A stretch of 64,000 nucleotides of DNA from assembly GCA_963740635.1 (NCBI GenBank), contig CAVUEQ010000001.1, positions 593,026-657,025 of the forward strand, given 5' to 3'. The DNA is from an uncultured bacterium. Lineage in GTDB: Bacteria; Patescibacteriota; Saccharimonadia; UBA4664. The notes beneath the pieces were generated by a model. The model did no database searches. It saw only the letters and a program-made list of their open reading frames with translations, and had not been told where the DNA came from. Shown here one piece after another: positions 1 to 64,000 of this stretch (within the stretch, counting starts at the first letter, position 1; the number at the start of each line of letters is the position of its first letter). A program made the translations under genes and the position numbers.

Positions 1-240
1 GGTCACGACGGGTTTGTGGTCACAATCCTTATCCTTGTTTTTGTCCTGGTCGGACTTTTTGTGGTCGTCTTTATCGGACTGCTTGTGGTTATCCTTGTCC
101 TTGTCGTGGTCGGTTTCGTGAGAAACTTTCACGTTCTTGGAGTGGTCCACATGCTGGTTGTCGCAAGCCAGTGCAACGCTGGGTGATACCAGAGCGGTAC
201 CAAGCGTGAGCGTCATAATGGCATTCTTGAGGACTAACAT
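1..240 (-). CDS. Secreted low-complexity His/Asp/Lys-rich protein; N-terminal part only, since the C-terminus lies beyond the window start
   Basis: ATG at 240 (minus). Manual translation: MLVLKNAIMTLTLGTALVSPSVALACDNQHVDHSKNVKVSHETDHDKDKDNHKQSDKDDHKKSDQDKNKDKDCDHKPVVT, open to position 1. N-terminus looks like a signal peptide. Absent from the ORF track because it has no stop in the window. Confidence 0.5.
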   Translation of the reverse strand, partial: MLVLKNAIMTLTLGTALVSPSVALACDNQHVDHSKNVKVSHETDHDKDKDNHKQSDKDDHKKSDQDKNKDKDCDHKPVVT

Positions 241-303
241 TATCTATGAGTATCCTTATTGACAAATTATGCATTTTGTTTGGTGGTAATTTTGTTAGAA
301 GCC

Positions 304-332
304 ATGATACCACTAACGTATACTTTTGTCAA
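304..332 (-). promoter_or_regulatory. Sigma70-like promoter for the His/Asp/Lys-rich protein gene
   Basis: On the minus strand: TTGACA (332..327), 17-nt spacer, TATCAT (309..304), about 65 nt upstream of ATG 240. Confidence 0.4.
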
Positions 333-345
333 TGCTTTTTAGCTA

Positions 346-801
346 AACCACCCTCACTTTCAGGTACACGCCCAGTGATAAACAGCTATACCATCACTTC
401 ACCTGCAACGGCGTGATCGGAGGGAACAGGGGTTGATAGTTTCATGTCGTAGTAGGGTTTTACAGATAAGAGGGCCTGTAATGGCGCTGATTATGAGGCA
501 ATTGGGCGGATTCTAAGGGTGACTGAGGCGCCTGGGCGGCGTTGCCGGTTTGGGGATTATTCCCAGTATTGCAATCTGTTTTTTTACCACTGCTTACGCC
601 CATTTCACTTCCCGTGGCAACCTGGTTTGGGCAATTAGGACTCCCAATAGGTCCAGACCACCGGATGAGTGATAAAAGTAGCTACACCATGCATTTTCGA
701 AACACGACGTCCTCCGAGCACGCCGGCTGCTGGCATATTCATGGCATAATAGGCCCACGATAGCCCCCTGCCGCTGGAGATGCCTGAAAGTGAGGGTGGT
801 T
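346..801. repeat. 19-bp perfect inverted repeat (346..364 / 783..801) bracketing a 418-bp non-coding segment
   Basis: AACCACCCTCACTTTCAGG at 346..364 is the exact reverse complement of CCTGAAAGTGAGGGTGGTT at 783..801. The interior has no convincing ORF. It carries an internal direct repeat, AGTGATAAA..AGCTA.ACCAT, at about 371 and about 668. Confidence 0.8.
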
Positions 802-866
802 GGACCTTTTTGCTTCCGGCAATATACCTAATGCTCTATGGGAGACGATGTGCTACAAGGCTAGGT

Positions 867-1295
867 ATGAACCAAAGCGATGATTTGACTCACCAGAAGT
901 CCACCGGGCGGGAGCGGAGATACCAGTTGTCCGCGGCGCTGCTTGAGCGGGTAGAAGCTTTGGCGGCCGCCAATCCGGAGGAAATATTTACGGTTTGGGG
1001 CGGGAATCTGAGGTGCTATTACGCCTCTGCGTCGACCACCATAGTGCGGCGGGGTTACCGTCCCGAGGAGATGATCGGGCACCACGCGCGGGAATATGTG
1101 CATGTGAGCGATATGGCTCATTTGTTACTCGCCAAGTCCGATACGGAATTGACAGGCAAATCGATAGAAATGACCGTTGCTTTTCGCAATAAGGATGGCG
1201 AGCGGATACGCGTCCGCAGCAAAACCGTACTAGTGAAGGACCCGGATAGCGGCAAACTGTTCTTTTTGACCCGAACGGTGCCGCTCGAGCGCTAG
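867..1295 (+). CDS. PAS-domain-like small cytoplasmic protein
   Basis: ORF track 780..1295, trimmed to ATG 867 (MNQSDDLTHQK...) because 780-866 overlaps the right IR arm and is AT-richer. The C-terminal part has a PAS-like pattern (GHHAREYVHVSD...MTVAFRNKDGERIRVRSKTVLVKD). Start is uncertain. Confidence 0.5.
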   Translation: MNQSDDLTHQKSTGRERRYQLSAALLERVEALAAANPEEIFTVWGGNLRCYYASASTTIVRRGYRPEEMIGHHAREYVHVSDMAHLLLAKSDTELTGKSIEMTVAFRNKDGERIRVRSKTVLVKDPDSGKLFFLTRTVPLER

Positions 1296-1314
1296 GCGGG
1301 CTCGCAGGTGCGGG

Positions 1315-3069
1315 TTATTTGGCGAGCTGGGGGGTGACCTCGGCGAGAGCCTGGGTCATCGTTTCGACCGCGACGCCGGAATTCTTGACGGCAGCCATGT
1401 CGGCGTCGAAGACGGCCGGGGTGGTGCTATACTCCCCTTCTTGCAGATCGGGGCTGATCTGGTGATACACGATGATGAGCCAGGTCTTGTCGTGGACGGC
1501 CTGATTGACCCAGCCCTGAACCTCAGCGGCGGTGGTGAGGTTGGTAATGTTTTGGACCCGCAGGCGGTAGAGGTCGGTGTCGTCCTTGGAATTGTAGCCG
1601 GGGTCGGTGGTGCGGTAGGACTTATAATACTTGGCCGCGGCAGCGATGGTCTGATTGTTGTAGGTGCCGTAGGGAGCGGCGAAGTCCGAAATGGGGCCGC
1701 CAAATTTATTGGTGAGCGTGGTCTGGCTGTTTTTGAGCTCGTTATTGAGCTTGGTGGCGTTCAGCGTGGTGAGGTCAAGGTGGTTGACGGTGTGGGAGCC
1801 AATTTCATTCCCGGCCTGCTTGATCGCCGAAATTTCGGCCACGGTCATATAGTCTGGCTGCTTAGTGAGGTAGCCGGAGATGATGTAATACGTCGCCTTG
1901 AGGCCGTATTTGTTCATGATGGGCAGACCCTGAGTGTACTGGTTGGCCCAGCCGTCGTCGAAGGTGAGAGTGACGATGGCACGGTTGAAACCGATGGGCG
2001 CGTAGGGCAGGAAGCTGAAATCGTTGGTGGTGAGGGTGCCGTTTTGGTACATCAGGTGCATGAGGCTGGCCTTGGCGACGCCGGCTGGTATGACGTACTC
2101 GAGGCGCAGGTGGGTCCAGGTGGAGGCGGCGAGCGCCGTGCCAACGTAGAGATACTGCATGGTGCCGTCGTTCATCGTAAGGGCAATGTCAACCTCAGAT
2201 TGCACACTCGACTTGTACCAGTCGGTGAACACATAGTCTTTGCCCGGCGTGACGGCCTGGGGGGTGTAGGCCCAGTTGGCGGTCCCGCTGGCGTAACCCG
2301 TGACTGTGAGGCCCAGGCTGCGCGAGCCGGTATGGCCGGTAGTGAGGTAGCTAAAAGCAGAGTTGTTGGTGCCCCAGCTCGAATGGGTCCAGTCTTGGGG
2401 CTGGCCGTTCACGGCCGTCTCGACCGACGGGTTCGGCACACCGGTGGCTGAGGGCGGAGGCGTGGGGGTTGGGCTCGGTGTTGGGGTTGGGCTCGGGGTG
2501 GGCGTAGGCGTGGGCGACGGCGATGCGCCGGCTGTGCCGAGCGCGAAATTATCGGTGGTGAGCGTGCCGTTGGCCGCGATCACGTGGAACACGGTGGCCT
2601 GCTTGGCGCCGGCCGGGGCGGTAAAGTTGGCCGAAAACTGCTTCCAGGCCGAGCTCGCGGATACTGCTCCCAGATCAAGGTAGCTGAGGTTGCCGGCGCC
2701 GTCGTCAATTTGGACGAAGGCGTTGGTGGCCACGGTCGACTGGTAGTAGTCACTGAAGGTGTACTGCGCGCCGCCGGTGACGGCCACCGGGGCAAAGTAC
2801 CATTTGGCGTCACCGTCGGTGTAGCCGCTCACGCTCACGCTGAGCGCGTGCGCACCGTCTTCGGCGCCCGAATTGGTGTAGCTAAAGACCGGAGTGTTGG
2901 CGCCCCAGTGACCCTGGAGCCAGCCGTCGGGGGCGCCGCCGGTGGCGGTTTCGGCCGAGGGGTTGGCTACCAGGTTCGGCCCGGCCGCACGGGCGCCGGC
3001 CAGTGGCTGCATGAGTCCGAGCAGGACCAACGCGGTGGCTAGAATTTGTGGCATTTTCTTGAATGTCAT
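1315..3069 (-). CDS. Secreted polysaccharide deacetylase (CE4/NodB domain) with two N-terminal CBM-like sugar-binding modules
   Basis: 584 aa. RBS AAGGAGGG precedes ATG 3069. Signal peptide MTFKKMPQILATALVLLGLMQPLAGARA. Two repeated modules of about 150 aa (NPS.E...P.GW...WG.N...FSY...TDNF) are separated by a PT-rich linker. C-terminal NodB motifs TFDDGW and HTVNH. Confidence 0.9.
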   Translation of the reverse strand: MTFKKMPQILATALVLLGLMQPLAGARAAGPNLVANPSAETATGGAPDGWLQGHWGANTPVFSYTNSGAEDGAHALSVSVSGYTDGDAKWYFAPVAVTGGAQYTFSDYYQSTVATNAFVQIDDGAGNLSYLDLGAVSASSAWKQFSANFTAPAGAKQATVFHVIAANGTLTTDNFALGTAGASPSPTPTPTPSPTPTPSPTPTPPPSATGVPNPSVETAVNGQPQDWTHSSWGTNNSAFSYLTTGHTGSRSLGLTVTGYASGTANWAYTPQAVTPGKDYVFTDWYKSSVQSEVDIALTMNDGTMQYLYVGTALAASTWTHLRLEYVIPAGVAKASLMHLMYQNGTLTTNDFSFLPYAPIGFNRAIVTLTFDDGWANQYTQGLPIMNKYGLKATYYIISGYLTKQPDYMTVAEISAIKQAGNEIGSHTVNHLDLTTLNATKLNNELKNSQTTLTNKFGGPISDFAAPYGTYNNQTIAAAAKYYKSYRTTDPGYNSKDDTDLYRLRVQNITNLTTAAEVQGWVNQAVHDKTWLIIVYHQISPDLQEGEYSTTPAVFDADMAAVKNSGVAVETMTQALAEVTPQLAK

Positions 3070-3193
3070 TTGTTGGTCCCTCCTTGGAACTCATTTCATC
3101 GAACATTTATGATACTCGAACGGATGATGGCCGGGGGCGCGAGGCCCCCGAAAGTACAGTTCGCGCGCGCGAGCTGCAAACTTGGCTAGCTGC

Positions 3194-3304
3194 TTACCTT
3201 CCGGCCCCGAACAAGCTCACAAGGAAGCTGCCCGTGGACAATAGGTGGTAAGCCACCACTACCGCGAGAGCCGCGGCGCCGGTGATACCAAGCAGGCGCT
3301 TCAT
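3194..3304 (-). CDS. 36-aa single-TM micro-protein
   Basis: Manual translation: MKRLLGITGAAALAVVVAYHLLSTGSFLVSLFGAGR. ATG 3304 lies 2 nt after the stop of the preceding micro-ORF. Below the ORF-track size cut-off. Confidence 0.35.
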   Translation of the reverse strand: MKRLLGITGAAALAVVVAYHLLSTGSFLVSLFGAGR

Positions 3305-3306
3305 GA

Positions 3307-3480
3307 TTAGCGCTTTGAGAACTTAGTGGCAGCCATGTAGACGATAGCCCAAACAGCGAGGCCGGCGGCCGCCGCGACGGCGATCTCCACAACGTTGCTC
3401 ACACCGGTCAGAGGCAAAACAGCCGCAGTGGTCGCAGCGCCTAGAACCGCAGGAACGGGGGTAGGAGTAGGTGTATACAT
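3307..3480 (-). CDS. 57-aa micro-protein with a C-terminal LPXTG-like sorting-signal architecture
   Basis: Manual translation: MYTPTPTPVPAVLGAATTAAVLPLTGVSNVVEIAVAAAAGLAVWAIVYMAATKFSKR. It has LPLTG, then a hydrophobic stretch, then a basic tail. RBS AAAGGA lies 7 nt before ATG 3480, and the ORF starts 15 nt after the GT2 stop. Confidence 0.45.
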   Translation of the reverse strand: MYTPTPTPVPAVLGAATTAAVLPLTGVSNVVEIAVAAAAGLAVWAIVYMAATKFSKR

Positions 3481-3494
3481 TACGCGTCCTTTCG

Positions 3495-4691
3495 TTAGTT
3501 AGTTACTGCCGCAGCATTCATGATGCGGTATCGGCGCCCAGCGGTAGTCCAGCCCGCTTCCGTGCTGAACTTGCGCTGGACGACGATTTCGTACCACGAC
3601 TTAAAGAACACAACCAAATTGACGAACCGCAACATATAGAACATCGGGAACGCCGCCACCACGCCAGGCCGGTGATTGAGGCGGGCCGACCAGATGGTGA
3701 ACATCAAGAAGATGACCATATCGTTGAGGAACATGAGGGCAAGCGGTGCGTAGTTTTGGCCCCACCAAGCCAAGAATGGCACTACGGTGAGCTCCAGCAA
3801 CAGCACCACCTCCTCCAGGATCATGAAGCCCATGTAGGCGTCGAGGCGGTGGGGGCGCAGGCCCACCTTGTGCCGGAGCATCACCTGCCAAGCGCCCCGG
3901 TACCAGCGGGAAATCTGCTTCCAGTAGTCGCCGAAGTCCTTGGGGTCCTGGGTGAAGGCCTTGGCCTGCGGAATGTAGGCGATTTTGCCGATCTTCTGGC
4001 GGTGGATCTGCATGGTGAGGTCCATGTCCTCGGTCAACGACGGTTGGGTGAAATCGAGCTGGTCGATAATGTCGGTCCGGAACACGCAGGTGGCGCCGGG
4101 GATCACGGGGATGACGCCGAGGAAGTTCTGGATGCGCCGCATTATTTCCAGGCCGAGGGTGTACTCATAGGTGCGGTATTTGGAGATCCAACCGCCCTCG
4201 AGGCTCTGGACATGGCCGGTGGCCGCCACGAACGAATCGTCGAGGCGGGCCTTGAGCTCGTCGAAGTAGCTCGGGGTAAACACGCCGTCGGCGTCGGCGA
4301 TGTGGACCCAGGTGTAGCGCTGCTCGATGCCGAAGTGCTTGATGCCGCCCAGGATCGCCATGGCCTTGCCGCCTTGGGGCTGGGCGAAGACGTTGTACCA
4401 CGGCAGGTGCGAGAGCGCGATGAGCACGGTGGTGTCAATGGAGCCGTCGGACACCACGAAAATGTCGGCGGCGTCCATGCCGGCGGCCAGCGCCGAGCGC
4501 ACCGTGGCGGCAATCACCACCTCCTCGTTGTGAGCAGGCAGAATGAGTGCGATCGAGCGCTTGGGCTCCGCGGGTGATTTAGCTGTGGCGATGTCTTGCA
4601 TGAAATGGTGAATGCTCTTGTTACTAAAATCAGAGGGCCGCAGCAAGCGCTGCAGTACCCTCTGATATCCTTTTATTTCCGAATTAAACAT
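3495..4691 (-). CDS. Processive family-2 glycosyltransferase (IcaA/PgaC/NodC/chitin-synthase-like beta-glycan synthase)
   Basis: 398 aa. Motifs ILPAHNEE, VSDGS, TEDMDLT and QISRW (QxxRW). Several C-terminal TM helices. Confidence 0.9.
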   Translation of the reverse strand: MFNSEIKGYQRVLQRLLRPSDFSNKSIHHFMQDIATAKSPAEPKRSIALILPAHNEEVVIAATVRSALAAGMDAADIFVVSDGSIDTTVLIALSHLPWYNVFAQPQGGKAMAILGGIKHFGIEQRYTWVHIADADGVFTPSYFDELKARLDDSFVAATGHVQSLEGGWISKYRTYEYTLGLEIMRRIQNFLGVIPVIPGATCVFRTDIIDQLDFTQPSLTEDMDLTMQIHRQKIGKIAYIPQAKAFTQDPKDFGDYWKQISRWYRGAWQVMLRHKVGLRPHRLDAYMGFMILEEVVLLLELTVVPFLAWWGQNYAPLALMFLNDMVIFLMFTIWSARLNHRPGVVAAFPMFYMLRFVNLVVFFKSWYEIVVQRKFSTEAGWTTAGRRYRIMNAAAVTN

Positions 4692-4722
4692 TGTGAAGTA
4701 ATCTCGTCATTTTGTCAACCCC

Positions 4723-6120
4723 CTATTTGGTTCCTTCCCGGTTTTGCGTCTTCAGGTAGGCTGAATGCATGGTCTCGATAGACAGCCCGGAAGCCTTCAC
4801 GCTCACCAGATCGGTCTCAAAGTCGGCCGGCGATCGCGAGTACTCACCCCCGTTGGCGGCCACCTGGTGGTACACCAGGATGAGCCAAGTGTGGTTTTGC
4901 TTGGCGGTGGTAAGCCACGCGCGCATCTGCATAGGGGTGGTGTCGGCGCGGACGTTTTCAACCTTGAGCTGGTAGGGGTTGAGGGCGTCGGGCGAGTTGA
5001 AGCCGACCTCGGTGGAGCGGGAGGTTTCGTAGAGGGACTTCACGGCTGCGGTGGTTTGGGCATTGCTGGCGCCAAAGGGCGGCGCGAAATCAGCGACGTC
5101 ACCGTAGCACTTGGTGAGGCCGTCGTGGGACAGCTTGACCTGCTTCTGCAAATCCTGGTCGCTGAGCTTGGTGAGGTCGGGGTGGTTGTAGGTGTGGGAG
5201 GCCACCTCGTGGCCGGCTTTGGTGAAGTCATAAACCTGGCCCGGGGTCATGTACTGGTTTAGCTGCCCCAGGAAGCCGGACACGAGGTACTGCGTGCTCA
5301 CCACGCCGTAGCTGTTCAGCAGCGGCAGCGCGTTGTCGTGGATGCTGCGCCAGCCGTCGTCGAAGGTGAGAGAGACCATGCCGGTGGCAAAGCCGGGGGC
5401 GGTAGCCGATTGCAGGGTGTAATTGTCGGTTTCAAGCCAGCCGGCGCGGTCGAGCGGGTGCGAAATTTGGATCTCGGTGACGTCGGCCGGCACGAAGAAA
5501 CGCTGAGTGTAGAGCGCCCAGCCGTCGGAGGCGGCGGTGGTGTCGAGGTTCACGAATTGCTGCTTGCCGCTAGCCTCCTTGAGCATGAGCACGGCGCGGG
5601 TGGTGACGTTTGAGCGGTAATTGTCCTGGAATTGGTAGTAGGCGCCGGGGGTGACCGCGAGGTTGCCGGTGAACCAGTCGGCGGTGCCGTCGGTGTAACT
5701 GCCGACGTCGATGCGCAGGCCGGTGCGGGAGCCGTAGCCGGCCACCACGGTGAAGCGGCCGTCGTTGCGGCCGTAGGCGTTACTGTCCCAGCCGCGCGGG
5801 TGGGTGCCGGCCGAGGTTTCCAGGTTGCCGTTAGGAACGAGGTTGCCGGAGGTGAGGGTGACCGGGGCGTACTCGACGCCCGGCCCGAGGCCGGCCGCGT
5901 CGGGCAGGGTCACGGCTTCGTCGGAATGCACATCGGCCTGGACCGAGCTGGGGGCCTTGGCGTGGGCGATGAAAGCGCCGGCCGAACAGCGGCTGTCGGT
6001 GATGGCTTGGCCAATATCAATCGTGCCGCGGCCGAGGGCGTAGGAGCCGGAGGCAGCAAGCAGGACGAGGATAATTAGAAAAGCGCGAAATTTAGTTAAC
6101 ACTCTAGGGCAAAGCCACAA
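4723..6120 (-). CDS. Secreted polysaccharide deacetylase (CE4/NodB) with one N-terminal CBM-like module
   Basis: 465 aa. TM/signal segment FRAFLIILVLLAASGSYALG. CBM-like module (VPNGNLE...GWDSNAYG...TDNY). NodB motifs TFDDGW and HTYNH. The start could be TTG 6120 or GTG 6102. Confidence 0.9.
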   Translation of the reverse strand: MWLCPRVLTKFRAFLIILVLLAASGSYALGRGTIDIGQAITDSRCSAGAFIAHAKAPSSVQADVHSDEAVTLPDAAGLGPGVEYAPVTLTSGNLVPNGNLETSAGTHPRGWDSNAYGRNDGRFTVVAGYGSRTGLRIDVGSYTDGTADWFTGNLAVTPGAYYQFQDNYRSNVTTRAVLMLKEASGKQQFVNLDTTAASDGWALYTQRFFVPADVTEIQISHPLDRAGWLETDNYTLQSATAPGFATGMVSLTFDDGWRSIHDNALPLLNSYGVVSTQYLVSGFLGQLNQYMTPGQVYDFTKAGHEVASHTYNHPDLTKLSDQDLQKQVKLSHDGLTKCYGDVADFAPPFGASNAQTTAAVKSLYETSRSTEVGFNSPDALNPYQLKVENVRADTTPMQMRAWLTTAKQNHTWLILVYHQVAANGGEYSRSPADFETDLVSVKASGLSIETMHSAYLKTQNREGTK

Positions 6121-6183
6121 TTACAATCGGTCATTATACCCAAACATTAGCATTATGTCAATAACGCTTAGCCCGAATAAATC

Positions 6184-6215
6184 AAAAAACACCGGCACTG
6201 CGGCGGGTGTTTTTT
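6184..6215. terminator. Bidirectional intrinsic-terminator-like hairpin
   Basis: AAAAAA-CACCGGCACTGCGGCGGGTG-TTTTTT. An imperfect GC stem is flanked by an A6 run and a T6 run. It lies downstream of the 6283..7440 gene. Confidence 0.55.
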
Positions 6216-6282
6216 GGAATAATGCCGTAGGCGGCGGGGACGAGGCTGTGTGCCCCGTCCCCCCGCATGACCGCATCGAACC

Positions 6283-7440
6283 TCAGTGCTTGAACTCTGG
6301 CCAGTTCCGGACAGTGCGGATCACCGACTGGACTGCTTGGGTCTCGCCGGGAATCTGCGTCATGTAGGGATAGAAATAGAACAAGATGTTCTTCACGTGA
6401 GCCTTCACCAAGTCGCGGATGGTCTGGACCATCACGTCGGGTGGCGGGGCGCCCTGGTTGGACTTGGCCGGGTTGGGCGGGAAATGGAAGTGCGTGACGT
6501 TGTCGGGCTCGTTGACTGCGTAGCTGAAAGCCTGGATGGCCATTCCGCTGTGCTTCGACCCGGCTGACGACACGACAGCAGCCGCCATCGTGCCCATGTA
6601 TGCGACGGTGCCGTAGGTCTGCGTCTGGCCGTCTGGTCCGGGCGGGTTGCCGTAGTCGCGCGTGTTGTCCGGGTAGGCGTAGTAGTCGCCCACCAAGTCG
6701 TCGGTGGCAGTCTTCACCATACCTAGGAACTTCTGGTTGCCATCGCCGTTGTTGTACATGGTGACGAGGGCGTGCTTCTTGGTGATGCGGTGGAGCTCAT
6801 CGAAGCGGTGCTTGAGCAGCGGCAGATTCTGAGCCACGTCGTCCAGGCTTCCGGGCAGCTCGTCGCTGAGGTAGTAGCGCGAGATCACCGAGTGGTATGG
6901 GCTGTTCTCGAACCAGTTCACGATAGCTTCAAACTCAGCGTCGGTGTTGATGCCGTCGAGCTGCTCGGAGGTGAGCGGTTGTCCGCCGTTGGCCGCCACG
7001 GCCTGCTTGATGCAGGGATCGTTCGGGTCCACCTGGTTGGTAAACTGGTGGTGGAAGTGCTCGTCGACCAGATCCGGGTCGAGGTCCTTACAGCCGATGA
7101 TGTCCTTGAGCGGGACCACCTGCTTGACGTGCAGGATATGGGAATCGCTGAGCACGCCGTTGATCTTGGACTTGTCCGCGTTGAGTAGCGAGTAGTTGAT
7201 CTCCTCATCGATCTTGGCGGACTTATCGGCGGCCATCAGCAGGCCGTCGCGGAACGCCTGGGTGCCGGGCTGGCCGGAGTCGAACATGGAGATCAGGACC
7301 GGCTGGTTCTGGTGGAGCACGATCAGGCCCGTTACCGAGCCCGCGATTGCCAGGACGGCGATCACGGCCAGTACTACGACGGTGCGAAACCGGGGTTGGT
7401 GTAAGCGCCGCGGTCGATCACGTTGCGCACGATCAGTCAT
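6283..7440 (-). CDS. N-terminally membrane-anchored extracytoplasmic protein, function unknown
   Basis: 385 aa. Basic N-terminus followed by a TM helix (TVVVLAVIAVLAIAGSVTGLIVL). No motif I recognise. Candidate promoter TTGACC-17-TAAAGT on the minus strand at 7533..7505. Confidence 0.75.
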   Translation of the reverse strand: MTDRAQRDRPRRLHQPRFRTVVVLAVIAVLAIAGSVTGLIVLHQNQPVLISMFDSGQPGTQAFRDGLLMAADKSAKIDEEINYSLLNADKSKINGVLSDSHILHVKQVVPLKDIIGCKDLDPDLVDEHFHHQFTNQVDPNDPCIKQAVAANGGQPLTSEQLDGINTDAEFEAIVNWFENSPYHSVISRYYLSDELPGSLDDVAQNLPLLKHRFDELHRITKKHALVTMYNNGDGNQKFLGMVKTATDDLVGDYYAYPDNTRDYGNPPGPDGQTQTYGTVAYMGTMAAAVVSSAGSKHSGMAIQAFSYAVNEPDNVTHFHFPPNPAKSNQGAPPPDVMVQTIRDLVKAHVKNILFYFYPYMTQIPGETQAVQSVIRTVRNWPEFKH

Positions 7441-7534
7441 CTTGGATCGCCTGCCTATCGGGAGGTTTGAGTATTCGGATGAAAGGTTCGTTCGGGTCGG
7501 CGCAACTTTACTATGTTTTTATCTGAAGGTCAAC

Positions 7535-7558
7535 AAAAACAGCCTCGATGAGAGGCTG
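7535..7558 (-). terminator. Intrinsic terminator
   Basis: Minus strand reads CAGCCTC-tcatc-GAGGCTG followed by TTTTTG. 7-bp stem at 7540..7546 / 7552..7558. Confidence 0.6.
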
Positions 7559-7586
7559 TAAATGTTTATGGTTAACGTGATAATTG

Positions 7587-7644
7587 CGTTCCGCGGTGAG
7601 GAACGCAGGGCGGTAACCCTACGTTCCTCACCGTTGCCGGAACG
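7587..7644 (-). other. Nested double-stem hairpin downstream of the 7679..8857 gene (copy 1 of a structurally conserved element)
   Basis: Outer stem CGTTCCG/CGGAACG (7587..7593 / 7638..7644). Inner 11-bp stem GGTGAGGAACG/CGTTCCTCACC (7595..7605 / 7622..7632). 5-nt 3' bulge GTTGC on the + strand. Shares the flank TAATTGCGTT with copy 2. Confidence 0.55.
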
Positions 7645-7678
7645 AGGAGCGGTTGTTGCTAGTCGTTCCGGCTGGCCG

Positions 7679-8857
7679 TCAGCTCCCGAGCTCGGGATTG
7701 GCGGCCTTGGTGGCGGCGATGCACCGGACCAGGAAGGCCGAGTCATCGGCGCCGTTCGCGGTGCCCGTGACGTTCTCCAGGGGGAGCAGGATCACGTTGT
7801 TCGCCCCGTTGGTGAGGACAATGTGGGACATCCGCGCGACGTCGGCCGGTGTGACGAGCCGGTGGGCCGCGTGGAACGATGCGGCGGTTGCCGGGTCCGT
7901 GAGCCACCAGGAGAACTCCTGGATGATGCTCGTGGCCTCGTCACCATTGATCGCCTTCTCGGTCTGGGCGGCGGTCACCAGCCCGGACTCTCTGGTGTAG
8001 AAGTCCGGATAGAACCCCGTGCTGTTGATGTCGCCGCCGTACGGCTTCGACAGCCTGACGTTGTCCGAGACATTCGGCGAGAACAGGTCGTGGCCCGTTA
8101 TGGCCTTGATGCCCGTCCACGACTTCACTTCGGCGGCGCGCCGGCTGACCTCGGCCGGCAAGTGCTGCGTGGGCCCGTATTGCAGGACCACGAAGTACGA
8201 GATGAGGCCCGGCCGCTTGGCCACCAGCGTCTGGAGGTAGCTCTTGGCGCCGGCGTCGCCCAGTTTGTTGATCACGGGATCGACACCGATGAGCGGCGAC
8301 ATAGCGTTGCACCAGATGGCGCCGACGAGGTCGGACGCCGCCGACACCGGCACGTAGGCACCAAGGTAGGCGATCCCGTTGGCCCCAGCCTTCTGGAAGT
8401 CCGGGAGCGGGCCGAACGCGGCCTGGTCCGTGGCCGGTGGTCGGATGGCCTGGATCAGCGCGTGGCGCGGAAGCACGACCTTGGCCTGCCCGGGGCAGTC
8501 TGGGTTGAGGCCGGTGGCGGCGCCGGCCTTCGGCGGGCGGGGCGGGGCGGGCGTCGACGGCGAGCTGGTGCTGGGCGATGACGCGGCCGAAGAACTCGAC
8601 GACGCCGGTGAGGTGCTGCTCGCCGAGGTACCCACCAAACTGAGGGGCTGGGTGTTGGAGGTGGACTTGGCGGGGTCGTTGCCCCACGGCTTCGTTATGA
8701 GCGCCCAGCTCCCGAGCACGCCGATCACGATCGCGAGCACGATGAGGCCGGTGCCCACGGACGGTCCGCGGCGCTTGGGCTGATTCCAGTGCCGGTCGGG
8801 GGGCTGCTGGCCAGAGGGCTGGCTGCTGGGGCTGGTAGGATCACTCATGATCCGCAC
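7679..8857 (-). CDS. N-terminally membrane-anchored extracytoplasmic protein with a Ser/Pro-rich linker, function unknown
   Basis: 392 aa. TM helix GLIVLAIVIGVLGSWALI, then the linker SSTSPASSSSSAASSPSTSSPSTPAPPRPP, then a globular domain of about 270 aa. Confidence 0.75.
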   Translation of the reverse strand: MRIMSDPTSPSSQPSGQQPPDRHWNQPKRRGPSVGTGLIVLAIVIGVLGSWALITKPWGNDPAKSTSNTQPLSLVGTSASSTSPASSSSSAASSPSTSSPSTPAPPRPPKAGAATGLNPDCPGQAKVVLPRHALIQAIRPPATDQAAFGPLPDFQKAGANGIAYLGAYVPVSAASDLVGAIWCNAMSPLIGVDPVINKLGDAGAKSYLQTLVAKRPGLISYFVVLQYGPTQHLPAEVSRRAAEVKSWTGIKAITGHDLFSPNVSDNVRLSKPYGGDINSTGFYPDFYTRESGLVTAAQTEKAINGDEATSIIQEFSWWLTDPATAASFHAAHRLVTPADVARMSHIVLTNGANNVILLPLENVTGTANGADDSAFLVRCIAATKAANPELGS

Positions 8858-8919
8858 TCCGTTTCCGGGTTGTCAGACGTGCGGCCAACCTGGCCGCGAC
8901 GTTGCGTTCGAACCTGGTG

Positions 8920-8948
8920 ACACTACCATATATTTCCAGATATGTCAA
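8920..8948 (-). promoter_or_regulatory. Sigma70-like promoter for the 7679..8857 gene
   Basis: Minus strand: TTGACA (8948..8943), 17 nt, TAGTGT (8925..8920). Confidence 0.35.
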
Positions 8949-8985
8949 CCGAAAAGCTCAAGCGGAATGAGCTCGAAAAATAATT

Positions 8986-9036
8986 GCGTTTAGGGAGAGG
9001 CGCGCAGGTTCGCACGCCTCTCCCGTGTCTAAACGC
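8986..9036 (-). terminator. Nested double-stem hairpin downstream of the 9065..10195 gene (copy 2); probable terminator
   Basis: Outer stem GCGTTTA/TAAACGC (8986..8992 / 9030..9036). Inner 10-bp stem GGGAGAGGCG/CGCCTCTCCC (8993..9002 / 9015..9024). 5-nt bulge GTGTC. On the minus strand it is followed by AATTATTTTCG. Confidence 0.55.
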
Positions 9037-9064
9037 GATGCTGGAGAGAAGCCCCGGGATGAAC

Positions 9065-10195
9065 CTAATGGTTCGAGTGCATCCCATCCCAGACAGCCTG
9101 GGCGGCGGCGATGAGATAGTAATCATCGTGGGCCCAGGGATTCTCCGTGTACACGAGAATGTTGGTGATCGGGTGATCATCCTGAGTGAGCATCCGCGTG
9201 TAGTCGGTGATTTGGTCGGCTGTGGGCGCCGGGCTGTGTGGATAGCCCTTTGCTTGCACCGCTCCCCAGGAGGCTTTCTTCTCCTTCTGCCAGATGAGAT
9301 CGCCCACCTGAGGGTAGGCGTCGACCGGTCCGTAGCCAGCCGGCGCACCTTCGGGCAGGTAGATCGGCAGATGCGCATCAGCCTGATAGCTGAAGAGCTG
9401 CGCTTTGTCGGTTGCCGGATCCCCGGTGCCGGGAAAGTCCGACATGACGTGGATCTGCTTGCCGTGCAAAGACGTGAGCTGACCGTACCACCGGTTGATG
9501 GCGATGCGGCCCGTGGTGTACTGGCCGTCGGCCGGGTTCTTGGGGGCCAGGTTGGCCGACAAGAACGGGCCGTCGACGGTGTCGGAGTGGGGTCCACCGG
9601 CGAGGGTTGCCCAGTAATTCATCACGTCACCATCAGCCAGCACCTTGTATTCGGAGCTGAGCTGCATGCTGACCTGGAAGCCGTCGCAGGTGGCCTCGTC
9701 GATGTAGGCCGCCATGTGCGTGGCATTCTGGTCACCGGCGTCCACGTACGGGCCGGCGTAGACCACCTCAGTGTACTTGGAGCCGCGCAATTTGCGTAGC
9801 TGCATGTACGAGGCGGCCTTGTCCGCCGGGGCGTACAGGGTGACCGCAATGGTGTGCGGTCGGAGGGCCGGCGGGTACGGGATCTCGGCCGGCCCCGGCG
9901 TCACGCAGTCGATCGACGGCATTTCAGACGCCGGGGCGCGGGGCGAGATGTTGGCCGCTGCCGGGGCGGACGTGGTGGCGGGGACCCTGATCTTGCTGTA
10001 GTCCGGCGCGCCGGTGCCCACGTGGATATTGCCGTTTTGAATGTTCACCACCAAGGCCCAGACGAGACCGGCCAGAGTAGCCACGAATATTATCGGGCTG
10101 AAGAAGCGCCAGATCTTGTGTAGTGCGTGTAGCATGAGAGGCTCCTCTCGGGTCGGATTGTCAAAGCATCGGTTTAGACTGGCAAATATTACCAT
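9065..10195 (-). CDS. N-terminally membrane-anchored extracytoplasmic protein, function unknown
   Basis: 376 aa. TM helix FFSPIIFVATLAGLVWALVV. No recognisable catalytic motif. Confidence 0.75.
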   Translation of the reverse strand: MVIFASLNRCFDNPTREEPLMLHALHKIWRFFSPIIFVATLAGLVWALVVNIQNGNIHVGTGAPDYSKIRVPATTSAPAAANISPRAPASEMPSIDCVTPGPAEIPYPPALRPHTIAVTLYAPADKAASYMQLRKLRGSKYTEVVYAGPYVDAGDQNATHMAAYIDEATCDGFQVSMQLSSEYKVLADGDVMNYWATLAGGPHSDTVDGPFLSANLAPKNPADGQYTTGRIAINRWYGQLTSLHGKQIHVMSDFPGTGDPATDKAQLFSYQADAHLPIYLPEGAPAGYGPVDAYPQVGDLIWQKEKKASWGAVQAKGYPHSPAPTADQITDYTRMLTQDDHPITNILVYTENPWAHDDYYLIAAAQAVWDGMHSNH

Positions 10196-10559
10196 GAATT
10201 GCTCTAAATGTCAATTATGCGAAAGTGTGAGCCTCATCATCCCCGTATTGGTTACGGTGTTAGTCAAAATGCACATCGATTCCTGCCGGCTGGTGCCCGC
10301 TCGGAGGGAGCGGCATAGTTTCAACTGATGGCGTGATAGGCAAACCCCCGTGGCTGAGCGAGAACACGCGCCACCGGACTGTCGTGCGGGTTCATTCCTA
10401 AGCATGCAGCTACTATTATCGTGTCAGATTTGGGGTCAAATTACGACTATATTTTCCACTTCTACCAGTCCCTCCGAGCGAGGCGGAAGGGGCTACATTT
10501 ATGGCGTAATATGGCCGGCTCGGGCGCAGCGGGGTATTGAGACTCAGCTTGCACAATGA

Positions 10560-11216
10560 CTACTGGCAGTGGCGCTTTTCGTTAGTGATGCGAAAACTCA
10601 CAGGATCGGCCAGCTTATCCGCCCGCACAATGAGGTAGTGGTTGGTGAGCGCCTTCTCCACCCGGCAGGTGATGGTGGGCGTTGATTGCGTAACGCTAAT
10701 GGTGCTCCCAAAGGGTCCGGTATTAATGCTGGTGATTTTGAGGCTGTAACCCGTGGTAGCCTCGGGGCCGAGGGCGACGCCGGCGACGGTGGAGGCCGTA
10801 AAGTCGACCGGTATGAGCGGGGGCAACTGGGGCAGGCCGGCGTGAATTTGCCGCCAGTACTCCTCCCACCGGGCCTGCGTGTTGATAACGTCTTGGCGGG
10901 CGTCGGGCAGACGGGATTTGGTGTCGCCGTCCACGAGGATCTCGAAGTGCGTATTGGTGACGGGCGCACTGGTGGGCGGAGTGGGGGCGGGTGTGCCGGT
11001 GAAACTGCGGGGGCCGTCGCGGCAGATCGGCGGGTTGGTATCCAGGACCGGGTAGCCGGCATCGACGCAAGCGGCATACGAATCGATCGGCGAGGTGTAG
11101 CCGGCACTAAATACCACGGCGGCCGCACCCGCCAACACCGCGGCCACCGGGAGCTGCCACCAGCGGCGCTGCAGTAACGCCGCCATCAGGCGTTCGACGG
11201 GTAGGCGCCCAACCAT
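10560..11216 (-). CDS. PrcB-C-domain-like secreted/anchored protein
   Basis: 218 aa. TM/signal segment WWQLPVAAVLAGAAAVVFSAG. C-terminal pattern (VAGVALGPEATTGYSLKITSI...YLIVRADK) resembles the PrcB_C family. The start overlaps the upstream stop by 1 nt. Confidence 0.55.
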   Translation of the reverse strand: MVGRLPVERLMAALLQRRWWQLPVAAVLAGAAAVVFSAGYTSPIDSYAACVDAGYPVLDTNPPICRDGPRSFTGTPAPTPPTSAPVTNTHFEILVDGDTKSRLPDARQDVINTQARWEEYWRQIHAGLPQLPPLIPVDFTASTVAGVALGPEATTGYSLKITSINTGPFGSTISVTQSTPTITCRVEKALTNHYLIVRADKLADPVSFRITNEKRHCQ

Positions 11217-11806
11217 CAGAGCTCGGTTGCGAGATCGGGGAGTTTAGAGGATTTGGCTTTGAGCAGGGCGAGCAATTGGTCGACCAGCTGCACGGGATCG
11301 TGCGCGAAGATGATGCCCGTGCGGGCGCGCTTGGCGGCCTTGAGCACATGCTCGACCTCGTCGGTCATGCCGCCCGAGCCCAGCAGCACGCCGATCGGCT
11401 TGCGCTCTTCGATGGCAATCGTGAGTTCGTTGAGCGTGCCGATGCGGCCGCCCACCATCACCACCGCGTCGGCCGAGCGAATGAGCAGCAGGTTGCGGCC
11501 GGTATACTCGAAGCCGGTGAACAGCACGGTGTCGAAGGCGTCGAGCGGCAGCTGGTATTTCTTGACGTGGGCCAGACGGCTGGAGGCCGGCGAAAATCCG
11601 ATGGAGGTGACATGCTCGCCGCCCTCGGCTTTGGCGCCCTTGGCCGCGTAGTACGGCAGCCCGCGGGTGGCGCCGGTGACCACCAGGTGGCCGCGGCGCA
11701 CTATTTCGCGCGCCACCTCGCCGGCCAGTTGTTTGGCGGGCTCCACGCTGTCGCCGCGGGCCGCGCCGGAGACGCAAATCTGGTAGCGGAGTTCGTTTTT
11801 ACTCAT
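11216..11806 (-). CDS. TIGR00725 / SLOG-LOG (lysine-decarboxylase-like) family protein
   Basis: 196 aa. Rossmann-like ICVSGAARG...VVTGATRG... and the LOG-type motif VMVGGRIGTLNE. Confidence 0.8.
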   Translation of the reverse strand: MSKNELRYQICVSGAARGDSVEPAKQLAGEVAREIVRRGHLVVTGATRGLPYYAAKGAKAEGGEHVTSIGFSPASSRLAHVKKYQLPLDAFDTVLFTGFEYTGRNLLLIRSADAVVMVGGRIGTLNELTIAIEERKPIGVLLGSGGMTDEVEHVLKAAKRARTGIIFAHDPVQLVDQLLALLKAKSSKLPDLATEL

Positions 11807-13043
11807 GGCGCGTTAGTACCTCCGGTTTGATGACGGCGTTGTCGAGCTTGTCGAGCAGCTGCTCCTCGAGCGTTTTTTCGCCCATGTAGCGGGCAAATAC
11901 CTCGTTCCACAACGCCTCGCGGAAGTGGTACAGGTAGCGGTCGGGGTAGGCAATGCCGTTGGAATAGCCAAAGCTGAGGTCAAACAAGTTAAAAGTGACG
12001 ACATCGTGCGCGGGCCCTTTGAGCACCGCGACGTAATCGAGGTCCTTCCAGAAACCGAGCTCGGGGTCAATCTCGTACAGCACGTCCTCGGCCCGGCGCC
12101 AATGCAGGTCTTCGGGTTGCACGTGCGGCTCGAAGATTTCCGGATGTTTTTCGCCCGTGAGTTTGCCGAAGTAGCGCTGGATGACGCGCCAGTGGATATG
12201 GGCGGAATCGGTGATTTTGACGTGCGCGGGGTCGGCGATGAGGGTGTCAGAGACGATAGCCCCAAAGTTTTTCTTGGTCTGCATAAGTTTGAAGAACGAG
12301 CTGTAAAGCCGGACCTCGTTGAAATAGTGACACAGCAGCGGCAGGACCTTGAGCGTAATGCCGGCCATGTGGGTTTCGGTCATGGGCATGACGGCGATGG
12401 CGCCCATTTCCTTGCTGTGCGTGATGTTGTGGCGCTTCTTGGCGATGAAGTGCTCGGCGATGTCGCCCCACTTGCCGGCCGCGAACGGCACCACCTTGAT
12501 GCGGCGTTGCTCGAAATCTTCGGGTTTGAGGTCGAGGTAGAGCTTGTCGAAATCGTTGAGAAACTCCGGCGGCTCGGCGAAGCGCAGGGCCAAGAACAGT
12601 TCGTAGATATTTTCGGTCTCGAGCATGCGGCTCACCAGGTGGTGGCCGAGCCGCTCCATGATGGCCATGGGCGGCATGCGCCGCAGCATATCGGCCGCCT
12701 TGGATTCCTTGAGGAACCAGCCGTCCTTGGGCAGCGGGGCGGATTCGGCGGCGCGTACTATCAAGGGGATCATTTCGCGCAGGTCACTCGGATCGGTGCC
12801 GCCGATGGCGCGGGCGGCGTGGTCGTCCTGCTCTTTGACTTTGCGTATCAGCGCGTCGTACAGCTCAGGGCCGGTGGCACCAGGGCCCAGGCCGAGCCGC
12901 GCGGTGCGGTCGGCGGCGGATTCGGCAATTTCGGCCGCCAGTTTTACGTCCACGCCGCGTTCGTGCGATTGCAGCTCGAGCTGGTGCAGCGCGTGGTCAA
13001 AGAGGGGCTCCTTGGCCTGCAAAAAGCGCCCGATTGTACTCAC
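11799..13043 (-). CDS. Conserved-looking cytoplasmic protein of unknown function
   Basis: 414 aa with no TM helix and no motif I recognise. Translationally coupled by an 8-nt overlap with the downstream SLOG gene. Codon third positions are GC-rich, like the neighbours. Confidence 0.8.
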   Translation of the reverse strand: MSTIGRFLQAKEPLFDHALHQLELQSHERGVDVKLAAEIAESAADRTARLGLGPGATGPELYDALIRKVKEQDDHAARAIGGTDPSDLREMIPLIVRAAESAPLPKDGWFLKESKAADMLRRMPPMAIMERLGHHLVSRMLETENIYELFLALRFAEPPEFLNDFDKLYLDLKPEDFEQRRIKVVPFAAGKWGDIAEHFIAKKRHNITHSKEMGAIAVMPMTETHMAGITLKVLPLLCHYFNEVRLYSSFFKLMQTKKNFGAIVSDTLIADPAHVKITDSAHIHWRVIQRYFGKLTGEKHPEIFEPHVQPEDLHWRRAEDVLYEIDPELGFWKDLDYVAVLKGPAHDVVTFNLFDLSFGYSNGIAYPDRYLYHFREALWNEVFARYMGEKTLEEQLLDKLDNAVIKPEVLTRHE

Positions 13044-13060
13044 GAAACCCTCCTATTCAC

Positions 13061-14041
13061 TTACTTACCCTCCAAATTACTAACTTTAACTTTCATCCGT
13101 TTTACCCGCTGCGTTTTGAGGATGCCGGTCTTGGCGCCGATCTGGGCGACCACGCTGGTGGCGTTGGCGCTGGCCAGCGTGAGGGCGTCTTCCACCGGCA
13201 AGCCCTTGGCAATGGCGGTCACAAAGCCCGAGCCGAAAGCGTCGCCGGCGCCGAGGCGGTCGACCACCTTGACTTTTTGGTACATGCCGGCCTGGTAGAG
13301 TTTGCCGGCGACCACCGCGTAGCTGCCGCCCGGGCCGTTGGTGCCCACCACGTACGGGCATACGCCCTCGGCGGCGCGGATGGTGTCGCGCAGGGTCTCG
13401 CCGCCAAACAAGGTGCGCAGCTCCTCGGCGTTGGCCTTGAGCACAGTGATGAGCGGCAGGAGGGCGCGCAGCTTTTTGGCCTGGGCGAGCTCGGCGTTGC
13501 CGGGGTCGATGGCCACCTGGATGCCGTGGTTGTTGGCGTGCTTGAGGAGCTTGGTGAGCAGGTCGAAATTGCCGGCCAGGGAGGTGATGTAAAACCAGTC
13601 GGCGGTGAGGTTGCGGATGGGAATATCCTTGGCGGTGAGGGCGTGGGAGGCGCCGCGGTGAGTGAGGATGGTGCGCTCGCCATTTGGGGCCAGCAGGATC
13701 ACTGAGTAGCCGGTGGAAAGCTTGGGATCGTGGACCACGCGCTCGACGGCCACGCCTTCGCGCCGCAGCACGCGCAACACCTCGGCACCGGCCGGGTCGT
13801 GGCCGATTTTGCCGGCATAGCCGGCCTCCAGCCCCTGGCGCGTGAAGGTGACGGCCGCGTTAGTGGCGCCGCCGCCGGTGTCGAAGTAAATGTTTTCAAC
13901 ATCAATCTTGGCGCCGAGCGGGAATTGCTCCACATAGTCGCGGGTGCGGACGTCGCGCCGGGCATGCAGGGCCTTACCAGTCAGGAATACGTCCTGCGTG
14001 GCGGCTCCGAATGTCAAAATTTTGATATTCACCTCATGCAT
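13061..14041 (-). CDS. PfkB-family carbohydrate/nucleoside kinase (ribokinase-like)
   Basis: ORF track 13061..14176, trimmed to ATG 14041 (MHEVNIKILTFGAATQDVF). Motifs DTGGGATNAAV and the C-terminal GAGDAFGSGF. Confidence 0.85.
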   Translation of the reverse strand: MHEVNIKILTFGAATQDVFLTGKALHARRDVRTRDYVEQFPLGAKIDVENIYFDTGGGATNAAVTFTRQGLEAGYAGKIGHDPAGAEVLRVLRREGVAVERVVHDPKLSTGYSVILLAPNGERTILTHRGASHALTAKDIPIRNLTADWFYITSLAGNFDLLTKLLKHANNHGIQVAIDPGNAELAQAKKLRALLPLITVLKANAEELRTLFGGETLRDTIRAAEGVCPYVVGTNGPGGSYAVVAGKLYQAGMYQKVKVVDRLGAGDAFGSGFVTAIAKGLPVEDALTLASANATSVVAQIGAKTGILKTQRVKRMKVKVSNLEGK

Positions 14042-14287
14042 CTTATCTAGAATAGCAGTTGTGGTTTGCGAATAATAGTGCGGTTTCTGCTTGTAACTGG
14101 CAGGCTTATCGTCGCGCACCCATATATTTAGAAAAGCGGGTGCCACCAACGCGATGTATCCCTGTTTTAATACCATATATGATATCCCCCTGATACCATA
14201 TATGAGCTAAAAAACGCGATGCTCACCGGGACATGTACTCCTACACAAAAGTGGCGTCAACGGGACTGGCATTATTTATAAGAAAAC

Positions 14288-14319
14288 TTGACTTATTAAC
14301 ACGCTTATGCTAGTATAAT
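14288..14319 (+). promoter_or_regulatory. Strong sigma70-like promoter
   Basis: TTGACT (14288..14293), then 17 nt to TAGTAT, which overlaps TATAAT (14311..14319). Confidence 0.5.
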
Positions 14320-14394
14320 GAACTGTGTGCCTGCCTCGTGGGCGCACACCGCGGCCGACCGGCCGCAGCTACCAACTCGCAGTGAGGATTCACG

Positions 14395-14526
14395 ATGTTC
14401 GCTCGCATGACCGTCAACACCCTGGCCTTCCTGCCGCGCAATCTGCGCGGCGACCTGATCGTCCTGGCGTACGCCATGGTGATCGCACCGCTGGCCACCC
14501 TGGCGCTGTACCGACTGTTCGTCTGA
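14395..14526 (+). CDS. Stand-alone 43-aa hydrophobic micro-protein
   Basis: Manual translation: MFARMTVNTLAFLPRNLRGDLIVLAYAMVIAPLATLALYRLFV. RBS GAGGA lies 7 nt upstream. Codon third positions are almost all G/C. It has its own promoter and terminator and runs opposite to both neighbours. Confidence 0.4.
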   Translation: MFARMTVNTLAFLPRNLRGDLIVLAYAMVIAPLATLALYRLFV

Positions 14527-14595
14527 ACACCTGCGAGAAGTCCTCGGTCCCGTCGCCACGCGCGACCGGACCGAGGCTCTCCAGCCATTATCCGG

Positions 14596-14623
14596 CCGCC
14601 CGCCTCACCCGCGGGCGGTTTTT
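14596..14623 (+). terminator. Intrinsic terminator
   Basis: CCGCCCGC (14596..14603), 7-nt loop, GCGGGCGG (14611..14618), TTTTT (14619..14623). A second 9-bp hairpin, CCTCGGTCC/GGACCGAGG, sits at 14542..14576. Confidence 0.7.
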
Positions 14624-15560
14624 AGTTGAAGGCTTCTTCGTCTACCGGCTTGTCGGAGGCGGCGCTGCCTGGGCCGGTGGCTTTGCCGGCCGAGCCGAAG
14701 CTGTCGATTTTGGATTCCACGACGGTCTGGACCGCGCTGATCACGTCGGGCATCAGTTTCACAACCGCGAATTCTTTGGGGTTGTCGGCCAGGACTTTCT
14801 CGAGCGACACGCGGAAGGCCTTGCGCAGGTCGGAGTTGATGTTGACCTTGCTGATGCCGCGCGCTACCGCCCCACGAAATTGTTCGTCGGGCGTGCCGGA
14901 GCCGCCGTGGAGGCTGTAGTGTGCCCCGGGTGTGGCGGCAATGATTTGCTCGAGCAACTTCAGGTCGAGCTGCTTGGGCACCGGGTAACTGCCGTGCAGA
15001 TTGCCGATGGCTACTGCATAGGTGTCGATGCCGGTCTCGGTGATAAACTCGTGCGCCTCGGCTGGTTTGGTGAAGGTTTTCTTGATGGCCTCGTAGTCGA
15101 TAGCCTCGGCGTGGACATTGGAGCTACCGCCAAAGTAGTGCGGCTCGGATTCAACGAGTGCGCCGGCGGTTTTGGCGTACTCCACGACCTGCCTGGTGGC
15201 GGCGATAATTTCTTCCACTGAGGCGTCCTTTTTGGCTTGGGACAGGTCAATGTGAATAAATTCGAATCCGGCGTCAATGCCGGCTTTGGCAGCCTCTACG
15301 CTGGGCGAATGGTCGAGGTTAATGTAAATCTCGATGCCGTACTCGGCGGAATAATTGTCGACCAGGCAGCGGACGTTGGCCAGGCCCATGGCGTCAACTT
15401 CGCCCTGGGAAACCTCGACTAGCACCGGTGCATTCTTGGCTGCGGCGGCGCGACAGACGGCGATGAGTGTTTCCTGGTTGTCGATGTTAAAGGCCCCGAG
15501 GGCGAATTTTTCCTGGCGGGTGCGGGTATAGAGAGCGCGGGCAGCGGCTATATTGGTCAT
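14622..15560 (-). CDS. fba: Class II fructose-1,6-bisphosphate aldolase
   Basis: 312 aa. RBS AGGAGGG. Motifs ALGAFNIDN, NLDHSPS and LHGGSG. Confidence 0.92.
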   Translation of the reverse strand: MTNIAAARALYTRTRQEKFALGAFNIDNQETLIAVCRAAAAKNAPVLVEVSQGEVDAMGLANVRCLVDNYSAEYGIEIYINLDHSPSVEAAKAGIDAGFEFIHIDLSQAKKDASVEEIIAATRQVVEYAKTAGALVESEPHYFGGSSNVHAEAIDYEAIKKTFTKPAEAHEFITETGIDTYAVAIGNLHGSYPVPKQLDLKLLEQIIAATPGAHYSLHGGSGTPDEQFRGAVARGISKVNINSDLRKAFRVSLEKVLADNPKEFAVVKLMPDVISAVQTVVESKIDSFGSAGKATGPGSAASDKPVDEEAFN

Positions 15561-15599
15561 GTTAATCCCTCCTAAAGCTATATTGTGACGCGCCCGGGC

Positions 15600-16013
15600 C
15601 TACCTGGCAAACTTGCGGCCGATGGCCAGGGCTAGAGCATAGATTGCGCCGTAGCACAGGTAGAGCGCGAAAGTCGCGACGGCCACGTCGGTGCGGTTGT
15701 GAATGTGGCCGGCCGCCAGCTGCGAGATGGCTTGGGCGGCGCCGATTCCGAGCACAATGGCAATGACGGTGGCGATGAGGGCGGCGCGGCCGAGGCGGCG
15801 GGTCACCAGCAGCGCCAGGGCTAGCATGCCGAGGCCGTAAACTCCGGCGGTCACGGTCATGCCGGCGGCAATTGCCAGCGAGCGGGGCTGCAGATGTGGA
15901 AGTAGCACAGGCGCTTTGCCGCTGATCCAAAAGGCCGCCATGCCGGCCGTGAAGGTTAGAAGGTAAAGCAGGTCTGTGGGCACGAACACCCTATTTTCGC
16001 TTGACGTCGCCAT
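15600..16013 (-). CDS. Integral membrane protein (4 predicted TM helices), unknown function
   Basis: 137 aa, strongly hydrophobic. RBS GAGGA precedes ATG 16013. Confidence 0.65.
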   Translation of the reverse strand: MATSSENRVFVPTDLLYLLTFTAGMAAFWISGKAPVLLPHLQPRSLAIAAGMTVTAGVYGLGMLALALLVTRRLGRAALIATVIAIVLGIGAAQAISQLAAGHIHNRTDVAVATFALYLCYGAIYALALAIGRKFAR

Positions 16014-16044
16014 GCGTAGTCCTCGTTAACTGAATGTGACTACT

Positions 16045-17031
16045 TTAACCCTTGCGCTCGATTAGGTCGAGGGCTTTGGCGGCAATGTGGGGCGCGGTGA
16101 GGCCGAAGGCTTCCAGGAGCTCGCCGGGGGCGCCCGATTCGCCGAAGCGGTCGAGCATGCCGATGCGGGTCATGGGAACGGGGTGATGGTCGGCCAGGGT
16201 TTCGGCCACGGCGCCGCCCAGGCCGCCGGCCGCTTGGGCTTCTTCGACCGTCAAGACAGCTCCGGTTTTGCGGGCGCTGGCGACGATGGTGACGGTGTCG
16301 AGCGGCTTGACGACGGCGGCGTTGATGACCTCGGCCTCAATCCCCTTCTTGGCCAGTTTTTCGGCGGCTACCAGCGCCTGGTAGACCATGGTGCCGCAGG
16401 CCACGATGGTGACGTCTTGGCCGAGGCGCAGTACTTGGGCTTTAGCGAGCGAAAATGGGGTTTTCTCGGTAGTGATGACCGGCGTTTTTTCGCGCGCCAG
16501 CCGGATGTAGGCCGGGCCGCGGTGCTTGGCCAGCACCAGAGTAGCCTTGGCGGCCTCTTCGGCGTCGGCCGGCACCACCACGATCATGTTGGGCAGCACG
16601 CGCATGAGGGCGATGTCTTCGAGCATTTGGTGGGTGGCGCCGTCGGGGCCAACCGACACGCCGGCGTGGCTGCCCACGATTTTAACGTTGGTGTCATTTA
16701 GGCAGATGGTGGTGCGGATTTGCTCCCAGTTGCGGCCTGGGCTAAACGCCGCGTAGCTCGACACGAACGGCACCTTGCCGGCCAGCGCCATGCCGGCGCC
16801 CACCGTTACCAGATTTTGCTCGGCCACGCCGATCTCCACGAACCGCTCGGGGTAGCTCTTGGCAAATTCGTCCATCTTGGTACTAGCGGTGAGGTCAGCG
16901 CACAACGCTACCACGTTTTTGTTGGTGTGGCCGGCCTCCAGCAGCCCGCGCCCAAAGCCCGCGCGAATCGGCTCCTGGGCGATTTCCTTGCTCAGGATAT
17001 CAGGGACGAGATGTTGCTGCGGCTCGATCAC
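16045..17031 (-). CDS. tkt: Transketolase, C-terminal subunit (pyrimidine-binding plus C-terminal domains)
   Basis: 328 aa. Motifs EIGVAEQNLV, GATHQMLEDIALMR and the C-terminal TVEE...GGLG. Confidence 0.92.
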   Translation of the reverse strand: MIEPQQHLVPDILSKEIAQEPIRAGFGRGLLEAGHTNKNVVALCADLTASTKMDEFAKSYPERFVEIGVAEQNLVTVGAGMALAGKVPFVSSYAAFSPGRNWEQIRTTICLNDTNVKIVGSHAGVSVGPDGATHQMLEDIALMRVLPNMIVVVPADAEEAAKATLVLAKHRGPAYIRLAREKTPVITTEKTPFSLAKAQVLRLGQDVTIVACGTMVYQALVAAEKLAKKGIEAEVINAAVVKPLDTVTIVASARKTGAVLTVEEAQAAGGLGGAVAETLADHHPVPMTRIGMLDRFGESGAPGELLEAFGLTAPHIAAKALDLIERKG

Positions 17032-17079
17032 AGATTAATGATAGGCGGCCACGCCGAAAAACGCAAAATGCTTACGCCT

Positions 17080-17376
17080 TTAAGTCGCGGCGCGGGTTCG
17101 CAACGCTTGTTTAATATGGCGCACTTCAATCCGCAGCTCAGTTACATCCTTCGTCAAGCGATCGAGGCGATCGTCAGCATCGTCAAAACGATTGTCGATA
17201 TCCTTTACGGCCGGCTCAAAGTTCATCTCTATGAAGCTTTGAAACTCGCCTCTCAGTACGTTGACCTCGTTGCGAACGAGTTGCTTCGTGTGATCCCGCT
17301 CCTTTACAAAGCGTTTATCCATTTGCTCGTCGAGCATTTTTCGAAAATCTTCTAAATTGAAGTCGACTTGGGGCAT
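17080..17376 (-). CDS. Small acidic coiled-coil protein, unknown function
   Basis: 98 aa: MPQVDFNLEDFRKMLDEQMDKRF...DRLDRLTKDVTELRIEVRHIKQAL. RBS GGAG. Sits in an AT-richer patch between the two transketolase halves. Confidence 0.55.
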   Translation of the reverse strand: MPQVDFNLEDFRKMLDEQMDKRFVKERDHTKQLVRNEVNVLRGEFQSFIEMNFEPAVKDIDNRFDDADDRLDRLTKDVTELRIEVRHIKQALRTRAAT

Positions 17377-17462
17377 GAGGCGTCTCCGTTACGTTCGATA
17401 TTACAGACCTTAACAGATCTATTCTACCGAACAAAAAGCGAAAATGCAATCTGCGCCAGAAA

Positions 17463-17600
17463 TTATTTGGACGGGCTGAGGAGGTCTTTGATGACTATGA
17501 ATTCGAAAGCCGCCAAGACTGCTATGCTGCCGACGGCGAAGGCGCCTAATGCGAGCGAGCCGGCGGAATCGTAACCGGCGGGCAGCGCATTGCCGCCCAT
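17463..17600 (-). CDS. 45-aa single-TM micro-protein (tentative)
   Basis: Manual translation: MGGNALPAGYDSAGSLALGAFAVGSIAVLAAFEFIVIKDLLSPSK. RBS AGAAGG lies 3-4 nt before ATG 17600. Confidence 0.3.
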   Translation of the reverse strand: MGGNALPAGYDSAGSLALGAFAVGSIAVLAAFEFIVIKDLLSPSK

Positions 17601-17711
17601 GACCTTCTCTACGCCCGAGATTAGCCCAAACGGAATGACAAGGGTGCTGGCAAAGGCGTACGGGTCGTCAGCAGTTGACGGATACGATTGGACCGCCGAA
17701 ATGGCCGGCGA

Positions 17712-18584
17712 CTACTCATGCTCGCTCCGGATGCGGCCGCCGAGGGTGCGGAGCTCGTGGAGGGCGATGCGGGCCTGGTCTTTTTTGCGCGGGTCGCCGG
17801 GGAGGTCCTGGGTGCCGGGCGGGTTGCCGTGCCAGCGGTAGTCGTACTCCATGTAGTCGACGCCCTTACCAGGGATGGTGTGGGCGATGATGGCGACGGG
17901 TGCCTCCACGATGGCCTTGGCCAGGTTGCAGGCGTCGATGATGGCCTGGAAGTTGTGGCCGTCGATTTCGATGACGTGCCAGCCGAAGGCGGCGAACTTC
18001 TGGGCCAGGTCGCCGAGCGGCATAACGTGCTCGGTGGTGCCGTCGATCTGGATGTTGTTGCGGTCGATGATGGCGGTGAGGTTGGCGAGCTTGTACTTGG
18101 CGGCGAACATGGCCGCCTCCCAGATGTTGCCCTCGTCGAGCTCGCCGTCGCCGGTGACCACGTACACGTGGGCCTTGTTTTGGTCCATGCGCAGGGCGAG
18201 CGCGTGGCCGGCGGCCTGGCTGAGGCCGCTGCCGAGCGGGCCGGAGGTGGATTCGAGGCCGGGCAGGCGCAGGCGCTCGGGGTGGCCCTGGAGCCGCGAG
18301 CCGAATTTGCGCAGGGTGGCCAGCTCGCTCACCGGGAAGTAGCCGGCGCGGGCCATGGTGGCATAGCGCACGGGCACGCAGTGGCCGTTTGAGAGAAACA
18401 GGCGGTCGCGGTCGGGCCAGTCGGGTTGCTTGGGGCGGTGGTCGAGGATTTCGAAGTAGAGGGCGGTGAAGATGTCGGCCAGGCCGAGCGGGCCGGCGGA
18501 GTGGCCGGAGCCGGCTTCCACCAGCATGTTGATGATGTCTTCGCGAATCTGCTCAGCTTGAAGCTCGAGCTGCTTGTGCGTCAT
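17712..18584 (-). CDS. tkt: Transketolase, N-terminal subunit (thiamine-diphosphate-binding)
   Basis: 290 aa. Motifs GSGHSAGPLG, DRLFLSNGH and GDGELDEGNIWEA. Confidence 0.92.
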   Translation of the reverse strand: MTHKQLELQAEQIREDIINMLVEAGSGHSAGPLGLADIFTALYFEILDHRPKQPDWPDRDRLFLSNGHCVPVRYATMARAGYFPVSELATLRKFGSRLQGHPERLRLPGLESTSGPLGSGLSQAAGHALALRMDQNKAHVYVVTGDGELDEGNIWEAAMFAAKYKLANLTAIIDRNNIQIDGTTEHVMPLGDLAQKFAAFGWHVIEIDGHNFQAIIDACNLAKAIVEAPVAIIAHTIPGKGVDYMEYDYRWHGNPPGTQDLPGDPRKKDQARIALHELRTLGGRIRSEHE

Positions 18585-18634
18585 GAGTTAAGCATAACCA
18601 TATATGCGAAATTTTGCGAGGTAGTGAAACTGTA

Positions 18635-19273
18635 CTACGATGCGCCCTCCGCGATGGCCTGCACGGCCACGTAGGCGATCTCGGGGTCGGCGGCGTCGTG
18701 GATGAAGCTGCCAACGTCGAGCAGGTTGGCGCCGGCCTCCACAGCCAGGCGGCTGGTCTCCTGGTTGAGGCCGCCGTCAACCGCTATTTCCAGCTCGGAA
18801 TTAATGGCCCGGGCCTGGGCGATTTTCTCCAGGCAGTCGGCGCGAAATTCGCCGCCGTTGTGGCCCAGCCGGCCGGTAAACACCACCAAATGGTCGATGG
18901 TTGGCAAAATATCCCGGACCTGGTCGATCATTGTCTCCACGTTTATAGCCATGCCGACTTTAATATCCATTGATCGTAATTCCTTGAAAAAGGCCTCGCG
19001 GTCGAAGGGCGCTTCGAAGTGCGTAATCACGAGCTGCGGCATGAGGCTGACGATGTTTTCGAGCTGGCTCTCGGGGTGGACCATCATGAGGTGCAGGTCG
19101 AACGGCACACCGTCGATGTCGTAGACCTGGCTGAGGCCGACGGTTTTGATGTCCGTAAACACCCCATCGCCCACGTCGATGTGCAGGCGGGTGGCAAACG
19201 GCTTCACGTTGTCGATGCGGCGGGCGTAATCCTCGGGGCTGGTGGCGTTGATCGTGGGCGCGACGCTAGCCAT
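18635..19273 (-). CDS. rpe: Ribulose-phosphate 3-epimerase family protein (divergent)
   Basis: ORF track 18635..19444, trimmed to ATG 19273 (MASVAPT...), which overlaps the rpiB stop by 8 nt. Motifs RLHIDVGDG, DLHLMM, VFTG..GHNGG and IAVDGG. Confidence 0.7.
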   Translation of the reverse strand: MASVAPTINATSPEDYARRIDNVKPFATRLHIDVGDGVFTDIKTVGLSQVYDIDGVPFDLHLMMVHPESQLENIVSLMPQLVITHFEAPFDREAFFKELRSMDIKVGMAINVETMIDQVRDILPTIDHLVVFTGRLGHNGGEFRADCLEKIAQARAINSELEIAVDGGLNQETSRLAVEAGANLLDVGSFIHDAADPEIAYVAVQAIAEGAS

Positions 19274-19712
19274 AGAGCTCCTCAATTTGGTCAAGGCGGC
19301 GCTGGTACTTGGGGTTTTCAGCGAATTTTGTGCCGAGCCAGGCATCCACGGCGGCGATGCAGGTCTCCTGGTCGGTATACTGCGGGGCGAGCACGAGCAC
19401 GTTGACGTTGTCGTCGCGGCGGGCGTGGACGGCCACATCCTCATTCCAGGCCAGAGCGGCGCGTATGCCGCCCACCCGGTTGGCCGCGATGCTCATCCCC
19501 TGCCCCGATTTGCACATTAGGATGCCGAGGTCATCATCGTCGCCGCCGAGCAGCTTGCTGGTGAGGGCATAGGCGTATTTCGGGTAATCATCGAGCGCGT
19601 CATAGGTGTGGGCGCCCACATCTTCAATTTCGTAGCCGGCGTGAGTGAGGTGCTCGCGCATGACGTTTTTGAGTTCATAACCGCCGTGATCAGCACCGAG
19701 ATAGATCTTCAT
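19266..19712 (-). CDS. rpiB: Ribose-5-phosphate isomerase B
   Basis: 148 aa. MKIYLGADHGGYELK... and CKSGQGMSIAANR. Confidence 0.92.
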   Translation of the reverse strand: MKIYLGADHGGYELKNVMREHLTHAGYEIEDVGAHTYDALDDYPKYAYALTSKLLGGDDDDLGILMCKSGQGMSIAANRVGGIRAALAWNEDVAVHARRDDNVNVLVLAPQYTDQETCIAAVDAWLGTKFAENPKYQRRLDQIEELYG

Positions 19713-19961
19713 ACGCCTTAGTTTACGGGTATGTTAGAAAGAAATCTAGTTGATGGAATATTTCTTATAAGAACGCTGAAGGTGTGGGCCGGGATTATTA
19801 TTTTCGGAGTACGCGCATGGTACTAGGTCTCCCATTTTGGGACATACAATTCGAAATTGAGGCTAATTTTTTAACCTATGTTCTAATTTGGGACATAGGC
19901 GTAAATGCGTGCGTCCCAAGGGTTTGAGATTAAGGCAAGGCCGGCACGGAGGCCGGAGCGC

Positions 19962-20972
19962 CTAGGCGATGGTTTTGGCGACATTCAGGACGTTTTCGAC
20001 GAGGCGGTTAGAGTAGCCCCACTCGTTGTCGTACCAGGCCACGACCTTGAGCAGATTGCCGCCCACGACGTTGGTGAGGGCCAGGTCGACGATGCCTGAG
20101 TGGGGGTTGCCGATGAAGTCGGAGCTTACGAGCGGCTCGTTGGTGACGTCGAGGATGCCCTGGAAGCGCGGCTCTTTGGTGGCGGCGGTGAGGGCGGCGT
20201 TGACTTCCTCGATGGTGACATCCTTGGCGGTGACGAAGGTGAAGTCGGAGAGGCTCACCACCGGTGTGGGGACGCGGACGGACAAGCCGTCGAATTTGCC
20301 CTTGAGGGCCGGGAAAGCCTTGGCCGCGGCGGTGGCGGCGCCGGTGCTGGTGGGCACGATGTTTTCGGCGGCGTTGCGGCCTTCGCGCACATCCTTGGCG
20401 GGCGCGTCCTGGAGCATTTGGCTGGCGGTGTAGCTGTGGACGGTGGTCATCATGGCCTTCTCGATGCCGAATTTTTCCCCGATTACGACGGCCACCGGCG
20501 TGATGCAGTTAGTGGTGCAGCTGGCGTTACTGACGACGGTGTTGGTGGGGGCGAGATCTTGCTCATTGACGCCGATGACGAATGTGCCCACGCCCTCACC
20601 CTTGGCGGGGCCGGAAATCACCACGCGCTTCGCGCCGGCCTGAAGGTGCTTACTGGCATCTTCGACCTTGGTGAAGCGGCCGGTACTTTCGATGACCAGG
20701 TCGACGGCCAGGTCTTTCCAGGGCAGCAGCGCCGGGTCCTTTTCGGCCAGCACGCGCACTTTTTTACCGCCGACGATCAGGTTTTGCTCGTCGTGACCGA
20801 CATCTTCGTGGTAGGTGCCGTAGTTTGAGTCGTGCTTGAGCAGATAGGCCAGCGTGTTGGTGCTGGTGAGGTCGTTGACGGCTACAACTTCCAGGTCGGG
20901 GTGGCCCAGGGCAATCTTAAATGCATTCCGGCCGATCCGGCCGAACCCGTTAATAGCTACTTTGTAACTCAT
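19962..20972 (-). CDS. gap: Type I glyceraldehyde-3-phosphate dehydrogenase
   Basis: 336 aa. INGFGRIGR, SNASCTTNC and WYDNEWGYS. Confidence 0.95.
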   Translation of the reverse strand: MSYKVAINGFGRIGRNAFKIALGHPDLEVVAVNDLTSTNTLAYLLKHDSNYGTYHEDVGHDEQNLIVGGKKVRVLAEKDPALLPWKDLAVDLVIESTGRFTKVEDASKHLQAGAKRVVISGPAKGEGVGTFVIGVNEQDLAPTNTVVSNASCTTNCITPVAVVIGEKFGIEKAMMTTVHSYTASQMLQDAPAKDVREGRNAAENIVPTSTGAATAAAKAFPALKGKFDGLSVRVPTPVVSLSDFTFVTAKDVTIEEVNAALTAATKEPRFQGILDVTNEPLVSSDFIGNPHSGIVDLALTNVVGGNLLKVVAWYDNEWGYSNRLVENVLNVAKTIA

Positions 20973-21092
20973 AGTGTTTGTGTTTGATCCTTATGCTGCC
21001 TCTACGATATAAGCATAGGCGTAAATGCGCAAGACGTGACCCCGGCCGCTTGAGCTTCGCTGCTCAGCGGCCAGGGTCTGGCGAGAGATTGG

Positions 21093-21263
21093 TCATGGCG
21101 GGTTGTTCGCCACATGCTGGTCGAGCTGGTGCCCGGCTGTATGTGCGCCTTGTAACAGTTGGTGGATGGTGTCCGCGATGACCCCGAGGAATTGGCCGGT
21201 GGCGACCGGCGCGAAGATGAAGCCGGCCGCGAGTAAGCCAAAACCTAACCACACCCATTTCAT
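21093..21263 (-). CDS. 56-aa micro-protein with an N-terminal TM helix
   Basis: Manual translation: MKWVWLGFGLLAAGFIFAPVATGQFLGVIADTIHQLLQGAHTAGHQLDQHVANNPP. Strong RBS GGAGG 9 nt upstream. Below the ORF-track cut-off. Confidence 0.45.
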   Translation of the reverse strand: MKWVWLGFGLLAAGFIFAPVATGQFLGVIADTIHQLLQGAHTAGHQLDQHVANNPP

Positions 21264-21317
21264 TGCGACGCACCTCCTCTCCGCTGGTACGCGCTCAGAT
21301 GAGCGAGTTGATATATT

Positions 21318-21851
21318 TTACCACCATTTGTCGGATTGGGCGCGCTGGGAGCATTCACGGATGATTTTCCAGGCCTCATCGGGGCCGGTGATGCCGCGGA
21401 CAATGGTGCCGCCTTTTTTTAGGTCCTTATAGTGCGCGAAGTGGTGGGTGACTTGGCGCTTCCATTGCTCGCCCAGCTCGTCGACGTGCTTGATCTCACC
21501 ATAATGCCGGTCGTCGGCGGGCACGGCGATGATTTTGTGGTCGTTTTCGCCGCCGTCTTCAAAGTCGAGCATGCCGATCACACGGCACTCCTCGATCACC
21601 AGGCCCATTGGCAGCGGCTCGCCCGTCACCAGCAGCACGTCGAGCTCGTCGCCGTCCTCGTCGAGGGTTTGGGGAATGAAGCCGTAGTTGGCGGGCTTTG
21701 CGAAGATGCCCGGCTCCACCCGGTCGAGCGCGAAGAATGCCTCGTGGCGGCGCCACTCCACCTTGAGCATCGAGCCCTTGGGAATCTCGATGACCGTGGT
21801 GACGAATTCGCCGTCTTTGCCGAATGCCAATTTATTAAACGGGTAGCCCAT
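21318..21851 (-). CDS. ppa: Inorganic pyrophosphatase (family I)
   Basis: 177 aa. Motifs YGFIPQT and DGDELDVLL. Confidence 0.93.
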   Translation of the reverse strand: MGYPFNKLAFGKDGEFVTTVIEIPKGSMLKVEWRRHEAFFALDRVEPGIFAKPANYGFIPQTLDEDGDELDVLLVTGEPLPMGLVIEECRVIGMLDFEDGGENDHKIIAVPADDRHYGEIKHVDELGEQWKRQVTHHFAHYKDLKKGGTIVRGITGPDEAWKIIRECSQRAQSDKWW

Positions 21852-21967
21852 GAGCCTCCTGGTATAGTTAGTCGCTCGCTATTTTAGCATATTGGAAGAA
21901 TGGCTATTACTAATAGTGACACCGGTGAGCTAATGTGGTTAAGCATTTAAGTGAGGAGAATAACATT

Positions 21968-22231
21968 ATGTTAATGACGATAATTTCATGGATTATCTTG
22001 GGAGCCCTGGCGGGATGGATCGCCTCGATGCTCACAGCCACCGACTCGCGGGTAAGCGGCTGGATGAACGTGATCGTGGGGATCATCGGGGCCTTCATCG
22101 GCGGACTGGTCCTGCAATTGCTGGGAGTGAACACCTCCAGCGGGTTTAGCCTCGGCAGCCTGCTGACGGCCATCCTTGGCGCTGTGATCCTGCTGTCGCT
22201 GGTGCGGGCTTTCCGCCGCGACACGATCTAG
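21968..22231 (+). CDS. GlsB/YeaQ/YmgE (transglycosylase-associated) small membrane protein
   Basis: ORF track 21935..22231. ATG 21968 is preferred because GAGGAG lies 9 nt upstream. Sequence: IISWIILGALAGWIASML...VIVGIIGAFIGG. Confidence 0.85.
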   Translation: MLMTIISWIILGALAGWIASMLTATDSRVSGWMNVIVGIIGAFIGGLVLQLLGVNTSSGFSLGSLLTAILGAVILLSLVRAFRRDTI

Positions 22232-22270
22232 GCCGCAGAGGGTTTTCCCTTATAATCCACATGATTTAAT

Positions 22271-22307
22271 GAGCCGCTCTCTGCAATGCTGGGGGCGGTT
22301 CTTTTTT
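22271..22307 (+). terminator. Intrinsic terminator
   Basis: GAGCCGC...GCGGTTC (one G.U pair) followed by TTTTTT (22302..22307). Confidence 0.5.
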
Positions 22308-22364
22308 CGGTATCAGCATTTGCATGGTTCTCAAACCTAAACGCAACTTTGCGCAGCACAACGT

Positions 22365-23048
22365 TTACGGGATGACGGGCGTAGTGCCCGGGCCGGGATC
22401 TGTGGACCCGCCGGGGCCGGTGGAGTCGCCGAGCACCTGGCCGGCCGGGGGTGTGGGCTCGGGCACGGGCGTGGGCACCGGGCTGGGCGAGGGCACGGGG
22501 TCCGCCGTTTGGTTGCCGGGCGGCGTTGCGATGGGAGTGACGGCGACCGAGACCGGGCCGAGGTCGGCCTTGACGGCCACTGCCGGAATCACCTGGGGGT
22601 GCGCGATGCGTGAGGCGGCCGGTTTGGATCTGCCCGGCGCCGGGCGCACGGAGGCCGCGACGGCGCGCTCCGCCGGCGGCGAGACCAGCGGCGAGGGCAG
22701 CGGCGAGGCCTTGGTGTTTTCGGGATTGACGTTACGGACGATTTCGGTCCGCGGAGGCGGCGGGGCAGCTGGGGTGGGCTGGTGGAAAATGTGCGCCACT
22801 ACCTGCCCGCCGCCGGCCGCCAGTGCCAGCACAGCCAGCCCCAGCCCTAGCAGCACCAGCAGCGTGCCGGGCATGTGGTGGCGCAAAAAATCGTGCCGCA
22901 TCTTGATGGCCCGTCGGACGCGCTGCAGATCCCGGGGCGAGAGATATTTTGCCAGGTGGTTCACCGGTACACGGAAATTGCGGCCGTCTTTGAAAGCCAG
23001 CCACACGAGTCTATCGGTCTCAATGCTGTAGTTGGCGAGATCACCCAT
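22365..23048 (-). CDS. Bitopic membrane protein with a Pro-rich extracytoplasmic tail, unknown function
   Basis: 227 aa. A cytoplasmic N-domain, the TM helix GTLLVLLGLGLAVLALAAGGG, then a long P/S/T/A-rich tail. The opposite-strand ORF 22324..23031 looks like a GC-artefact. Confidence 0.65.
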   Translation of the reverse strand: MGDLANYSIETDRLVWLAFKDGRNFRVPVNHLAKYLSPRDLQRVRRAIKMRHDFLRHHMPGTLLVLLGLGLAVLALAAGGGQVVAHIFHQPTPAAPPPPRTEIVRNVNPENTKASPLPSPLVSPPAERAVAASVRPAPGRSKPAASRIAHPQVIPAVAVKADLGPVSVAVTPIATPPGNQTADPVPSPSPVPTPVPEPTPPAGQVLGDSTGPGGSTDPGPGTTPVIP

Positions 23049-23093
23049 AATGGAATCGTAACACTAATGTTTGAAAGCGCAATTTAGCTGAAG

Positions 23094-23261
23094 TTACGAA
23101 ATAACGAAGCGGTAGACGGCCCAAATTCCGGCAATACCGCCGATGGTGCTGAGCAGTATTCCCCAGCCGGAGAAATCGCTGGCGCCCCACAAACCAGGCA
23201 GTAGTCCGCCGATAGTGCCGCCGACGGTGGCCCCCAGGAAATAAAGGGCGCGGTTACTCAT
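23094..23261 (-). CDS. 55-aa glycine-zipper micro membrane protein
   Basis: MSNRALYFLGATVGGTIGGLLPGLWGASDFSGWGILLSTIGGIAGIWAVYRFVIS. ATG 23261 overlaps the galU stop (ATGAGTAA), which implies translational coupling. Confidence 0.5.
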   Translation of the reverse strand: MSNRALYFLGATVGGTIGGLLPGLWGASDFSGWGILLSTIGGIAGIWAVYRFVIS

Positions 23262-24159
23262 TGTCCGGGGCCGTGGCGGTAAGCTTGGTCTGCAAATACT
23301 CCTTGAACGCAGGCGCGATCCCCGGGTCGTCGAGGGCGACGTCCACGATCGCCTCCAGGTATTTTTCCTTATTTCCGGCGTCGTGCCAGTGGCCTTCGAT
23401 GACGCGCCCGTAAACCGTGTCGGTCTTGGAGTAGGCGTTGATGGCGTTGGCCAGCACGAGCTCGCCGGACTTGTCTGGCTGAACTTCTTCGACAAATTTC
23501 ATCATTTCGGGGGTGAAGACATAGCCCGCCACGCTGGCGAATATGTGGCCGTTGTGAGTGGGGGTCTCCGAGGGCTCGGGCTTTTCGAGCAGACCGGACA
23601 GCTCGAAGGTGTCATCGTCGACGGGCGTCTTGATGTCGGCCACGCCGTAGCTGCCGGCGCGCGAGGGATCCACCGCCACGAGTGAAATTACCGGCTTGCC
23701 AAAGCGCTTATACGTTTCCACGAGCTGCACCGAGCGGGGGACGCGCGAGTTGAAAAAGTCGTCGGCGAATAGCACCAGGAACGGCTCATTGTTGAGCAGG
23801 TGGGCGGCATTGAGCACGGGCGTAGCGTTACCGTAAGGCCCTTTTTGGCGCAGGTAAATGAAGTTGCCCAGCTCGGCCACCTGCTCCATGCGGTCGGCCA
23901 GCTCGGATTTCCCGTCGGCCCGCAGTTTGGCCTCCAGCTCGTACTGGTGGTCGAAGTGGTCCTCGATGGTGCGTTTGTTGGCGCTCCCGACGATGATGAT
24001 ATCGGTGATGCCCGCGGCTACCGCCTCCTCGACCACGTATTGGATGATGGGCTTGTCGATGATGGGCAGCATCTCCTTGGGCATGGCTTTGGTCATGGGA
24101 AGGAAGCGCGTACCGAGTCCGGCGGCGCAAATTATTGCTTTGGTGATGGGCTTGGACAT
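23254..24159 (-). CDS. galU: UTP--glucose-1-phosphate uridylyltransferase
   Basis: 301 aa. AIICAAGLGTRFLPMTKAMPKEMLPIIDKP. Confidence 0.92.
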   Translation of the reverse strand: MSKPITKAIICAAGLGTRFLPMTKAMPKEMLPIIDKPIIQYVVEEAVAAGITDIIIVGSANKRTIEDHFDHQYELEAKLRADGKSELADRMEQVAELGNFIYLRQKGPYGNATPVLNAAHLLNNEPFLVLFADDFFNSRVPRSVQLVETYKRFGKPVISLVAVDPSRAGSYGVADIKTPVDDDTFELSGLLEKPEPSETPTHNGHIFASVAGYVFTPEMMKFVEEVQPDKSGELVLANAINAYSKTDTVYGRVIEGHWHDAGNKEKYLEAIVDVALDDPGIAPAFKEYLQTKLTATAPDNE

Positions 24160-24189
24160 GGAGAGTCTCCTGAATGCAAAGGTATTCTA

Positions 24190-25347
24190 CTATAATTGTT
24201 GGCTAAATGCGCGTGAGGTGGCCTCAAGCAGCCGGTGATGCCAGCCACGGGCCCGGTGCGCTTCGAGGGTGATGGGCCGCGAATGCCCCAGGTCTTGGAG
24301 GAATTGCCGGTCGAGTTCCTGGGCCAGATGGGGGTCGGCAACAGATATGTTGAGCTCGTCGTTGAGCACCAGTGAGCGGTTGTCGAAGTTGGCCGAGCCG
24401 AGCGTCGCCCAGGCGCCGTCCACCGTCATGACCTTAACGTGCAGCACGGTGCGCTGGTACTCGTGGACGGCGACGCCGCCCCGGATGAGCGTCTCGTAGG
24501 TGGCACGGCCGGCGTAGCGGGTGAGTTTATGGTTGGTGAGGCGGCCGTTGGTGAGCACGCGCACGTCCACGCCCCGGGCGGCGGCGGCGGTGAGGGCGGC
24601 GACGTACTTGGGCCCGGGCACAAAGTAGGCCGTGGTGATCCACAGGCGCTCCCGGGCCGTCGCTATGGCCGTGGTGAACAGCCCCTCCATCGGCGTCGGG
24701 CGCGGACCGATGGCGCTGGGGGTGGTGAGCACCTCGAGGTAGCCCGCCGGCGCCACCACATCGCCGGGCAGAACCGGCAGGTGTTCGCCGGTGGCCTCTG
24801 CCCAATTCTCGGCGAAGGCGGCGGCCAGATCGAGGCACACCGGCCCCTCGAGGCGGCAATGGGTTTCGCGCCAATTCTTGGGGCCACCGGCCGAGCCGTT
24901 CCACTCATCGGCGATGCCGACCCCGCCGGTGAAGCCGATGCGGCCGTCCACCAGCAGGATTTTGCGGTGGGTGCGGTAATTGATGCGCCGCAGGTGGCCG
25001 AAGCGCATCGGCCGGAACCATCCCACCTGCACGCCCGCGGCTTCGAGAGCACCGACTGTGCGCGTGCTCATGATGGCGCCCCCGACCGCATCGATCAGCA
25101 GGCGGACCTGCACCCCGGCGCGGGCCCGCTCACACAGCGCGTCGGCAAACTCGGTGGCAATGCGGCTGCGCCAGTACACATAGGTCACGAATTCGATGCT
25201 GGATTTGGCCTCGCGGATAGCACTGAGCATGGCCGGGAAGATTTCGTCGCCGTTTTGCAATACGGTCAAACTGTTGCCGGGGCGGGATTTGGCGCCGGCG
25301 GCGGTTTCGAATGCTTGTTGATAGTTGGTCATTTTTCTTATAAGCAA
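24190..25347 (-). CDS. Phospholipase D family protein (cardiolipin-synthase-like) lacking N-terminal TM helices
   Basis: 385 aa with two HKD motifs (HRKILLVDG and HVKVMTVDG). Confidence 0.85.
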   Translation of the reverse strand: MLIRKMTNYQQAFETAAGAKSRPGNSLTVLQNGDEIFPAMLSAIREAKSSIEFVTYVYWRSRIATEFADALCERARAGVQVRLLIDAVGGAIMSTRTVGALEAAGVQVGWFRPMRFGHLRRINYRTHRKILLVDGRIGFTGGVGIADEWNGSAGGPKNWRETHCRLEGPVCLDLAAAFAENWAEATGEHLPVLPGDVVAPAGYLEVLTTPSAIGPRPTPMEGLFTTAIATARERLWITTAYFVPGPKYVAALTAAAARGVDVRVLTNGRLTNHKLTRYAGRATYETLIRGGVAVHEYQRTVLHVKVMTVDGAWATLGSANFDNRSLVLNDELNISVADPHLAQELDRQFLQDLGHSRPITLEAHRARGWHHRLLEATSRAFSQQL

Positions 25348-25397
25348 TGAGAGCTAACTCATATTCTACTTTAATTATGGAACGATACATACACGTG

Positions 25398-25496
25398 GGT
25401 GTTCCAGTATATGGAATTTTCCGATGTTCTTAGCCTCAAATTTTGGACCGAATTCCATATACTGGAACACCTTTTGAATGCGCGTGAAAAAAATAG
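25398..25496. repeat. AT-rich hairpin element, copy A (21-bp perfect stem, 32-nt loop, conserved 3' tail)
   Basis: GGTGTTCCAGTATATGGAATT (25398..25418) pairs perfectly with AATTCCATATACTGGAACACC (25451..25471). The tail is TTGAATGCGCGT..AAAAAATAG. A near-identical element sits at 60250..60351. Confidence 0.85.
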
Positions 25497-25519
25497 GTTA
25501 TGGGCAGACCCGGAAGATA

Positions 25520-26860
25520 TTAATGTGGGCATGTCGACGGGACGGTCTCTCCGTTTACGAGCGATTTCATCCAGGCGGTGGTATCGCCGAAGCTGCGCAG
25601 CATGGTGTCGTAATGGGTGGCGCCGTGGTACACGTAATACCCCACCGGGCCGGTGCTGGAGGCGCAGAGCAGCGGGAAGGCGGCGGCTTGCTGGGCCGGC
25701 AGCACGACGTTGTCGAGGTCGCCGCCGTTGATGCGCTTGGCCGAGGCCGTGGGGTCTGTGCCGACGGCGTTGGCGTCTAGGCGGGCATTGAGCTGCGGGA
25801 AGGCGGCGCTGAGGTCGCCGGTGAGGGCGGCAGCGATGAATTCGGGGGTGTAGGTGGCGGACGGATTGTGCCCCCAGTAGCTCAGGTCGGTATCGATGCA
25901 GTGCGCCAAGACCTTGGCCTTGAGGTTGTCGAGGTGGACGGGCAGGATTACGCCCGGGTACTGCTCACCGTAATAATCTTCGTAGCTCACCAGTACGTTG
26001 GGCCCAAACCAGACAATATTGGCGCCGCGCGTGATGTCGGTGAGGGTCTGCTTGACGCTCATCACCGGCCCAAAGCCGACCACGCCCAGGATTTTTATGT
26101 CCGGGGCGTACCCGGAGGCAATTTTGTCGGCCCAAAAGGCCGCGTGGCCCCCCTGCGAATAGCCGCCCACGATCACCTTGCCGGCGGTGGGATTCACGCG
26201 GCCGCGGGCCTGGGGCAGGCGGCGCAGGGCGCGTACGCTGTCGAGCAGCGCGCGGCCCTCCAGCTCGCCGGCCATGTAGTGGTGGAGCCGGTTCGGGTCG
26301 CGCATGCCTTCGTAGTCGGTGGTGACGGCGGCGTAGCCTTGGACGGCATAGGCGGCCAGGTGCGCGTCGTAGGTGCCCCAATTGGCCTTGGCCGGCTGCT
26401 CCAGGCTGGAGGCGCACTGGTCGCCGATGCCGGTGGTGCCGGGCGCGAAGGCAAACACGGGCAGGCCCGAGTGCTGGTTGTCGGGGAGGTAGGCGCGGCC
26501 GTATTCAGTAATGAGCTGTCCGGACGGCAGCCGCGATTGGTAATGGAAGGTGATTTTGGTGATCGGGGTGGTCTCGCCCGGAACGCCGGCCGGGTAATCG
26601 TGGCGAATGAGGGCTGCGGTTTGGGCGGGCGTGAATTTTTCGACCGCATCCACCCCCAGCACGTCGCCGGCCTTCGGTGTGGGCGAGGGCGCCGGCGCGA
26701 ATAGATCCACGGCTGGAGCCGGGGACGGCGCTGTGCGGGCGGTCCAGTAGATCACGGCCACCTCAAATAACGCCGCCAACAACACCAAAATGAACCTAAA
26801 CCGCACCGTAAAATGCCGCCGGGCCTTGTGATGGCGCTTGCGGGGTGGCGTGGGCTTCAT
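25520..26860 (-). CDS. Membrane-anchored/secreted alpha/beta-hydrolase (lipase/esterase-like)
   Basis: 446 aa. N-terminal TM helix FILVLLAALFEVAVIYW. Nucleophile elbow GYSQGG. Confidence 0.75.
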   Translation of the reverse strand: MKPTPPRKRHHKARRHFTVRFRFILVLLAALFEVAVIYWTARTAPSPAPAVDLFAPAPSPTPKAGDVLGVDAVEKFTPAQTAALIRHDYPAGVPGETTPITKITFHYQSRLPSGQLITEYGRAYLPDNQHSGLPVFAFAPGTTGIGDQCASSLEQPAKANWGTYDAHLAAYAVQGYAAVTTDYEGMRDPNRLHHYMAGELEGRALLDSVRALRRLPQARGRVNPTAGKVIVGGYSQGGHAAFWADKIASGYAPDIKILGVVGFGPVMSVKQTLTDITRGANIVWFGPNVLVSYEDYYGEQYPGVILPVHLDNLKAKVLAHCIDTDLSYWGHNPSATYTPEFIAAALTGDLSAAFPQLNARLDANAVGTDPTASAKRINGGDLDNVVLPAQQAAAFPLLCASSTGPVGYYVYHGATHYDTMLRSFGDTTAWMKSLVNGETVPSTCPH

Positions 26861-27342
26861 TTGGCGCTCACTTTTGGCAGTTTGAAGGTCATTATGTCCA
26901 TTTGGACCCCGTTAACAATGGTTGTTTCGACATACTGAAACCCTTGGCGCTCATAGTACGACCGGTGGTCGTAGGTGGCAATCGACACCTCGCCCGCCCC
27001 TTTGCCGGCCAAAACTTTGAGCATGCGAGAGAGCAGGCTGAGGCCGGTATTGGAGCCGCGGAATTCCGGGTCGACGTACAGCCAAAACAGTTGGGCCGGG
27101 CCGTTCGTCGGCGCCGCACCAATGGCGTAGCCGATGAGCTTGCCATCGGCTTTGGCCGTGAGGATCACGCGGCGCGGATCGAGCGTGGCCTTGAGCAGCT
27201 GCGGCAATGAATGGTCGCGCACCACCCGCCGCTGGACGGCCACCGGAAAATAGTCGAAGTGCCGGTCGACGGCTTGCACGAACAACTGGCGCAGGGCCCT
27301 CAGCGATGTCACTGAGGCCGGGGCGATCACAATGCGGCTCAT
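26857..27342 (-). CDS. GNAT family N-acetyltransferase
   Basis: 161 aa. Acetyl-CoA-binding-like segment LYVDPEFRGSNTGLSLLSRML. 4-nt overlap with the downstream gene. Confidence 0.85.
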   Translation of the reverse strand: MSRIVIAPASVTSLRALRQLFVQAVDRHFDYFPVAVQRRVVRDHSLPQLLKATLDPRRVILTAKADGKLIGYAIGAAPTNGPAQLFWLYVDPEFRGSNTGLSLLSRMLKVLAGKGAGEVSIATYDHRSYYERQGFQYVETTIVNGVQMDIMTFKLPKVSAK

Positions 27343-27378
27343 AATTCTCCTGACATCAGTTTAGCAAACAAACCGCTA

Positions 27379-27843
27379 GTGTATTATCAATCTATGCAAG
27401 GCAATGTTAAGCCCAAACAACCTGTCACGGTCCTACGTTTGGCGATGAAGGCGGTGATTGTGGATGGGACCGGCCGGGTCTTAATCCTGCGTGAGGCTAC
27501 AACATACACAGATGGCACCAATACCGGCCGTTACCATTTGCCTGGCGGGCGGGTCAATATGGGCGAGCCGTTCATGGAGGCCCTAATGCGAGAAGTCAAG
27601 GAAGAGACTGGGCTTGATATCGAGATCGGGCGGCCCGTTTATGTCGGCGAGTGGTGGCCAAACATTAAAGGTACTCAAAACCAGATTGTTGGCGTGTTTT
27701 TTGTCTGTACCGCGCCAGAAAACAGCGTCCGGCTAAGCGAAGAACACGACGATTTCCGCTGGATCAGGCCAGATGAGACCGGCGAATTCGACATTATGGC
27801 GCCAGAGCCTGAGGCCATTGCGGCAGCGGCAGCCAAGGCCTAG
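27379..27843 (+). CDS. NUDIX hydrolase
   Basis: 154 aa. Nudix box GGRVNMGEPFMEALMREVKEETGL. The start could lie further in (27403 or later). Confidence 0.88.
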   Translation: MYYQSMQGNVKPKQPVTVLRLAMKAVIVDGTGRVLILREATTYTDGTNTGRYHLPGGRVNMGEPFMEALMREVKEETGLDIEIGRPVYVGEWWPNIKGTQNQIVGVFFVCTAPENSVRLSEEHDDFRWIRPDETGEFDIMAPEPEAIAAAAAKA

Positions 27844-28463
27844 TCCGGTTTTCTGGCCACCACGCGGAACCAATGAACTGGCCGGTGGGTGGACGTACCT
27901 TCGATGATGGCGTCGATGCTGAAACCCGCCTCCTCAATTGCCGCACGTAAAGCCGGCTTTTGCCAGTAAGTATAGTGGCGCGGTGGACTGAATTTCTCTT
28001 CGGTCCACTCCTCTCCATCTCCTTGCTTCAGGCTAACAGCTAAAATCCCGCCGGGTTTGAGGCTAGCCAAAGCTTTTGCTAGGACCTCACTGACTTGGCT
28101 CGAATTGAAATGGATCAGTACCGCATTGGCAAATAACATGTCGTAGGGTCCGCCAAAGTCGTCTGTCAGCGCATTGAGACGGCGGGCATTGGGATGCCCA
28201 TGCGACCGAAGATAGTCAACGAATTTGGGTGGCGCATCAGTGAGATCGACTTTGAAACCGAGGCTAGTGAAGTAATCCGCATCGCGGCCGAAACCGCTCC
28301 CCAATTCCAAAATATGGCCACCGGCCGGCAACAATGCCAGCGCATGGTCGATCCAGTCTTTGACGGCGCCGCTGACAACTTGCGGGGTGCCGGCGATGTA
28401 TTCGGCGACGTGGTCGTTGTAGGACTGGATGGTACGGTCGTTGTCGTTGGCCGGCGTGGTCAT
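27840..28463 (-). CDS. Class I SAM-dependent methyltransferase
   Basis: 207 aa. Motif I ILELGSGFGRD. Confidence 0.85.
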   Translation of the reverse strand: MTTPANDNDRTIQSYNDHVAEYIAGTPQVVSGAVKDWIDHALALLPAGGHILELGSGFGRDADYFTSLGFKVDLTDAPPKFVDYLRSHGHPNARRLNALTDDFGGPYDMLFANAVLIHFNSSQVSEVLAKALASLKPGGILAVSLKQGDGEEWTEEKFSPPRHYTYWQKPALRAAIEEAGFSIDAIIEGTSTHRPVHWFRVVARKPD

Positions 28464-28951
28464 GCCTGCTTCTGTTTGCGACGGCGTTTGTGGGCGGATT
28501 CAACGTGGCGGTCGGCCTCGCGTTTGGCGAGCTGTTTCACATCGTCCATCTCGGCGGTGAGGTCTTTGATATCCACCCCGTCGCGCTCGGCGATGCGAAC
28601 CAGGGTGCGCATGATGATGGCGATTTCGCGCTCGGCCTGGATGTCGGTTTCATAGTCGAGCTGCGAGCGGATATCGGATTTTTCGCTGGACCGGTTTTGG
28701 CTGATCATCACGAAGGTCGACAGGAAGATGGCCTCGAGTGACACCACCATAGTGAGCAAGCCAAACGGGAACTTGTCAAATTCGTAGCCGGCGCCGAACA
28801 TGCCCAGGCCGGCCGCGATCCAGAAACCGAACCAAGCGATATGGAAATAGACGAATTTGATATTGCCGGCAAAAGAGGTGATGGTATCGGAGATTTTGTC
28901 TTCGTAATCCCGAAGCTCTTTGATGTATTGAATCGGGTCGATGAGGGCCAC
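28460..28951 (-). CDS. DUF1003-family membrane protein
   Basis: 163 aa. FDKFPFGLLTMVVSLEAIFLSTFVMISQNR...DYETDIQAEREI matches the DUF1003 pattern. Confidence 0.8.
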   Translation of the reverse strand: MALIDPIQYIKELRDYEDKISDTITSFAGNIKFVYFHIAWFGFWIAAGLGMFGAGYEFDKFPFGLLTMVVSLEAIFLSTFVMISQNRSSEKSDIRSQLDYETDIQAEREIAIIMRTLVRIAERDGVDIKDLTAEMDDVKQLAKREADRHVESAHKRRRKQKQA

Positions 28952-28965
28952 TTAATATTCTCCTT

Positions 28966-29526
28966 TTAACGAATTACGACCAGCACGGCCAGACCGAGTA
29001 CGATCAGCGCGATGAACACGGCGGCGGCCATCTGGGCGAGGTTGTTTTCGCGAACCTCAACATCATAAAGGCTGCGCGCGGCCAGGACGTAGCCGGGATG
29101 CGCGTCGCCGGTGTATTGCAGGACAGCGGCATACCGGCCGCCTGTGCTGGGTTCCCAGGTGAACATGTTGCGGCCCTGCTTGGCAGCGTCAAAACTTCCG
29201 GATGGCGGGGCGATGGTGACGGATTTGCCGCTGATAACGGCGTTGGTCGCTTCGATCTGACGGTTTGCGCCATAGACGATCAGGAACGGGGACTGACTGT
29301 AGCTGAGGTCGACCGTTTTGCCACTCACGACTGAGCTGGGGGGCTGGTTGTCCTTGGCAATGGCGCCCCAGGCGTCGTTGGCAATTTGGGTTTGAGGGTC
29401 GTTGGCCGACTGGCGGTAATTTTGCTGGACGGCGATGTAGACGAGCAGGGGCAGGGCGGCGGCCAGGCCAAAATAGAGCAGGGTGAGACGGCCGAGCGGG
29501 GAACTGTCGAAACGAGGCAACTTCAT
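28966..29526 (-). CDS. Membrane protein with N- and C-terminal TM helices, unknown function
   Basis: ORF track 28966..29571. ATG 29526 (MKLPRFDSS...) is preferred as the start. Confidence 0.6.
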   Translation of the reverse strand: MKLPRFDSSPLGRLTLLYFGLAAALPLLVYIAVQQNYRQSANDPQTQIANDAWGAIAKDNQPPSSVVSGKTVDLSYSQSPFLIVYGANRQIEATNAVISGKSVTIAPPSGSFDAAKQGRNMFTWEPSTGGRYAAVLQYTGDAHPGYVLAARSLYDVEVRENNLAQMAAAVFIALIVLGLAVLVVIR

Positions 29527-29787
29527 GGCGGTTCTCGCGATTATGAGCGCATTATACTCTATTTTTGGCAAGCGGCTTTTGTTGGGTATTGCTTGTAATC
29601 ACAAGTCTCTCTCCGCCCCGTAACTTTTCGAATATTCATAATCGCAGATGTATAGCGAAACTATATAGTAATCTAATTATGGCTTCGCAGAGCGATTTGT
29701 TTTGGCTTAGGAAAGCCTTTCTGCAGATTAGTATGTAGTTTGGCTACGCATTTGGTCTGGAGAAAATGCCGGGCCAAAGAATGGATG

Positions 29788-31374
29788 CTATCCCCACTCA
29801 ACCGTAGCCGGGGGTTTGTCCGAAATGCGGTAGGTAACTGCGGCCAGCTCCGGGATTTCGTTGGTGAGGCGGCGGGAGACGTGGCGCAGGAATTCATAGG
29901 GCAGCTCGGCCCATTCGGTGGTGAAGACGTTGACGCTCCAGATTGCCCAGAGGGCGAGCACCAGGCCGGTACCGGCGTCGTCGCCCTTGGAGTAAGTGTG
30001 CTGCGAATGGGTGACGACCGCGCCCGCCTGCCAGACGGTTTCGTAGAGTTTGGCCCGGCGCATTTCTTCCATGTAGATGCCGTCGGCGGCGCGGGCGATG
30101 CGCAGGCGCTCGGCGGTCACTTCGCCTTCGATGCGCACCACCAGGCCCGGGCCCGGGAACGGGTGGCGAATCAGTAGCAGCTCGGTGAGGCCGAGGCTGC
30201 GGCCGATGGCGCGCGCAGTGTCTTTGACGCAGTCGTCGAGGGGTGTGAGCTCCTGGTAGTCGAAACCGAGGTTGGCGTTGTGGTGGAGCTTGATTTGGGC
30301 CTTGCGCGCGCCCGATTGGTGGCCGCCGCCGGATTCCACGATGTCTGTGTACAGCGTGCCCTGCGAGATATACTCGGCGCCGAATTTGGCGGCCTCGGCC
30401 TCGAGCACGGCTTTGTAGACGCCGCGCATGGCTACACGTTTGTCGTGCATTTTGGTATGGCCGGCTAGCGCTTTCAGAAAATCGTCGGTGGCGTCGTGGA
30501 CGTGGAGGTCGAGGTGGCCGAAATATTGCTTCACGAAGGCCTCGTCGTCGGGGCGGTCGATGCCGCGGATGTACACAGCCCGCACTTGCTCGGGCTTCAG
30601 CGCTTTGTCCAGGATGGCGGCTACCACCGACGAGTCGCTGCCGCCGGACAGGGCAAGCAGCACGCGCTTATCCCCCACCTCTTTCTGCACTTCGGCCACC
30701 TTGCGGGCGGCCGCGTCCTCGGCCGGGAAGCGGTCCTTGGCGCCGGCGATGGTAAAGACGAAGTTTTCGTAAATCCGCATGCCGTGCTCGGTGGCGGTGA
30801 CTTCCGGGTGGAATTGCACGCCCCAGAGGTGGTTCAAGTGGCCGGCGGCGAGCGGCCCGTTGTCACTATTGGCCAATACCTCCATGCCGCCGCCGGGTTC
30901 AATGTGGTCGCCGTGGCTTTGCAGAACTTTGGAGCCGTCCGGTATGCCGTCCAGAATGGGTGAGCCGGGACTGGTGATCTGCAGCTTGTGCTGGCCAAAC
31001 TCGCGGTGGGTAGCCGCCCCAATCTTGGCCCCATGGTGTGACGCCCACATCTGGAAGCCGAGGCACACCCCTAGCACCGGGATGCCCAGCTCGTAGATGT
31101 CCGCGTCAAATGGAGGGTTGTCCGAAGCCGACGACGGGCCGCCCGACACCACGATGCCTGTGGGCGCTATGCGCTTCACGTCGGCGGCCGTCACGTGCGC
31201 CGGGTCCGCCACCAGGCAGTACACACCCAGCCGGTCGAGCGCGATCTTGATTAGGTGGTCAAATTGGCTGCCCATCGCGAAAAGCAGAAACACTTCGTGG
31301 GTCTGGCGCAACTTTTTCTCGGCGGCAATTTCTTCAAGCACTTCGGGGGTAACCTTAGCGAGGGTGTTGATCAC
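29788..31374 (-). CDS. guaA: GMP synthase (glutamine-hydrolysing)
   Basis: 528 aa. GATase motif GVCLGFQ, PP-loop SGGSDSS, and C-terminus ...KPPATVEWG. Confidence 0.95.
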   Translation of the reverse strand: MINTLAKVTPEVLEEIAAEKKLRQTHEVFLLFAMGSQFDHLIKIALDRLGVYCLVADPAHVTAADVKRIAPTGIVVSGGPSSASDNPPFDADIYELGIPVLGVCLGFQMWASHHGAKIGAATHREFGQHKLQITSPGSPILDGIPDGSKVLQSHGDHIEPGGGMEVLANSDNGPLAAGHLNHLWGVQFHPEVTATEHGMRIYENFVFTIAGAKDRFPAEDAAARKVAEVQKEVGDKRVLLALSGGSDSSVVAAILDKALKPEQVRAVYIRGIDRPDDEAFVKQYFGHLDLHVHDATDDFLKALAGHTKMHDKRVAMRGVYKAVLEAEAAKFGAEYISQGTLYTDIVESGGGHQSGARKAQIKLHHNANLGFDYQELTPLDDCVKDTARAIGRSLGLTELLLIRHPFPGPGLVVRIEGEVTAERLRIARAADGIYMEEMRRAKLYETVWQAGAVVTHSQHTYSKGDDAGTGLVLALWAIWSVNVFTTEWAELPYEFLRHVSRRLTNEIPELAAVTYRISDKPPATVEWG

Positions 31375-31925
31375 GGCGCGTCCTTCTTTAAGCGGCTGGC
31401 AAACTTACTGCGTAGTTTAGCTAACTTCGGGTCAATAATCACGTTGCAGTAATCGGGGCGCCGGCCGGAATTGTAAAAATCCTGGTGCTCAGGCTCGGCT
31501 TCGTAGAATTTCTCGAGCGGTTTCACTTCGGTCACGATCGGCTTGTCGAACAGTTTTTGGGCTTCGGGAAGGGATTTTTCGACAATTTTCCGTTGTTCGT
31601 CCCCAGTATACAGAATAATGGAGCGGTACTCGGGACCGGTGTCGTACATTTGGCGGTCCTTGCTGGTGGGATCGTGGGTGATCCAGAAAATTTCGAGCAA
31701 GTCGGCGAGGCTGATAACTTTCGGGTCAAATGTCACCTGCACGACCTCGGCGTGGCCGGATTTTTTGGACGCCACTTGCCAGTAATCGGGATCTTCGGTG
31801 TCGCCGCCGGCGTAACCCGAGACCACCCGCGTTACGCCCTCCACCCGGCGGTAGACGGCATCTATGCACCAGAAGCACCCGCCACCCAGCACAATGGATT
31901 CGGTGGGGGTTGGTGCGTTGGTCAT
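31371..31925 (-). CDS. msrA: Peptide-methionine (S)-S-oxide reductase
   Basis: 184 aa. GGGCFWC motif. 4-nt overlap with guaA. Confidence 0.93.
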   Translation of the reverse strand: MTNAPTPTESIVLGGGCFWCIDAVYRRVEGVTRVVSGYAGGDTEDPDYWQVASKKSGHAEVVQVTFDPKVISLADLLEIFWITHDPTSKDRQMYDTGPEYRSIILYTGDEQRKIVEKSLPEAQKLFDKPIVTEVKPLEKFYEAEPEHQDFYNSGRRPDYCNVIIDPKLAKLRSKFASRLKKDAP

Positions 31926-31933
31926 ATCTATAG

Positions 31934-31962
31934 TTTACAAACCCCGGCAAGGCTTGTACACT
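31934..31962 (+). promoter_or_regulatory. Candidate sigma70-like promoter for the leader and the DUF62-like gene
   Basis: TTTACA (31934..31939), 17 nt, TACACT (31957..31962). Confidence 0.35.
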
Positions 31963-32005
31963 TTGGAACGTGATTACGTTAGTACACAACCCAGCCACCA
32001 CGGCC

Positions 32006-32062
32006 ATGATGATGGTCATGATGATGCTCCGCACCCGCGGAGGCTTGGGCGCGCGCAGGTAA
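32006..32062 (+). CDS. Candidate 18-aa regulatory leader peptide MMMVMMMLRTRGGLGARR
   Basis: Reads ATG ATG ATG GTC ATG ATG ATG CTC CGC ACC CGC GGA GGC TTG GGC GCG CGC AGG TAA. Six AUG among the first seven codons. No clear SD. The ORF overlaps attenuator segments 1 and 2. Confidence 0.4.
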   Translation: MMMVMMMLRTRGGLGARR

Positions 32063-32087
32063 CTCACGTACATTGCACCAAAGCCGG

Positions 32088-32112
32088 GCCTCCGCACATC
32101 GCGGAGGCTTTT
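32088..32112 (+). terminator. Attenuator terminator hairpin immediately upstream of the DUF62-like gene's RBS
   Basis: GCCTCCGC (32088..32095), loop ACATC, GCGGAGGC (32101..32108), TTTT (32109..32112). The 3' arm plus TT (GCGGAGGCTT) is duplicated at 32037..32046, giving an alternative antiterminator pairing. Confidence 0.6.
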
Positions 32113-32135
32113 CGTTGCTGCCAAGGGAGGCACGC

Positions 32136-33038
32136 ATGACAGTCACGACCGACCTGCCGACGCACGTCGCCTACGTTACGGATTGCATCGACCCGACCGG
32201 CGGGCTCGAGGCGAACAACGCCGTGACCCGGATAGCCACGGCGGTGGCCCGGGAACTCGGTGCGAGCACTAGCTTCGTGCCGGTGCGCTACCAGGGCGAC
32301 TGTTTCGATGCGGCGTTGACGACGGTGGATATCGCCGAGCAGGAGCGCCAGAGCAGCCTGCAGCCGCCTGCGGGGTCGACGATCCTGCTGGGCAACCCGG
32401 CGCCGCGGGCGCTGACGTTCGGACAGGAGAGCAACGGCATCCGGTTCTGCTGGTGCTACATCGGCGACCTGTTCGCGCTCATCCCGTTCGCCCCGCGCTG
32501 GCTGTCGCTCGCCCACCGGCTGGGCCTGATCAACCAGGTGTTCCTGCTCGACGTCGAAGCAGTGGCCAGTTGGGGGGTCAAGCACGGCCGTGTAACGCCC
32601 GACCAGGCCGATGCTATGAACAGCGGCTTCCGCGGTCTCACCTTCGTGCCGCGGGCGGCCCGGTGGATCCTTCAAGACCGCACTCAGGTACCGCACCAGG
32701 TGATCGATCTGGGCGAGCCGGGGCGGCCCGAAGGTGTGACCGCTCGCATCGATAACTTCGGCAACGTCTACACGGACCTGTTGCCCGAAGACGTCGATTT
32801 TTGGCAAGGCCGGGACCTAGAGTTGGTGGACGGGAGGTACGCACGGTGCTACGAAACACTGGCCGAGCTACCTCCGGACGGCAGCGTAGGCGTGGCCGTC
32901 TCCAGCTCCGGCTACGGAGACAACAAGGTGCTCAAGCTGGCTATCCAGGGTGGCTCGGCCGCTGAGGCGCTCGGGATTACTCAGCCCGGTCAGCCGGTCT
33001 TCGCTCCGTCAGCGCTCCTGGCCGGCGCCACGGCCTGA
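32136..33038 (+). CDS. Divergent DUF62 / SAM hydroxide adenosyltransferase (chlorinase/fluorinase-fold, SAM hydrolase)-like protein
   Basis: ORF track 32073..33038, trimmed to ATG 32136 (GGGAGG 6 nt upstream). The C-terminal half follows the family pattern: RIDNFGNVYTDL, SSSGYGDNKVLKLAIQGGSAAEALGI, and FRGLTFVPRAA where the family has FHGRDIFAPAA. The N-terminal VTDCIDP diverges from the family's TDFG. Confidence 0.55.
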   Translation: MTVTTDLPTHVAYVTDCIDPTGGLEANNAVTRIATAVARELGASTSFVPVRYQGDCFDAALTTVDIAEQERQSSLQPPAGSTILLGNPAPRALTFGQESNGIRFCWCYIGDLFALIPFAPRWLSLAHRLGLINQVFLLDVEAVASWGVKHGRVTPDQADAMNSGFRGLTFVPRAARWILQDRTQVPHQVIDLGEPGRPEGVTARIDNFGNVYTDLLPEDVDFWQGRDLELVDGRYARCYETLAELPPDGSVGVAVSSSGYGDNKVLKLAIQGGSAAEALGITQPGQPVFAPSALLAGATA

Positions 33039-33388
33039 CTCACCCGCTCCCCTGCGGCTTTAGGGAGCCCGCCCCGTTTACGACTGCACTTCCATGCAAG
33101 GAAGAATTCCGCAGCCGTAGGCGGGGTTCTTCATTGTTGGGCACAAAAATCAAGCGGGCCGCACCCGGCCCGCCCTAGATAGTCTTAGAAGTTCCGACTG
33201 TTTGGCACCTGCAGCACCCAGTGCAAAAGGCTCAAACTCTACCTTTTGTGTTTTGATCGAAGCTCCACCTCGACTATCTGATACTTTTGTACCATTAGCG
33301 GAATGGGCCAGTCAATAGCATAAGCGTATTAAATGGCTTGACCTTGAGGGTCAAATAATGTCCTTATCTTGGCCACACCATATTATTA

Positions 33389-33417
33389 TCGACAAAGCAA
33401 ATGTCACGTGCTAAAAT
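33389..33417 (+). promoter_or_regulatory. Candidate sigma70-like promoter for the 33475 gene
   Basis: TCGACA (33389..33394), 17 nt, TAAAAT (33412..33417). Confidence 0.35.
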
Positions 33418-33474
33418 TTTCGAGGTGTTTTTTGCACGGTACCATCACCCAATCCTAGACCTGAGGAGCCCGAC

Positions 33475-33858
33475 GTGCCCGTCCCTGACCCTCCCGAGCC
33501 CAGGCCGGCATTCTCGCCCTGGCTGCTAGTTATGCCCGTCAGCCCGCCCAATCTGGCCATGGCCACGCGCTTGTGGACCGATCACGGGATCGATCCGGAA
33601 GTCCTGGAATTGGTGTCGTTCGGTGTCCTGCTCCGCACGGAGTTCGAGGCGCCGGCCTTCTACGATTCCATCAAGCAGGCCAAACTCGCGAACGGCGCTA
33701 GCCACGTGATTATCGTGGTCGGCAACAACCCCGATTACAACCTAGCGCTGGCCAACCAGGCGCGCCTGGCCGGACACTTCGGCAAATGCGTTATCGTGTG
33801 GGTAAGCGCGACGCAGCCGATTGTGCTCATGAAGCACCAATGCAAGGCCGCAGCTTGA
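33475..33858 (+). CDS. Hypothetical protein (127 aa)
   Basis: GTG start with GAGGAG 6 nt upstream. No recognisable motif. Preceded by a 435-bp AT-richer non-coding stretch. Confidence 0.5.
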   Translation: MPVPDPPEPRPAFSPWLLVMPVSPPNLAMATRLWTDHGIDPEVLELVSFGVLLRTEFEAPAFYDSIKQAKLANGASHVIIVVGNNPDYNLALANQARLAGHFGKCVIVWVSATQPIVLMKHQCKAAA

Positions 33859-33901
33859 CCACCATCCGAGGGCGATTGTCGCCCCAACCCAAGGAGTGCA
33901 T

Positions 33902-34498
33902 ATGCCGTTCAGAGAACACAGCGGTTTTGTCGTGATGATCTGCGGCGACTGGGCGTTCACAACGGATTTCGACCGCCCATTGCCAGTTGATCAGGTCGAC
34001 AGTCGCATACGCGATTTCGTCATGTTCGTGAAGCAACACGTGGCAAACCCGAGGCATATCGACCCGCATGTCGTTCGCAACGAAGCGCCGGTTGAGATCA
34101 TTGCAAACCCAACCAAGACCGGCGGCGTTCTGGTCTGCAACCCAGTCATCCTCGGACCCAAGGCGTGGTTGATCATCGCCGATTTGCATTCGGACTGCGC
34201 TGGTTGGGACGGGGCGCACCCAGGACAAGAAGGCGACCAGCGTGACCCGCAGGTGAGGCGGGCGCTTCGCCACGGCCAGCGATTCATCGACAGTCTGGCC
34301 GAGCACAACGGCCACCCGATGAGGCTGATTCTCACCTGGACGAGGTTCGGCCCCGGCCGCTCCGTTCTCGAGCGAGCGGAAATTGGCTCATTCGTGAGTA
34401 GGGTCGAGTTCGATGACGACTTCTGGCGGGATAAAGTCCCGTCCGGTCTCTTCATGGGCCAATTCCAGCTCGCCGGAGCCGGAGTACCAACCCGGTAG
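33902..34498 (+). CDS. Hypothetical protein (198 aa)
   Basis: ORF track 33896..34498. ATG 33902 is preferred (AAGGAG 5 nt upstream). GC-rich third codon positions. Competing antisense ORFs look like GC artefacts. Confidence 0.55.
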   Translation: MPFREHSGFVVMICGDWAFTTDFDRPLPVDQVDSRIRDFVMFVKQHVANPRHIDPHVVRNEAPVEIIANPTKTGGVLVCNPVILGPKAWLIIADLHSDCAGWDGAHPGQEGDQRDPQVRRALRHGQRFIDSLAEHNGHPMRLILTWTRFGPGRSVLERAEIGSFVSRVEFDDDFWRDKVPSGLFMGQFQLAGAGVPTR

Positions 34499-34607
34499 TC
34501 ACGGCTACTGAGTAATATCCACCCCAGAGCATTGTTCGTCTGCATTAAGCGGACGAGCCGGGCCACCAGGGGGTGGGTTTTCCCGTTTAAGGGGGATTTT
34601 TTATGGA

Positions 34608-35276
34608 TTATTTTTGGGGGCGGTCGGTGAAGATGGTGAGGCGCGGGATGGATTTGAGGAACTGGGCCGGTTGGTCGGCTGGGGATAAGGCGGTTTCGAG
34701 GCGGTCGAGGACCGGCCATTTGGCCTCGCCGGCGGCGTAAACCACGGCCTCCTGGAGATGGCGCAAGGCTTCGGCGGTGGTGGTGACGCGGGGGAAGTCG
34801 GGGCCGTCGTAGGCGTAGGCCAGGCCCTTGGCGGTGACGGCCCGGCTGTGGGGGAGGATGCCCGAGGTGTGGCCGTCGGGGCCGATGCCGAGCGAGCCGA
34901 GGCGGTAATCGGCGGTGTCGGATTGTTGGCTCAGGAAAGCCTCAAACGCCGCGGCGGTGTCGGGCTGCGAAAGGCCCGCAAGCACCGGGTGCAGGGTGGC
35001 GCCGGGGAGCTTGAGCGCTCCCCCCTCGGCGAGCTTTTGCCAGTTGGAGTCCGGATGACCGGGCGGGCCGTAGCGCTCGTCGATGAGGCTGACGGTGAGA
35101 CGGCTGAGGTCGCGGCCGGCCAGAATGCGCGTCACCGCGGCGGCCGTATCCACCACCAACCCGCCAGACAGCAGCCATAGCACCGTGCGGCCGGCGCCGA
35201 GCTGGCCGAGCAGTTTGCCGGCCAAGTATTCGGCGACGGGCTTGGCGCTGGTGGCGCGGATAAATTCGAGTTGCAT
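34608..35276 (-). CDS. pgl: 6-phosphogluconolactonase (DevB/Pgl family)
   Basis: ORF track 34608..35351, trimmed to ATG 35276 (MQLEFIRAT...). Motifs LLSGG, IDERYGPPGHPDSN and GIGPDGHTSG. Confidence 0.8.
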   Translation of the reverse strand: MQLEFIRATSAKPVAEYLAGKLLGQLGAGRTVLWLLSGGLVVDTAAAVTRILAGRDLSRLTVSLIDERYGPPGHPDSNWQKLAEGGALKLPGATLHPVLAGLSQPDTAAAFEAFLSQQSDTADYRLGSLGIGPDGHTSGILPHSRAVTAKGLAYAYDGPDFPRVTTTAEALRHLQEAVVYAAGEAKWPVLDRLETALSPADQPAQFLKSIPRLTIFTDRPQK

Positions 35277-35366
35277 GAAAGGATTATAGCGGAATAATTG
35301 CGTAATTGTCGGGAGGAGACCCGGACCGCAACGTTCTGCGGCCCGGGCCACCCCTGGGACAGTTGC

Positions 35367-36713
35367 TTACGCGGGCTTCACCGCGGCAATTTGAAGCACA
35401 TCACCCCGGCCGATCCTCGGGTCGGGGTTGAAGAAATCGTCGCAGCCGGTGAGCCACAGATCCCGCAGACGGAGGAGTTTCTCCGGGTACACCTTGAGCA
35501 GTTCCTCCCAGTTGAAGTGAAGGAGTTGCCGCCAGGCGCTGAGGGTCGGCCGGTACTGCTCGCCGATGGGCGTGACTGACTCGATCTCGAACCCGGCCCG
35601 CTCCACTCCCACGGTGGTTTCTTCCCAGCTCGGAATGTATCCGTGCGGGAAGATGCCGATGGGTGTGCCGTCGGGGTAGCAGGCGGTGGAATTGACCCAC
35701 GACCTCGAAGGACCGGCGGTGGGCATAGGCGGCTTGAGCTTCCCCTTGGCGTTGTCGCGGGCCACGATCACCTGCAGCCCGAACCGGCCGCGCGGCTTCA
35801 GCAACCGGTAAACCAGGTTCTTGTGCGTTTGCAGGTGCTGGCGCCCAAACGCTTCCTCGACCTCGATCGAGATAACGCCGTCGAAGAGCCCATCCGGGTT
35901 GGCGCGAGCTAGAGCCTCGCCCCACGGGAATATGTTGGCTTCGTCGAGCGTGATGAGGTCCGCGATGCGGTCCCCCTCCGCCTTGATGCGGCGGCGGACG
36001 TACGCGGCCTGGTCGTGGCTGAGCGTGACCGCATTGACCCTCGCGCCGCGGCGGGCGGCCATGATCGAGCCCTGACCCCAACCGCATCCGAGGTCGCCCA
36101 GCCTCGTGCCGGTCCCCGCGCCGGCCAGGTCCAACATGCGGTTGAACTTGGCAGTTTGACCCTTGATCAGATACCGGCGCACCGCTCCCGGATTGTCCCA
36201 GGTACGCACGCGGGGGTCGGAATACAGGCCGCAGGTGTACCCCTCCGTAGCGCCAATGGCTTCGGCAAGGTCATTGGTGTCGTAATGGGTCGCTACGTCA
36301 GCAGCTTGCCCCTCGACTGTGTTGCGGCGGCTGAGGTCGCCGAGGCGTTCGCGGATGAGCCCGAGGGCCCGGTCGACGGTCTGGGGGACTGGGCCGTCGA
36401 AGGCGTTGATGGCCGACAGCCGGGTGACTGCGCCAAGGTCGCCGGCTACAGTGATACGGCGGTCGCCGTAGGCCTTAGCGAAACCAAGACCACCTCGGAG
36501 CAGAAGCGGGACGGCATTCCAGTCATGGATTTGCACCCTGGCCGTGCTGTCTACAGGCCCCGGACGCTCCCTGATGACTTGGCGCCCGTCGGGCAACTCG
36601 ACGACGACTTCGCCCCGGTGCACGAATGCGCGCAGGCCGAGTTCGAGCCCTAGCGTATAAAGCGCGGCTCTCATGTTGAACCTTCCTTCGGTCGGTGCCC
36701 GGGGTTCGGGCAT
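35367..36713 (-). CDS. Cyclopropane-fatty-acyl-phospholipid synthase (CMAS) family SAM-dependent methyltransferase with an N-terminal extension of about 130 aa
   Basis: 448 aa. HYDTND...YTCGLYS and LGDLGCGWGQGSI match the CMAS family pattern. Confidence 0.78.
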   Translation of the reverse strand: MPEPRAPTEGRFNMRAALYTLGLELGLRAFVHRGEVVVELPDGRQVIRERPGPVDSTARVQIHDWNAVPLLLRGGLGFAKAYGDRRITVAGDLGAVTRLSAINAFDGPVPQTVDRALGLIRERLGDLSRRNTVEGQAADVATHYDTNDLAEAIGATEGYTCGLYSDPRVRTWDNPGAVRRYLIKGQTAKFNRMLDLAGAGTGTRLGDLGCGWGQGSIMAARRGARVNAVTLSHDQAAYVRRRIKAEGDRIADLITLDEANIFPWGEALARANPDGLFDGVISIEVEEAFGRQHLQTHKNLVYRLLKPRGRFGLQVIVARDNAKGKLKPPMPTAGPSRSWVNSTACYPDGTPIGIFPHGYIPSWEETTVGVERAGFEIESVTPIGEQYRPTLSAWRQLLHFNWEELLKVYPEKLLRLRDLWLTGCDDFFNPDPRIGRGDVLQIAAVKPA

Positions 36714-36794
36714 TGTGAACAGAACAACCTATGATCGAGCTATAGGGCTGGTTCGATTAGGCTGCCGAATATGATATCACGCCGGGCGCGGAGA

Positions 36795-37208
36795 TTATTC
36801 GGACTTGGCGGCGTTGATGTTGATCATCCAGTGAATGCCAAACTGGTCGGTGAGCATGCCGAATTCGTCGCCCCAGACTTGCTTGGCGAGCGGCATGCGG
36901 ATGGTGCCGCCGTCGGCCAGCTGGTCAAAGTAGCCGCTGAGGGCGTCGTGGTCGTCGCCGGAGAGGCTGAGGCTGACGTTGTCGCCAAATTTGACCTTGC
37001 CACCGGGCATGCCGTCGGAGGCCATGATGGTGAGGTCGCCGGTTTCAAGCAGCCCGTGCATGATGTTTTTTTCGTGGCCGGCGGGCGGGTCGGGAAATTC
37101 TCCAAAAGTTTGCAATTTTAGATCACCGCCAAAGACTTTGTGATAATACTCCATGGCCTCGCGGGCGTTGGTCTGGAAGGTGAGATAAGGGTTTAATTTG
37201 ACACTCAT
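36795..37208 (-). CDS. VOC-superfamily protein (PhnB/YjdN-like)
   Basis: 137 aa. LNPYLTF...AREAMEYYHKVFGG...WGDEFGMLTDQFGIHWMIN. Confidence 0.85.
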   Translation of the reverse strand: MSVKLNPYLTFQTNAREAMEYYHKVFGGDLKLQTFGEFPDPPAGHEKNIMHGLLETGDLTIMASDGMPGGKVKFGDNVSLSLSGDDHDALSGYFDQLADGGTIRMPLAKQVWGDEFGMLTDQFGIHWMININAAKSE

Positions 37209-37257
37209 GGCAGGCTCCTAATTTATGTTAAACGCCATAATTGCACGCCGCCTGGGC

Positions 37258-37310
37258 AGTGGCAATGGGGTTATTGCCACTTTGACTTTTGTTGTCCGCG
37301 CAGGTATGGT
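37258..37310 (+). promoter_or_regulatory. Perfect 9-bp inverted repeat abutting a sigma70-like promoter (candidate operator plus promoter of the 37361 gene)
   Basis: AGTGGCAAT (37258..37266), 6 nt, ATTGCCACT (37273..37281), directly followed by TTGACT (37282..37287), 17 nt, TATGGT (37305..37310). Confidence 0.4.
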
Positions 37311-37360
37311 AGGGCCTCGCCGGCAGGAACTTCTTGCCCGCATGAATCTGAGGGGTTGAC

Positions 37361-37837
37361 ATGACTGAAGACCTGACGGCAATGATGTCCCGGATGCACT
37401 ACGAATACCGCGGGAAGCCGCTGTCCGGGTATGTGCAGGGCTTTGTAACCGGCCTGCTCGCCCTTGATGCGGTATTCGACCAGCCCAGGCCCGCCAGCTT
37501 TGCCTACGCAGTCGCGGACCCAATGGCCCTGGCCCGCTTCCACGAGGGCCGGGCCGAAGCTAGCGAGCTGGTGGGTTTCGTTGGGCATGCCGGCCCCGAG
37601 GCCGAATCATGTCTGCGCGGCGCTATCGCGTACCTGCGGGACGCGGCCCGGACGGGCAACAACTCGCTCGGCGCGTGGTTTATCAAGCTCGGCACCGTCG
37701 AAAATACGGTGCTGGTGGCTGTAAGCGGTTTTGCCGGGCCCCGGGCCAACCGGCGGTTCGCCACGGAAATTGGCCGCTACCTGCTGCGCGAAATACACGC
37801 CATCGACATGGCAGCCGGGGATGACACCTCCGAGTAA
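37361..37837 (+). CDS. Hypothetical protein (158 aa)
   Basis: RBS GAGGGG 5 nt before the ATG, plus its own promoter. No recognisable motif. Confidence 0.5.
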   Translation: MTEDLTAMMSRMHYEYRGKPLSGYVQGFVTGLLALDAVFDQPRPASFAYAVADPMALARFHEGRAEASELVGFVGHAGPEAESCLRGAIAYLRDAARTGNNSLGAWFIKLGTVENTVLVAVSGFAGPRANRRFATEIGRYLLREIHAIDMAAGDDTSE

Positions 37838-37915
37838 CACCCGGTCACCTCTTGCGATAGGGGTGACCGGGCACCTCCCGAGCGCTCAATTGACGGATTG
37901 AGCCTTCAGGAGGAT

Positions 37916-38458
37916 TTAGTGCCCGCCCTCCACGCGGAAGCCGAGGCGGCGCAGCTCCATGGCGGTGCGGGCCTCGAGGGCTTCGGCCTGGGCCTGGCTC
38001 CGCACCCGCGGTAGCTGGAGGTAGAGGTCGGGGCGGAGCCGCCCGCGCACACCGCGCTTGAAGATGCGGGCCGCGTGGAAGGCCGCGAAGCCGGTGTGGT
38101 GCTGGGCTAGGCGCTCCTCGGGCAGGTACCAGGTTTGGCCCACGTAGAGATGGTTGGGGTTGCCGTCGAGCTCCACGATGTACACGCCGTAGGAGCGGGC
38201 CTCGGTGATGCGGCGCAGGCTTACGATGAGGTCGAAGCCGAATTCGAAGTCGTCGCGGTGGCGGCTGAGGTAGTCGGCGTGCACGTCGTAGCGGTAGAGG
38301 CGCTGCGGCACGACAACATCGTTAGCGGGGTCAAACAGGTAACTGATGAGGATAGGTTTTTTGGCTTTCACAAAGCTCAGGACTTGCGTGCGCCACTTCT
38401 CTTCGGTTTGGTTGGTGCGGATAAGTGCGTTCACGGGTGAATTATACCCTGATTGCAT
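37916..38458 (-). CDS. GIY-YIG nuclease-domain protein with an unknown N-terminal domain
   Basis: ORF track 37916..38494; the start may be ATG 38458. The C-terminal YGVYIVELDG..HLYVGQT...ERLAQHHTG matches the GIY-(10-11)-YVG ... R..H pattern. Confidence 0.6.
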   Translation of the reverse strand: MQSGYNSPVNALIRTNQTEEKWRTQVLSFVKAKKPILISYLFDPANDVVVPQRLYRYDVHADYLSRHRDDFEFGFDLIVSLRRITEARSYGVYIVELDGNPNHLYVGQTWYLPEERLAQHHTGFAAFHAARIFKRGVRGRLRPDLYLQLPRVRSQAQAEALEARTAMELRRLGFRVEGGH

Positions 38459-38553
38459 TTTGTCGAAATTACTTAAAAATTTTATGCATGCCAAATTTTA
38501 GTATTATTGAATGAGCGCACTCGCCGAATTGCCTGGCCCCTTATAGGAAGTAC

Positions 38554-39021
38554 TTAATTAATAACGTCCTCGAACTGTTGCCACTCCTTGATGGCGTGCA
38601 CTTTGGTGGCCTCGCGGTGGGTAATGTGCAGGTCCACCATGTCGTGGCCGAACCACGACGGTGTGAGATGACCCGACCCCAGCCCACGCCCGGTAACTTC
38701 ACCGGCAATGCGAATAGCCAGCTCTAAGTGGTCGGGAACGGTTCCGGTTTCGGTCAGCTCGAGGAGCTTATTGTCGTCGGAAGTCATGAGTTTGCCTGAG
38801 GTGGCCTCATGCTTGAGGATAGCCAGAATTTGGGCAGGGGCGCCGGGATCGAGCGCCTGCTCCCAAATTGTATTGCCGGTGTCCGGAGCGACGATGCGGG
38901 TGCCGCCCTCCACGATACACGGCGCCGTGTGGCTATCGGTGGAGATGGGCGCCACGGTGCCGTCTATGTCGGTGATGAGGGCTTTGTAGCGTGCAGTATT
39001 CATGAGCTGAATCGTACCCAT
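38554..39021 (-). CDS. Short HAD-IIB(Cof)-like protein; possibly degenerate or truncated
   Basis: 155 aa. It has motif I (ALITDIDGT) and cap-like segments, but lacks an obvious motif III/IV (GD..ND). About 100 aa shorter than typical family members. Confidence 0.45.
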   Translation of the reverse strand: MGTIQLMNTARYKALITDIDGTVAPISTDSHTAPCIVEGGTRIVAPDTGNTIWEQALDPGAPAQILAILKHEATSGKLMTSDDNKLLELTETGTVPDHLELAIRIAGEVTGRGLGSGHLTPSWFGHDMVDLHITHREATKVHAIKEWQQFEDVIN

Positions 39022-39126
39022 AATCCGCTATTCTGACCAGCTATTATTGCTTTACTTTGTGCATAATATATGCTATAGTTTGATGATGCCGCGGGACCGT
39101 CCCCGGCTTTGTCTCGAGGAGTCTTG

Positions 39127-39729
39127 ATGACAAGTCTCGATCTACGCACCTTGGTCATGCCCAACACCTACGTTCCGGAGCTCGACCTGGCCCCGGGCCA
39201 GCAGCCCGTCGACGTCATGGATGTCGTGTGGCGCGCCGTGATGGCCGCTGAAGGCCCCCTCGCCGACACCCTCCTGGTCAAGGCTGTCGAGAGCGTCGGG
39301 GTGTCGATCACGCACCTTCTCCCGGTGGAGGTCGACATCCAGCCGGCCGGGCCGGCGCAACTGCTCGCCGCCCAGGCGTCCACCGATGACGGGGAGGGCG
39401 TGCGCTACGCCTGGAACGGCGGGCGCAAGCTCGAGGGGCTCGCGATGTTGGATTGGGATGACACCCTGTCAGTCGCCCTCAGCTCTCCCGGTGACTTCAC
39501 GGACGTCGTGCTGTCCGCTGAGCCGGACGGCAGGATCCTTTGGGGCGTGTTCCCGCACGGTGGCGCCGTACTGGTGCGCGACCAGAAGTACCAGCTCGGC
39601 GTCGGCGTCAGCACCTTCAGCCAGATTCAAGACCACGCGCTCGCGTACCTCGCGGGCTGGTTGGCGCTCGAGCGCGTCGCCGTGGCCGAGGGCCGGGCCA
39701 AGGAGACGGTCGCCCAGCGCATCGGCTGA
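39127..39729 (+). CDS. Hypothetical protein (200 aa)
   Basis: ORF track 39109..39729. ATG 39127 is preferred (GAGGAG 5 nt upstream). Candidate upstream promoter TTTACT-17-TATAGT. Confidence 0.55.
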   Translation: MTSLDLRTLVMPNTYVPELDLAPGQQPVDVMDVVWRAVMAAEGPLADTLLVKAVESVGVSITHLLPVEVDIQPAGPAQLLAAQASTDDGEGVRYAWNGGRKLEGLAMLDWDDTLSVALSSPGDFTDVVLSAEPDGRILWGVFPHGGAVLVRDQKYQLGVGVSTFSQIQDHALAYLAGWLALERVAVAEGRAKETVAQRIG

Positions 39730-39828
39730 CCCCTCGGCGTTTTCCCCGGACTGACTGCCCGACCACACCCAGCGGATTCACCCTACGAGGGATACCGCAC
39801 TGTCCGGAAGGTCCGCAGCAGTCCAACT

Positions 39829-39864
39829 GCCGGTACCGTGCTCATCACCGAGCACGGTACCGGC
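39829..39864. terminator. 15-bp perfect GC-rich hairpin between convergent genes
   Basis: GCCGGTACCGTGCTC (39829..39843), loop ATCACC, GAGCACGGTACCGGC (39850..39864). No adjacent U-tract. Confidence 0.55.
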
Positions 39865-39908
39865 ACCTACCAAAGTTTTCGACTAGTTGTCGAAGATTTT
39901 GGCAGGAA

Positions 39909-40493
39909 CTACGACCCGACTCGCGTGTGGATAAAGTTCACAATCGCGCCGTAATGGTTGGAGCATACGAAGATGATTATGAGAATCAGTGCCGGGAAAA
40001 TAATGAAATTCTCGATAAAGTGGCCGGTGGTGATGCGCAGGGCTTTTACCGGTGGCAAGCCGAATTTGAACGGTACAGGCAGCAGCCACGGCACGCCTTC
40101 TTTGGTGAACGTGTCCATCACGAGATGGCTAAGCAGGCCGATCACGAAGGCCTTCCAGACCAGGCCGGTGTCGGTGTGGGGCATGATGGGGTGCAGAAAC
40201 ACCAGCAGCCAGTGCGCCAGATAGGCGGCCAGGGCCGCGCCGAGGAGTGAGTGGGTGAGGAAGCGGTGGCCGCCGAGCAGCCGGTCGGTGAAGCCGCCGA
40301 AGAGCTTGCCGAGCAGCGGCAGGTTGCGCCAGAACGGCGCGGTGGGCTGGTCGATGTCGGGGGCCAGGCCGCCGATCTGGTTGGCCAGGATGGCGACCAT
40401 CGCGGTGGCCAGCGTGATATTGCCGGGAGGGTACAGCACCACAGCCACCGTGAGGGCGGTGAGGGCAGCGGCGTCGTGGGTTCGTCCGGTCAT
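39909..40493 (-). CDS. Membrane-bound metal-dependent hydrolase (DUF457/YdjM family)
   Basis: 194 aa. MTGRTHD...LAPDIDQP...GHRFLTHSLLG. Confidence 0.8.
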   Translation of the reverse strand: MTGRTHDAAALTALTVAVVLYPPGNITLATAMVAILANQIGGLAPDIDQPTAPFWRNLPLLGKLFGGFTDRLLGGHRFLTHSLLGAALAAYLAHWLLVFLHPIMPHTDTGLVWKAFVIGLLSHLVMDTFTKEGVPWLLPVPFKFGLPPVKALRITTGHFIENFIIFPALILIIIFVCSNHYGAIVNFIHTRVGS

Positions 40494-40607
40494 AGCATAA
40501 TCAGTTTACTCCAAAAAAAGCGGCGGCTGGGTGGCATTACTGCACTATCTTGCTAATGTATTTGGCCAAGCCAACCCCTAAACTACAAGCGTAATGAGGA
40601 CGGAGTT

Positions 40608-41012
40608 ATGAGTGAGAGAGAAGTATATTTAAAGGGCATTAAACCAACATCTGTGGGGCTGTTTGTGGGGACGTTCGGGGCTTTAGTCGGCCTGCTGGTA
40701 GCAATTGTGACGTTTGTGAACGGCACAATCTTCTACACTAACACCACCAACAGTCTGTTGGCGGGGCTGCTGCTGGGCATTGGCATCGGGGGCTTCGCGC
40801 TGCTGGTGGTGCCGGCTTTTTACTTTGCGGTCGGCTGGGTAGTCGGCTGGGTGGAGGGCCTAATAATAAACGCCGTGCTGCGCAGCTCCGGCGGGGTGAG
40901 CATGGAAGTGCATGACCCCGGCGAGGCCGACATGCCAATGCCGGCGCGGCCCACCAGGACGCAGCCGTCCTTCGGCGAAACTGTCGACCAGCGCGACAAC
41001 CGCCGGATGTAG
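40608..41012 (+). CDS. Membrane protein (3 TM helices) with a disordered C-terminal tail, unknown function
   Basis: 134 aa. RBS GAGGA. Confidence 0.65.
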   Translation: MSEREVYLKGIKPTSVGLFVGTFGALVGLLVAIVTFVNGTIFYTNTTNSLLAGLLLGIGIGGFALLVVPAFYFAVGWVVGWVEGLIINAVLRSSGGVSMEVHDPGEADMPMPARPTRTQPSFGETVDQRDNRRM

Positions 41013-41024
41013 GCAAAGCCCGCC

Positions 41025-41063
41025 AAAACAGGACGGGGCCAAAAGAGCCACGTCCTGTTTTTG
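41025..41063. terminator. Bidirectional intrinsic terminator
   Basis: AAAACAGGACG (41025..41035), 15-nt loop, CGTCCTGTTTT (41051..41061) plus TTG. It sits between convergent genes. Confidence 0.7.
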
Positions 41064-41073
41064 TTGGGCCGGG

Positions 41074-41292
41074 CTAGGCTTTGCGGCCGGCGAAGTGGGT
41101 GAGCATCGTGACGAGGCCGAGGGCGATGAGGGCAAATCCGATCACCATCAGGGCGGCGCCTCCGATATCCGGGTTCACGTAAGTGACCATGTTGGTGTGG
41201 GTGAAGTCCACGCCGTAGTCGATGCAAAACGCACCGGCTACCACCATAATGCCGCCGACCCACAGATCGGTGGTGGGCTTACGCTCGCTCAC
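41074..41292 (-). CDS. Small two-TM membrane protein
   Basis: 72 aa. 14-nt overlap with the upstream HdeD-like gene. Confidence 0.55.
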   Translation of the reverse strand: MSERKPTTDLWVGGIMVVAGAFCIDYGVDFTHTNMVTYVNPDIGGAALMVIGFALIALGLVTMLTHFAGRKA

Positions 41293-41830
41293 GTTGCGAA
41301 ACCGGCTGGCCGGCTCCCATGCCGCCGGCTATCAGGATTGGGCCAGACACCAGCGCGTAGATTCCCACGACCCACACGTAGGCCAGGCCGCCGCCTACCG
41401 GGTAGCGCAGCAATATGAGGCCGGCTAGCAGCGCCAAAACGCCGGAGGTAATCGCCAGGCCGCGGTGCATGGTGGGCTCGGCAATGGCTGCCACAATTTC
41501 GTAAATCCCGCGGAAGATGAACGTAAACCCGACGAACAGCACGAGCGTGACCGCCGAGATGCCGGTGTGGCGGAAGATATACGCTCCGGCCGCGATAAAG
41601 AGCGCCCCGAGCACAATGGCGCCGATGGCAGACCAGCCCTTATTTATATGCATGATCCCGTTGATGAGCCCAACGACCCCGGCAAATAACACGTACAGGC
41701 CAAAGACAAAAGTGAACGACAGCAGCGTCATCCCCGGCCAGGCCAGTGCCACCAGCCCAAATAGAATTAATAGTATGCCCTCCACAATCAGCGGCCAGTG
41801 CTGGCTGCGGTGGTTAGCGTTTGCTTCCAT
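41279..41830 (-). CDS. HdeD/DUF308 family membrane protein
   Basis: 183 aa. Repeated W..L..GIL.I..G..... pattern (WPLIVEGILLILFGLVALAWP). Confidence 0.8.
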   Translation of the reverse strand: MEANANHRSQHWPLIVEGILLILFGLVALAWPGMTLLSFTFVFGLYVLFAGVVGLINGIMHINKGWSAIGAIVLGALFIAAGAYIFRHTGISAVTLVLFVGFTFIFRGIYEIVAAIAEPTMHRGLAITSGVLALLAGLILLRYPVGGGLAYVWVVGIYALVSGPILIAGGMGAGQPVSQRERA

Positions 41831-41927
41831 AGAACCTCCTCAACATTTCAGGCTGTCATGCTAGCACAGGGGGCAAAGCCATGTTGCTATGTTAAGTTCC
41901 AAATTTTTTCCTTGGGGCTGGGATTAT

Positions 41928-42260
41928 TTACCGGCGAAGAGCTTTGCGGTACTGACGGCGGGCCATAGCGTTCTTGATGAGCAGGCTGGCAAAGGTGGCC
42001 AGGATACCGATGCCCACAAATACATAAAATATCGTGAACAGTTTACCGAGAGCGGTTTTGGGTACAATATCACCATAGCCGACGGTAGCGAGCGTGATGG
42101 TACTGAAATAAAAGGCGTCGAGCCAACTCAGGCGCTCGACGAGATGGTAGAAGGTGGCGCCAATCAGCAGCACCGCGGCAGCGGCTGATCCGACGGCCAA
42201 AAATTGCCGGTGTACCCGGCGAAATTCGCGCTCCAGATCTGCAGGCGATTCCGGCTCCAT
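41928..42260 (-). CDS. Minimal two-TM potassium channel (KcsA-like pore only)
   Basis: 110 aa. Selectivity filter TLATVGYGD. Confidence 0.85.
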   Translation of the reverse strand: MEPESPADLEREFRRVHRQFLAVGSAAAAVLLIGATFYHLVERLSWLDAFYFSTITLATVGYGDIVPKTALGKLFTIFYVFVGIGILATFASLLIKNAMARRQYRKALRR

Positions 42261-42342
42261 TAAGCGATCATCCGCCGGTGAAGCACGGCCGGCATTGGAT
42301 AAAGTTACAAGAGCCTGAGAATATCATGAATGCGATTGGGAA

Positions 42343-42370
42343 TGCGCGGGAGGCCGGAGCCTCCCGCGCA
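42343..42370 (-). terminator. 12-bp perfect GC hairpin downstream of the desaturase gene
   Basis: TGCGCGGGAGGC (42343..42354), loop CGGA, GCCTCCCGCGCA (42359..42370). Related hairpin at 43564..43591. Confidence 0.55.
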
Positions 42371-42386
42371 CCATAAGTCGCCGGCG

Positions 42387-43478
42387 TTAGGCCGGAGACT
42401 GCCGGCTTATGCGCCGGCCAACCCTCCAAAGGTGTAGCAGTACCCTGAAGTACGACCCGAAGGGGTTCGTTTCGGTGTATTCCACACCGTTGTCGATGCA
42501 GTACTGACGCACGATTCTCCGCGCGTGGCGCAGGTTCGGTCGCGGCATGCTGGGGAATAGATGATGCTCGATCTGGTAGTTCAGTCCGCCCAGAGCCAAG
42601 CTCACCAGCCAGTTGGTGAACAGAAAACCGCGTACGTTGCGCGATGTAAGCACCTGCTCGCGCAGTCGGTCCAGTTTGTCGTCGGGCTTCAGAATGAGCA
42701 TGCCCTTGTGATTCGGGGCAAAACTCAGCCCCATGTATAACCCGAACACCGCCTTGTGTACCACGAAGAACACAATTACCTGGAGCGGTGAAAGCCCAGC
42801 GAACAGCAAGGCAAAGTAGACCCCGATGTGGACCGCTAGCAGGGACAACTCCAGCTTGCGCTTCCTCTCGTACTCGGCATTACGCGCGAGCATGGCACTG
42901 ATTCCGTTAACATGGAGGTTGAGGCCCTCCAGCAGGAGCAGCGGGAGGAAATACACCGCCTGGAAACGGGAGAGAATTTGCCCGACCCGGCCGCGCTTGG
43001 CGGTCTGGTTCGCTGTAAACGCAACCAGAGGGCTATCGGCGATGTCGGGGTCCTCACCCTCTCGATTCGGATGGGCGTGGTGGCGATTGTGCTTGTCAAT
43101 CCACCAGCCGGTCGATAGCCCGCTCAGTGCGCAGCCGATCACGTAATTGAGCCTGATGCTGGCTTGTTTGGAACTGAGCACCTGCCGGTGCCCGACATCG
43201 TGGCCGAGCATGGCGACCTGAGTAGCCATGATCGCCAGCAACGCAGCGGTCACAACGATCTGCCACCAGATCGAGCCGATGTGGACGTAGGCCCACCAGC
43301 TTGAGCCGATGTGAAAGAAGGCCCACCAGACGCCTGCGAACAGCAGCCCGATGCTGGTGAACTTCCAAATGTAATAAATGGTGCGTGGCTCGAGCAGCCC
43401 AGCAGCCTTTATCTGGCGTGACAGTTTCGCGTAGTCGCTGCCTTTCTCGGTCTGCATCGTCATTGCTTGTGTGGTCAT
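42387..43478 (-). CDS. Membrane fatty-acid desaturase (DesA/front-end-like; three His boxes)
   Basis: ORF track 42387..43598, trimmed to ATG 43478 (GGAGGG upstream). His boxes HDVGH, HNRHHAH and QIEHHLF. Confidence 0.87.
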   Translation of the reverse strand: MTTQAMTMQTEKGSDYAKLSRQIKAAGLLEPRTIYYIWKFTSIGLLFAGVWWAFFHIGSSWWAYVHIGSIWWQIVVTAALLAIMATQVAMLGHDVGHRQVLSSKQASIRLNYVIGCALSGLSTGWWIDKHNRHHAHPNREGEDPDIADSPLVAFTANQTAKRGRVGQILSRFQAVYFLPLLLLEGLNLHVNGISAMLARNAEYERKRKLELSLLAVHIGVYFALLFAGLSPLQVIVFFVVHKAVFGLYMGLSFAPNHKGMLILKPDDKLDRLREQVLTSRNVRGFLFTNWLVSLALGGLNYQIEHHLFPSMPRPNLRHARRIVRQYCIDNGVEYTETNPFGSYFRVLLHLWRVGRRISRQSPA

Positions 43479-43632
43479 CAGACCCTCCGTATTCGAACGT
43501 CGAAGAACGTGGATCGATTCCACGCAAGCAGCATAGCATAACAAATGATTGCGCTTGGGCAGCGCGCGGGAGGCTCGTAAGCACCCCGCGCACCGCATCC
43601 AATATCCTCTCTTGAGACGGTGACTACGCGAC

Positions 43633-44790
43633 TTAAGGCTGCGACTCTGGCGGGCCGTGGGTCACGAGCGGACCGCTTGCCAGAATGATCTTGCGTGCGG
43701 ATCGCAACCACTTCACATCGACCACAATGCCAAGACCTTGCAGTATCCCGATGATGTACTTGCTGAAATCGAACTGGAACCAACGCCATCCGTGTGCCGC
43801 GCAGGTTTGCAGCCGATGGTGAGCGTAGTGCCAGGCCTCCCCCAGCGAAAGCAGCCACTGGAAGATCCAGAAGAAGACGTTGCGGGACGAACCCGCAATC
43901 TTGCGCGACTTCTCATCGATCTGAAACCGGCCCCACATGTGAGCGACCGAGTTCGTGCACCAAGTGACGTTGAGTATGAAAACCGCTGTGAACAGTCCAG
44001 CGATCAGAGCACCGTCCCATCCTGCGACGAGGAACGGTATCAGGAAACGCAGGGTGATGAGCCCCGGCATTGCGAGCTTCAACTTGCGAATGACCGGGTC
44101 TGCCTCCAGGTCTCCCACCCAAATCTCGTGCCGCTCCTCTTGACTCGTGGCCCAGGCCGCGGCGCGAGCCTCGTTGGTGTCGGGGCACTTGGGCGGCGGC
44201 AGCAGGTGCTTGTAGCAGTAGGTGAGGACGTGCGCATACAAGAATCCCCGGGCTGTGGGGACTCGCTCGCCGCGCTGGTTGAGCTTGCTGTAACGCATCG
44301 GCGTGTGGGAGTCAGCCTTCCGGTCCGTAAAATCGTGATGCGGCCGGTGGCGTTCTGCCCACTTAACAAGATCACCTTCCAAAGCCATGTGCCCAAGCGC
44401 CAGAAAGATAATCCTGATGATGCGCGCGATCAGGTGGTTGGCCCACTTGAAGGCGGTGTGAGTCTCGCCACGGTGGAAGCAGACAGTGATCCCCATCACC
44501 GTCCCGACGAAGAATGCGAAGCTGAGCATAAAAATCTTGTTAGTGAACATCGCATCCAGTGTGGTGAGGGGATTGCTCGTGAACGCCCGTTCCAGCCCGG
44601 GAAGGAACCGGGGGATAATCCAGGGCAGGATCTTGAACACGAAAACCCAGAGAGCCCCGAGGTGCAGACCTAGAAGGGCCGCAAAGATTCCAGGGCGGAA
44701 TTCGCGCTTGGTGTCGAACGTACCGGGGTGGGGTACGGTCAATTCCGCGGTCTCCTTAGTTGCCGTCATGAGGCACCGTCCAATTCTCAA
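43633..44790 (-). CDS. Acyl-CoA (delta-9-type) fatty-acid desaturase family protein
   Basis: 385 aa (the start could be 44769). His boxes HRGETH, HRPHHDFTD..DSHTP and WHYAHH. Confidence 0.82.
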   Translation of the reverse strand: MRIGRCLMTATKETAELTVPHPGTFDTKREFRPGIFAALLGLHLGALWVFVFKILPWIIPRFLPGLERAFTSNPLTTLDAMFTNKIFMLSFAFFVGTVMGITVCFHRGETHTAFKWANHLIARIIRIIFLALGHMALEGDLVKWAERHRPHHDFTDRKADSHTPMRYSKLNQRGERVPTARGFLYAHVLTYCYKHLLPPPKCPDTNEARAAAWATSQEERHEIWVGDLEADPVIRKLKLAMPGLITLRFLIPFLVAGWDGALIAGLFTAVFILNVTWCTNSVAHMWGRFQIDEKSRKIAGSSRNVFFWIFQWLLSLGEAWHYAHHRLQTCAAHGWRWFQFDFSKYIIGILQGLGIVVDVKWLRSARKIILASGPLVTHGPPESQP

Positions 44791-44956
44791 AAGGCGCCTC
44801 AGGGGCGCGTTCTACCGGAGGGTACCGGCTGCCCTCATATTAGATTAGCGTGAGCAGATTAGCAAAAAACCGAATATTTTAGCACACTGATGCATTTCCG
44901 TCTACGCCGCTATGGTTTGCCCGAACTTGATTTTTCTGGTAGGGTGCATTTTGTAA

Positions 44957-45196
44957 ATGACTGAACAAGACCCCAAACAGCGCGATCCCCGATTTAAGGA
45001 GTCCACGCGGCAATTGTTATTGAGCATGGCCGATACGACCTGGCGGATGTTTGTGTCGCCGGCGATTCTGGTGCCGGCCGGTATTTTTGTGGACCTCAAA
45101 ATCGGCACCAAGCCGTGGATGACGATCCTGGCTACCATCCTGGGCATGACGCTGTCGGTGCTGTTGGTGCGGCAGCAATTGCGAGGCGGCCAATGA
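44957..45196 (+). CDS. atpZ: AtpZ/AtpI-like small membrane protein preceding the ATP synthase genes
   Basis: 79 aa with two TM helices. Its stop overlaps the atpB ATG (ATGA). Confidence 0.7.
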   Translation: MTEQDPKQRDPRFKESTRQLLLSMADTTWRMFVSPAILVPAGIFVDLKIGTKPWMTILATILGMTLSVLLVRQQLRGGQ

Positions 45197-46008
45197 TATT
45201 TCTGGGGCTGACCGGCGGGCCCGAAGTGAGCGTGGGCGCGCAGACGATATTTAGTATCGGGCCGGTTAATCTGAATAACTCCCAGCTGCTGGGCATAGTG
45301 GGCTGGGCCGTGACGTTTTGGCTGTTTTTCCGCACGGTGCGCAACATCCGGCGCAAACATTATGATTACATATCGCTGGCCGTACTGTGGGCTTACGAAT
45401 ACTTGTTGGATACGGCAACGGAGGTCCTGGGCAGCCGCCAGATGGCTTTGAAGCTGGCGCCGCTGGCTATCGCGATGTTCTTCTTTATATGTGTTAACAA
45501 CTGGCTCGAGGTGCTGCCGATCCTGGGGACCGTGACATATGATGGGCAGCCACTGTTTAGGGGGCTGGCCGCGGACCTGAACTTCACCTTCGCGCTGGCC
45601 ACGATCACGTTTGTGACGGCGCACGTGTGGGCTATTCGCAAGCGCGGGTTCTTTGGCAATCTGGGCCGCTACTTCGCCAACCCGTTCAAGAACCCGCTGC
45701 ACGCTTTCGAGGGCTTCCTGGAGTTAATCGCGGAATTTTCGCGGTTTATCGCCCTATCGATGCGGTTGTTTGGGAACATCTTCGGCGGCGAAGTGCTGCT
45801 GGCGGTGATGGGCTTCATCACCTCGTATGCCTCCCCGATTACACTGCCGCCGTTTATATTGTTCGAGCTATTTATCGGGCTCATTCAAGCCTACATTTTC
45901 TTTATGCTGACGTGCGTGTTTGTATCGCTCGGCACGGTAAGCCACGACGAACCTGCCTCCCATGAGCCTGAACCTGTACTAGAGGTATCGGGAGGGGTAG
46001 CAACGTAA
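45193..46008 (+). CDS. atpB: F0F1 ATP synthase subunit a
   Basis: ORF track 45115..46008, trimmed to ATG 45193. Conserved LSMRLFGNIFGGE segment. Confidence 0.9.
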   Translation: MIFLGLTGGPEVSVGAQTIFSIGPVNLNNSQLLGIVGWAVTFWLFFRTVRNIRRKHYDYISLAVLWAYEYLLDTATEVLGSRQMALKLAPLAIAMFFFICVNNWLEVLPILGTVTYDGQPLFRGLAADLNFTFALATITFVTAHVWAIRKRGFFGNLGRYFANPFKNPLHAFEGFLELIAEFSRFIALSMRLFGNIFGGEVLLAVMGFITSYASPITLPPFILFELFIGLIQAYIFFMLTCVFVSLGTVSHDEPASHEPEPVLEVSGGVAT

Positions 46009-46040
46009 ATGTTAACTAATTAAAAGGAAGTATTAATAAT

Positions 46041-46256
46041 ATGGAATCACTCGCATTTGGTCTGACCTACTCCATCGCCGGTGGACTCGCCGCCGTGGGC
46101 GTGGGTCTCGTGGGCGCGGCCGCGGTGGCAGCCGTGGGCCGCAACCCTGACGCCATCGGTACCATCCGCACCATGATGATCCTGGCCATGAGTTTCGTGG
46201 ACGCCCTGGCGATCATCGGCTTGGTGGTGGCGCTCATTATTAAGTTCTTGAAGTAA
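46041..46256 (+). CDS. atpE: F0F1 ATP synthase subunit c
   Basis: 71 aa hairpin proteolipid (GRNPD loop; FVDALAIIG with the carboxylate position). Confidence 0.92.
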   Translation: MESLAFGLTYSIAGGLAAVGVGLVGAAAVAAVGRNPDAIGTIRTMMILAMSFVDALAIIGLVVALIIKFLK

Positions 46257-46266
46257 GGGGTAGTAA

Positions 46267-46791
46267 GTGCCGGTATTTTTGGCTGAAACATCAGGACTGG
46301 CAGGGCTGTTTAGCGCCCTGGGGTTGAATTTGCAGACATTTCTGCTGGATTTGGCGGCGTTTTTGGTGTCGGCCTATGTAGTGGGGCGCTATGTGTTCCC
46401 GCCGCTGACGAAAGCCCTCGACTCCAAGCGCGACGAACTCGAGGCGGCTACCCGTCAGCAGGACGACGCCCGCAAGGCGTTGGAGAAGGCCCAAGCGGCG
46501 GCTGACGAGATGATGGCGAAGGCTCGCGCGTCGGCCGACGAAGTGTTGAGCCTGGCGCACAAAGACGCGGCCGAGCAGATTGACGCGGCGCGGGTGAAGG
46601 CCGAGGCCCAAACCGAGCGCATCATCGGCGAGGCGCGGGAGCAGATTGCCCGCGACGTGCAGGGCGCGCGCCAGGCGCTGAAGGCCGACACGGCCCGGCT
46701 AGTGGCCGCGGCCACCGAGACGGTGCTGGGCGAGCAGCTCGACGAGGCCCGCGACGGCGCCGTGATCGCCCGCAGCCTGGAGGCCCGGTAG
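46267..46791 (+). CDS. atpF: F0F1 ATP synthase subunit b
   Basis: 174 aa. GTG start, an N-terminal TM helix, then a long charged helix. Confidence 0.85.
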   Translation: MPVFLAETSGLAGLFSALGLNLQTFLLDLAAFLVSAYVVGRYVFPPLTKALDSKRDELEAATRQQDDARKALEKAQAAADEMMAKARASADEVLSLAHKDAAEQIDAARVKAEAQTERIIGEAREQIARDVQGARQALKADTARLVAAATETVLGEQLDEARDGAVIARSLEAR

Positions 46792-46793
46792 CC

Positions 46794-47186
46794 ATGGCGA
46801 CCAAGGTCACGCGCGGACAAGTGGCGGACTACGTGGCCGCGGCGTTGCCGGAGCGGCGCGCCGAGGCCGTGGCGGCAGCGGCGGCCTGGCTGGTGGACAC
46901 CGGCCGGGGACGCCAAGCCGGCTACCTGGCCCGAGATGTGGCCGCCGAGCTCGCCCGCCGCGGTTACGTGCTGGTGCGCGTGACGACGGCGCGTCCGCTC
47001 GGCGAGGCCGCGCGCGCTGAGGTCGAGGAATTTGTGCGGTCGGCCACCGGCGCACGCGAGCTGGAGGTGGAGACCCTGGAGGATCCGGAAGTGGTTGGCG
47101 GCGTGCGGATTGAGACCCCCACCGGCGTGCTCGACGGCACCGTGAAGACCCGCCTGGCCAAGTTTGTACAAGGATTTACCCGATGA
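46794..47186 (+). CDS. atpH: F0F1 ATP synthase subunit delta (short form)
   Basis: 130 aa. C-terminal VVGGVRIETPTGVLDGTVKTRL matches the OSCP/delta C-terminus. The N-terminal domain is abbreviated. Confidence 0.75.
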   Translation: MATKVTRGQVADYVAAALPERRAEAVAAAAAWLVDTGRGRQAGYLARDVAAELARRGYVLVRVTTARPLGEAARAEVEEFVRSATGARELEVETLEDPEVVGGVRIETPTGVLDGTVKTRLAKFVQGFTR

Positions 47187-47222
47187 TGAACACATCTCGA
47201 ATTTTGCGCATTTTGCAGATTA

Positions 47223-48770
47223 ATGGAGACGGACATGAATGATTTGAACGTAAAAGAGCTCAGCCGCGAACTGCAAGACGCGATCGCCGGCCTCAAGCAG
47301 ACCGAAGGCCTGGAAGAAACCGGCGTGGTGACGCGCGTGAGCGACGGCGTAGTGTGGGTGTATGGCCTGCGCCAGGCCGGATTCAGCGATGTGATTTTGG
47401 TGGACACCGACGGCGACGCCCCGGCCCGGGCCTTCGCGCTCAACCTGCTCGAAGACGAGCTGGGCGCGGTGCTGCTGGACAAGGAAACCGGGGTGAGGGC
47501 CGGCGCCAAGGTGCGGCTGAGCGGCCGGCGCCTGGAGGTGCCGGTGGGCCCCGAGCTGGTCGGCCGCGTGGTGGACCCGCTGGGCAACCCGCTCGACGGC
47601 CTCGGCCCCATAAAGGCCAAGCTCACCGGCGCCATTGAGCGCCAGGCGCCCGGCGTGATGGACCGGCGCGGTGTGCACGAGCCGCTGGCTACCGGCATCA
47701 TCGCCATCGACACCATGGTGCCGATCGGGCGCGGCCAGCGGGAACTGCTCATCGGCGACCGGCAAACCGGTAAAACCGCCATCGCCATCGACACCATGAT
47801 CAACCAGAAGCGCCAAAATACCGGCGTGATCAATGTGTATGTGGCTATCGGCCAAAAGCTGAGCAAGGTGGCGGCGCTGGTGGAGCGGCTGAAGCGCGAA
47901 GGCGTGATGGAGCAGACCATCGTGGTGGCCACTTCCCCGGCCGACCCGGCGGCTTTGCTGTACCTGGCGCCCTACGCCGGCACGGCCATCGGCGAGTACT
48001 TCCGCGACCACAAGCAGCACGCGCTCATGATCTACGACGATCTGTCCAAGCACGCGGTGGCTTATCGCCAGATGTCGCTGCTGCTGCGCCGCCCCCCGGG
48101 CCGCGAGGCTTACCCCGGCGACGTGTTTTACCTGCATTCGCGGCTGCTGGAGCGCTCGGCCAAGCTCAGCGACAAGCTGGGCGGCGGCTCGCTGACGGCG
48201 CTGCCGATCATTGAGACCCAGGCCGGCGACGTGTCGGCGTACATCCCGACCAACGTCATCTCTATCACCGACGGCCAGATCTTCCTCGAAACCAACCTGT
48301 TTTACCAGGGTATCCGGCCGGCCATTTCGGTGGGCCTGAGCGTGAGCCGCGTAGGTGGCGCCGCCCAGCTCAAGTCGACCAAGAGCGTGGCGGGTTCGTT
48401 GCGCGTGGAGCTGGCGCAGTTCCGCGAACTGGCGGCATTCTCGCAGTTTGCCTCGGACCTCGACGACGACACCAAGCGCAGCATTGCCCGCGGGCGGTTG
48501 CTGACTGAGATTTTGAAGCAGAAGCAATACGCCCCCCTAAGCGCCGCCGACCAGGTCATAATGCTGCTGGCCGCTACCAAAGGCGCGTTTGACCACATCA
48601 TGAACCACCACATTGAGCAAGCCGTGCGCGAACTGCTGGCCAAGATTAAAAAAGACCACCCCAAGCTGATCGACAGCCTGAATACCGGTACCAAGCCCAC
48701 CGACGAAGAGGTGGAGCAGGTCGTGAAGGCCGCCGAGCATGTGGCGAAAACTTTCGGCAAGGAAGAGTAG
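47223..48770 (+). CDS. atpA: F0F1 ATP synthase subunit alpha
   Basis: 515 aa. Walker A GDRQTGKT. Confidence 0.97.
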   Translation: METDMNDLNVKELSRELQDAIAGLKQTEGLEETGVVTRVSDGVVWVYGLRQAGFSDVILVDTDGDAPARAFALNLLEDELGAVLLDKETGVRAGAKVRLSGRRLEVPVGPELVGRVVDPLGNPLDGLGPIKAKLTGAIERQAPGVMDRRGVHEPLATGIIAIDTMVPIGRGQRELLIGDRQTGKTAIAIDTMINQKRQNTGVINVYVAIGQKLSKVAALVERLKREGVMEQTIVVATSPADPAALLYLAPYAGTAIGEYFRDHKQHALMIYDDLSKHAVAYRQMSLLLRRPPGREAYPGDVFYLHSRLLERSAKLSDKLGGGSLTALPIIETQAGDVSAYIPTNVISITDGQIFLETNLFYQGIRPAISVGLSVSRVGGAAQLKSTKSVAGSLRVELAQFRELAAFSQFASDLDDDTKRSIARGRLLTEILKQKQYAPLSAADQVIMLLAATKGAFDHIMNHHIEQAVRELLAKIKKDHPKLIDSLNTGTKPTDEEVEQVVKAAEHVAKTFGKEE

Positions 48771-48779
48771 GAACGGATA

Positions 48780-51099
<2,320 letters not shown>

Positions 51100-51100
<1 letters not shown>

Positions 51101-51540
51101 TGCATTTCGAGCTGCTGACATTAACGGGCGCGAAGTTCCAGGGCGAGGTCACGCAGGTGTCGTTGACCACGGTTGACGGCCAGATCGGGATTTTGCCACA
51201 CCACGAGGAGCTCACGGCCATTGCCGTCCCTGGGCCGGTGCGGGTGCGCGAGCGCGGCGGCAAGGAATCGGTGTTCGCGACGTTTGGCGGGCTGCTCGAG
51301 ATTGACCCCGACGGCACCACGCGCCTGCTGGCCGACGAGGCCGAGCACGCCGACGAACTGGTGCAGGCCGAGATCGAGAAGGCCCTGGAGATGGCGGAGC
51401 AGCTGAAGGCCGCCGCCAAGGACAAGCACGAGCTGGCCCGCGCCCAGCAACTGGTGGACCGCCAGACCGTCCGCCTCGGCGTGGCCAAACTCCGCCGCCG
51501 CCCGCACGGCACCCCCGAGCGCCAAACTCCGCCGGAGTAG
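51100..51540 (+). CDS. atpC: F0F1 ATP synthase subunit epsilon
   Basis: 146 aa. The ATG overlaps the atpD stop by 1 nt. N-terminal beta-sandwich pattern (GQIGILPHHEEL). Confidence 0.9.
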
Positions 51541-51553
51541 CGCTACTCTCAGC

Positions 51554-52246
51554 CTATTTTGCCGAAAATATGAACGGATTGAAGTTCGTAGTGCGGTCGT
51601 AGTAGTCTTCGTGCTCGAGACGCTTGAGTTTTGCTACCACCCAGTAAGTCACCGGCGTCATCAGGATTTCCACACTCGATTTTATAAACCAGCCCGACAG
51701 GATTGTGGGAACCAGTAGGCCGGGCGGAATGACATTAGACAAAGCAATTGTGTAAAACAGAGTGGTGTCGACGAGCTGCCCGGCAATGGTTGACCCAGAG
51801 GTCCGTGTCCACAGATACTTACCATTTGTAAGCAGTTTCATTTTTGCCATGGTAAAGTCATTCACAAACTGGCCGGCAAATAAGGCGATGAGGCCGCCGA
51901 CTACAATTCGCGGTGCCTGGCCAAACACGAGCGTAAAAGCGTCATTGCCCACGAAACCGGGGGCGGGCGGAAACAGCGTCACGATTTGGTAGATGGTGGC
52001 GGCGAGAAGTTGGGCGGCGATCAAAATCCAGGTGGCGCGCCTGGCCTGCTTGTAGCCGTATACCTCGGTTAGAAGATCACCGAAAATGTACGTCAAGGGA
52101 AAATACAAGACCGTGACCGAAACGGTAAATATTCCGATCTGGGTTATTTTGCCGGCGGTGGTGTTGGCAATGATCATCATTGCAACAGCCGCGCACAATA
52201 TTAGGTCGAGGTAGCGGTATCTTTTGGGTGGTAGTGGCGTATTCAT
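51554..52246 (-). CDS. yhhQ: Queuosine-precursor transporter (YhhQ/DUF165 family)
   Basis: 230 aa polytopic protein. TEVYGYKQARRATW motif. Confidence 0.82.
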   Translation of the reverse strand: MNTPLPPKRYRYLDLILCAAVAMMIIANTTAGKITQIGIFTVSVTVLYFPLTYIFGDLLTEVYGYKQARRATWILIAAQLLAATIYQIVTLFPPAPGFVGNDAFTLVFGQAPRIVVGGLIALFAGQFVNDFTMAKMKLLTNGKYLWTRTSGSTIAGQLVDTTLFYTIALSNVIPPGLLVPTILSGWFIKSSVEILMTPVTYWVVAKLKRLEHEDYYDRTTNFNPFIFSAK

Positions 52247-52273
52247 GATTTTGACGTTACAAGGGTGTGATAT

Positions 52274-52293
52274 TTTAACAAATAAGTGTTAAA
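52274..52293 (+). promoter_or_regulatory. 7-bp inverted repeat in the 5' region of the TrmB-like regulator gene (candidate auto-operator)
   Basis: TTTAACA (52274..52280), 6 nt, TGTTAAA (52287..52293), 9 nt before ATG 52302. Confidence 0.3.
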
Positions 52294-52301
52294 GTCGCTC
52301 C

Positions 52302-53003
52302 ATGAAAATCGCATCGCCACAAGCGCTTTTGGTCTACAGGGAGATCCAGCGGCATGGCCAGCCAACTGCCAAAGAAATTGCGGCCGCCCTGGGAATTTTA
52401 CCCAATGCCATCTATCGGCTTGTGGCCGAGCTAACCAGCATCGGGGTAGTGAAGCAACATGACGGCTATCCGGCTACCTTTTCCGCTCTCCCCTACGATT
52501 CGGCGATGGGATGGTATGTGGAAAATGCCCAGCGCACTTTTAGCCGGAATTTCAGAGATGGCAATGACCCAACCGGACCAGGCCAAGCAATTTCATTGAT
52601 AACGACTAGAAGTGCGCTGCTGAAAAGCTCCGACAAAGACGCATCGCGGGCAGCAAGTGAAATTTGTCTGTTGGTTTCCGGGCTGGAAGTGCCCGCCGAC
52701 ACAGTAATGATTTACCAGCGGGCGGCTGCGCGGGGAGTGAGTATCAAGGCGATTTTGCAAAAACGTGACGACACCAGCCCGGCGCTGCTCGAGCGCTGGC
52801 GTCGGATTGCGACTGACGTTCGGTTTGGGCAGGATTTAGGGATTAGGCTTTTTGTTTTTGATTCGAAAGTGAGTTATTTGACTTCTTACTCTCAAGGAAA
52901 CAAGGAAGAAGCTTATGGTCTGCGCTGTGATTACGAGTCGCTAGCAGCCACCTTACGAAATGCCTTTGAGCAGCGTTGGCAAAGCGCTGTCTCGGCGATT
53001 TAG
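52302..53003 (+). CDS. TrmB-like winged-helix transcriptional regulator
   Basis: 233 aa. N-terminal HTH segment YREIQRHGQPTAKEIAAALGILPNAIYRLVAELTSIGVV. Confidence 0.72.
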   Translation: MKIASPQALLVYREIQRHGQPTAKEIAAALGILPNAIYRLVAELTSIGVVKQHDGYPATFSALPYDSAMGWYVENAQRTFSRNFRDGNDPTGPGQAISLITTRSALLKSSDKDASRAASEICLLVSGLEVPADTVMIYQRAAARGVSIKAILQKRDDTSPALLERWRRIATDVRFGQDLGIRLFVFDSKVSYLTSYSQGNKEEAYGLRCDYESLAATLRNAFEQRWQSAVSAI

Positions 53004-53467
53004 GCGCGGCCTTGGTCGAGGATGGCTATGAGGCCGGCGTTGCCGGTGTAGCGGACCGCAGTGAGGCCGGCTGCGGCGGCGGCATCGATGTTGGCCTGCG
53101 CGTCATCGATATACAGAATTTGGGCCGGGGCGAAGCCGATGCGGTAGGACAGTGTGAGGTAGGCCTCGGATTCGGTTTTGGAAAACCCGAGCGAGTCGGA
53201 ATTTATAATTTCGCGGAAAATGCCCTCAAGCGACGGTGCGATTTCGGGCAGACTGTGCAGCCGGCCGTTGGTGAAGAGAAATATTGGCACGCGCTGGGAC
53301 AGGCCGCGCAGGTAATCCAGAAGTTCGGTGTTGAGGTGGAAGTGCTCCAGCACGCGGTAGCCGGACTGCTCTTGGAGTTTTTCGTGGTGCCGGTTGAGGC
53401 TGGGCACGTCGTCGCGGGCGAAGATGAGGACCCGGGAGAAATCGATGACGACGGCGGCGATGTTCAT
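53000..53467 (-). CDS. HAD-IA-like hydrolase (short)
   Basis: 155 aa. VVIDFSRVL (motif I variant) and LYIDDAQANIDAAAAAG (motif IV). 4-nt overlap with asd. Confidence 0.7.
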   Translation of the reverse strand: MNIAAVVIDFSRVLIFARDDVPSLNRHHEKLQEQSGYRVLEHFHLNTELLDYLRGLSQRVPIFLFTNGRLHSLPEIAPSLEGIFREIINSDSLGFSKTESEAYLTLSYRIGFAPAQILYIDDAQANIDAAAAAGLTAVRYTGNAGLIAILDQGRA

Positions 53468-54558
53468 GGTTTGATTATATAGCCTGCGGCCACAAGATAC
53501 TCGGCCATTAACACGGCCCCGCCGGCTGCGCCGCGGACGGTATTGTGGGCGAGGGTGACGAATTTCCAGTGGGCGAGCGGGTCAACCCGTAGGCGGCCCA
53601 TGGTGACGCCCATGCCGTGTTCGAAGTCGCGGTCGAGGCGGATTTGGGGGCGGTCGGGTTCGTCGAAGTATTTGATGAGCTGCGTCGGCGCGGAGGGTAA
53701 TTTGAGCTTGGTGAGGGGATTTTCGAAGGTATTGATGGCGTCGAGGATTTGGGCTTGGGTGGGGTTATCGGCGAATTTCACGCTCACACTGGCCAGGTGG
53801 CCGTCGGTGACGGGCACGCGGATGCAGGTGGCGGAAATGGTTGGGCTGGTGGCTTCTTGAATGCGGCCGTCCGTGAGCCGGCCCCAGATTTTGAGCGGCT
53901 CACGCTCGGATTTGTCCTCTTCGCCGCCGATGAGCGGGATGACATTGTCGGTCATTTCGGGCCAGGTGGCGAAGGTTTTACCGGCGCCGGAGATGGCCTG
54001 GAGGCTCACGACCGAGACCTCGGTGGGCTGGAGCTGGGCGAGGGCGGTGAGCACGGAGACGTAGGATTGGATAGAGCAATTGGGTTTGACGGCAATGAGG
54101 CCGGTGGTCCAGCTGCGGTTGCGGCGCTGGGCGTGGATGAGTTCGGCGTGGTGCGGGTTGACCTCGGGCATGAGCATGGGGACGTCGCCGGTGAGGCGAT
54201 GGGCGGAATTGTTGGAGATGACGGCCACACCGGCGGCGGCGTAGTCTTCTTCGATGCGGCGGATGGCGGGCTTGTCGAGGTCGAGGGCGCAGAACACGAC
54301 GTCGGTGGCGGCTGCGAGGGAGGTGAGGTCGGCCTGTACATCGCGGACGGTGAGGCCGGCGATGGCCGGCGGCACCTCGGCGGCCATCGCCGTGGCCCAG
54401 CGGCCGGCCACGGCCTCGGCATAGGCCCGGCCGGCCGAACGCGGAGAGGCCGCCACGGCGACCACCTCAAACCACGGGTGGTCCGCCAGCAGCGTCACAA
54501 ACCGCTGGCCCACCATGCCGGTGGCGCCGAGAATACCGGTGCGCAGTTTCTTAGCCAC
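53464..54558 (-). CDS. asd: Aspartate-semialdehyde dehydrogenase
   Basis: 364 aa. GILGATGMVGQRF and the active-site region KPNCSIQ. Confidence 0.93.
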   Translation of the reverse strand: MAKKLRTGILGATGMVGQRFVTLLADHPWFEVVAVAASPRSAGRAYAEAVAGRWATAMAAEVPPAIAGLTVRDVQADLTSLAAATDVVFCALDLDKPAIRRIEEDYAAAGVAVISNNSAHRLTGDVPMLMPEVNPHHAELIHAQRRNRSWTTGLIAVKPNCSIQSYVSVLTALAQLQPTEVSVVSLQAISGAGKTFATWPEMTDNVIPLIGGEEDKSEREPLKIWGRLTDGRIQEATSPTISATCIRVPVTDGHLASVSVKFADNPTQAQILDAINTFENPLTKLKLPSAPTQLIKYFDEPDRPQIRLDRDFEHGMGVTMGRLRVDPLAHWKFVTLAHNTVRGAAGGAVLMAEYLVAAGYIIKP

Positions 54559-55453
54559 GGGCTACCTCCGCGCCATCGGTGTCTACTTCTAGAGTTTCGT
54601 ACGTGCCGCTAACCCCTTCTTGCTTGGCGGCCTGCTTCATTGCTTCGCCAATCTGCTGAAATTTCTTGTCGGCCAAAGCAATAATCGCCGAGCCGCCGCC
54701 GGATAGAGCTGCCCCCAAAGCGCCGGCGTCGTTGGCTGCCCTGATTAGTTTTGGCATGGCCGGAAAGATTTTTGTTCTGGTAGGCTGATGAATTCTGTCT
54801 TCCATGGCAACGCGCAGCAGGTCATATCTTTTGGCTTGGAGCGCAGCCAAAAAGAGCCCTACCCGGCTCGTATTAAAAATAACGTCAGCCTTTGAATAGT
54901 GTGTTGGCATTAATTTTCTACCTGTAATTGTGTCCATTTTGAGATCGGGAAGAAAATATACGGCTTTAATATCGGATGGAAAAGGCAGTTTTACCGGGAC
55001 AGGCTTTGACCCGCTAAGGGCATAAACTATGAGACCGCCGAATAGCGCCGGAGCGACATTGTCTGAGTTATTGCCTCGTTCAAGTTCGATGGCAAAAGGT
55101 AGTAATTCTTCTTTGGAAAACTGATTGTCCAAGAAGGCGTTGGCGGCCACCAGCCCGCCAACCACCGCGGTCGCACTGCTGCCCATGCCTCTGGAGTGCA
55201 ATATCCGCAAGTTCATACTGATTCGAACCGTTGGTACAGGTTTCCCAAGCTTATTAAACATGTACTCAAATGACTGATAGAAAAGGTTATCCTTGGTCGT
55301 AGGAATGCCTTCATAAGTCTTATTCAGGGCAATTTCAAATTTTTCTGCCTCCTCGACCTCAAACTCATTGTAAATACTCACCGCCAGGCCGAAAACATCG
55401 AACCCCGGCCCCAGATTCGCTGACGTACCAGGTACAGAAACTCGCAGCTTCAT
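54551..55453 (-). CDS. thrB: Homoserine kinase
   Basis: 300 aa. TSANLGPGFD and GMGSSATAVV (GHMP kinase motifs). Confidence 0.9.
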   Translation of the reverse strand: MKLRVSVPGTSANLGPGFDVFGLAVSIYNEFEVEEAEKFEIALNKTYEGIPTTKDNLFYQSFEYMFNKLGKPVPTVRISMNLRILHSRGMGSSATAVVGGLVAANAFLDNQFSKEELLPFAIELERGNNSDNVAPALFGGLIVYALSGSKPVPVKLPFPSDIKAVYFLPDLKMDTITGRKLMPTHYSKADVIFNTSRVGLFLAALQAKRYDLLRVAMEDRIHQPTRTKIFPAMPKLIRAANDAGALGAALSGGGSAIIALADKKFQQIGEAMKQAAKQEGVSGTYETLEVDTDGAEVARG

Positions 55454-55454
55454 G

Positions 55455-56459
55455 CTAGCGTACCTTCGCTGCAGTGAGGATGTCGGCGAACACGCCGGCG
55501 GCAGTCACGGGCAGGCCGGCGCCCGGGCCTTTGATGATAAGTGGGTTGTCGTGGTAACGCTTAGTCTGAATAACGACGATGTTGTCCGGCCCTGAGAGCG
55601 CGCCGATATCGGATGGGGCCGGCACTTGCTCGAGGCCAACTTTGCAGGTTTCGGGTGTAACGGTGGCCACATAGCGCAGTACTTTGCCCTGCGCCTTGGC
55701 TTTGGCGGCACGGGCGGCGTAGTCAGCGTCGAGGCGGCCGAGGTTGGCCATGAATTCATCGCGGCTGAGGCCGGCCATATCGGCAGGGAACAAGCCTTCG
55801 AGCTTCACGTCGGCCACTTCTAACTTGCGGCCGATCAAACGCGCGAGGATGACGGCTTTGCGGGCGACGTCGGCGCCGGACAGGTCGTCGCGCGGGTCGG
55901 GCTCGGTGAACCCCTGGGCTTTGGCATCGGCCAGGGCCTGTGAGAAAGCGGCGCCGGACTCGAGCTGCGAAAACAGGTAGCCGAGCGTGCCGCTGAAGCA
56001 GCCCTGGATCTGCTCGACCTCGTCGCCGGTGGCCAGCAGGGCCTGGAGCGTGTTAATGACCGGCAGGCCGGCGCCCACGGTAGTCTCAAAGTACACCCGG
56101 CCCGACTTCACCAACTCGTCCCAGTCGGCTTGAGGGCCGGCCAGCGGTTTCTTGTTGGACATGGCCACGGTGGCACCGCGCTCGATGGCCCGGCGCAGCA
56201 GCGGCAAGGTGCCGGCCGAGGCGGTGGTGTCGATGAGCGTAAACGGCAGCGAGATTTGCTCAAGGGCCTGCGCCGCAATGGCGGTGCCGGCCGCAAAATC
56301 GGCGATTTCGGACTCCGTCAGGCCGGCCGCGTTAAACCGCCCGCCGTCGAGACAAAAGAGGCCGCAGTAGATGAGATTGTGCGGGCGAGCCTGGATTTGC
56401 CGCACCAGTTCCTGGCCGACGTTGCCGGCGCCGAGATGGAGCAGGTAGTGTTTGTTCAT
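55455..56459 (-). CDS. hom: Homoserine dehydrogenase (no ACT domain)
   Basis: 334 aa. LGAGNVGQ and the catalytic-domain pattern GCFSGTLGYLF. Confidence 0.9.
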   Translation of the reverse strand: MNKHYLLHLGAGNVGQELVRQIQARPHNLIYCGLFCLDGGRFNAAGLTESEIADFAAGTAIAAQALEQISLPFTLIDTTASAGTLPLLRRAIERGATVAMSNKKPLAGPQADWDELVKSGRVYFETTVGAGLPVINTLQALLATGDEVEQIQGCFSGTLGYLFSQLESGAAFSQALADAKAQGFTEPDPRDDLSGADVARKAVILARLIGRKLEVADVKLEGLFPADMAGLSRDEFMANLGRLDADYAARAAKAKAQGKVLRYVATVTPETCKVGLEQVPAPSDIGALSGPDNIVVIQTKRYHDNPLIIKGPGAGLPVTAAGVFADILTAAKVR

Positions 56460-56461
56460 AA

Positions 56462-57868
56462 TTATTCCGCTTTCGTTAAATGAAACATGTCGTGCAGGCC
56501 CTGGACCGCGCGGTGAACGTCGTCTCCGCCGATCATGAAACTGATGTTGCGCTCGGACGAGCCCTGGGCGATGGCGTAAACGTTGACGTTGGCTTGGCCC
56601 ATGGCGGTGAAAATGCGGCCGCTGACGCCGGGATGGCCCTTCATCCCCTCCCCCACCACCGCCACGATGGCCAGGTCTTTTTCGAGCTTCACCATCTCGA
56701 TGTATTTGGCCTGGAGCTCGGAGGCGAATTCGGCTTTGAGCAGCGACACAGTGGCCGGGCCGTCGGCCGACTTTACCGCCAGCGAAATATTATATTCGGA
56801 TGAGGCCTGCGAGATGAACAGCACGTTGATGTTGCGGGCGGCGATGGCGCTGAACACCTTGGCCGCCATGCCCGGGACGCCGATCATGCCGCGGCCCTGT
56901 ACGGTCACGAGAGCGAGGTGTTTCATGGTAGTGATGGCCTTCTCGGGGTGCTGGTTGGCGTCGGCGGCGTCTGAGATGCGGGTGCCTTCGCCGTCGGGGT
57001 TGAAGGTATTTTTGATGACGATGGGGATGTTTTTGATGGAGGCCGGCACCATCGTGAGCGGGTGCAGCACCTTGGCGCCAAAGTACGACAGCTCGGCGGC
57101 TTCGCTATAACTCAGCGCCGGGATGGTGTGAGCCGCGGGCACAATGCGGGGGTCGGCGGTCATGACGCCGTCGACGTCGGTCCAGATCCAGACCTCTTCG
57201 GCGCCGAGGCAATAGCCGAGGATGGTGGCCGAATAATCCGACCCGCCGCGGCCGAGCGTGGTGACGATGCCGGCGGTGCTGGCGCCGATGAAGCCGGTGA
57301 CTACCGGTACGCTGCCGGCGGCCAGCAATTTGCGCAGGCGCGGGCCGGCTGTGGCGGTGGATTCGTCGAGCAGAGGGCGCGAGTCGGTGTAATTGTTGGT
57401 GGTGACGATGAGGTGCGTGGCCTCCACCGGCTCGGCGGCTTGGCCGCGCTGGGCGATGGCCGCCGCCAGCAGCTCAATGCTCAGCCGCTCGCCAAATGAC
57501 AATATTAGGTCGGAGGCCCGTGGGGTGAGCTCGGCGAGGGCATAGACGCTGTGCAAGATTTCCTCGAGCAAGGCAAGCTTGCCGGCAATGCGGTCGCCCA
57601 ATTTAGACTTGGCGGCCGGCTCGAGCCCCAGGCCTCGTGCCGCGTCTGCATGCACATCGTGCAGCTTGGCGATGTGCTCGCCCAGCCGCGCGCGCTCTTT
57701 GCCGGCGGCGGCGTTCGCGGCTTCCACCAGCAGGTCGGTGACACCGCTCATGGCCGAGGTTACCACCACGACTTCGCGCCGGACGGCCTCGCGCGCCACT
57801 ATTTCGGCCACGCCGCGAATACGCTCAGCCCCGCCGACTGACGTCCCCCCGAATTTCATCACAACCAT
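56462..57868 (-). CDS. lysC: Aspartate kinase with tandem ACT domains
   Basis: 468 aa. MVVMKFGGTSVG and TLGRGGSDYSA. Confidence 0.95.
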   Translation of the reverse strand: MVVMKFGGTSVGGAERIRGVAEIVAREAVRREVVVVTSAMSGVTDLLVEAANAAAGKERARLGEHIAKLHDVHADAARGLGLEPAAKSKLGDRIAGKLALLEEILHSVYALAELTPRASDLILSFGERLSIELLAAAIAQRGQAAEPVEATHLIVTTNNYTDSRPLLDESTATAGPRLRKLLAAGSVPVVTGFIGASTAGIVTTLGRGGSDYSATILGYCLGAEEVWIWTDVDGVMTADPRIVPAAHTIPALSYSEAAELSYFGAKVLHPLTMVPASIKNIPIVIKNTFNPDGEGTRISDAADANQHPEKAITTMKHLALVTVQGRGMIGVPGMAAKVFSAIAARNINVLFISQASSEYNISLAVKSADGPATVSLLKAEFASELQAKYIEMVKLEKDLAIVAVVGEGMKGHPGVSGRIFTAMGQANVNVYAIAQGSSERNISFMIGGDDVHRAVQGLHDMFHLTKAE

Positions 57869-57960
57869 GCGCGAGCTCCGCCTTAAATCTACGTATTTAT
57901 ATCATAAAAGTTGGCATTAATGAAGTAGTTGCCGGCTTCCACGACGATCTTACGCAGACC

Positions 57961-57985
57961 GTAAATGTCGAAAATCGACATTTAC
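57961..57985. promoter_or_regulatory. 25-bp perfect palindrome upstream of the lysC operon
   Basis: GTAAATGTCGA-AAA-TCGACATTTAC, 93-117 nt upstream of lysC ATG 57868. Confidence 0.45.
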
Positions 57986-58040
57986 CGAATTACCGCACAG
58001 CTAAGTTAGGCCGGCAAACCCCGCCGATGGGTCTGCCCTA

Positions 58041-59707
58041 TTAGAAGTGGTCGCGGATGTGGGACATGTTGAACTCCCAGTCGGCGTCGGCTTTTTTGTG
58101 CGGGTTAAAGATGTTATGCGGGTCGAAAATATGTCTTGGTTTCTTCGAACAGTAGCCGAAGATTTCCTGGCCGTACATCTCTTCCAGCCACGGCCCGCGG
58201 ATCATGCCGTCGTTGTGCTCGCCGGAAAGTACGCCGCCGTATTTTAGCACCAGTTCATTAACTTCACGCATGGCCGGCGGAGTTTCTGGCGCTCGTGCGG
58301 GTCTTCGATCTTCATAAGCGGAATGACGTGGAAGTTACCGTCGCCCATATGGCCAGCCATGGTGGCGAAGAGTTTGTATTTCTTGATGATCTTGCGCAGT
58401 TTGGGCAGAAATTCCGCAGATGCGCGGCGGCACCACCAAATCATCTATGAACGGCGCCGTGTGCTTATCTTTGACTTTCTGCTCAGCAACTGAAAGCTTT
58501 CGCGGCGCATGATCCAGAACTTGTCGGCTTTGACCTCGGTATCGTCTTCTTCCAAGCCTTCAATTTCGTATAGGCCCGCTTGGTCACAAGTTGCGGTCGC
58601 ATAGCGTGGACCTTTTCCCGAACCTCTTCCGCGGTATCAGCCGTGAATTCCACCAGCAGTACCATTTTGGGGATGCCCCTGAGCAGCAGCAGGCCGTCGG
58701 GATGAAGCTGATCAAGCTAATTTAAAAAGCCGCCCCGGCCAAGCATTTACGGAAAATAGGGCAAGAATTTGATGGCCAGCATCAGCGTGACGTCGTCAAA
58801 AGATTCGAAAGTGGCCGGTTGTGCTTGCATTACGTCTTTGATGAGCTCGCCCAGGTGTTCAATGTCCCTCAGGAAAACCACCAGCACGCCGGAATGCGGG
58901 CGGTGCGGGACGAGCTTGAAGTGTGATGTCGGTGGTGAGGCCGAGCGTGCCTTGGGCGCCGACGATGAGCTTGGTCAGGTCGAAAATGCCGGTCTCGCGG
59001 TCCCAGACGTCCCACAGGTTGTAGCCGGTGGAGTTTTTGGTGACGTGGGGCTTGGCGGCTTTTTGATGGCGTCGTAATGCTGGTCGACGAGCTCGAAGGT
59101 CTGGCGGTAGACCTCGCCCTCGAAGGTGGATAGCTGCATTTTGTTGTCGAGCTCGGCCTTGGTGAGCGGGGCAAAAGTCGTACTCATTGCCGTCGGCCAG
59201 CACGACTTTGAGCTCGGTCACAAAGTTTTCGGTTTTGCCGAATTCGAGCGACTTCTCGCCGCCGGAGTTGTTGTTGACCATGCCGCCGATGGTACAGAGG
59301 TCGCGGCTGGCGGGGTAGCTGGGCATGAGAGCTTGGTGCTCGAAGGTGGCCTTTTCGAAGTCGCGGTAGTACACGCCGGGCTGGGCGTGGCCGCTCTCGG
59401 AGGTGACCTCGAAGATCTGGTTAAAGTGCTTAGTGAAGTCGGCCACTATGGAGTCGCCGACGGCCCCGCCCGACATGTTGGTGCCGGCGCTGCGGGCGGT
59501 GATGGAGAGGTTGGAGTTGGCACTCTTGGTTTTGTGCTCCTTGGCGTACTTGACTAGCGCTTGCACGTCCTGCGAGTCCTTGGGATACACCACGACCTGC
59601 GGCTTCACCTCGAACAGGCTGGCGTCGTGGGAGTAGGATTCGAGGGTGGCGGGAGCGGTGTCGATTTCGCCGGACAGAATGCGGGAAAGATCTTCTTTGA
59701 GGCTCAT
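58041..59707 (-). pseudogene. FAD-linked oxidase (GlcD / D-lactate dehydrogenase family), disrupted by multiple frameshifts
   Basis: Family-typical peptide segments are spread over five ORF-track fragments in different frames (58859..59797, 58975..59187, 58483..58665, 58244..58444, 58041..58271). Examples: GTNMSGGAVG; TGYNLWDVWDRETGIFDLTKLIVGAQGTLG; MAGHMGDGNFHVIPLM; SGEHNDGMIRGPW...FDPHNIFNPHKK. My manual reading needs about 9 frame changes, several at A/T homopolymers. Confidence 0.8.
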
Positions 59708-59768
59708 ACCATAAGCATAATGCTTATCTGGTACCTCGTGCAAATTTCCTGGGCCGCCCGAGCGTGAG

Positions 59769-60128
59769 CTACTCCGTTTTAAACCCGCCGAGACCAACCG
59801 GCTCGAGGTAATGGTGCTCCACCGCCTCCACCCGGGCCTCGGACGGCCCGCGATGGCACCAGGCCAGGAACTGCGTGAGCGCGGGCTCGGGCCCCTCGGC
59901 CTCTAGATACACCGAGCCACCGGGCTCGTTGCGGGCCAGGCCGGCCAGGTGCAGATCGGCCGCACAGCGGCGGGCGCTGTCGCGAAACCACACGCCCTGC
60001 ACCTTGCCGGTCACGCGCACGGCCAGCCGCCGGACCTCGCCGTCCGCCCGCAATGGTCCGGCCGTTTGAGAACCGATTGCGCGAATGGTCGGCACCCCTT
60101 CGTCATCCAGGAAAACTTTATTAACCAC
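59769..60128 (-). CDS. acyP: Acylphosphatase (with an uncertain N-terminal extension)
   Basis: 119 aa from a GTG start. The core RLAVRVTGKVQGVWFRDSARR...G.ARNEPGGSV.LEAEG matches the acylphosphatase signature. Confidence 0.78.
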   Translation of the reverse strand: MVNKVFLDDEGVPTIRAIGSQTAGPLRADGEVRRLAVRVTGKVQGVWFRDSARRCAADLHLAGLARNEPGGSVYLEAEGPEPALTQFLAWCHRGPSEARVEAVEHHYLEPVGLGGFKTE

Positions 60129-60249
60129 GATATATTAATAGCATATTGTGGGGCCGTGATCATGGTGAGGAAGGCCGAAATCAGTGAGCTCGACCGGCTT
60201 TTCGAGCGGGGATAATTGCACTCGAATTTTCAACTTACCCACTCCATGG

Positions 60250-60351
60250 GGGTGTTCCAGTATATGGAATTTCTCCGGTTTGGTGAGGGGAAAGTATTCC
60301 AAAAATTCCATATACTGGAACACCTACTTGATGCGCGTATTCAAAAAATAG
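60250..60351. repeat. AT-rich hairpin element, copy B
   Basis: GGTGTTCCAGTATATGGAATT (60251..60271) pairs with AATTCCATATACTGGAACACC (60304..60324). The tail is CTTGATGCGCGT..AAAAAATAG. Same orientation as copy A. Confidence 0.85.
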
Positions 60352-60386
60352 CATAGTGGATGAACTTAGCCGCTGTATTTTAGCGC

Positions 60387-61691
60387 CTACAGGCGAATAA
60401 GTTGCTCGCGGGAGCGGCCGACTCCCACGAAACTCAGCTTGGCGCCGGGCATGTTGGAGGTGAGGGCGGCGGTGTAAGCTTGGAGGCTTGGGGGAAGCGC
60501 ATCGAAGGCAGTGACGCCCTCCAGCTCGGCAGTGGTCCAGCCATCGAACACTTTGTACTCCGCCCGGCAGCTTTCGAGGAGGCTGTTTTCGGTCTGGAAT
60601 TCGCAGGGCTGGCCATCGGCGCCGGTGTAGCCGGTGGCGATTTTGAGCTGGCCGAGGCCGGCCAGGGTGTCGACCTTGGTGACGGCGATGTTGGTGAAAC
60701 CATTGAGGCGGTGGGCGTAGCGGGCGGCCACGCCGTCGAAGAACCCGATGCGGCGCGGGCGGCCGGTGGTGGTGCCAAACTCCTGGCCGGCATCGCGGAT
60801 GGTATCGGCTAAACGGCCATGCAGCTCGGTGGGCATGCCGCCGGCGCCCACGCGCGTCTGGTAGGCCTTGAAGATGCCGACCACTTTAGTGAGCGCGAGC
60901 GGCGGCATGCCGGCGCCCACGAGCAGGCCGCCGGCGGTGGAATTGGAGGCGGTCACCATGGGGTAGGTGCCGTGGTCGAGGTCGAGCAGGGTGCCGTGGG
61001 CGCCTTCGAGCACAAAGCGGCTGCCGCGTGCCAGGTGCTGTTCCACCAGCGGTTCGGTGTCCCGGATAAACGGCCGCAGCACCGCCGCTGCCTCGCGGAT
61101 AAAGTCTTCGTAGTAGCCGGGGTGGAGCACCGGGTCGTCCACGCCCAACGCGCGGCGCTTGCCCTCCAGCACGGCGGCAAGCTCCTTGAGCAGGCGGTCG
61201 GGAGTGAGCAGCAGGCGGGTGTGGAGGCCGATGCGCTCGGCCTTGTCCATGTAGGTGGGGCCGATGCCGCGCTTGGTGGTGTCGATGCGGTTTTTGCCCC
61301 GCAGCTGCTCCTGATGGCGGTCGATGAACAGGTGGTAGTCGAACGCCAGGTGCGATTTGGGGCTGATCACGAGATTGTCAAACGACACGTGTTGCGCTTG
61401 CAGCTCCCCGATTTCTTTCATGAGTGTCTTGGGGTTGAGGGCGACGCCCGTGCCAATGATGTTGAGCGTGTGCGGGTTGAAAATGCCGGCCGGCACCAGG
61501 TGCAGGCCGAATTTACCGTGCTCATTAATGACGGTGTGGCCGGCGTTGTCGCCGCCCTGCGACCGAATTACAACCTGCGCCTGAGTTGCCAGATAGTCGA
61601 CGATCTTGCCTTTGCCTTCGTCGCCCCACTGCCCGCCGATCACTGCAATAACTTCAGATTGCTTCACGAAAGTTATTGTACAGGGGAACAC
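60387..61691 (-). CDS. purA: Adenylosuccinate synthetase
   Basis: 434 aa (start uncertain: GTG 61691 or GTG 61667). GGQWGDEGKGK and GTTTGRPRR. Confidence 0.95.
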   Translation of the reverse strand: MFPCTITFVKQSEVIAVIGGQWGDEGKGKIVDYLATQAQVVIRSQGGDNAGHTVINEHGKFGLHLVPAGIFNPHTLNIIGTGVALNPKTLMKEIGELQAQHVSFDNLVISPKSHLAFDYHLFIDRHQEQLRGKNRIDTTKRGIGPTYMDKAERIGLHTRLLLTPDRLLKELAAVLEGKRRALGVDDPVLHPGYYEDFIREAAAVLRPFIRDTEPLVEQHLARGSRFVLEGAHGTLLDLDHGTYPMVTASNSTAGGLLVGAGMPPLALTKVVGIFKAYQTRVGAGGMPTELHGRLADTIRDAGQEFGTTTGRPRRIGFFDGVAARYAHRLNGFTNIAVTKVDTLAGLGQLKIATGYTGADGQPCEFQTENSLLESCRAEYKVFDGWTTAELEGVTAFDALPPSLQAYTAALTSNMPGAKLSFVGVGRSREQLIRL

Positions 61692-61762
61692 CAGTTATGG
61701 CGATCATGACAGTGGTATTGGGCTTGCCGGAGGACTATTATTGACGGCAGTGCGAATAATTA

Positions 61763-62170
61763 ATGAGGATTATTGAGATGAAATTAAGTGACGCACATGT
61801 TATACCGACGATTGCGGTTAAGGATCTCCAGCCGGCGCGGGAATTTTACGAGGGCAAGCTGGGCCTGAAACCCGACCAGGACCTAGGCGAAGGCGGCGTG
61901 ATTTACAAGGCCGGCAAGGGCACAACGTTGTTGGTGTACCCGTCGGCTATGAGTTCCGGCACCAACAAGGCCACCTACGCCGGGTTCCGGGTGGACGACA
62001 TCGAAGAGACGATAAAAGACCTGCGCGAGGCGGGCGTGGAATTTGAGGAGTATGACTTCCCGGGACTGAAGACCGAGAACGGCGTGGCAACTTACCAGGG
62101 GGGCGGCGGCAAGGCGGCCTGGTTTAAGGACCCCGACGGGAACATTTTGGCGCTGGACCAGAGCGAGTAG
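61763..62170 (+). CDS. VOC/glyoxalase-family protein
   Basis: 135 aa. FYEGKLGL...AWFKDPDGNILAL. Confidence 0.85.
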   Translation: MRIIEMKLSDAHVIPTIAVKDLQPAREFYEGKLGLKPDQDLGEGGVIYKAGKGTTLLVYPSAMSSGTNKATYAGFRVDDIEETIKDLREAGVEFEEYDFPGLKTENGVATYQGGGGKAAWFKDPDGNILALDQSE

Positions 62171-62237
62171 ATCGCCGCGGGTCCGGGTCTGGGGATATTG
62201 CCAAAGCCAAGCGGGCGCTTGGCGAGGGGATGTCGAG

Positions 62238-62729
62238 CTAGATTCTAGGGCCCATGTGGCCCGGGCCCATGTGGCCGCGGCCGAATCCGCCGGGGACCAG
62301 CAGCCATTTGGCGTCAATGTTGTTCTGAGTTGCCCAATCCTGAGCCTCGGTGCGGATCTTCTGCATTGAGGTCCGGCGCTCGGCCGGGGTGACTGAGGTG
62401 TTGCTCATAGCTGACTTTAGCTCGCCGGCGAGTTTGTTGTGCTCGGCGAGAATTAGATCCTTCTGGGCCGGGGTGATTTTGCCGTCGGTGACTGCCTGCG
62501 ACAGGCGCTGCTCGTAATTCTGCTCACGCACGGCCTGGTTGGCGGTGTGGTTTTGATCGATGACGCTCTGGACTTTGGACTGGTCGAGGTGGAAAGCATT
62601 GGCAATGGCTTGGGCCAGAGGAGTGCGCGTGCCGGTGCTCGTGGCGGCGGTGACGCTAGCCACTCCATACACGCCCGCGCCCAGCACGACCGCAGCTGCG
62701 GCTGGAATTAGATACTTCTTAGAAATCAT
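62238..62729 (-). CDS. Secreted helical protein, unknown function
   Basis: 163 aa. Signal peptide MISKKYLIPAAAAVVLGAGVYGVASVTA. C-terminal repeat GHMGPGHMGP. Confidence 0.7.
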   Translation of the reverse strand: MISKKYLIPAAAAVVLGAGVYGVASVTAATSTGTRTPLAQAIANAFHLDQSKVQSVIDQNHTANQAVREQNYEQRLSQAVTDGKITPAQKDLILAEHNKLAGELKSAMSNTSVTPAERRTSMQKIRTEAQDWATQNNIDAKWLLVPGGFGRGHMGPGHMGPRI

Positions 62730-63024
62730 AATCAGTTAATCTCCCCTTAATGGAATGCTCGAACATGCTCCGAGCACCCGCATTATGCCAGTACAAACTG
62801 ATAGGAAGCTTATAAAGCGAGTGTTGTTGTGATGCGTTAGTTGTTTTCGGGAGTTTACGCGTGTGCCGGAGGTATACCGAAATCCGGACTCCTCCAAAAA
62901 CCATCTCGAATAATGCCTTTGCCAAGCCTCGAATTGTAAGGAGAATTGAAGCTGTCCGGAATCCGGTATACCACTGACCTATGCAGCGTTCCCTAAATAA
63001 CGAGAGATCGCTATTAGGTTGTAA

Positions 63025-64000
63025 TTAGTGGCCGAAGAAGCCGCGTGCGACGGTGTCGGGGAGTTGGACGAGGGTGACGTTTTTGGCTTTGCAGAGGTCG
63101 GCCGTTTCGGCGTCGCGGACTGAGCCGGAAGTGGCGACGATGGTGGTGATGCCGGCGCCTGCGAGGACCTCGGGGCCGTCGGGGAACGGGAAAAAGGAAT
63201 CGGAGTAGGCGACGCCGCCGGCGAGTTTGTGGCCGGCGTGCGGTGGCGCGCTTGATGGCCAGTTCGCAGCAGCTCACGCGGTCTTGCTGGCCGACGCCGT
63301 TACCGAGCAGTTGGCCGGATTTCACCAGCGTAACCGTGTTGGAATTTGACGTGCTGCCGATGGCCCAGGCCAGGATGGCGTCGCGGGCTTGGGTGTCGGT
63401 GAGTTTGGCGGTGGCGGTGAGGCCGGGGTGTTTGAGTTCGAAGATGAAGGTGTAATTGGGCTGGCTCAGGAAGCCGCCGCGGACGGGACGTCGGATTGGG
63501 CCTTGAGAGAGGGATTTTTGAGTTAGCTTGGCGAGAGCGGGGTTGGCCATGAAGCGGCATTTGTCGCCTTTGCGGGCCAGCGCGGTGATGGCGCCGGGGG
63601 TGAAGCCGGGCGCGAAGATGGCGTCGAGGAGGCGGCGGCCGGCGGGTTGGGCGTGGGTGAGCAGGAGGTCGGCCAGGGCATCCGTGATCTCGAAGTTCAC
63701 GCTCACCAGGCCGCCGAAGATGGCACGCGGGTCGCCGGTGACCATGGCCTTGATGGCTTCGGCCGGGGTTCTGCCGACGCCGGCGCCGCAGGGGTTGCCG
63801 TGTTTGGTGCCGAGAGCAATGGCGGGGACGTCGCCGAAGTTGAGGTCGAAGCCGGCCGCGATGTGGGTGATGGTGTGCAGGTGGCGGTCGAGTTCGGCCA
63901 GGTTGTTGTAGCTGGGGGCGGCGCCGGCGATGAGCTCGAAACGATAGAGTGCTAGCGGGTCGGGGTCCGGCCCGGGGTTGGTGCCGTAGAGGCCGGCCGG
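63025..64000 (-). CDS. purH: Bifunctional AICAR transformylase / IMP cyclohydrolase; 5'-partial (N-terminus beyond the window end), with an apparent 1-nt frameshift near 63231..63240
   Basis: The frame is open from 64000 (…LGTKHGNPCGAGVG…DPRAIFGG…GQQDRV…AIKRATA). The family C-terminus (GHKLAGGVAYSDSFFPFPDG...SGSVRD...RGFFGH*) then continues in another frame and ends at stop 63025..63027. The ORF track shows 63014..63745 with an Arg-rich out-of-frame tail. Confidence 0.85.

Follow-up and report, generated by a model that had tools for sequence, protein, structure and literature searches.

A perfect 19-bp inverted repeat around non-coding DNA between divergent genes: possibly the orphan relic of a mobile element

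Introduction

Invertible DNA segments, or invertons, have been described mostly in bacteria of the gut and in pathogens, and the recombinases that act on such DNA can do so from a distance. The core sites of recombinases are usually dyads made of two half-sites; the DNA ends bound by transposases are asymmetric. Long-range pairing is also found at the RNA level, and the fold-back of the hok mRNA provides a closing helix between its 5′ and 3′ parts. Miniature inverted-repeat elements (MITEs) of prokaryotes are typically shorter than 500 bp, have terminal repeats of about 4-30 bp, are AT-rich and reside in AT-rich intergenic DNA (PMC10969869). Their transcripts form stem-loops, and the terminal repeats of Correia elements are cleaved by RNase III when they are part of a transcript (PMC10969869). 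The copy number of a MITE may be as low as one per genome, and the direct repeats that flank it decay with age (PMC10969869). Among the invertible segments, the flgB switch of C. difficile consists of 154 bp with 21-bp repeats, has no promoter of its own, acts after transcription initiation and is flipped by a distant recombinase, RecV (PMC5386303).

In this work we analysed a segment located near the left end of a 64-kb window (the whole stretch of DNA under analysis). An earlier note on this DNA had described a perfect inverted repeat enclosing a non-coding segment between two divergent genes, and had offered three readings of it: an invertible switch, a MITE or a large structured RNA. The anatomy and the genomic context given in the note stood, and the three readings could be narrowed to an element acting at the level of DNA, none of them being confirmed.

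Results

The left arm of the inverted repeat, AACCACCCTCACTTTCAGG, occupies positions 346-364. The right arm, CCTGAAAGTGAGGGTGGTT, is its exact reverse complement, occupies positions 783-801 and was also found in the Logan contig ERR11718635_1218595. The two arms are complementary at 19 of 19 positions across a spacer of 418 nt, which makes a segment of 456 bp in total, and the outer ends of the repeat are sharp, with pairing absent at 345/802 and 343/804. Sequence comparison and Markov simulations were used to assess the pair. It is the sole perfect inverted repeat of at least 17 nt present in the window at spacers of 50-3000 nt, and 40 first-order Markov simulations of 64 kb yielded no perfect inverted repeat at k≥17. 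The perfect repeat around 418 bp proposed earlier was thus confirmed, and we conclude that it is real and non-random. Further matches to the 19-mer in the 64-kb window were absent at up to three mismatches (0.00 were predicted by shuffles). Reading the sequence of a single arm showed that it is not palindromic; the only symmetry within it is weak, a 5+5 dyad (CCTCA/TCAGG). The helix that the two arms can form has Watson-Crick pairs at all 19 of its 19 positions and zero G-U pairs. Lacking wobble pairs, it is equally complementary on both strands, which suggests a constraint on DNA rather than on RNA.

The 418-nt interior of the segment (365-782) was analysed by codon usage, six-frame search, copy search and folding. 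Its GC content is about 50%, as compared to about 60-65% in the coding regions on its right. The view that this stretch has no credible open reading frame (ORF) was confirmed. All ORFs inside the segment had negative codon-usage scores, their GC3 was flat at 0.33-0.57 (for comparison, the PAS gene described below has a GC3 of 0.68 and the deacetylase gene one of 0.81), and the concatenated six-frame translation of the interior had no match at E≤1 among 5.8 billion protein clusters. A hidden gene or a pseudogene was rejected on the basis of these results.

The interior includes further repeats. A nested inner inverted repeat is formed by CGGCGTGATCGGAGG (409-423) and CCTCCGAGCACGCCG (711-725), which pair at 14 of 15 positions; its score in the shuffle test was 12.5, and the best of 60 shuffles reached 11.0. 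A weak inverted similarity was also detected between the ends of the segment, covering about 105 nt inward of each arm (its score was reached by 4/300 shuffles), and inverted similarity across the whole halves of the segment was not significant (17/300 shuffles). The internal direct repeat mentioned in the earlier note is present on the plus strand, with one copy, AGTGATAAACAGCTATACCAT, at 373-394 and the other, AGTGATAAAAGTAGCTACACCAT, at 667-689, and proved marginal, its score of 11.5 just exceeding the 11.0 of the best among 60 shuffles. Folding located a terminator-like signal on the plus strand in the middle of the segment (536-585), which consists of an interrupted hairpin at 536-579 and a run of seven T residues (T7) at 579-585. 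The hairpin has a dG of -14.9 kcal/mol (z -2.0); the opposite strand reaches -8.3 kcal/mol and has no T run. Comparable signals (T run of at least 6 and dG ≤ -15) occur seven times in 128 kb, which corresponds to a weak p of about 0.05 for the signal at 536-585. An IHF consensus site was not found in the segment.

The segment fills most of a 626-bp intergenic region, and the divergent pair of genes reported around it was verified. The gene on the left starts at position 240 on the minus strand, and its 5′ part (1-240) is followed by the edge of the window, which truncates it. This part has a codon score of +0.29, a GC3 of 0.69 and no Pfam family, and the encoded product has a signal-peptide-like N-terminus followed by a sequence rich in H, D and K. 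The putative secreted fragment (MLVLKNAIMTLTLGTALVSPSVALACDNQHVDHSK...) comprises 80 aa and, besides belonging to no Pfam family, has no relative in the protein collection. The gene on the right (867-1295, plus strand) codes for a PAS-domain protein of 142 aa (PF08447 PAS_3, E 5.8e-7), a length at which it was called in two assemblies.

The left gene has a promoter of its own outside the inverted repeat, as had been stated. This strong sigma-70-type promoter reads on the minus strand from 332 to 304 and lies 13 nt outside the left arm. Its sequence, TTGACA-17-TGnTATCAT, includes an upstream TG and agrees with the consensus at 11 of 12 positions; with a position weight matrix (PWM) score of 16.0 it is the best promoter match in the region, only seven sites in 128 kb reaching a score of 12. 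On the plus strand, the DNA preceding the PAS gene has as its best candidate a weak promoter-like site, TTAGAA-18-TATACT, at 295-324, which reads into the left arm, yet its PWM score of 8.3 is at background level (72 sites reach at least 8 in 128 kb). That it serves as a promoter for reading into the left arm is something that we only infer. Promoter-like sites above background were absent from both strands inside the segment, and no sigma-70 promoter was recognisable in the 66 nt (802-866) that separate the right arm from the start codon of the PAS gene. Because a promoter could not be detected in this latter stretch, the PAS gene may be transcribed through the segment.

The location of the arms with respect to the two genes could be explained if they were two copies of one protein-binding site that serve the two divergent promoters or form a DNA loop, and CCTGAAAGTGAGGGTGGTT is indeed found upstream of each gene in that gene's own direction of transcription. 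We regard this explanation as highly improbable. The same 19-mer precedes both genes in the same relative orientation, and on the left side it is located 13 nt upstream of the -35 hexamer, a position typical of activators. However, the sequence at the equivalent distance on the right, TCCGGC-17-ATGGGA, is not a promoter, the 64 kb contain no further occurrence of the motif at up to 3 mismatches, and no IHF consensus site is available for looping. Two binding sites would also leave unexplained the 418 nt of non-coding DNA and the nested repeats. A related possibility, symmetric promoters beside each arm, was discarded, as the right side lacks a promoter at the corresponding distance.

The DNA adjacent to the arms was inspected for traces of an insertion. 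The hexamer CTTTTT is found 5 nt outside the left arm (335-340, plus strand) and again 4 nt outside the right arm (806-811), an arrangement with p of about 0.02 by shuffling. Because of this offset the two hexamers count as a direct repeat that is displaced, not as a target-site duplication abutting the arms, and adjacent direct repeats of 2-10 nt beside the arms were all absent. The flanks of the segment have 38-46% GC, and the whole 1-900 stretch is lower in GC than the remaining window. The other 63 kb are ordinary chromosomal housekeeping DNA with genes for pentose-phosphate and glycolytic enzymes, F-type ATP synthase, the aspartate pathway and purine synthesis, as well as polysaccharide deacetylase and glycosyltransferase genes. 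The earlier note had seen no recombinase in the window. Pfam scans of the 69 ORFs of at least 90 aa led to the same result, and they detected no integrase or transposase either.

Other features of the window are recorded here as observations in their own right. The transketolase is split over two genes (16045-18584), the N-terminal part being encoded at 17712-18584 and the C-terminal part at 16045-17031, with an ORF of 98 aa between them. A stretch of about 990 bp (57869-58858) between the aspartate kinase and FAD-binding protein genes has no ORF of at least 90 aa and no Rfam match at the gathering threshold; it includes a T6 run at 58092 that is preceded by a stable hairpin (-18.3 kcal/mol). 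A second palindrome, unrelated to the inverted repeat described above, occurs in two copies (25398-25471 and 60251-60324). Both have perfect arms of 21-23 bp, GGGTGTTCCAGTATATGGAATTT / AAATTCCATATACTGGAACACC, a spacer of exactly 32 nt that differs in sequence, and a common right-hand flank, TTGAATGCGCGT..AAAAAA. The copies are located between co-directional minus-strand genes, lipase/PLD in one case and purA/acylphosphatase in the other, and Rfam had no match for them. This palindrome may represent a hairpin of the REP or MITE type, two paired operators, or an RNA hairpin whose loop varies.

The possibility of a large structured RNA was evaluated by family searches and by folding. A scan of the whole window with Rfam 15 at the gathering threshold gave 0 matches, and a scan of positions 200-950 in E-value mode gave only matches with E>1. 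The best match below threshold reached 14.8 bits, where 86.3 are required. Among the chance-level candidates examined and rejected was RAGATH-26 (14.8 bits, E 7.1), which shares CUGAAAGUG.GGGU with the right arm. Neither a tRNA nor a tmRNA was found. The fold that includes the arms was more stable than those of shuffled sequences, with z values of -2.56 (plus strand) and -4.12 (minus strand). The interior alone (365-782) was no better than shuffled sequence (z +0.36, plus strand; -0.72, minus strand). A fold that is stable with the arms and not without them indicates that the entire folding signal is the inverted repeat itself.

According to this RNA reading, the 19-bp helix would close either a large structured RNA encoded by the segment or a long, structured leader at the 5′ end of the PAS mRNA; in one version the RNA would be a toxin mRNA of the hok type, kept locked by pairing of its 5′ and 3′ parts, whose small hydrophobic ORF would lie at 550-672. 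Besides the z values obtained when the arms are counted, it can draw on the nested long-range pairings that were predicted, the weak promoter-like site at 295-324 pointing into the left arm, the terminator-like signal at 536-585 and the absence of a promoter from the stretch that links the right arm to the PAS gene. The promoter candidate, however, is only at background level, and the 19/19 Watson-Crick helix without G-U suits both strands equally. None of the candidate small ORFs is preceded by a Shine-Dalgarno sequence, their start codons are TTG or GTG, their codon scores are negative, and homologues from which covariation could be derived were not found in the genome, metagenome, viral, plasmid and phage collections. 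Having neither an Rfam family nor an interior more stable than its shuffles, the structured RNA is disfavoured among the readings that had been offered, and we consider it very unlikely. The segment is a DNA-level feature and not a recognisable RNA.

The earlier note recommended a search for further copies, and no second copy of the segment came up in the window or in the three public collections covered. The 64-kb window has no second copy of the interior, and blastn comparison of the segment with plasmid and phage collections gave no match. In the representative genomes of 185,579 species, the JGI metagenomes and IMG/VR, the exact 19-mer had single matches only, all in unrelated contexts and mostly representing one conserved sequence context in Photorhabdus. 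The exact 19-mer never occurred as a pair in these three collections, and none of its matches there had an insertion-sequence-like context, a search that ends differing by 1-2 nt would escape.

The PAS protein belongs to a very small family, since only one other cluster of relatives, with 67% identity, was found among 5.8 billion. In the contigs that code for these relatives (L034-L037), the PAS gene is preceded by a 146-bp spacer and then by a different, divergently oriented membrane-protein gene. No segment bounded by inverted repeats is present in the L034-L037 spacer, and synteny is lost on both sides. A tblastn search with the protein encoded by the left neighbour gene of the relatives had no match. 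These contigs could not be taken as a true empty site because they are too distant (67% protein identity) and the left side is not syntenic. Smith-Waterman comparisons aligned positions 704-787 with L034 2173-2258 (a score reached by 1/300 shuffles) and the reverse complement of 440-496 with L034 2302-2366 (reached by 8/300 shuffles). The idea that the segment is a relic of ancestral sequence was nonetheless rejected, as nhmmer at maximum sensitivity had no match at E≤100 and, with several alignments having been tried, these two are attributable to chance. As far as can be seen from the sequences compared, the segment is specific to this lineage.

These results bear on the possibility that the repeat is a neutral scar, i.e., a 19-bp inverted duplication that arose once by template switching or illegitimate recombination while the low-GC left-hand region was acquired, with no mobile origin and no function. 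A scar would account for a single-copy segment that has no relatives in any collection searched and no target-site duplication, promoter or recombinase. It would also be in keeping with the lower GC content of the whole 1-900 stretch and with the loss of synteny with the relatives exactly at the segment. On the other hand, the usual products of template switching are short-range hairpins, whereas the present repeats are separated by 418 nt, chance would not be expected to give a perfect 19-mer repeat, and the nested repeat and the subterminal inverted similarity suggest that the palindromic architecture was originally longer. We consider this origin unlikely.

The orientation of the segment was compared between two assemblies only, which agreed; the second of them, the Logan contig ERR11718635_1218595 (L001/L002), covers positions 655-801 of the segment. 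This contig corresponds to window positions 655-6409 with the exception of five substitutions in 5,755 bp, all within genes. A near-identical strain is thus present in the independent metagenome run ERR11718635. The contig passes unbroken through the right arm and 128 nt of the interior, and its orientation is that of the window. Its break at 655 was considered as a sign of a repeat or an inversion and discarded, as it is not located at an arm and the other end of the contig lies inside a gene; the break is likely due to low coverage.

An invertible switch would require that a site-specific recombinase encoded elsewhere flip positions 365-782 by crossover within the 19-bp arms. The segment has what this calls for in its layout, namely inverted repeats flanking a short intergenic segment beside a gene that is a candidate for regulation. 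With its perfect 19-bp arms and 418-bp interior, the segment falls inside the range seen for verified invertons (PMC11602134), the single copy and the missing target-site duplication are as expected, and identical arms beside diverged flanks fit homogenisation by recombination. The segment also adjoins the gene of a secreted protein and lies upstream of a gene of the signalling type. With no promoter inside it, such a switch would act after the start of transcription. In the orientation sequenced, the PAS-sense strand carries the hairpin and T7, and transcripts arriving from the left would be attenuated by them, which would not be the case after a flip; the strand asymmetry of the terminator-like signal at 536-585 agrees with this arrangement. 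The flgB switch of C. difficile is a precedent for a promoter-less 5′ leader (PMC5386303), and since that switch lacks a promoter, the missing promoter is not decisive against an inverton.

Other observations speak against inversion. Neither strand of the segment has a promoter-like site above background, the promoter of the left gene is entirely outside it, and the 69 ORFs of the 64 kb on the right side include no recombinase or integrase. In length the segment exceeds most verified invertons, more than 75% of which have fewer than 300 bases (PMC11602134). Dyad symmetry of the kind usual in recombinase core sites is absent from each arm, the Logan contig, an independent assembly, keeps the same orientation through the right arm and 128 nt of interior, and the terminator-like signal reaches only p of about 0.05. 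What the earlier note had proposed about a switch held for size and repeat geometry, and an internal promoter and a recombinase within 64 kb were not found. Taken together, we find the inverton doubtful. One specific form of it, in which a distant recombinase flips the 418-bp interior and puts the hairpin and T7 on or off the sense strand of a transcript starting left of the segment, so that the small PAS protein phase-varies, is distinctly unlikely.

Discussion

We tentatively favour, as a possibility and not more, that the segment at 346-801 is what remains, in this lineage only, of a non-autonomous element with terminal inverted repeats at its two ends. Such a relic would most likely be an orphan, either MITE-like or an insertion sequence minus its transposase, located in an AT-rich divergent control region. 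Two of the properties of MITEs were found, these being terminal inverted repeats, perfect at 19 of 19 positions and within the usual range of about 4-30 bp, and a size of 456 bp, below 500 bp, with no transposase or coding capacity. Two others were missing. There is no target-site duplication, as no 2-10 bp repeat is adjacent to the arms and just the displaced CTTTTT is present, and no cognate autonomous insertion sequence was found, the window having no transposase and the exact 19-mer no insertion-sequence-like context in the three collections. The MITE proposed earlier stands as far as geometry is concerned; a target-site duplication is absent, and neither a second copy nor a cognate insertion sequence turned up in the window or in the collections searched. 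As the copy number of MITEs can be one and their flanking repeats decay, the MITE reading survives only as an orphan relic.

Several characteristics argue for the relic. The 19-mer is asymmetric and in this resembles the ends bound by transposases. The similarity between the two ends falls from the perfect 19 bp to a patchy one further in, which includes the 14/15 block at 409-423 / 711-725. The segment, at about 50% GC, is less GC-rich than coding DNA, and the PAS orthologue (67% identity) does not have it. The second palindromic element, found twice in the window, indicates that small repeat elements occur in this genome. There are also points against the relic. A missing target-site duplication fits poorly with arms that are perfect and apparently young. 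The 64 kb hold no second copy of arms or interior, and neither a family nor a parent insertion sequence is known from the searches; the window has no transposase, and the relatives give no true empty site.

If the segment is a relic of this kind, it would have arrived by insertion, and its flanks would have changed since, with the loss of the target-site duplication. The element would now be immobile, and its present-day effect, if any, would be a side effect. Should the PAS transcript run through the segment, the arms would form a 19-bp RNA duplex that is likely to be a substrate of RNase III, as in the case of Correia elements, and the central hairpin with its T7 run could attenuate the read-through PAS transcript.

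The significance of the segment depends on which of these readings is right. A mobile-element relic would be an ordinary example of small inverted-repeat elements reshaping promoter regions. If the inversion were true, the segment would be a promoter-less switch of the terminator type from a poorly studied soil lineage, which would be of moderate interest.

Comparison with known systems places the segment near three of them. As in hok-type closing helices, the ends of a unit of about 450 nt can pair, in this case over 19 bp; unlike such RNAs, the segment matches no RNA family, its interior folds no more stably than shuffled sequence, and neither a credible small ORF nor a homologue was found. 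With fimS-type and Bacteroides-type invertons it shares short inverted repeats around a few hundred intergenic base pairs upstream of a gene, and it differs from them in having no promoter inside, no dyad in the arms and no recombinase in 64 kb. It is closer in one respect to the flgB switch, since both are promoter-less, the recombinase of flgB being distant (PMC5386303). From larger prokaryotic MITEs, such as QMITE1 of Coxiella (about 400 bp) and the Correia elements of Neisseria, it differs in having no adjacent target-site duplication, a single detectable copy, no family members in the collections searched, no cognate insertion sequence and no internal promoter or IHF site. Like these MITEs, it is non-coding, shorter than 500 bp and bounded by arms within the 4-30 bp range, is AT-richer than the host genome, lies in an intergenic control region and would form a long stem if transcribed.

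Follow-up and report, generated by a model that had tools for sequence, protein, structure and literature searches.

We have identified, in the DNA of an uncultured member of the Saccharimonadia, hairpin-carrying blocks of ~150–200 bp that lie just past stop codons and that, on sequence comparison, form a small family with members in this reduced genome and in one relative. The stretch analysed, here called the window, comprises 64 kb (64,000 nt) of the host genome. Its closest proteins are all from Candidatus Saccharimonadia (TM7, Patescibacteria). It was compared with ~180 kb of relatives' loci, the next-nearest genomes sharing only 70–81% protein identity with the window and no close sister genome being in the comparison. 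Supported copies number three in the window (A, B and C) and one in the relatives' DNA (R); with a further candidate counted, the window holds two copies with identical arms and one or two diverged ones. We read A, B, C and R as a dispersed family of inserted repeats, selfish or formerly mobile, and put the probability of this reading at about 0.55. The members occupy non-syntenic, unrelated loci, both in this genome and in the relative L033, and share one order of parts: a 5' tail consisting of a T-run and a box (TAYKCGYR), a 7-nt spacer, a stem of ~19–21 bp, a large unpaired loop of 32 nt (64 nt in C) and a 3' extension that only some copies have.

The window contains the 21-mer GGTGTTCCAGTATATGGAATT at four sites (25398 and 60251 on the plus strand, 25451 and 60304 on the minus strand), against a chance expectation of zero. 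The four sites make up two hairpins, each with a perfect 21-bp stem, which confirms the two same-armed hairpins reported in a preliminary description of this DNA. Neither further sites at up to three mismatches nor half-arm copies outside A and B were found in the window. In copy A, arm 1 (GGTGTTCCAGTATATGGAATT) lies at 25398..25418, with an internal dyad TTCCA-N5-TGGAA at 25402–25416, the loop at 25419..25450, and arm 2 (AATTCCATATACTGGAACACC), the perfect reverse complement of arm 1, at 25451..25471. The hairpin core of copy B spans 60251..60324, with arms at 60251–60271 and 60304–60324 that equal A's and a loop at 60272–60303 that is unlike A's; B had been placed one position too early, at 60250. 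Both loops are exactly 32 nt long, and the 30 nt also given for B applies only if one further possible pair is counted, which yields a 22-bp stem and a 30-nt loop. All 42 arm bases are identical between A and B, and every arm holds the palindrome TTCCA-N5-TGGAA, as originally noted. The predicted folds reach −39 to −46 kcal/mol, with z-scores of −5 to −8 relative to shuffles, and are very stable on either strand, while the stems have a GC content of 38%. The AT-richness first described is present, although it is not specific to the element, since GC content is below 42% in ~40 spacers of the window, which overall has 60.7%.

Outside the arms, the 5' tail of copy A (25472..25519, minus strand) contains a T-run, CTATTTTTTT, at 25488–25497 and the box CACGCGCA at 25479–25486, while a 3' extension, CACGTG TATGTATCGTTCCATAATTAA, occupies 25371..25397 on the same strand. 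The 5' tail of copy B (60325..60360, minus strand) has its box, TACGCGCA, at 60332–60339 and its T-run at 60343–60351, and lies at least 26 nt past the purA stop codon (60387–60389). The sequence TTGA(A)TGCGCGT..AAAAAATAG, previously reported as a conserved 3' tail, is indeed common to both copies, on one side only (p=0.001 by local alignment). In the same analysis, A and B resemble each other no more than shuffled sequences do in their left flanks (p=0.27) or in their loops (p=0.52; p=0.19 when reverse-complemented), and an extension of the inverted repeat past the 21-bp arms, of the extended or terminal kind, is not significant in either copy. Because frameshifts interrupt both purH and an FAD-linked oxidase gene in the window, indel errors in the assembly are possible, and the lengths of the T/A runs in the tails should not be over-read.

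Copy A is flanked by a secretory-lipase family gene and a PLD/cardiolipin-synthase-like gene, and copy B by the genes for adenylosuccinate synthetase (purA) and acylphosphatase, all on the minus strand and, by Pfam, all as first named. The lipase and PLD genes are adjacent and in the same order in four relatives (L033, L038, L039 and L217), in which the spacer between them measures 31–32 bp, compared with 187 bp in the window. Alignment places the extra 149 nt (25371..25519, minus strand) exactly between the lipase stop codon (25520–25522) and a −10-like box, GTAGAATA (25363–25370), which precedes the PLD gene and is kept in all genomes compared. Since this block has no counterpart in the four relatives, copy A is a discrete insertion relative to them. 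The adjacent spacer, from the PLD gene to a nucleotidyltransferase gene, is 30 bp long and unchanged with respect to the relatives, and a general expansion of spacers is thus not indicated. The interval between purA and the FAD-oxidase gene, which houses copy B, contains different small genes in each relative, with another gene following within 0–20 nt of purA; copy B therefore appears to be specific to this lineage, and the ends of its block are not definable. The spacers that hold C and a candidate hairpin, D, are likewise ~150–200 nt shorter in the relatives, and the affected spacers follow the lipase/PLD pair, purA, purH and possibly guaA. The block of copy A, which extends 48 and 27 nt outside the arms, has no inverted repeats at its ends. 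ATTAA occurs both before and at the end of A and is the only duplication-like feature there, which may be due to chance. Copy B is flanked by imperfect direct repeats (9/11), the chance of such a repeat being estimated at ~0.4, and across the copies no target duplication of consistent length or sequence is seen.

A covariance-model search, which had been suggested at the outset, was carried out over the window and the relatives' loci and found the diverged members C and R. The model (R1) was built from A and B and run unfiltered; its E-values are rough because the calibration was shortened. One match, L033:7960-8031 (E=0.0025), corresponds to element R, whose full span is L033:7959-8032. The arms of R, AGTAGTCTAAAGTTTAGACAT and CTGTCCAAACTTTAGACAACC, pair at 17 of 21 positions in that register and at 19 of 22 over a slightly wider stem, and its layout is 21/32/21, with a loop of exactly 32 nt as in A and B. 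R lies 47 nt past the stop codon of a plus-strand gene, with convergent genes on either side and a canonical GC-rich terminator adjoining. A remnant of R at the syntenic site of the window (~22290–22370) is not significant (p=0.16–0.24). The other match, at 62853–62972 of the window (E=0.03), corresponds to copy C (62856..63000, plus strand), a diverged member that is recognised by the covariance match, the homology of its 3' extension, a loop motif and the comparison of spacers. Its box, TACGCGTG, is found at 62856–62863 on the plus strand; its arms, GGTATACCGAAATCCGGAC (62871–62889) and GTCCGGAATCCGGTATACC (62954–62972), pair at 17 of 19 positions around a 64-nt loop; and its 3' extension (62973–63000) contains TATGCAGCGTTCCCTAAATAA, which is homologous to that of A. 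The spacer after purH in which C resides is 213 nt long (62812–63024), compared with 12 nt before the conserved promoter-proximal sequence in L222 and L223.

A hairpin scan also returned candidate D, an AT-rich hairpin after guaA (29653..29746, plus strand), which is paired at 19 of 21 positions around a loop of ~50–58 nt, has TAATCGCA 14 nt upstream, and is predicted to fold at −45.8 kcal/mol (z −3.9). Its spacer is ~150 nt longer than in L033, and the sequence of D does not significantly resemble A, B, C or R. Two hairpins in relatives, L219:19864-19925 and L220:19079-19132, have an architecture similar to that of the family, with sequence similarity that is not significant. Judged by sequence, D and these two hairpins are candidates only.

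Homology between the members extends beyond their common shape. In all four elements the box TAYKCGYR begins exactly 15 nt before the first base of the stem (CACGCGCA in A, TACGCGCA in B, TATTCGCA in R and TACGCGTG in C), and that of R falls beyond the limits of the R1 hit, on the side opposite to where R1 would have placed it. The 3' extensions of A and C (TATGTATCGTTCCATAATTAA and TATGCAGCGTTCCCTAAATAA) are identical at 17 of 21 positions at an equal offset from the stem (p<0.001), and this homology stops exactly at 25371, the insertion boundary of A that was set from the relatives. The loops of A and R are identical at 18 of 32 positions in register (p=2e-4). By local alignment, the loop of A matches those of R (p=0.0075) and C (p=0.0145) only if A's loop is reverse-complemented with the box as reference, which indicates that the segment between the arms lies in opposite orientations among the copies. 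About 40 comparisons of flanks and loops were made, of which the results at p≤0.001 survive correction and the loop results at p~0.01 are supportive only. The family is mosaic: A has the arms and 5' tail of B, the 3' extension of C, and a loop related to those of both R and C. The loops of A and B are unrelated to each other, as first stated, but A's is not a free sequence, being homologous to R's and nearer to this loop in another genome than to B's. Conserved arms around a free loop, as initially proposed, describe the A/B pair only; across the family, the arms vary by paired substitutions, while part of the loop and the box 15 nt upstream are kept.

The flipped loop also bears on the proposal that the element is an invertible switch or, like attC, a site at which a folded single strand recombines. 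The arms, each with two inverted 5-bp boxes flanking a 5-bp centre, would be core sites for a tyrosine recombinase, and the 32-nt segment would be inverted enzymatically. Arms with a 5-5-5 arrangement of boxes around a variable central region resemble the geometry of attC sites as generally known, and the orientation of the loop does vary between copies. The outer bases, however, read GGTGTTC...GAACACC rather than RYYYAAC...GTTRRRY, the stems of A and B are perfect and without extrahelical bases, the neighbours are conserved core genes rather than cassettes, and no integrase is encoded in the window. On duplex DNA, a distance of 51 bp between arm centres is too short for synapsis, and loop flipping is explained more simply by a replication-based route. 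In non-coding chloroplast DNA, segments between inverted repeats of ~10–25 bp are found in either orientation among lineages without a dedicated recombinase. We therefore regard an attC-like site or switch as highly improbable.

The stems were compared in register by script. Between A and R, nine pairs are unchanged, eight have changed on both sides, none on one side only, and four are broken; between A and C, the corresponding numbers are ten, seven, zero and four. None of the changes involves a G–U intermediate. Any inverted repeat in DNA could acquire such both-sided changes mechanically, and they leave selection unproven. They nevertheless raise the possibility of a structured RNA selected by the host in 3' UTRs or operon spacers, which would serve as a barrier to 3' exonucleases, as an RNase III site or as a U-tract-independent terminator, and would uncouple the upstream gene (lipase, purA) from the downstream one. 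Besides the retention of stems through both-sided changes, this reading can draw on the stability of the predicted folds on both strands, on the start of all members 41–62 nt past a stop codon, and on candidate D, which occupies the place of a canonical GC-rich terminator in L033. It accords poorly with the variable orientation relative to transcription (the box leads on the sense strand of the upstream gene in A, B and R, and C is reversed), with the flipped loop of A, with stem changes that lack G–U intermediates, and with A/B arms that are identical in sequence, beyond what mere pairing would require. Additionally, canonical GC-rich, T-tailed terminators exist in these genomes, one of them adjoining R, and the element has no match in Rfam. 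Taken together, a host-selected RNA seems unlikely to us.

The arms themselves are palindromic, with the dyad TTCCA-N5-TGGAA in A and B (p=0.03) and a 15-nt palindrome, GTCTAAA-G-TTTAGAC, in each arm of R (p=0.005). Each arm might accordingly be a 15-bp operator for a dimeric regulator, and the arms would then co-evolve with the protein in each genome. The centres of the two operators would lie 51 bp apart, or about five helical turns, and hence on the same face of the helix, so that bridging by a tetramer would be possible. Identical spacing in A, B and R, the 42/42 identity of the A/B arms in spite of different loops, and the distance of 27 nt at which A precedes the −10-like box of the PLD-like gene would all suit such a role. 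On the other hand, R lies between convergent genes beside a terminator, where no promoter is expected, and C, in the same genome as A and B, has different arms that are without a single 15-bp dyad. Regulator sites also seldom show full identity over 21 positions that include asymmetric ones, the relatives lack the whole inserted block, and no regulator gene was found beside the copies. Paired operators are thus, in our judgement, even less probable than a host-selected RNA. Among the options first offered, a mobile repeat of the MITE or REP kind is favoured over a small RNA and over operators by the insertion, the dispersed relatives and the occurrence of both orientations, though not in the form of a classical MITE.

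Searches for known sequences were largely negative. The Rfam scan proposed in the preliminary description, run with Rfam 15 at gathering thresholds, returned no match to a known RNA family in the whole window, and when the scans of both loci were made permissive, only generic miRNA-precursor hairpins far below threshold came up. The collections were searched with exact or core-anchored patterns of the A/B arms, although the arms vary across the family. An exact 18-mer of the arm had only 32 single chance matches, in unrelated taxa, among 185,579 species-representative genomes; both exact arm cores had none in the JGI metagenomes; an exact 16-mer had only 53 single chance matches in IMG/VR; and blastn against phages and plasmids gave nothing relevant. 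A degenerate scan of metagenomes for two occurrences of TTCCA-N5-TGGAA gave, among the matches listed, none with asymmetric inverted arms, which does not establish their absence. The matches listed in that scan belong to an unrelated and abundant family of clustered TTTTCCA-N5-TGGAAAA palindromes. Pfam detected no transposase, integrase or HUH/Y1 domain in the ~60 ORFs of the window, nor any Cas domain. Our literature search brought up no account of REP-, REPIN- or MITE-type repeats from Saccharimonadia or the candidate phyla radiation.

Several other readings were rejected. The differences between the tails look synonymous in one frame (Leu-Leu-Asn/Asp-Ala-Arg), but in both copies either strand is free of stop codons in two of its three frames, and the ORFs end differently in A and B. 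A peptide-word search of 5.8 billion predicted proteins found no peptide of the MFQYMEF type at E≤10, in line with the earlier view that these ORFs are by-products of the repeat. A classical MITE is contradicted by 21-bp repeats that are internal to a 149-bp block, without terminal inverted repeats or a clear target duplication. An intrinsic terminator, with a short GC-rich stem, a loop of 3–8 nt and a T-run, does not describe stems of 38% GC with a 32-nt loop, and scans for sigma-70 promoters and intrinsic terminators were empty at both copies. Ordinary GC-rich, T-tailed terminators are present in the relatives' DNA. A CRISPR array or tracr-like element is at odds with inverted repeats, with a 32-nt "spacer" of A that is conserved in another genome, and with the lack of a Cas domain. 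Nor are A and B the attL and attR sites of a 35-kb island: both flanks are collinear with the relatives, and the DNA between the copies encodes housekeeping functions, namely ATP synthase, aspartate-pathway, purine and lipid genes. Finally, the likeness of the arms or tail to sigma-54, ECF or sigma-70 promoters and to parS, NrdR, PurR, CodY, FNR or DnaA-box sites fails by eye on spacing or key bases.

We return to the reading as inserted repeats. On the best reading, A and B would be young, intact members of a lineage-specific, non-autonomous family in a GC-rich clade of Saccharimonadia. The blocks would spread, or once have spread, by inserting into spacers just past stop codons, and a putative trans-acting protein encoded elsewhere in the genome would recognise the arms, which would account for A/B arms that are identical at 42 of 42 positions while the rest has diverged. 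The loop would flip by intrastrand template switching across the hairpin, the simplest cause and one for which no recombinase is required. Any effect on the host would be incidental, although a hairpin of about −40 kcal/mol in an operon spacer may be able to alter read-through and mRNA decay. The difficulty is that simple recent transposition fails to explain identical arms in A and B together with unrelated loops and 3' flanks. Recent transposition predicts matching loops and 3' flanks, which are not observed, and the identity of the arms thus requires an extra assumption. Either a putative protein that binds the arms sequence-specifically would exert selection on them, or one arm would have undergone short-patch conversion, after which the palindrome corrected itself. 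A specific REPIN-like, single-strand mechanism of the HUH type is a tentative proposal, which we consider a possibility of perhaps one in a handful or slightly better. The idea of a REPIN-like intragenomic replicator in the candidate phyla radiation is at least as doubtful. In a genome of ~0.8 Mb that is expected to be streamlined, such a replicator would have its arms kept identical within a genome by a putative dedicated arm-binding enzyme, and differing between genomes; its loop would diverge and flip freely, and its insertion would be directed to the first few tens of bases past stop codons.

The Saccharimonadia and other bacteria of the candidate phyla radiation have very small genomes, and little is known of how these change. 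If a family of this kind has expanded the operon spacers of core metabolic genes, selfish or semi-domesticated palindromic DNA would persist even in such genomes. In that case its members could also be useful as strain-typing markers, and a protein that recognises the arms may exist. If the REPIN-like replicator reading is true, the outcome would be a new element–enzyme pair, which might also represent a new system of single-strand transposition. Unless many copies or a partner enzyme are present in the complete genome, practical value is modest.

The elements can be compared with several known systems. The MITE-like ERIC (enterobacterial) and Correia (neisserial) elements are 100–170 bp long, lie in transcribed spacers, form long hairpins, occur in both orientations and alter mRNA stability, and Correia elements have terminal inverted repeats, a TA target duplication and an internal sequence that is conserved among copies. 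The present blocks are similar in size class, spacer location, long hairpin and occurrence in both orientations, but their repeats are internal to the block and their loops diverge and flip. Hairpin-loop inversions in chloroplasts likewise present a short segment between repeats in either orientation; unlike our elements, they are mutational events at fixed loci and not a dispersed repeat family. In Escherichia coli, BIMEs can combine the same inverted REP arms with linkers that have a fixed length and unrelated motifs; their REPs are GC-rich, ~35 nt long and have short loops, and BIMEs bind IHF, gyrase and Pol I. The identical arms, equal loop length and unrelated loop sequence of A and B are much like this arrangement, whereas the GC-rich, short-looped REPs differ from our arms and, to our knowledge, have no sequence similarity to A or B.

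The REPINs of Pseudomonas fluorescens SBW25 described by Bertels and Rainey have inverted ends that do not vary, separated by a spacer that is less conserved but of which the length matters (PMC3116915). Our elements likewise have two inverted ends that are near-invariant in A and B, each with a short palindrome, and a spacer whose length (32 nt in A, B and R) is conserved more than its sequence; the whole unit folds into a long hairpin, the site is extragenic and the flanks are asymmetric. In REP sequences a GTAG-like tetranucleotide is conserved 5' of the palindrome; GTAG stands directly beside the stem in B (CAAGTAG|GTG) and falls inside the arm in R (AGTAG), and A has AAAG and C GGAG. In contrast, REPINs occur in tens to hundreds of near-identical copies together with a single-copy gene for a RAYT, the Y1/HUH transposase that mobilises them, which is usually flanked by its REPs, while three or four copies are visible here in 64 kb and the relatives' loci; the REPIN spacer is largely paired and the 32-nt loop is not; and the present unit has further sequence (48 and 27 nt) outside its arms. 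The host phylum also differs, RAYTs being discussed in one paper for Gammaproteobacteria, and our literature search found no report of them in the candidate phyla radiation. Taken with the presence or absence of blocks at orthologous spacers, the resemblance in architecture makes a new family of non-autonomous, REPIN/BIME-like palindromic insertion repeats the reading with most support.

Hairpins with an architecture like that of the insertion-repeat family also stand in relatives of this genome. There are two such AT-rich hairpins with long loops (L219:19864-19925 and L220:19079-19132). One lies in the atpB-atpE spacer, which measures 115 nt at that locus, whereas the window's own spacer has 58 nt and lacks a hairpin; the other occupies the rpe-tkt spacer. 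The sequence similarity of these two hairpins to the family was not significant. Within the window, an AT-rich candidate hairpin, D, is found 3' of guaA (29653-29746), with 19 of 21 positions paired, a loop of about 50-58 nt and the palindrome ACTATATAGT inside its arm. The spacer that holds it is about 150 nt longer in the window than in the relative locus L033, which carries a canonical GC-rich terminator at this site. Compared with copies A, B and C of the window and with R, the family member in L033, hairpin D showed no significant sequence similarity. Ahead of a gene for a pfkB-family kinase, the AT-rich upstream spacer contains ATACCATATATGA twice (14158-14220), with starts 34 nt apart.

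The stretch separating purA from the gene for the FAD-linked oxidase (window 59769-60386) was compared with its counterparts in relatives (L035:11282-12553, L216:11279-12017, L219:11273-12023 and L222:7609-8306). The small-gene content of this interval differs in each relative; examples are a membrane protein of 140 aa and the combination of a 91-97-aa gene with a SpoIIAA-like gene. The acylphosphatase is present only in the window among the loci compared; the interval is therefore a local hotspot of gene turnover. The FAD-linked oxidase gene adjoining copy B (58044-59707, minus strand) is split over frames -1, -2, -3 and -1, and purH, adjoining copy C (63028-64000, minus strand), changes frame about 70 codons before the gene end. 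These genes are either pseudogenes or the product of assembly indel errors. Reading by eye, we noted a 7-codon plus-strand mini-ORF after each tail of copies A and B, MGRPGRY* (25500-25523) and MNLAAVF* (60366-60389), respectively; the two have no common sequence and are probably due to chance.

A metagenome scan for two occurrences of TTCCA-N5-TGGAA showed clusters of three or more copies of the 19-bp palindrome TTTTCCA-N5-TGGAAAA on at least 120 contigs, with spacings alternating between about 22 and 30-31 bp. Judging from contig names, many of the contigs listed with such clusters derive from digester or bioreactor samples. Examples are L097:1038-1170, L111:653-833, L133:199-349 and L175:1050-1170, and some contigs carry several clusters, as at L117 (2058-2125 and 10814-10881). 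Since the L117 clusters adjoin an ABC-2 permease gene and a gene for an RNB-domain protein, a dnaA-dnaN origin was ruled out for them. The clusters look like a separate, abundant family of putative repeats or binding sites, which appears to share with the window hairpins only the TTCCA-N5-TGGAA core and to be otherwise unrelated to them.

Follow-up and report, generated by a model that had tools for sequence, protein, structure and literature searches.

A candidate methionine-codon leader-peptide attenuator upstream of a divergent DUF62-fold gene in Patescibacteria and a GC-rich lineage

Leader-peptide attenuation is a textbook mechanism, with specificities for Trp, His, Leu, Thr, Ile/Val and Phe, and with Cys represented in a related translational form. 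The enterobacterial examples – trpL, hisL, leuL, thrL, ilvL/ivbL and pheL – combine a short ORF containing clustered codons of one amino acid, four RNA segments that pair in 1:2, 2:3 and 3:4 alternatives, an intrinsic terminator ahead of the regulated gene, and a stop codon positioned for masking of segment 2. Riboswitches, T-boxes and protein repressors are the regulators to which methionine control has been attributed. Among the RNA-based ones, SAM riboswitches (S-box and others) and Met T-boxes exert cis terminator/antiterminator control from the 5′ leaders of Met/SAM genes, but they sense SAM or uncharged tRNA through aptamers rather than through a translated ORF. To our knowledge, gene regulation in the Patescibacteria, or candidate phyla radiation (CPR), is almost unstudied, and cultivation of these bacteria is rare.

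A further point of comparison comes from mycobacteria, in which Canestrari et al. describe polycysteine leaderless small ORFs (sORFs) as first cistrons. Ribosome stalling at the polycysteine sORF is reported to remodel the downstream RNA and switch on Cys-metabolism genes, by unmasking a downstream ribosome-binding site (bioRxiv 10.1101/834739).

Here we describe an element, located within a 64-kb stretch of DNA (the window; GC 61%), that we consider likely to be a ribosome-mediated, leader-peptide transcription attenuator with methionine as the sensed codon. The original prediction from this DNA had been a trp/his-type attenuator with Met codons ahead of a DUF62-like gene, and the comparative data presented below support that reading. 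The element has the short ORF with its codon cluster, the four segments with their alternative pairings, the terminator and the stop-codon placement of the enterobacterial leaders. It differs from them in its sensed codon (AUG), in being apparently leaderless where the enterobacterial ORFs start from a Shine-Dalgarno sequence, in its hosts (mostly Patescibacteria/CPR plus a GC-rich lineage, as opposed to Proteobacteria) and in what it precedes (the gene for a single DUF62-fold enzyme, as opposed to biosynthetic operons). With the mycobacterial sORFs it shares an sORF in which codons for one sulfur amino acid are clustered, and its promoter geometry would fit a leaderless start; the amino acid here is Met, a hairpin with a T-tract and an explicit antiterminator are present, and there is no sequence relationship. 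The features of the element are collected in Table 1.

Table 1. Features of the leader and its flanking genes, in window coordinates.
Feature	Coordinates	Strand	Basis or remark
msrA (peptide methionine sulfoxide reductase), divergent neighbor, context only	31371..31925	-	Pfam PMSR, 192 bits
-35-like hexamer TTTACA	31934..31939	+	same hexamer and same spacing in L006
-10-like hexamer TACACT	31957..31962	+	17-nt spacer from -35; identical in L006
Probable leader ORF, GTG start, 30 codons plus TAA, peptide MITLVHNPATTAMMMVMMMLRTRGGLGARR	31970..32062	+	open frame, promoter geometry
Met-codon run ATG ATG ATG GTC ATG ATG ATG, 6 Met in 7 codons	32006..32026	+	
Segment 1, CTCCGC	32027..32032	+	pairs with 5′ part of segment 2
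Segment 2, GCGGAGGCTTGG, antiterminator 5′ strand	32037..32048	+	pairs with 32084-32095
Segment 3, CCGGGCCTCCGC, common to antiterminator and terminator	32084..32095	+	
Segment 4, GCGGAGGCTT (32101-32110), plus U-rich tail TTTTCGTT, terminator 3′ arm	32101..32116	+	
Shine-Dalgarno GGGAGG of regulated gene	32125..32130	+	ends 5 nt before ATG 32136
Regulated gene, 300-aa divergent DUF62/SAM hydroxide adenosyltransferase-fold protein	32136..33038	+	Pfam, PDB profile, Foldseek

Searches for a described counterpart returned no match to the element. Rfam 15 gave nothing across the whole window at gathering thresholds, the His, Trp, Leu, Thr and Phe leader families included, and a cmscan of positions 31000-33500 at E≤10 found a chance Prion_pknot match and no SAM riboswitch or T-box. 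Four relatives that carry the Met leader (L024, L030, L038 and L095) were scanned against Rfam together with five loci that have another upstream motif; at E≤0.1 the four relatives gave only sub-threshold Phe_leader matches off the leader, either on the wrong strand or downstream of the gene. Full-text literature searches found no description of a Met-codon attenuator. Judged by sequence comparison, the element appears to be a real, conserved and apparently undescribed variant of leader-peptide attenuation.

The promoter proposed in the original prediction is present in the window, where a consensus promoter scan listed TTTACA-17-TACACT with 9 of 12 matches (the scan found four promoter-like sites across 2.6 kb, where 0.7 would be expected). 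The -35-like hexamer also overlaps a possible msrA -10 on the opposite strand. At the equivalent position L002 has the promoter TTGCCA-17-TATGAT. The ORF had been drawn from the first ATG of the Met run (32006..32062); its letters and TAA stop are as described, but a start further upstream is likelier. The frame is free of stops from the ATG run back to a GTG at 31970, 7 nt downstream of the -10, and the relatives share this arrangement: L006 has an ATG (ATG ATT ACC) 6 nt past its own -10, and L002 a GTG (GTG ATT AAC) 7 nt past its own. Judged from promoter geometry only, GTG 31970 is the most likely start and would be translated leaderless. An earlier concern that the ORF has no clear Shine-Dalgarno sequence would fall away if the ORF is leaderless, as seems probable.

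Coordinates and complementarity of segments 1–4 had been identified correctly, as had the exact 10-nt duplication through which the first 10 nt of segment 2 (GCGGAGGCTT, 32037-32046) recur as segment 4. The 1:2 hairpin is weak (-9.5 to -10.9 kcal/mol by folding). Segment 2 forms a 12-bp pairing with segment 3, and the region 32036-32097 folds with -29.7 kcal/mol; the 2:3 duplex has an energy of -25.2 kcal/mol, where shuffled sequences average -16.5 (z -3.6). The core of segment 3, GCCTCCGC (32088-32095), is extended by G.U and G-C pairs to 32084/32086. As part of the predicted terminator it contributes to a 10-bp hairpin (32086-32110, -18.5 kcal/mol) with tail UUUUCGUU; TTCGTTG follows directly 3′ of segment 4. 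The end of this hairpin lies 14 nt from GGGAGG, not 12 nt as originally given. The tail TTTTCGTT overlaps the last two stem positions of the terminator and has 6 T in 8 past the Watson-Crick stem. A consensus terminator scan of the window did not call the 32086-32110 hairpin because the stem takes up two T's, and the original reservation about a short U-tract stands: the tract, UUUUCGUUG, is short and interrupted. The corresponding arm and tail read GCGGGGGTTTTTTG in L002 and CGCGGAGTTTTTCG in L006.

When the energies of the competing states were compared, as the original prediction had proposed, the window proved iso-energetic (-40.0 kcal/mol for 1:2 plus 3:4, -40.2 for 2:3), and switching was predicted in a growing transcript but not cleanly at equilibrium. 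With the transcript extending to 32100, P(2:3) is 1.0 when the ribosome is held up at the Met codons, 0.22 when it sits on the stop codon and 0 when it covers segment 2. At full-length equilibrium with the ribosome at the Met codons, P(3:4) is still 0.41–0.86, so the model needs the usual co-transcriptional (kinetic) argument. A ribosome-free transcript to 32100 also forms 2:3; given this and the weakness of 1:2, the latter may fail to enforce termination in the absence of translation.

We assessed conservation in 90 non-redundant loci of the regulated protein family, taking 300 nt upstream on the gene’s strand and counting a locus as positive if it contained at least three in-frame ATG within eight codons. 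ATG runs recur in related genomes: 43 of the 90 family loci are positive (approximately 2 in shuffles), and 33 have at least four ATG (approximately 0.1 in shuffles). On the reverse strand, used as a control, three ATG were found in four loci and at least four ATG in none. Runs of at least five ATG occurred in 0.02 of 90 sequences when the 300-nt upstream regions were mononucleotide-shuffled, and ATG came top when codons were ranked for such runs. Runs of at least four ATG numbered 32 in the ~27 kb upstream of family genes and 11 in the remaining ~0.9 Mb (both strands). Six of these 11 outlying runs lie in open frames of at most 46 codons; we looked for a terminator at these six and, reading them in context, found a leader-plus-terminator layout in none. 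The other five sit in open frames of 70–140 codons. Within the window, the run of six ATG in seven codons occurs once on both strands taken together, the other runs having 3–4 ATG.

The element lies upstream of the DUF62-like gene in approximately 40 distantly related genomes, mostly of CPR bacteria. Regulated proteins of positive loci have a median identity of ~48%, with a single pair above 80%. The common layout runs from a promoter through a short ORF with 3–8 in-frame ATG, a small hairpin and a stop codon to a hairpin with a T-tract. A sigma-70-like promoter 4–9 nt before an in-frame start codon is found at 31 of the 43 positive loci; random anchors gave a mean of 6.0 and a maximum of 14 in 200 trials. 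The remaining 47 of the 90 family loci lack the element, and at L010 the hairpins are present and the Met ORF is absent. The tRNA genes found upstream of family loci without the Met leader are tRNA-Ile and tRNA-Val, with no tRNA-Met among them. A metagenome scan for further loci added one partial locus, and a scan of genome contigs with a three-sequence alignment found no relative.

The alternative stems also recur in the relatives. A clear hairpin with a T-tract follows the ORF stop at 35 of the positive loci, 34 of which have a small hairpin abutting the Met run, equivalent to 1:2. RNAalifold returned no structure from a MAFFT alignment of 29 leaders because stems that differ in length and sequence are not in register, and per-locus folding, shuffle and permutation tests were used instead. 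The duplex between segment 2 and the 5′ arm of the terminator has a mean z of -3.2 against 200 dinucleotide shuffles, with p≤0.05 in 28 of 35 loci (Fisher 1.6e-27). Native pairings are stronger than cross-locus pairings (-15.6 vs -10.7 kcal/mol; permutation p 5e-5). At five loop-proximal stem positions, segment 3 pairs with both segment 4 and segment 2 in 30–34 of 35 loci, through 4–6 pair types each, and 96 of the 122 cells in which segment 3 departs from the majority base keep a canonical pair with segment 2. These comparisons lend statistical support to a predicted 2:3 antiterminator pairing that is specific to each locus.

The geometry is similarly constrained. Counted from the opening base of the final Met codon, segment 2 starts 12–15 nt downstream at most loci, and in 34 of 35 it reaches into the stretch that a ribosome at the stop codon would cover. 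The median terminator probability is 0.02 with a ribosome placed mid-run and 0.95 with one placed at the stop codon, and clean switching was counted by hand from the per-locus table in 22 loci.

We propose the following sequence of events for the window. Transcription would start ~7 nt past TACACT, at or next to GTG 31970, and the ribosome would therefore initiate on a leaderless 30-codon ORF, reading 12 ordinary codons before it meets six AUG in seven codons. When charged elongator Met-tRNA is scarce, the ribosome would stall at the run and cover segment 1, leaving segment 2 free to capture newly made segment 3; 3:4 would then be blocked, and RNA polymerase would read into the DUF62-like gene. 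When Met-tRNA is plentiful, the ribosome would cross segment 2 and reach the stop codon at 32060. With segment 2 masked, or re-captured by segment 1, 3:4 would form, and transcription would stop at the U-rich tail, around 32110-32118.

The same ORF and hairpins could instead act mainly on translation, with transcription termination playing little or no part. The mycobacterial polycysteine leaderless sORFs, as reported, offer a precedent (bioRxiv 10.1101/834739), the U-tract of the window is weak, and in L070, L063, L049 and L061 a GGAGG in the 3′ arm, 7–12 nt before the gene’s ATG, doubles as the Shine-Dalgarno sequence. In the window, however, GGGAGG lies outside the hairpin, and in many loci the T-tract is 20–110 nt from the gene. 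A T-run follows nearly all of the hairpins, a feature that pure sequestration of the ribosome-binding site does not need. On this evidence we regard a mainly translational mode as unlikely. The transcriptional and translational modes are not mutually exclusive.

Another reading would have the short ORF encode a Met-rich micropeptide with a function of its own, such as an oxidant sink tied to msrA, and would make the hairpin merely its terminator, with no part in sensing. Met-rich sequences can scavenge oxidants, and msrA is the divergent neighbor in three GC-rich loci (the window, L002 and L006); the CPR loci that have the element lack msrA. The peptide itself varies: leader ORFs have 14–30 codons, and their tails beyond the Met run are not conserved. 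Even among close relatives the frame shifts: compared with L002 and L006, the window leader is frame-shifted but retains the hairpin nucleotides CTCCGCAnCnGCGGAGG – a changed peptide tail with unchanged hairpin nucleotides being what an attenuator predicts. A micropeptide also leaves unexplained the locus-specific complementarity between segment 2 and the terminator arm, and the fixed 12–15 nt distance from the last Met codon. We find it quite improbable.

The original prediction had also allowed that the ATGATGATG-GTC-ATGATGATG repeat is a protein-binding site, and a direct repeat between divergent genes would suit an operator bound by a repressor or an activator. Codon-multiple spacing, frame and strand lead us to reject this caveat. 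Relatives have anywhere from 3 to 8 ATG units, various triplets interrupt them (GTC, GCC, CAC, AAC, GAA, TCG, CGA and others), and the spacers separating ATG blocks are 3, 6 or 9 nt – multiples of three – in 35 of 35 cases. At all positive loci the run lies on the gene’s strand, and a start codon before it and a stop codon after it share its frame. These regularities indicate that the ATG run is read as codons, and we consider an operator very improbable. That the minus strand is the coding one, with HHHDHHH belonging to a small His-rich protein or to a His leader, is scarcely credible. An ORF at 31979-32146 (-) does contain EHHHDHHHGRGG, but it would run into the beginning of the DUF62-like gene. 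In 19 of 43 loci the CAT-frame ORF lacks a start codon; it measures anywhere between 7 and 91 aa, with conservation confined to the run, and the orientation of T-tracts and promoters suits the plus strand.

The gene that the proposed attenuator would control encodes a protein that had been noted to resemble the DUF62 family, a resemblance borne out by a Pfam match and by full-length structural matches. SAM_HAT_C (PF20257) is matched with 28.6 bits against a cutoff of 25.5; the N-domain model that had been named alongside it, PF01887, gave no match at E≤0.01. A PDB profile search found 2cw5 (E 1.7e-7). The AF2 model (pLDDT 86.5) matches 2zbv, 2f4n and 22uy over its full length in Foldseek (285–297 columns, E 1.7e-10 to 1.8e-8, TM 0.49–0.66). 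The protein thus shares with DUF62 members – among them PH0463, the (R)-SAM hydrolase MJ1651 and the TM protein of structure 2zbv, within the fluorinase/chlorinase superfamily – the two-domain fold (~290 aligned columns) and the C-domain. It differs from them in its low identity to solved DUF62 structures (9–15%), in having no match to PF01887 and in falling far below the NCBIfam cutoffs. Its score of 18 bits against the (R)-SAM hydrolase equivalog models, whose cutoffs are 350–470, indicates that it is not an equivalog of that enzyme. Based on these models, we assign it to a very divergent branch of the DUF62/SAM-hydrolase fold with putative activity. It belongs to a family of its own, of about 250–365 clusters at 50% identity, whose members in reference genomes are mostly labelled Patescibacteria and whose motifs are TDCxDxNA, NVAPR, VDNFGN and QGGSA.

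Gene neighborhoods provide occasional links to methionine. A methionyl-tRNA synthetase (MetRS) gene adjoins L095 and L091, and a 77-residue MetRS-like stretch lies just downstream of L031. Otherwise the downstream neighbors of the family gene are heterogeneous – occasional tandem paralogues and the three MetRS adjacencies being what recurs – and there is hence no conserved operon partner. The DUF62-like protein, MsrA and GuaA of the window are each singletons at 90% identity. A 518-aa gene upstream of L007 was considered as a guaA like that of the window, and this assignment proved wrong.

The physiological logic of the proposed attenuator would be that the enzyme frees L-methionine from SAM under Met shortage, a rationale borrowed from SAM hydrolases of which this protein is only a distant relative in fold. 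More tentatively, and with somewhat less than even confidence, we suggest that the element may be the first recognized class of Met-sensing leaderless leader-peptide attenuator, spread through CPR bacteria as well as a GC-rich soil lineage, reading charged elongator Met-tRNA and inducing a divergent SAM-cleaving enzyme that harvests L-methionine (plus adenosine) from SAM. If so, the SAM might come from the host or environment, in organisms unable to make methionine.

As methionine control has so far been ascribed to riboswitches, T-boxes and repressors, a Met-codon attenuator would supply a specificity that is conspicuously missing. Its leaderless geometry would extend the ‘sensory leaderless sORF’ idea past mycobacteria. 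In CPR bacteria, the leader would be a sensor readable from sequence, offering a direct route to what these cells sense to be in short supply. It would link an uncharacterized branch of the SAM-hydrolase fold to methionine starvation and thereby suggest a testable role. If the proposed mechanism holds, it would be among the first amino-acid-sensing cis-regulatory mechanisms defined in CPR, and a functional clue to an uncharacterized enzyme family.

All coordinates in the original prediction for the methionine-codon leader of the DUF62-like gene (the promoter hexamers, the ORF, four complementary segments, TTCGTTG, the GGGAGG ribosome-binding site and the ATG) match the sequence (see table). 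Both proposed hairpins, 1:2 and the 3:4 terminator, are present in the RNAfold minimum-energy structure, and scanning both strands of the 64-kb window revealed no second six-Met run. The DUF62-like protein is rare: 12 of 5.8 billion proteins matched it in a word-indexed search, and the closest non-self matches share 36–38% identity with it. The same upstream layout recurs on the contigs of three distant homologues: in L002 (38% identity), a divergent msrA is followed by ...ATGATGGTCATGATGATGGGCTCCGCACCTGCGGAGGTTTTGGCGTAA, GGCCTCCGCaagttGCGGGGGTTTTTTG, a ribosome-binding site and the gene; L006 (36%) has msrA and an identical TTTACA-17-TACACT, with ATGATGGCCATGATGATGCGCTCCGCAACCGCGGAGGTTTTGGCCTGA and a terminator after them; and L008, an AT-rich homologue, has ATGATGCACATGATGACCCCCAACTAGGGGTTTTG followed by GCCTCaatcgGAGGTTTTTT. 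Past the Met run the window is read in a different frame from L002 and L006, yet the hairpin nucleotides are conserved; the Met codons and the RNA are kept, and the peptide is not.

Features of the window locus and of loci carrying homologues of its DUF62-like gene
Feature	Locus	Positions	Strand	Remarks
-35-like TTTACA	window	31934-39	+	listed by consensus promoter scan
-10-like TACACT	window	31957-62	+	17-nt gap from TTTACA; listed by consensus promoter scan
Met ORF, ATG ATG ATG GTC ATG ATG ATG CTC ... TAA	window	32006-32062	+	from sequence
Segment 1, CTCCGC	window	32027-32	+	from sequence
Segment 2, GCGGAGGCTT	window	32037-46	+	identical to segment 4
Segment 3, GCCTCCGC	window	32088-95	+	from sequence
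Segment 4, GCGGAGGCTT	window	32101-10	+	TTCGTTG directly after
GGGAGG, RBS of DUF62-like gene	window	32125-30	+	outside terminator hairpin
ATG of DUF62-like gene	window	32136	+	from sequence
GC-rich 10-bp hairpin	window	33152-33175		~115 nt past DUF62-like stop codon; T-tract on minus strand
Strong promoter-like site	window	33389-33417	+	
MetRS	L095	3326-4798	+	begins 27 nt downstream, same strand
MetRS	L091	972-2414	-	divergent upstream gene
MetRS-like stretch, 77 residues	L031	~1888-2118		anticodon-binding domain only; closely downstream
SAM_HAT_C-positive paralogues	L054; L060; L079; L097	3300-4100; 3307-4119; 3333-4157; 3301-4083		
tRNA clade	L052, L079, L082, L083, L086, L098	~2040-2360	-	conserved synteny
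Alternative element	L048; L069, L073, L076	~266-372; ~2355-2462		L089, 3' half only
Hairpins and T-tract, no Met-codon ORF	L010	1-115		

Searching GTDB species representatives with the CPR-type members identified 249 relatives; about half of the best 80 are labelled Patescibacteria/CPR, and the rest of these 80 are mostly auto-labelled 'uncultured Gammaproteobacteria' or 'Pseudomonadales'. When 1.84 billion representatives were searched with a profile, 249 clusters passed E<=1e-30 and 365 passed E<=1e-10.

In 90 non-redundant loci, in-frame ATGs were counted per 8 codons over the 300 nt preceding the gene, on its own strand. At least three were found in 43 loci and at least four in 33, versus 4 and 0 on the opposite strand and shuffle expectations of ~2 and 0.1, which excludes a chance origin. 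ATG ranks first among codons for such runs. As a measure of how independent the positive loci are, their regulated proteins have a median identity of 48%. Directly upstream of family genes lie 32 runs of at least four ATGs, compared with 11 in the rest of the sequence (460 kb, both strands); the six of these 11 with the shortest open frames, read in context, lack the leader architecture. Two features indicate that the run is translated: gaps between ATGATG blocks are whole codons (3, 6 or 9 nt), and the leader ORFs span 14–30 codons, with a start, 6–13 ordinary codons, the Met run, a few codons and a stop. The Met ORF and alternative stems, whose conservation the original prediction had proposed checking, are kept in related genomes (35 of the 43 have a clear hairpin and T-tract 3' of the ORF stop).

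These 35 loci were used to analyze the RNA switch. Pairing of the post-Met-run region with the terminator 5' arm beats dinucleotide shuffles (mean z -3.2; p<=0.05 in 28 loci; Fisher's combined p 1.6e-27), and a locus's own segment 2 outperforms regions borrowed from other loci in this pairing (permutation p 5e-5). At five loop-proximal stem positions, segment 3 pairs with segment 2 as well as segment 4 in 30–34 of the loci, using 4–6 pair types per position. Counted from the first base of the final Met codon, segment 2 starts 12–15 nt on in most loci, which is where the 3' edge of a ribosome falls with that codon in its A site; in 34 loci segment 2 lies within the footprint of a stop-codon ribosome. 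Modelled with a ribosome stalled mid-run, the terminator has a median probability of 0.02; placing the ribosome at the stop codon instead gives 0.95. In 34 loci a small, weak 1:2 hairpin (mean z -0.93; Fisher 1.9e-5) directly adjoins the Met run.

In the window itself, the two states, 1:2+3:4 at -40.0 kcal/mol and the 2:3 antiterminator at -40.2 kcal/mol, are iso-energetic. Until segment 4 has been transcribed, the probability of 2:3 is 1.0; it falls to 0 with a ribosome on segment 2 and to 0.22 when the ribosome is at the stop codon. Once the transcript is complete, the equilibrium probability of the terminator is still a substantial 0.41–0.86 with a stalled ribosome, so the argument for the window alone is kinetic.

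The original prediction noted that the leader had no clear SD. A leaderless start answers this caveat: no in-frame stop interrupts the ORF back to GTG 31970, 7 nt past TACACT, and this putative start would give the peptide MITLVHNPATTAMMMVMMMLRTRGGLGARR*. Starts are similarly placed in L006 (ATG ATT ACC, 6 nt past its TACACT) and L002 (GTG ATT AAC, 7 nt past TATGAT), and a sigma-70-like promoter ends 4–9 nt before an in-frame start in 31 of 43 loci, versus 6.0 for random anchors. Mycobacterial poly-Cys sORF attenuators are reported to be leaderless too (bioRxiv 10.1101/834739).

On the opposite strand upstream of the leader lies msrA (Pfam PMSR, 192 bits), itself preceded by guaA. A minus-strand TAAACT (complement of 31932–31937) ends 6 nt ahead of the msrA ATG (31925), a weak minus-strand -35, TGTACA (region 31926–31962), overlaps the plus-strand -10, and GTTTACAAAC upstream of msrA is common to the window and L006. 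This putative promoter has 8/12 matches, under the promoter-scan threshold; with it msrA may itself be leaderless, in which case the divergent promoters would interleave. The hairpin past the DUF62-like gene suggests a monocistronic gene and a convergent transcript ending at this point.

The DUF62 assignment of the 300-aa protein held for the C-terminal domain (SAM_HAT_C, 28.6 bits vs 25.5), which a profile search of PDB sequences also found, but the Pfam N-domain model was unmatched. The AlphaFold model (pLDDT 86.5) matches the DUF62 structures 2zbv and MJ1651, an (R)-SAM hydrolase, over its whole length (E 1.7e-10 to 1.8e-8) at just 9–15% identity, and NCBIfam equivalog scores are far under cutoffs. 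Together these place the protein on a distinct, uncharacterised branch of the DUF62 fold; its release of Met from SAM is no more than a reasonable inference. Neighbours give the methionine link weak support: msrA is divergent in the three GC-rich loci, and MetRS genes adjoin the family gene in L091 and in L095, where a leader with 8 Met codons lies ahead. Remaining neighbours are heterogeneous.

Some family members are arranged differently. A second, more divergent paralogue directly follows the family gene in four loci, as a tandem duplication. One clade without the Met leader has a divergent tRNA-Ile(GAT), usually with tRNA-Val(TAC), directly upstream. In 4–5 CPR genomes a different conserved element precedes the gene: GTAGCGGAGGTAAT..ACGCTATGTGGAAATAC..GTATTCCT.GCTATTTCCCATCACA, then a terminator-like hairpin with an invariant CAGCCA loop. 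It has no Rfam match, its internal short SD+ATG ORF is not kept in frame, and it may be a riboswitch or another kind of leader substituting for the Met-run leader. L010, whose protein is closely related to that of L008, retains the promoter, alternative GAGGT/ACCTC/GGAGGT hairpins and a T-tract but lacks a Met-codon ORF, apparently having lost or replaced the sensor.

We consider the leader likely to be a Met-codon attenuator, judging from sequence analysis. In CPR loci where the terminator GGAGG is the gene's SD, sequestration of that SD could well control translation. In L070, L063, L049 and L061 this 3' arm lies at SD distance, with the T-tract 7–12 nt before the ATG, so one hairpin could both block initiation and terminate transcription; the two may coexist, but the window's RBS lies outside its hairpin. 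A functional Met-rich micropeptide would leave the RNA geometry unexplained. The caveat that the ATG repeat is a protein-binding site is excluded by gaps between ATGATG blocks of 3, 6 or 9 nt in 35/35 cases, and a minus-strand His-rich ORF by Met-run and reading-frame comparisons across family loci.

Full-text literature searches found no attenuators with Met codons, and Rfam 15 no family matching the window leader region; we therefore class the Met leader as an apparently undescribed variant of leader-peptide attenuation. The predicted mechanism is the classical one, and what would be new is methionine as the sensed amino acid, probable leaderless initiation and the host range.
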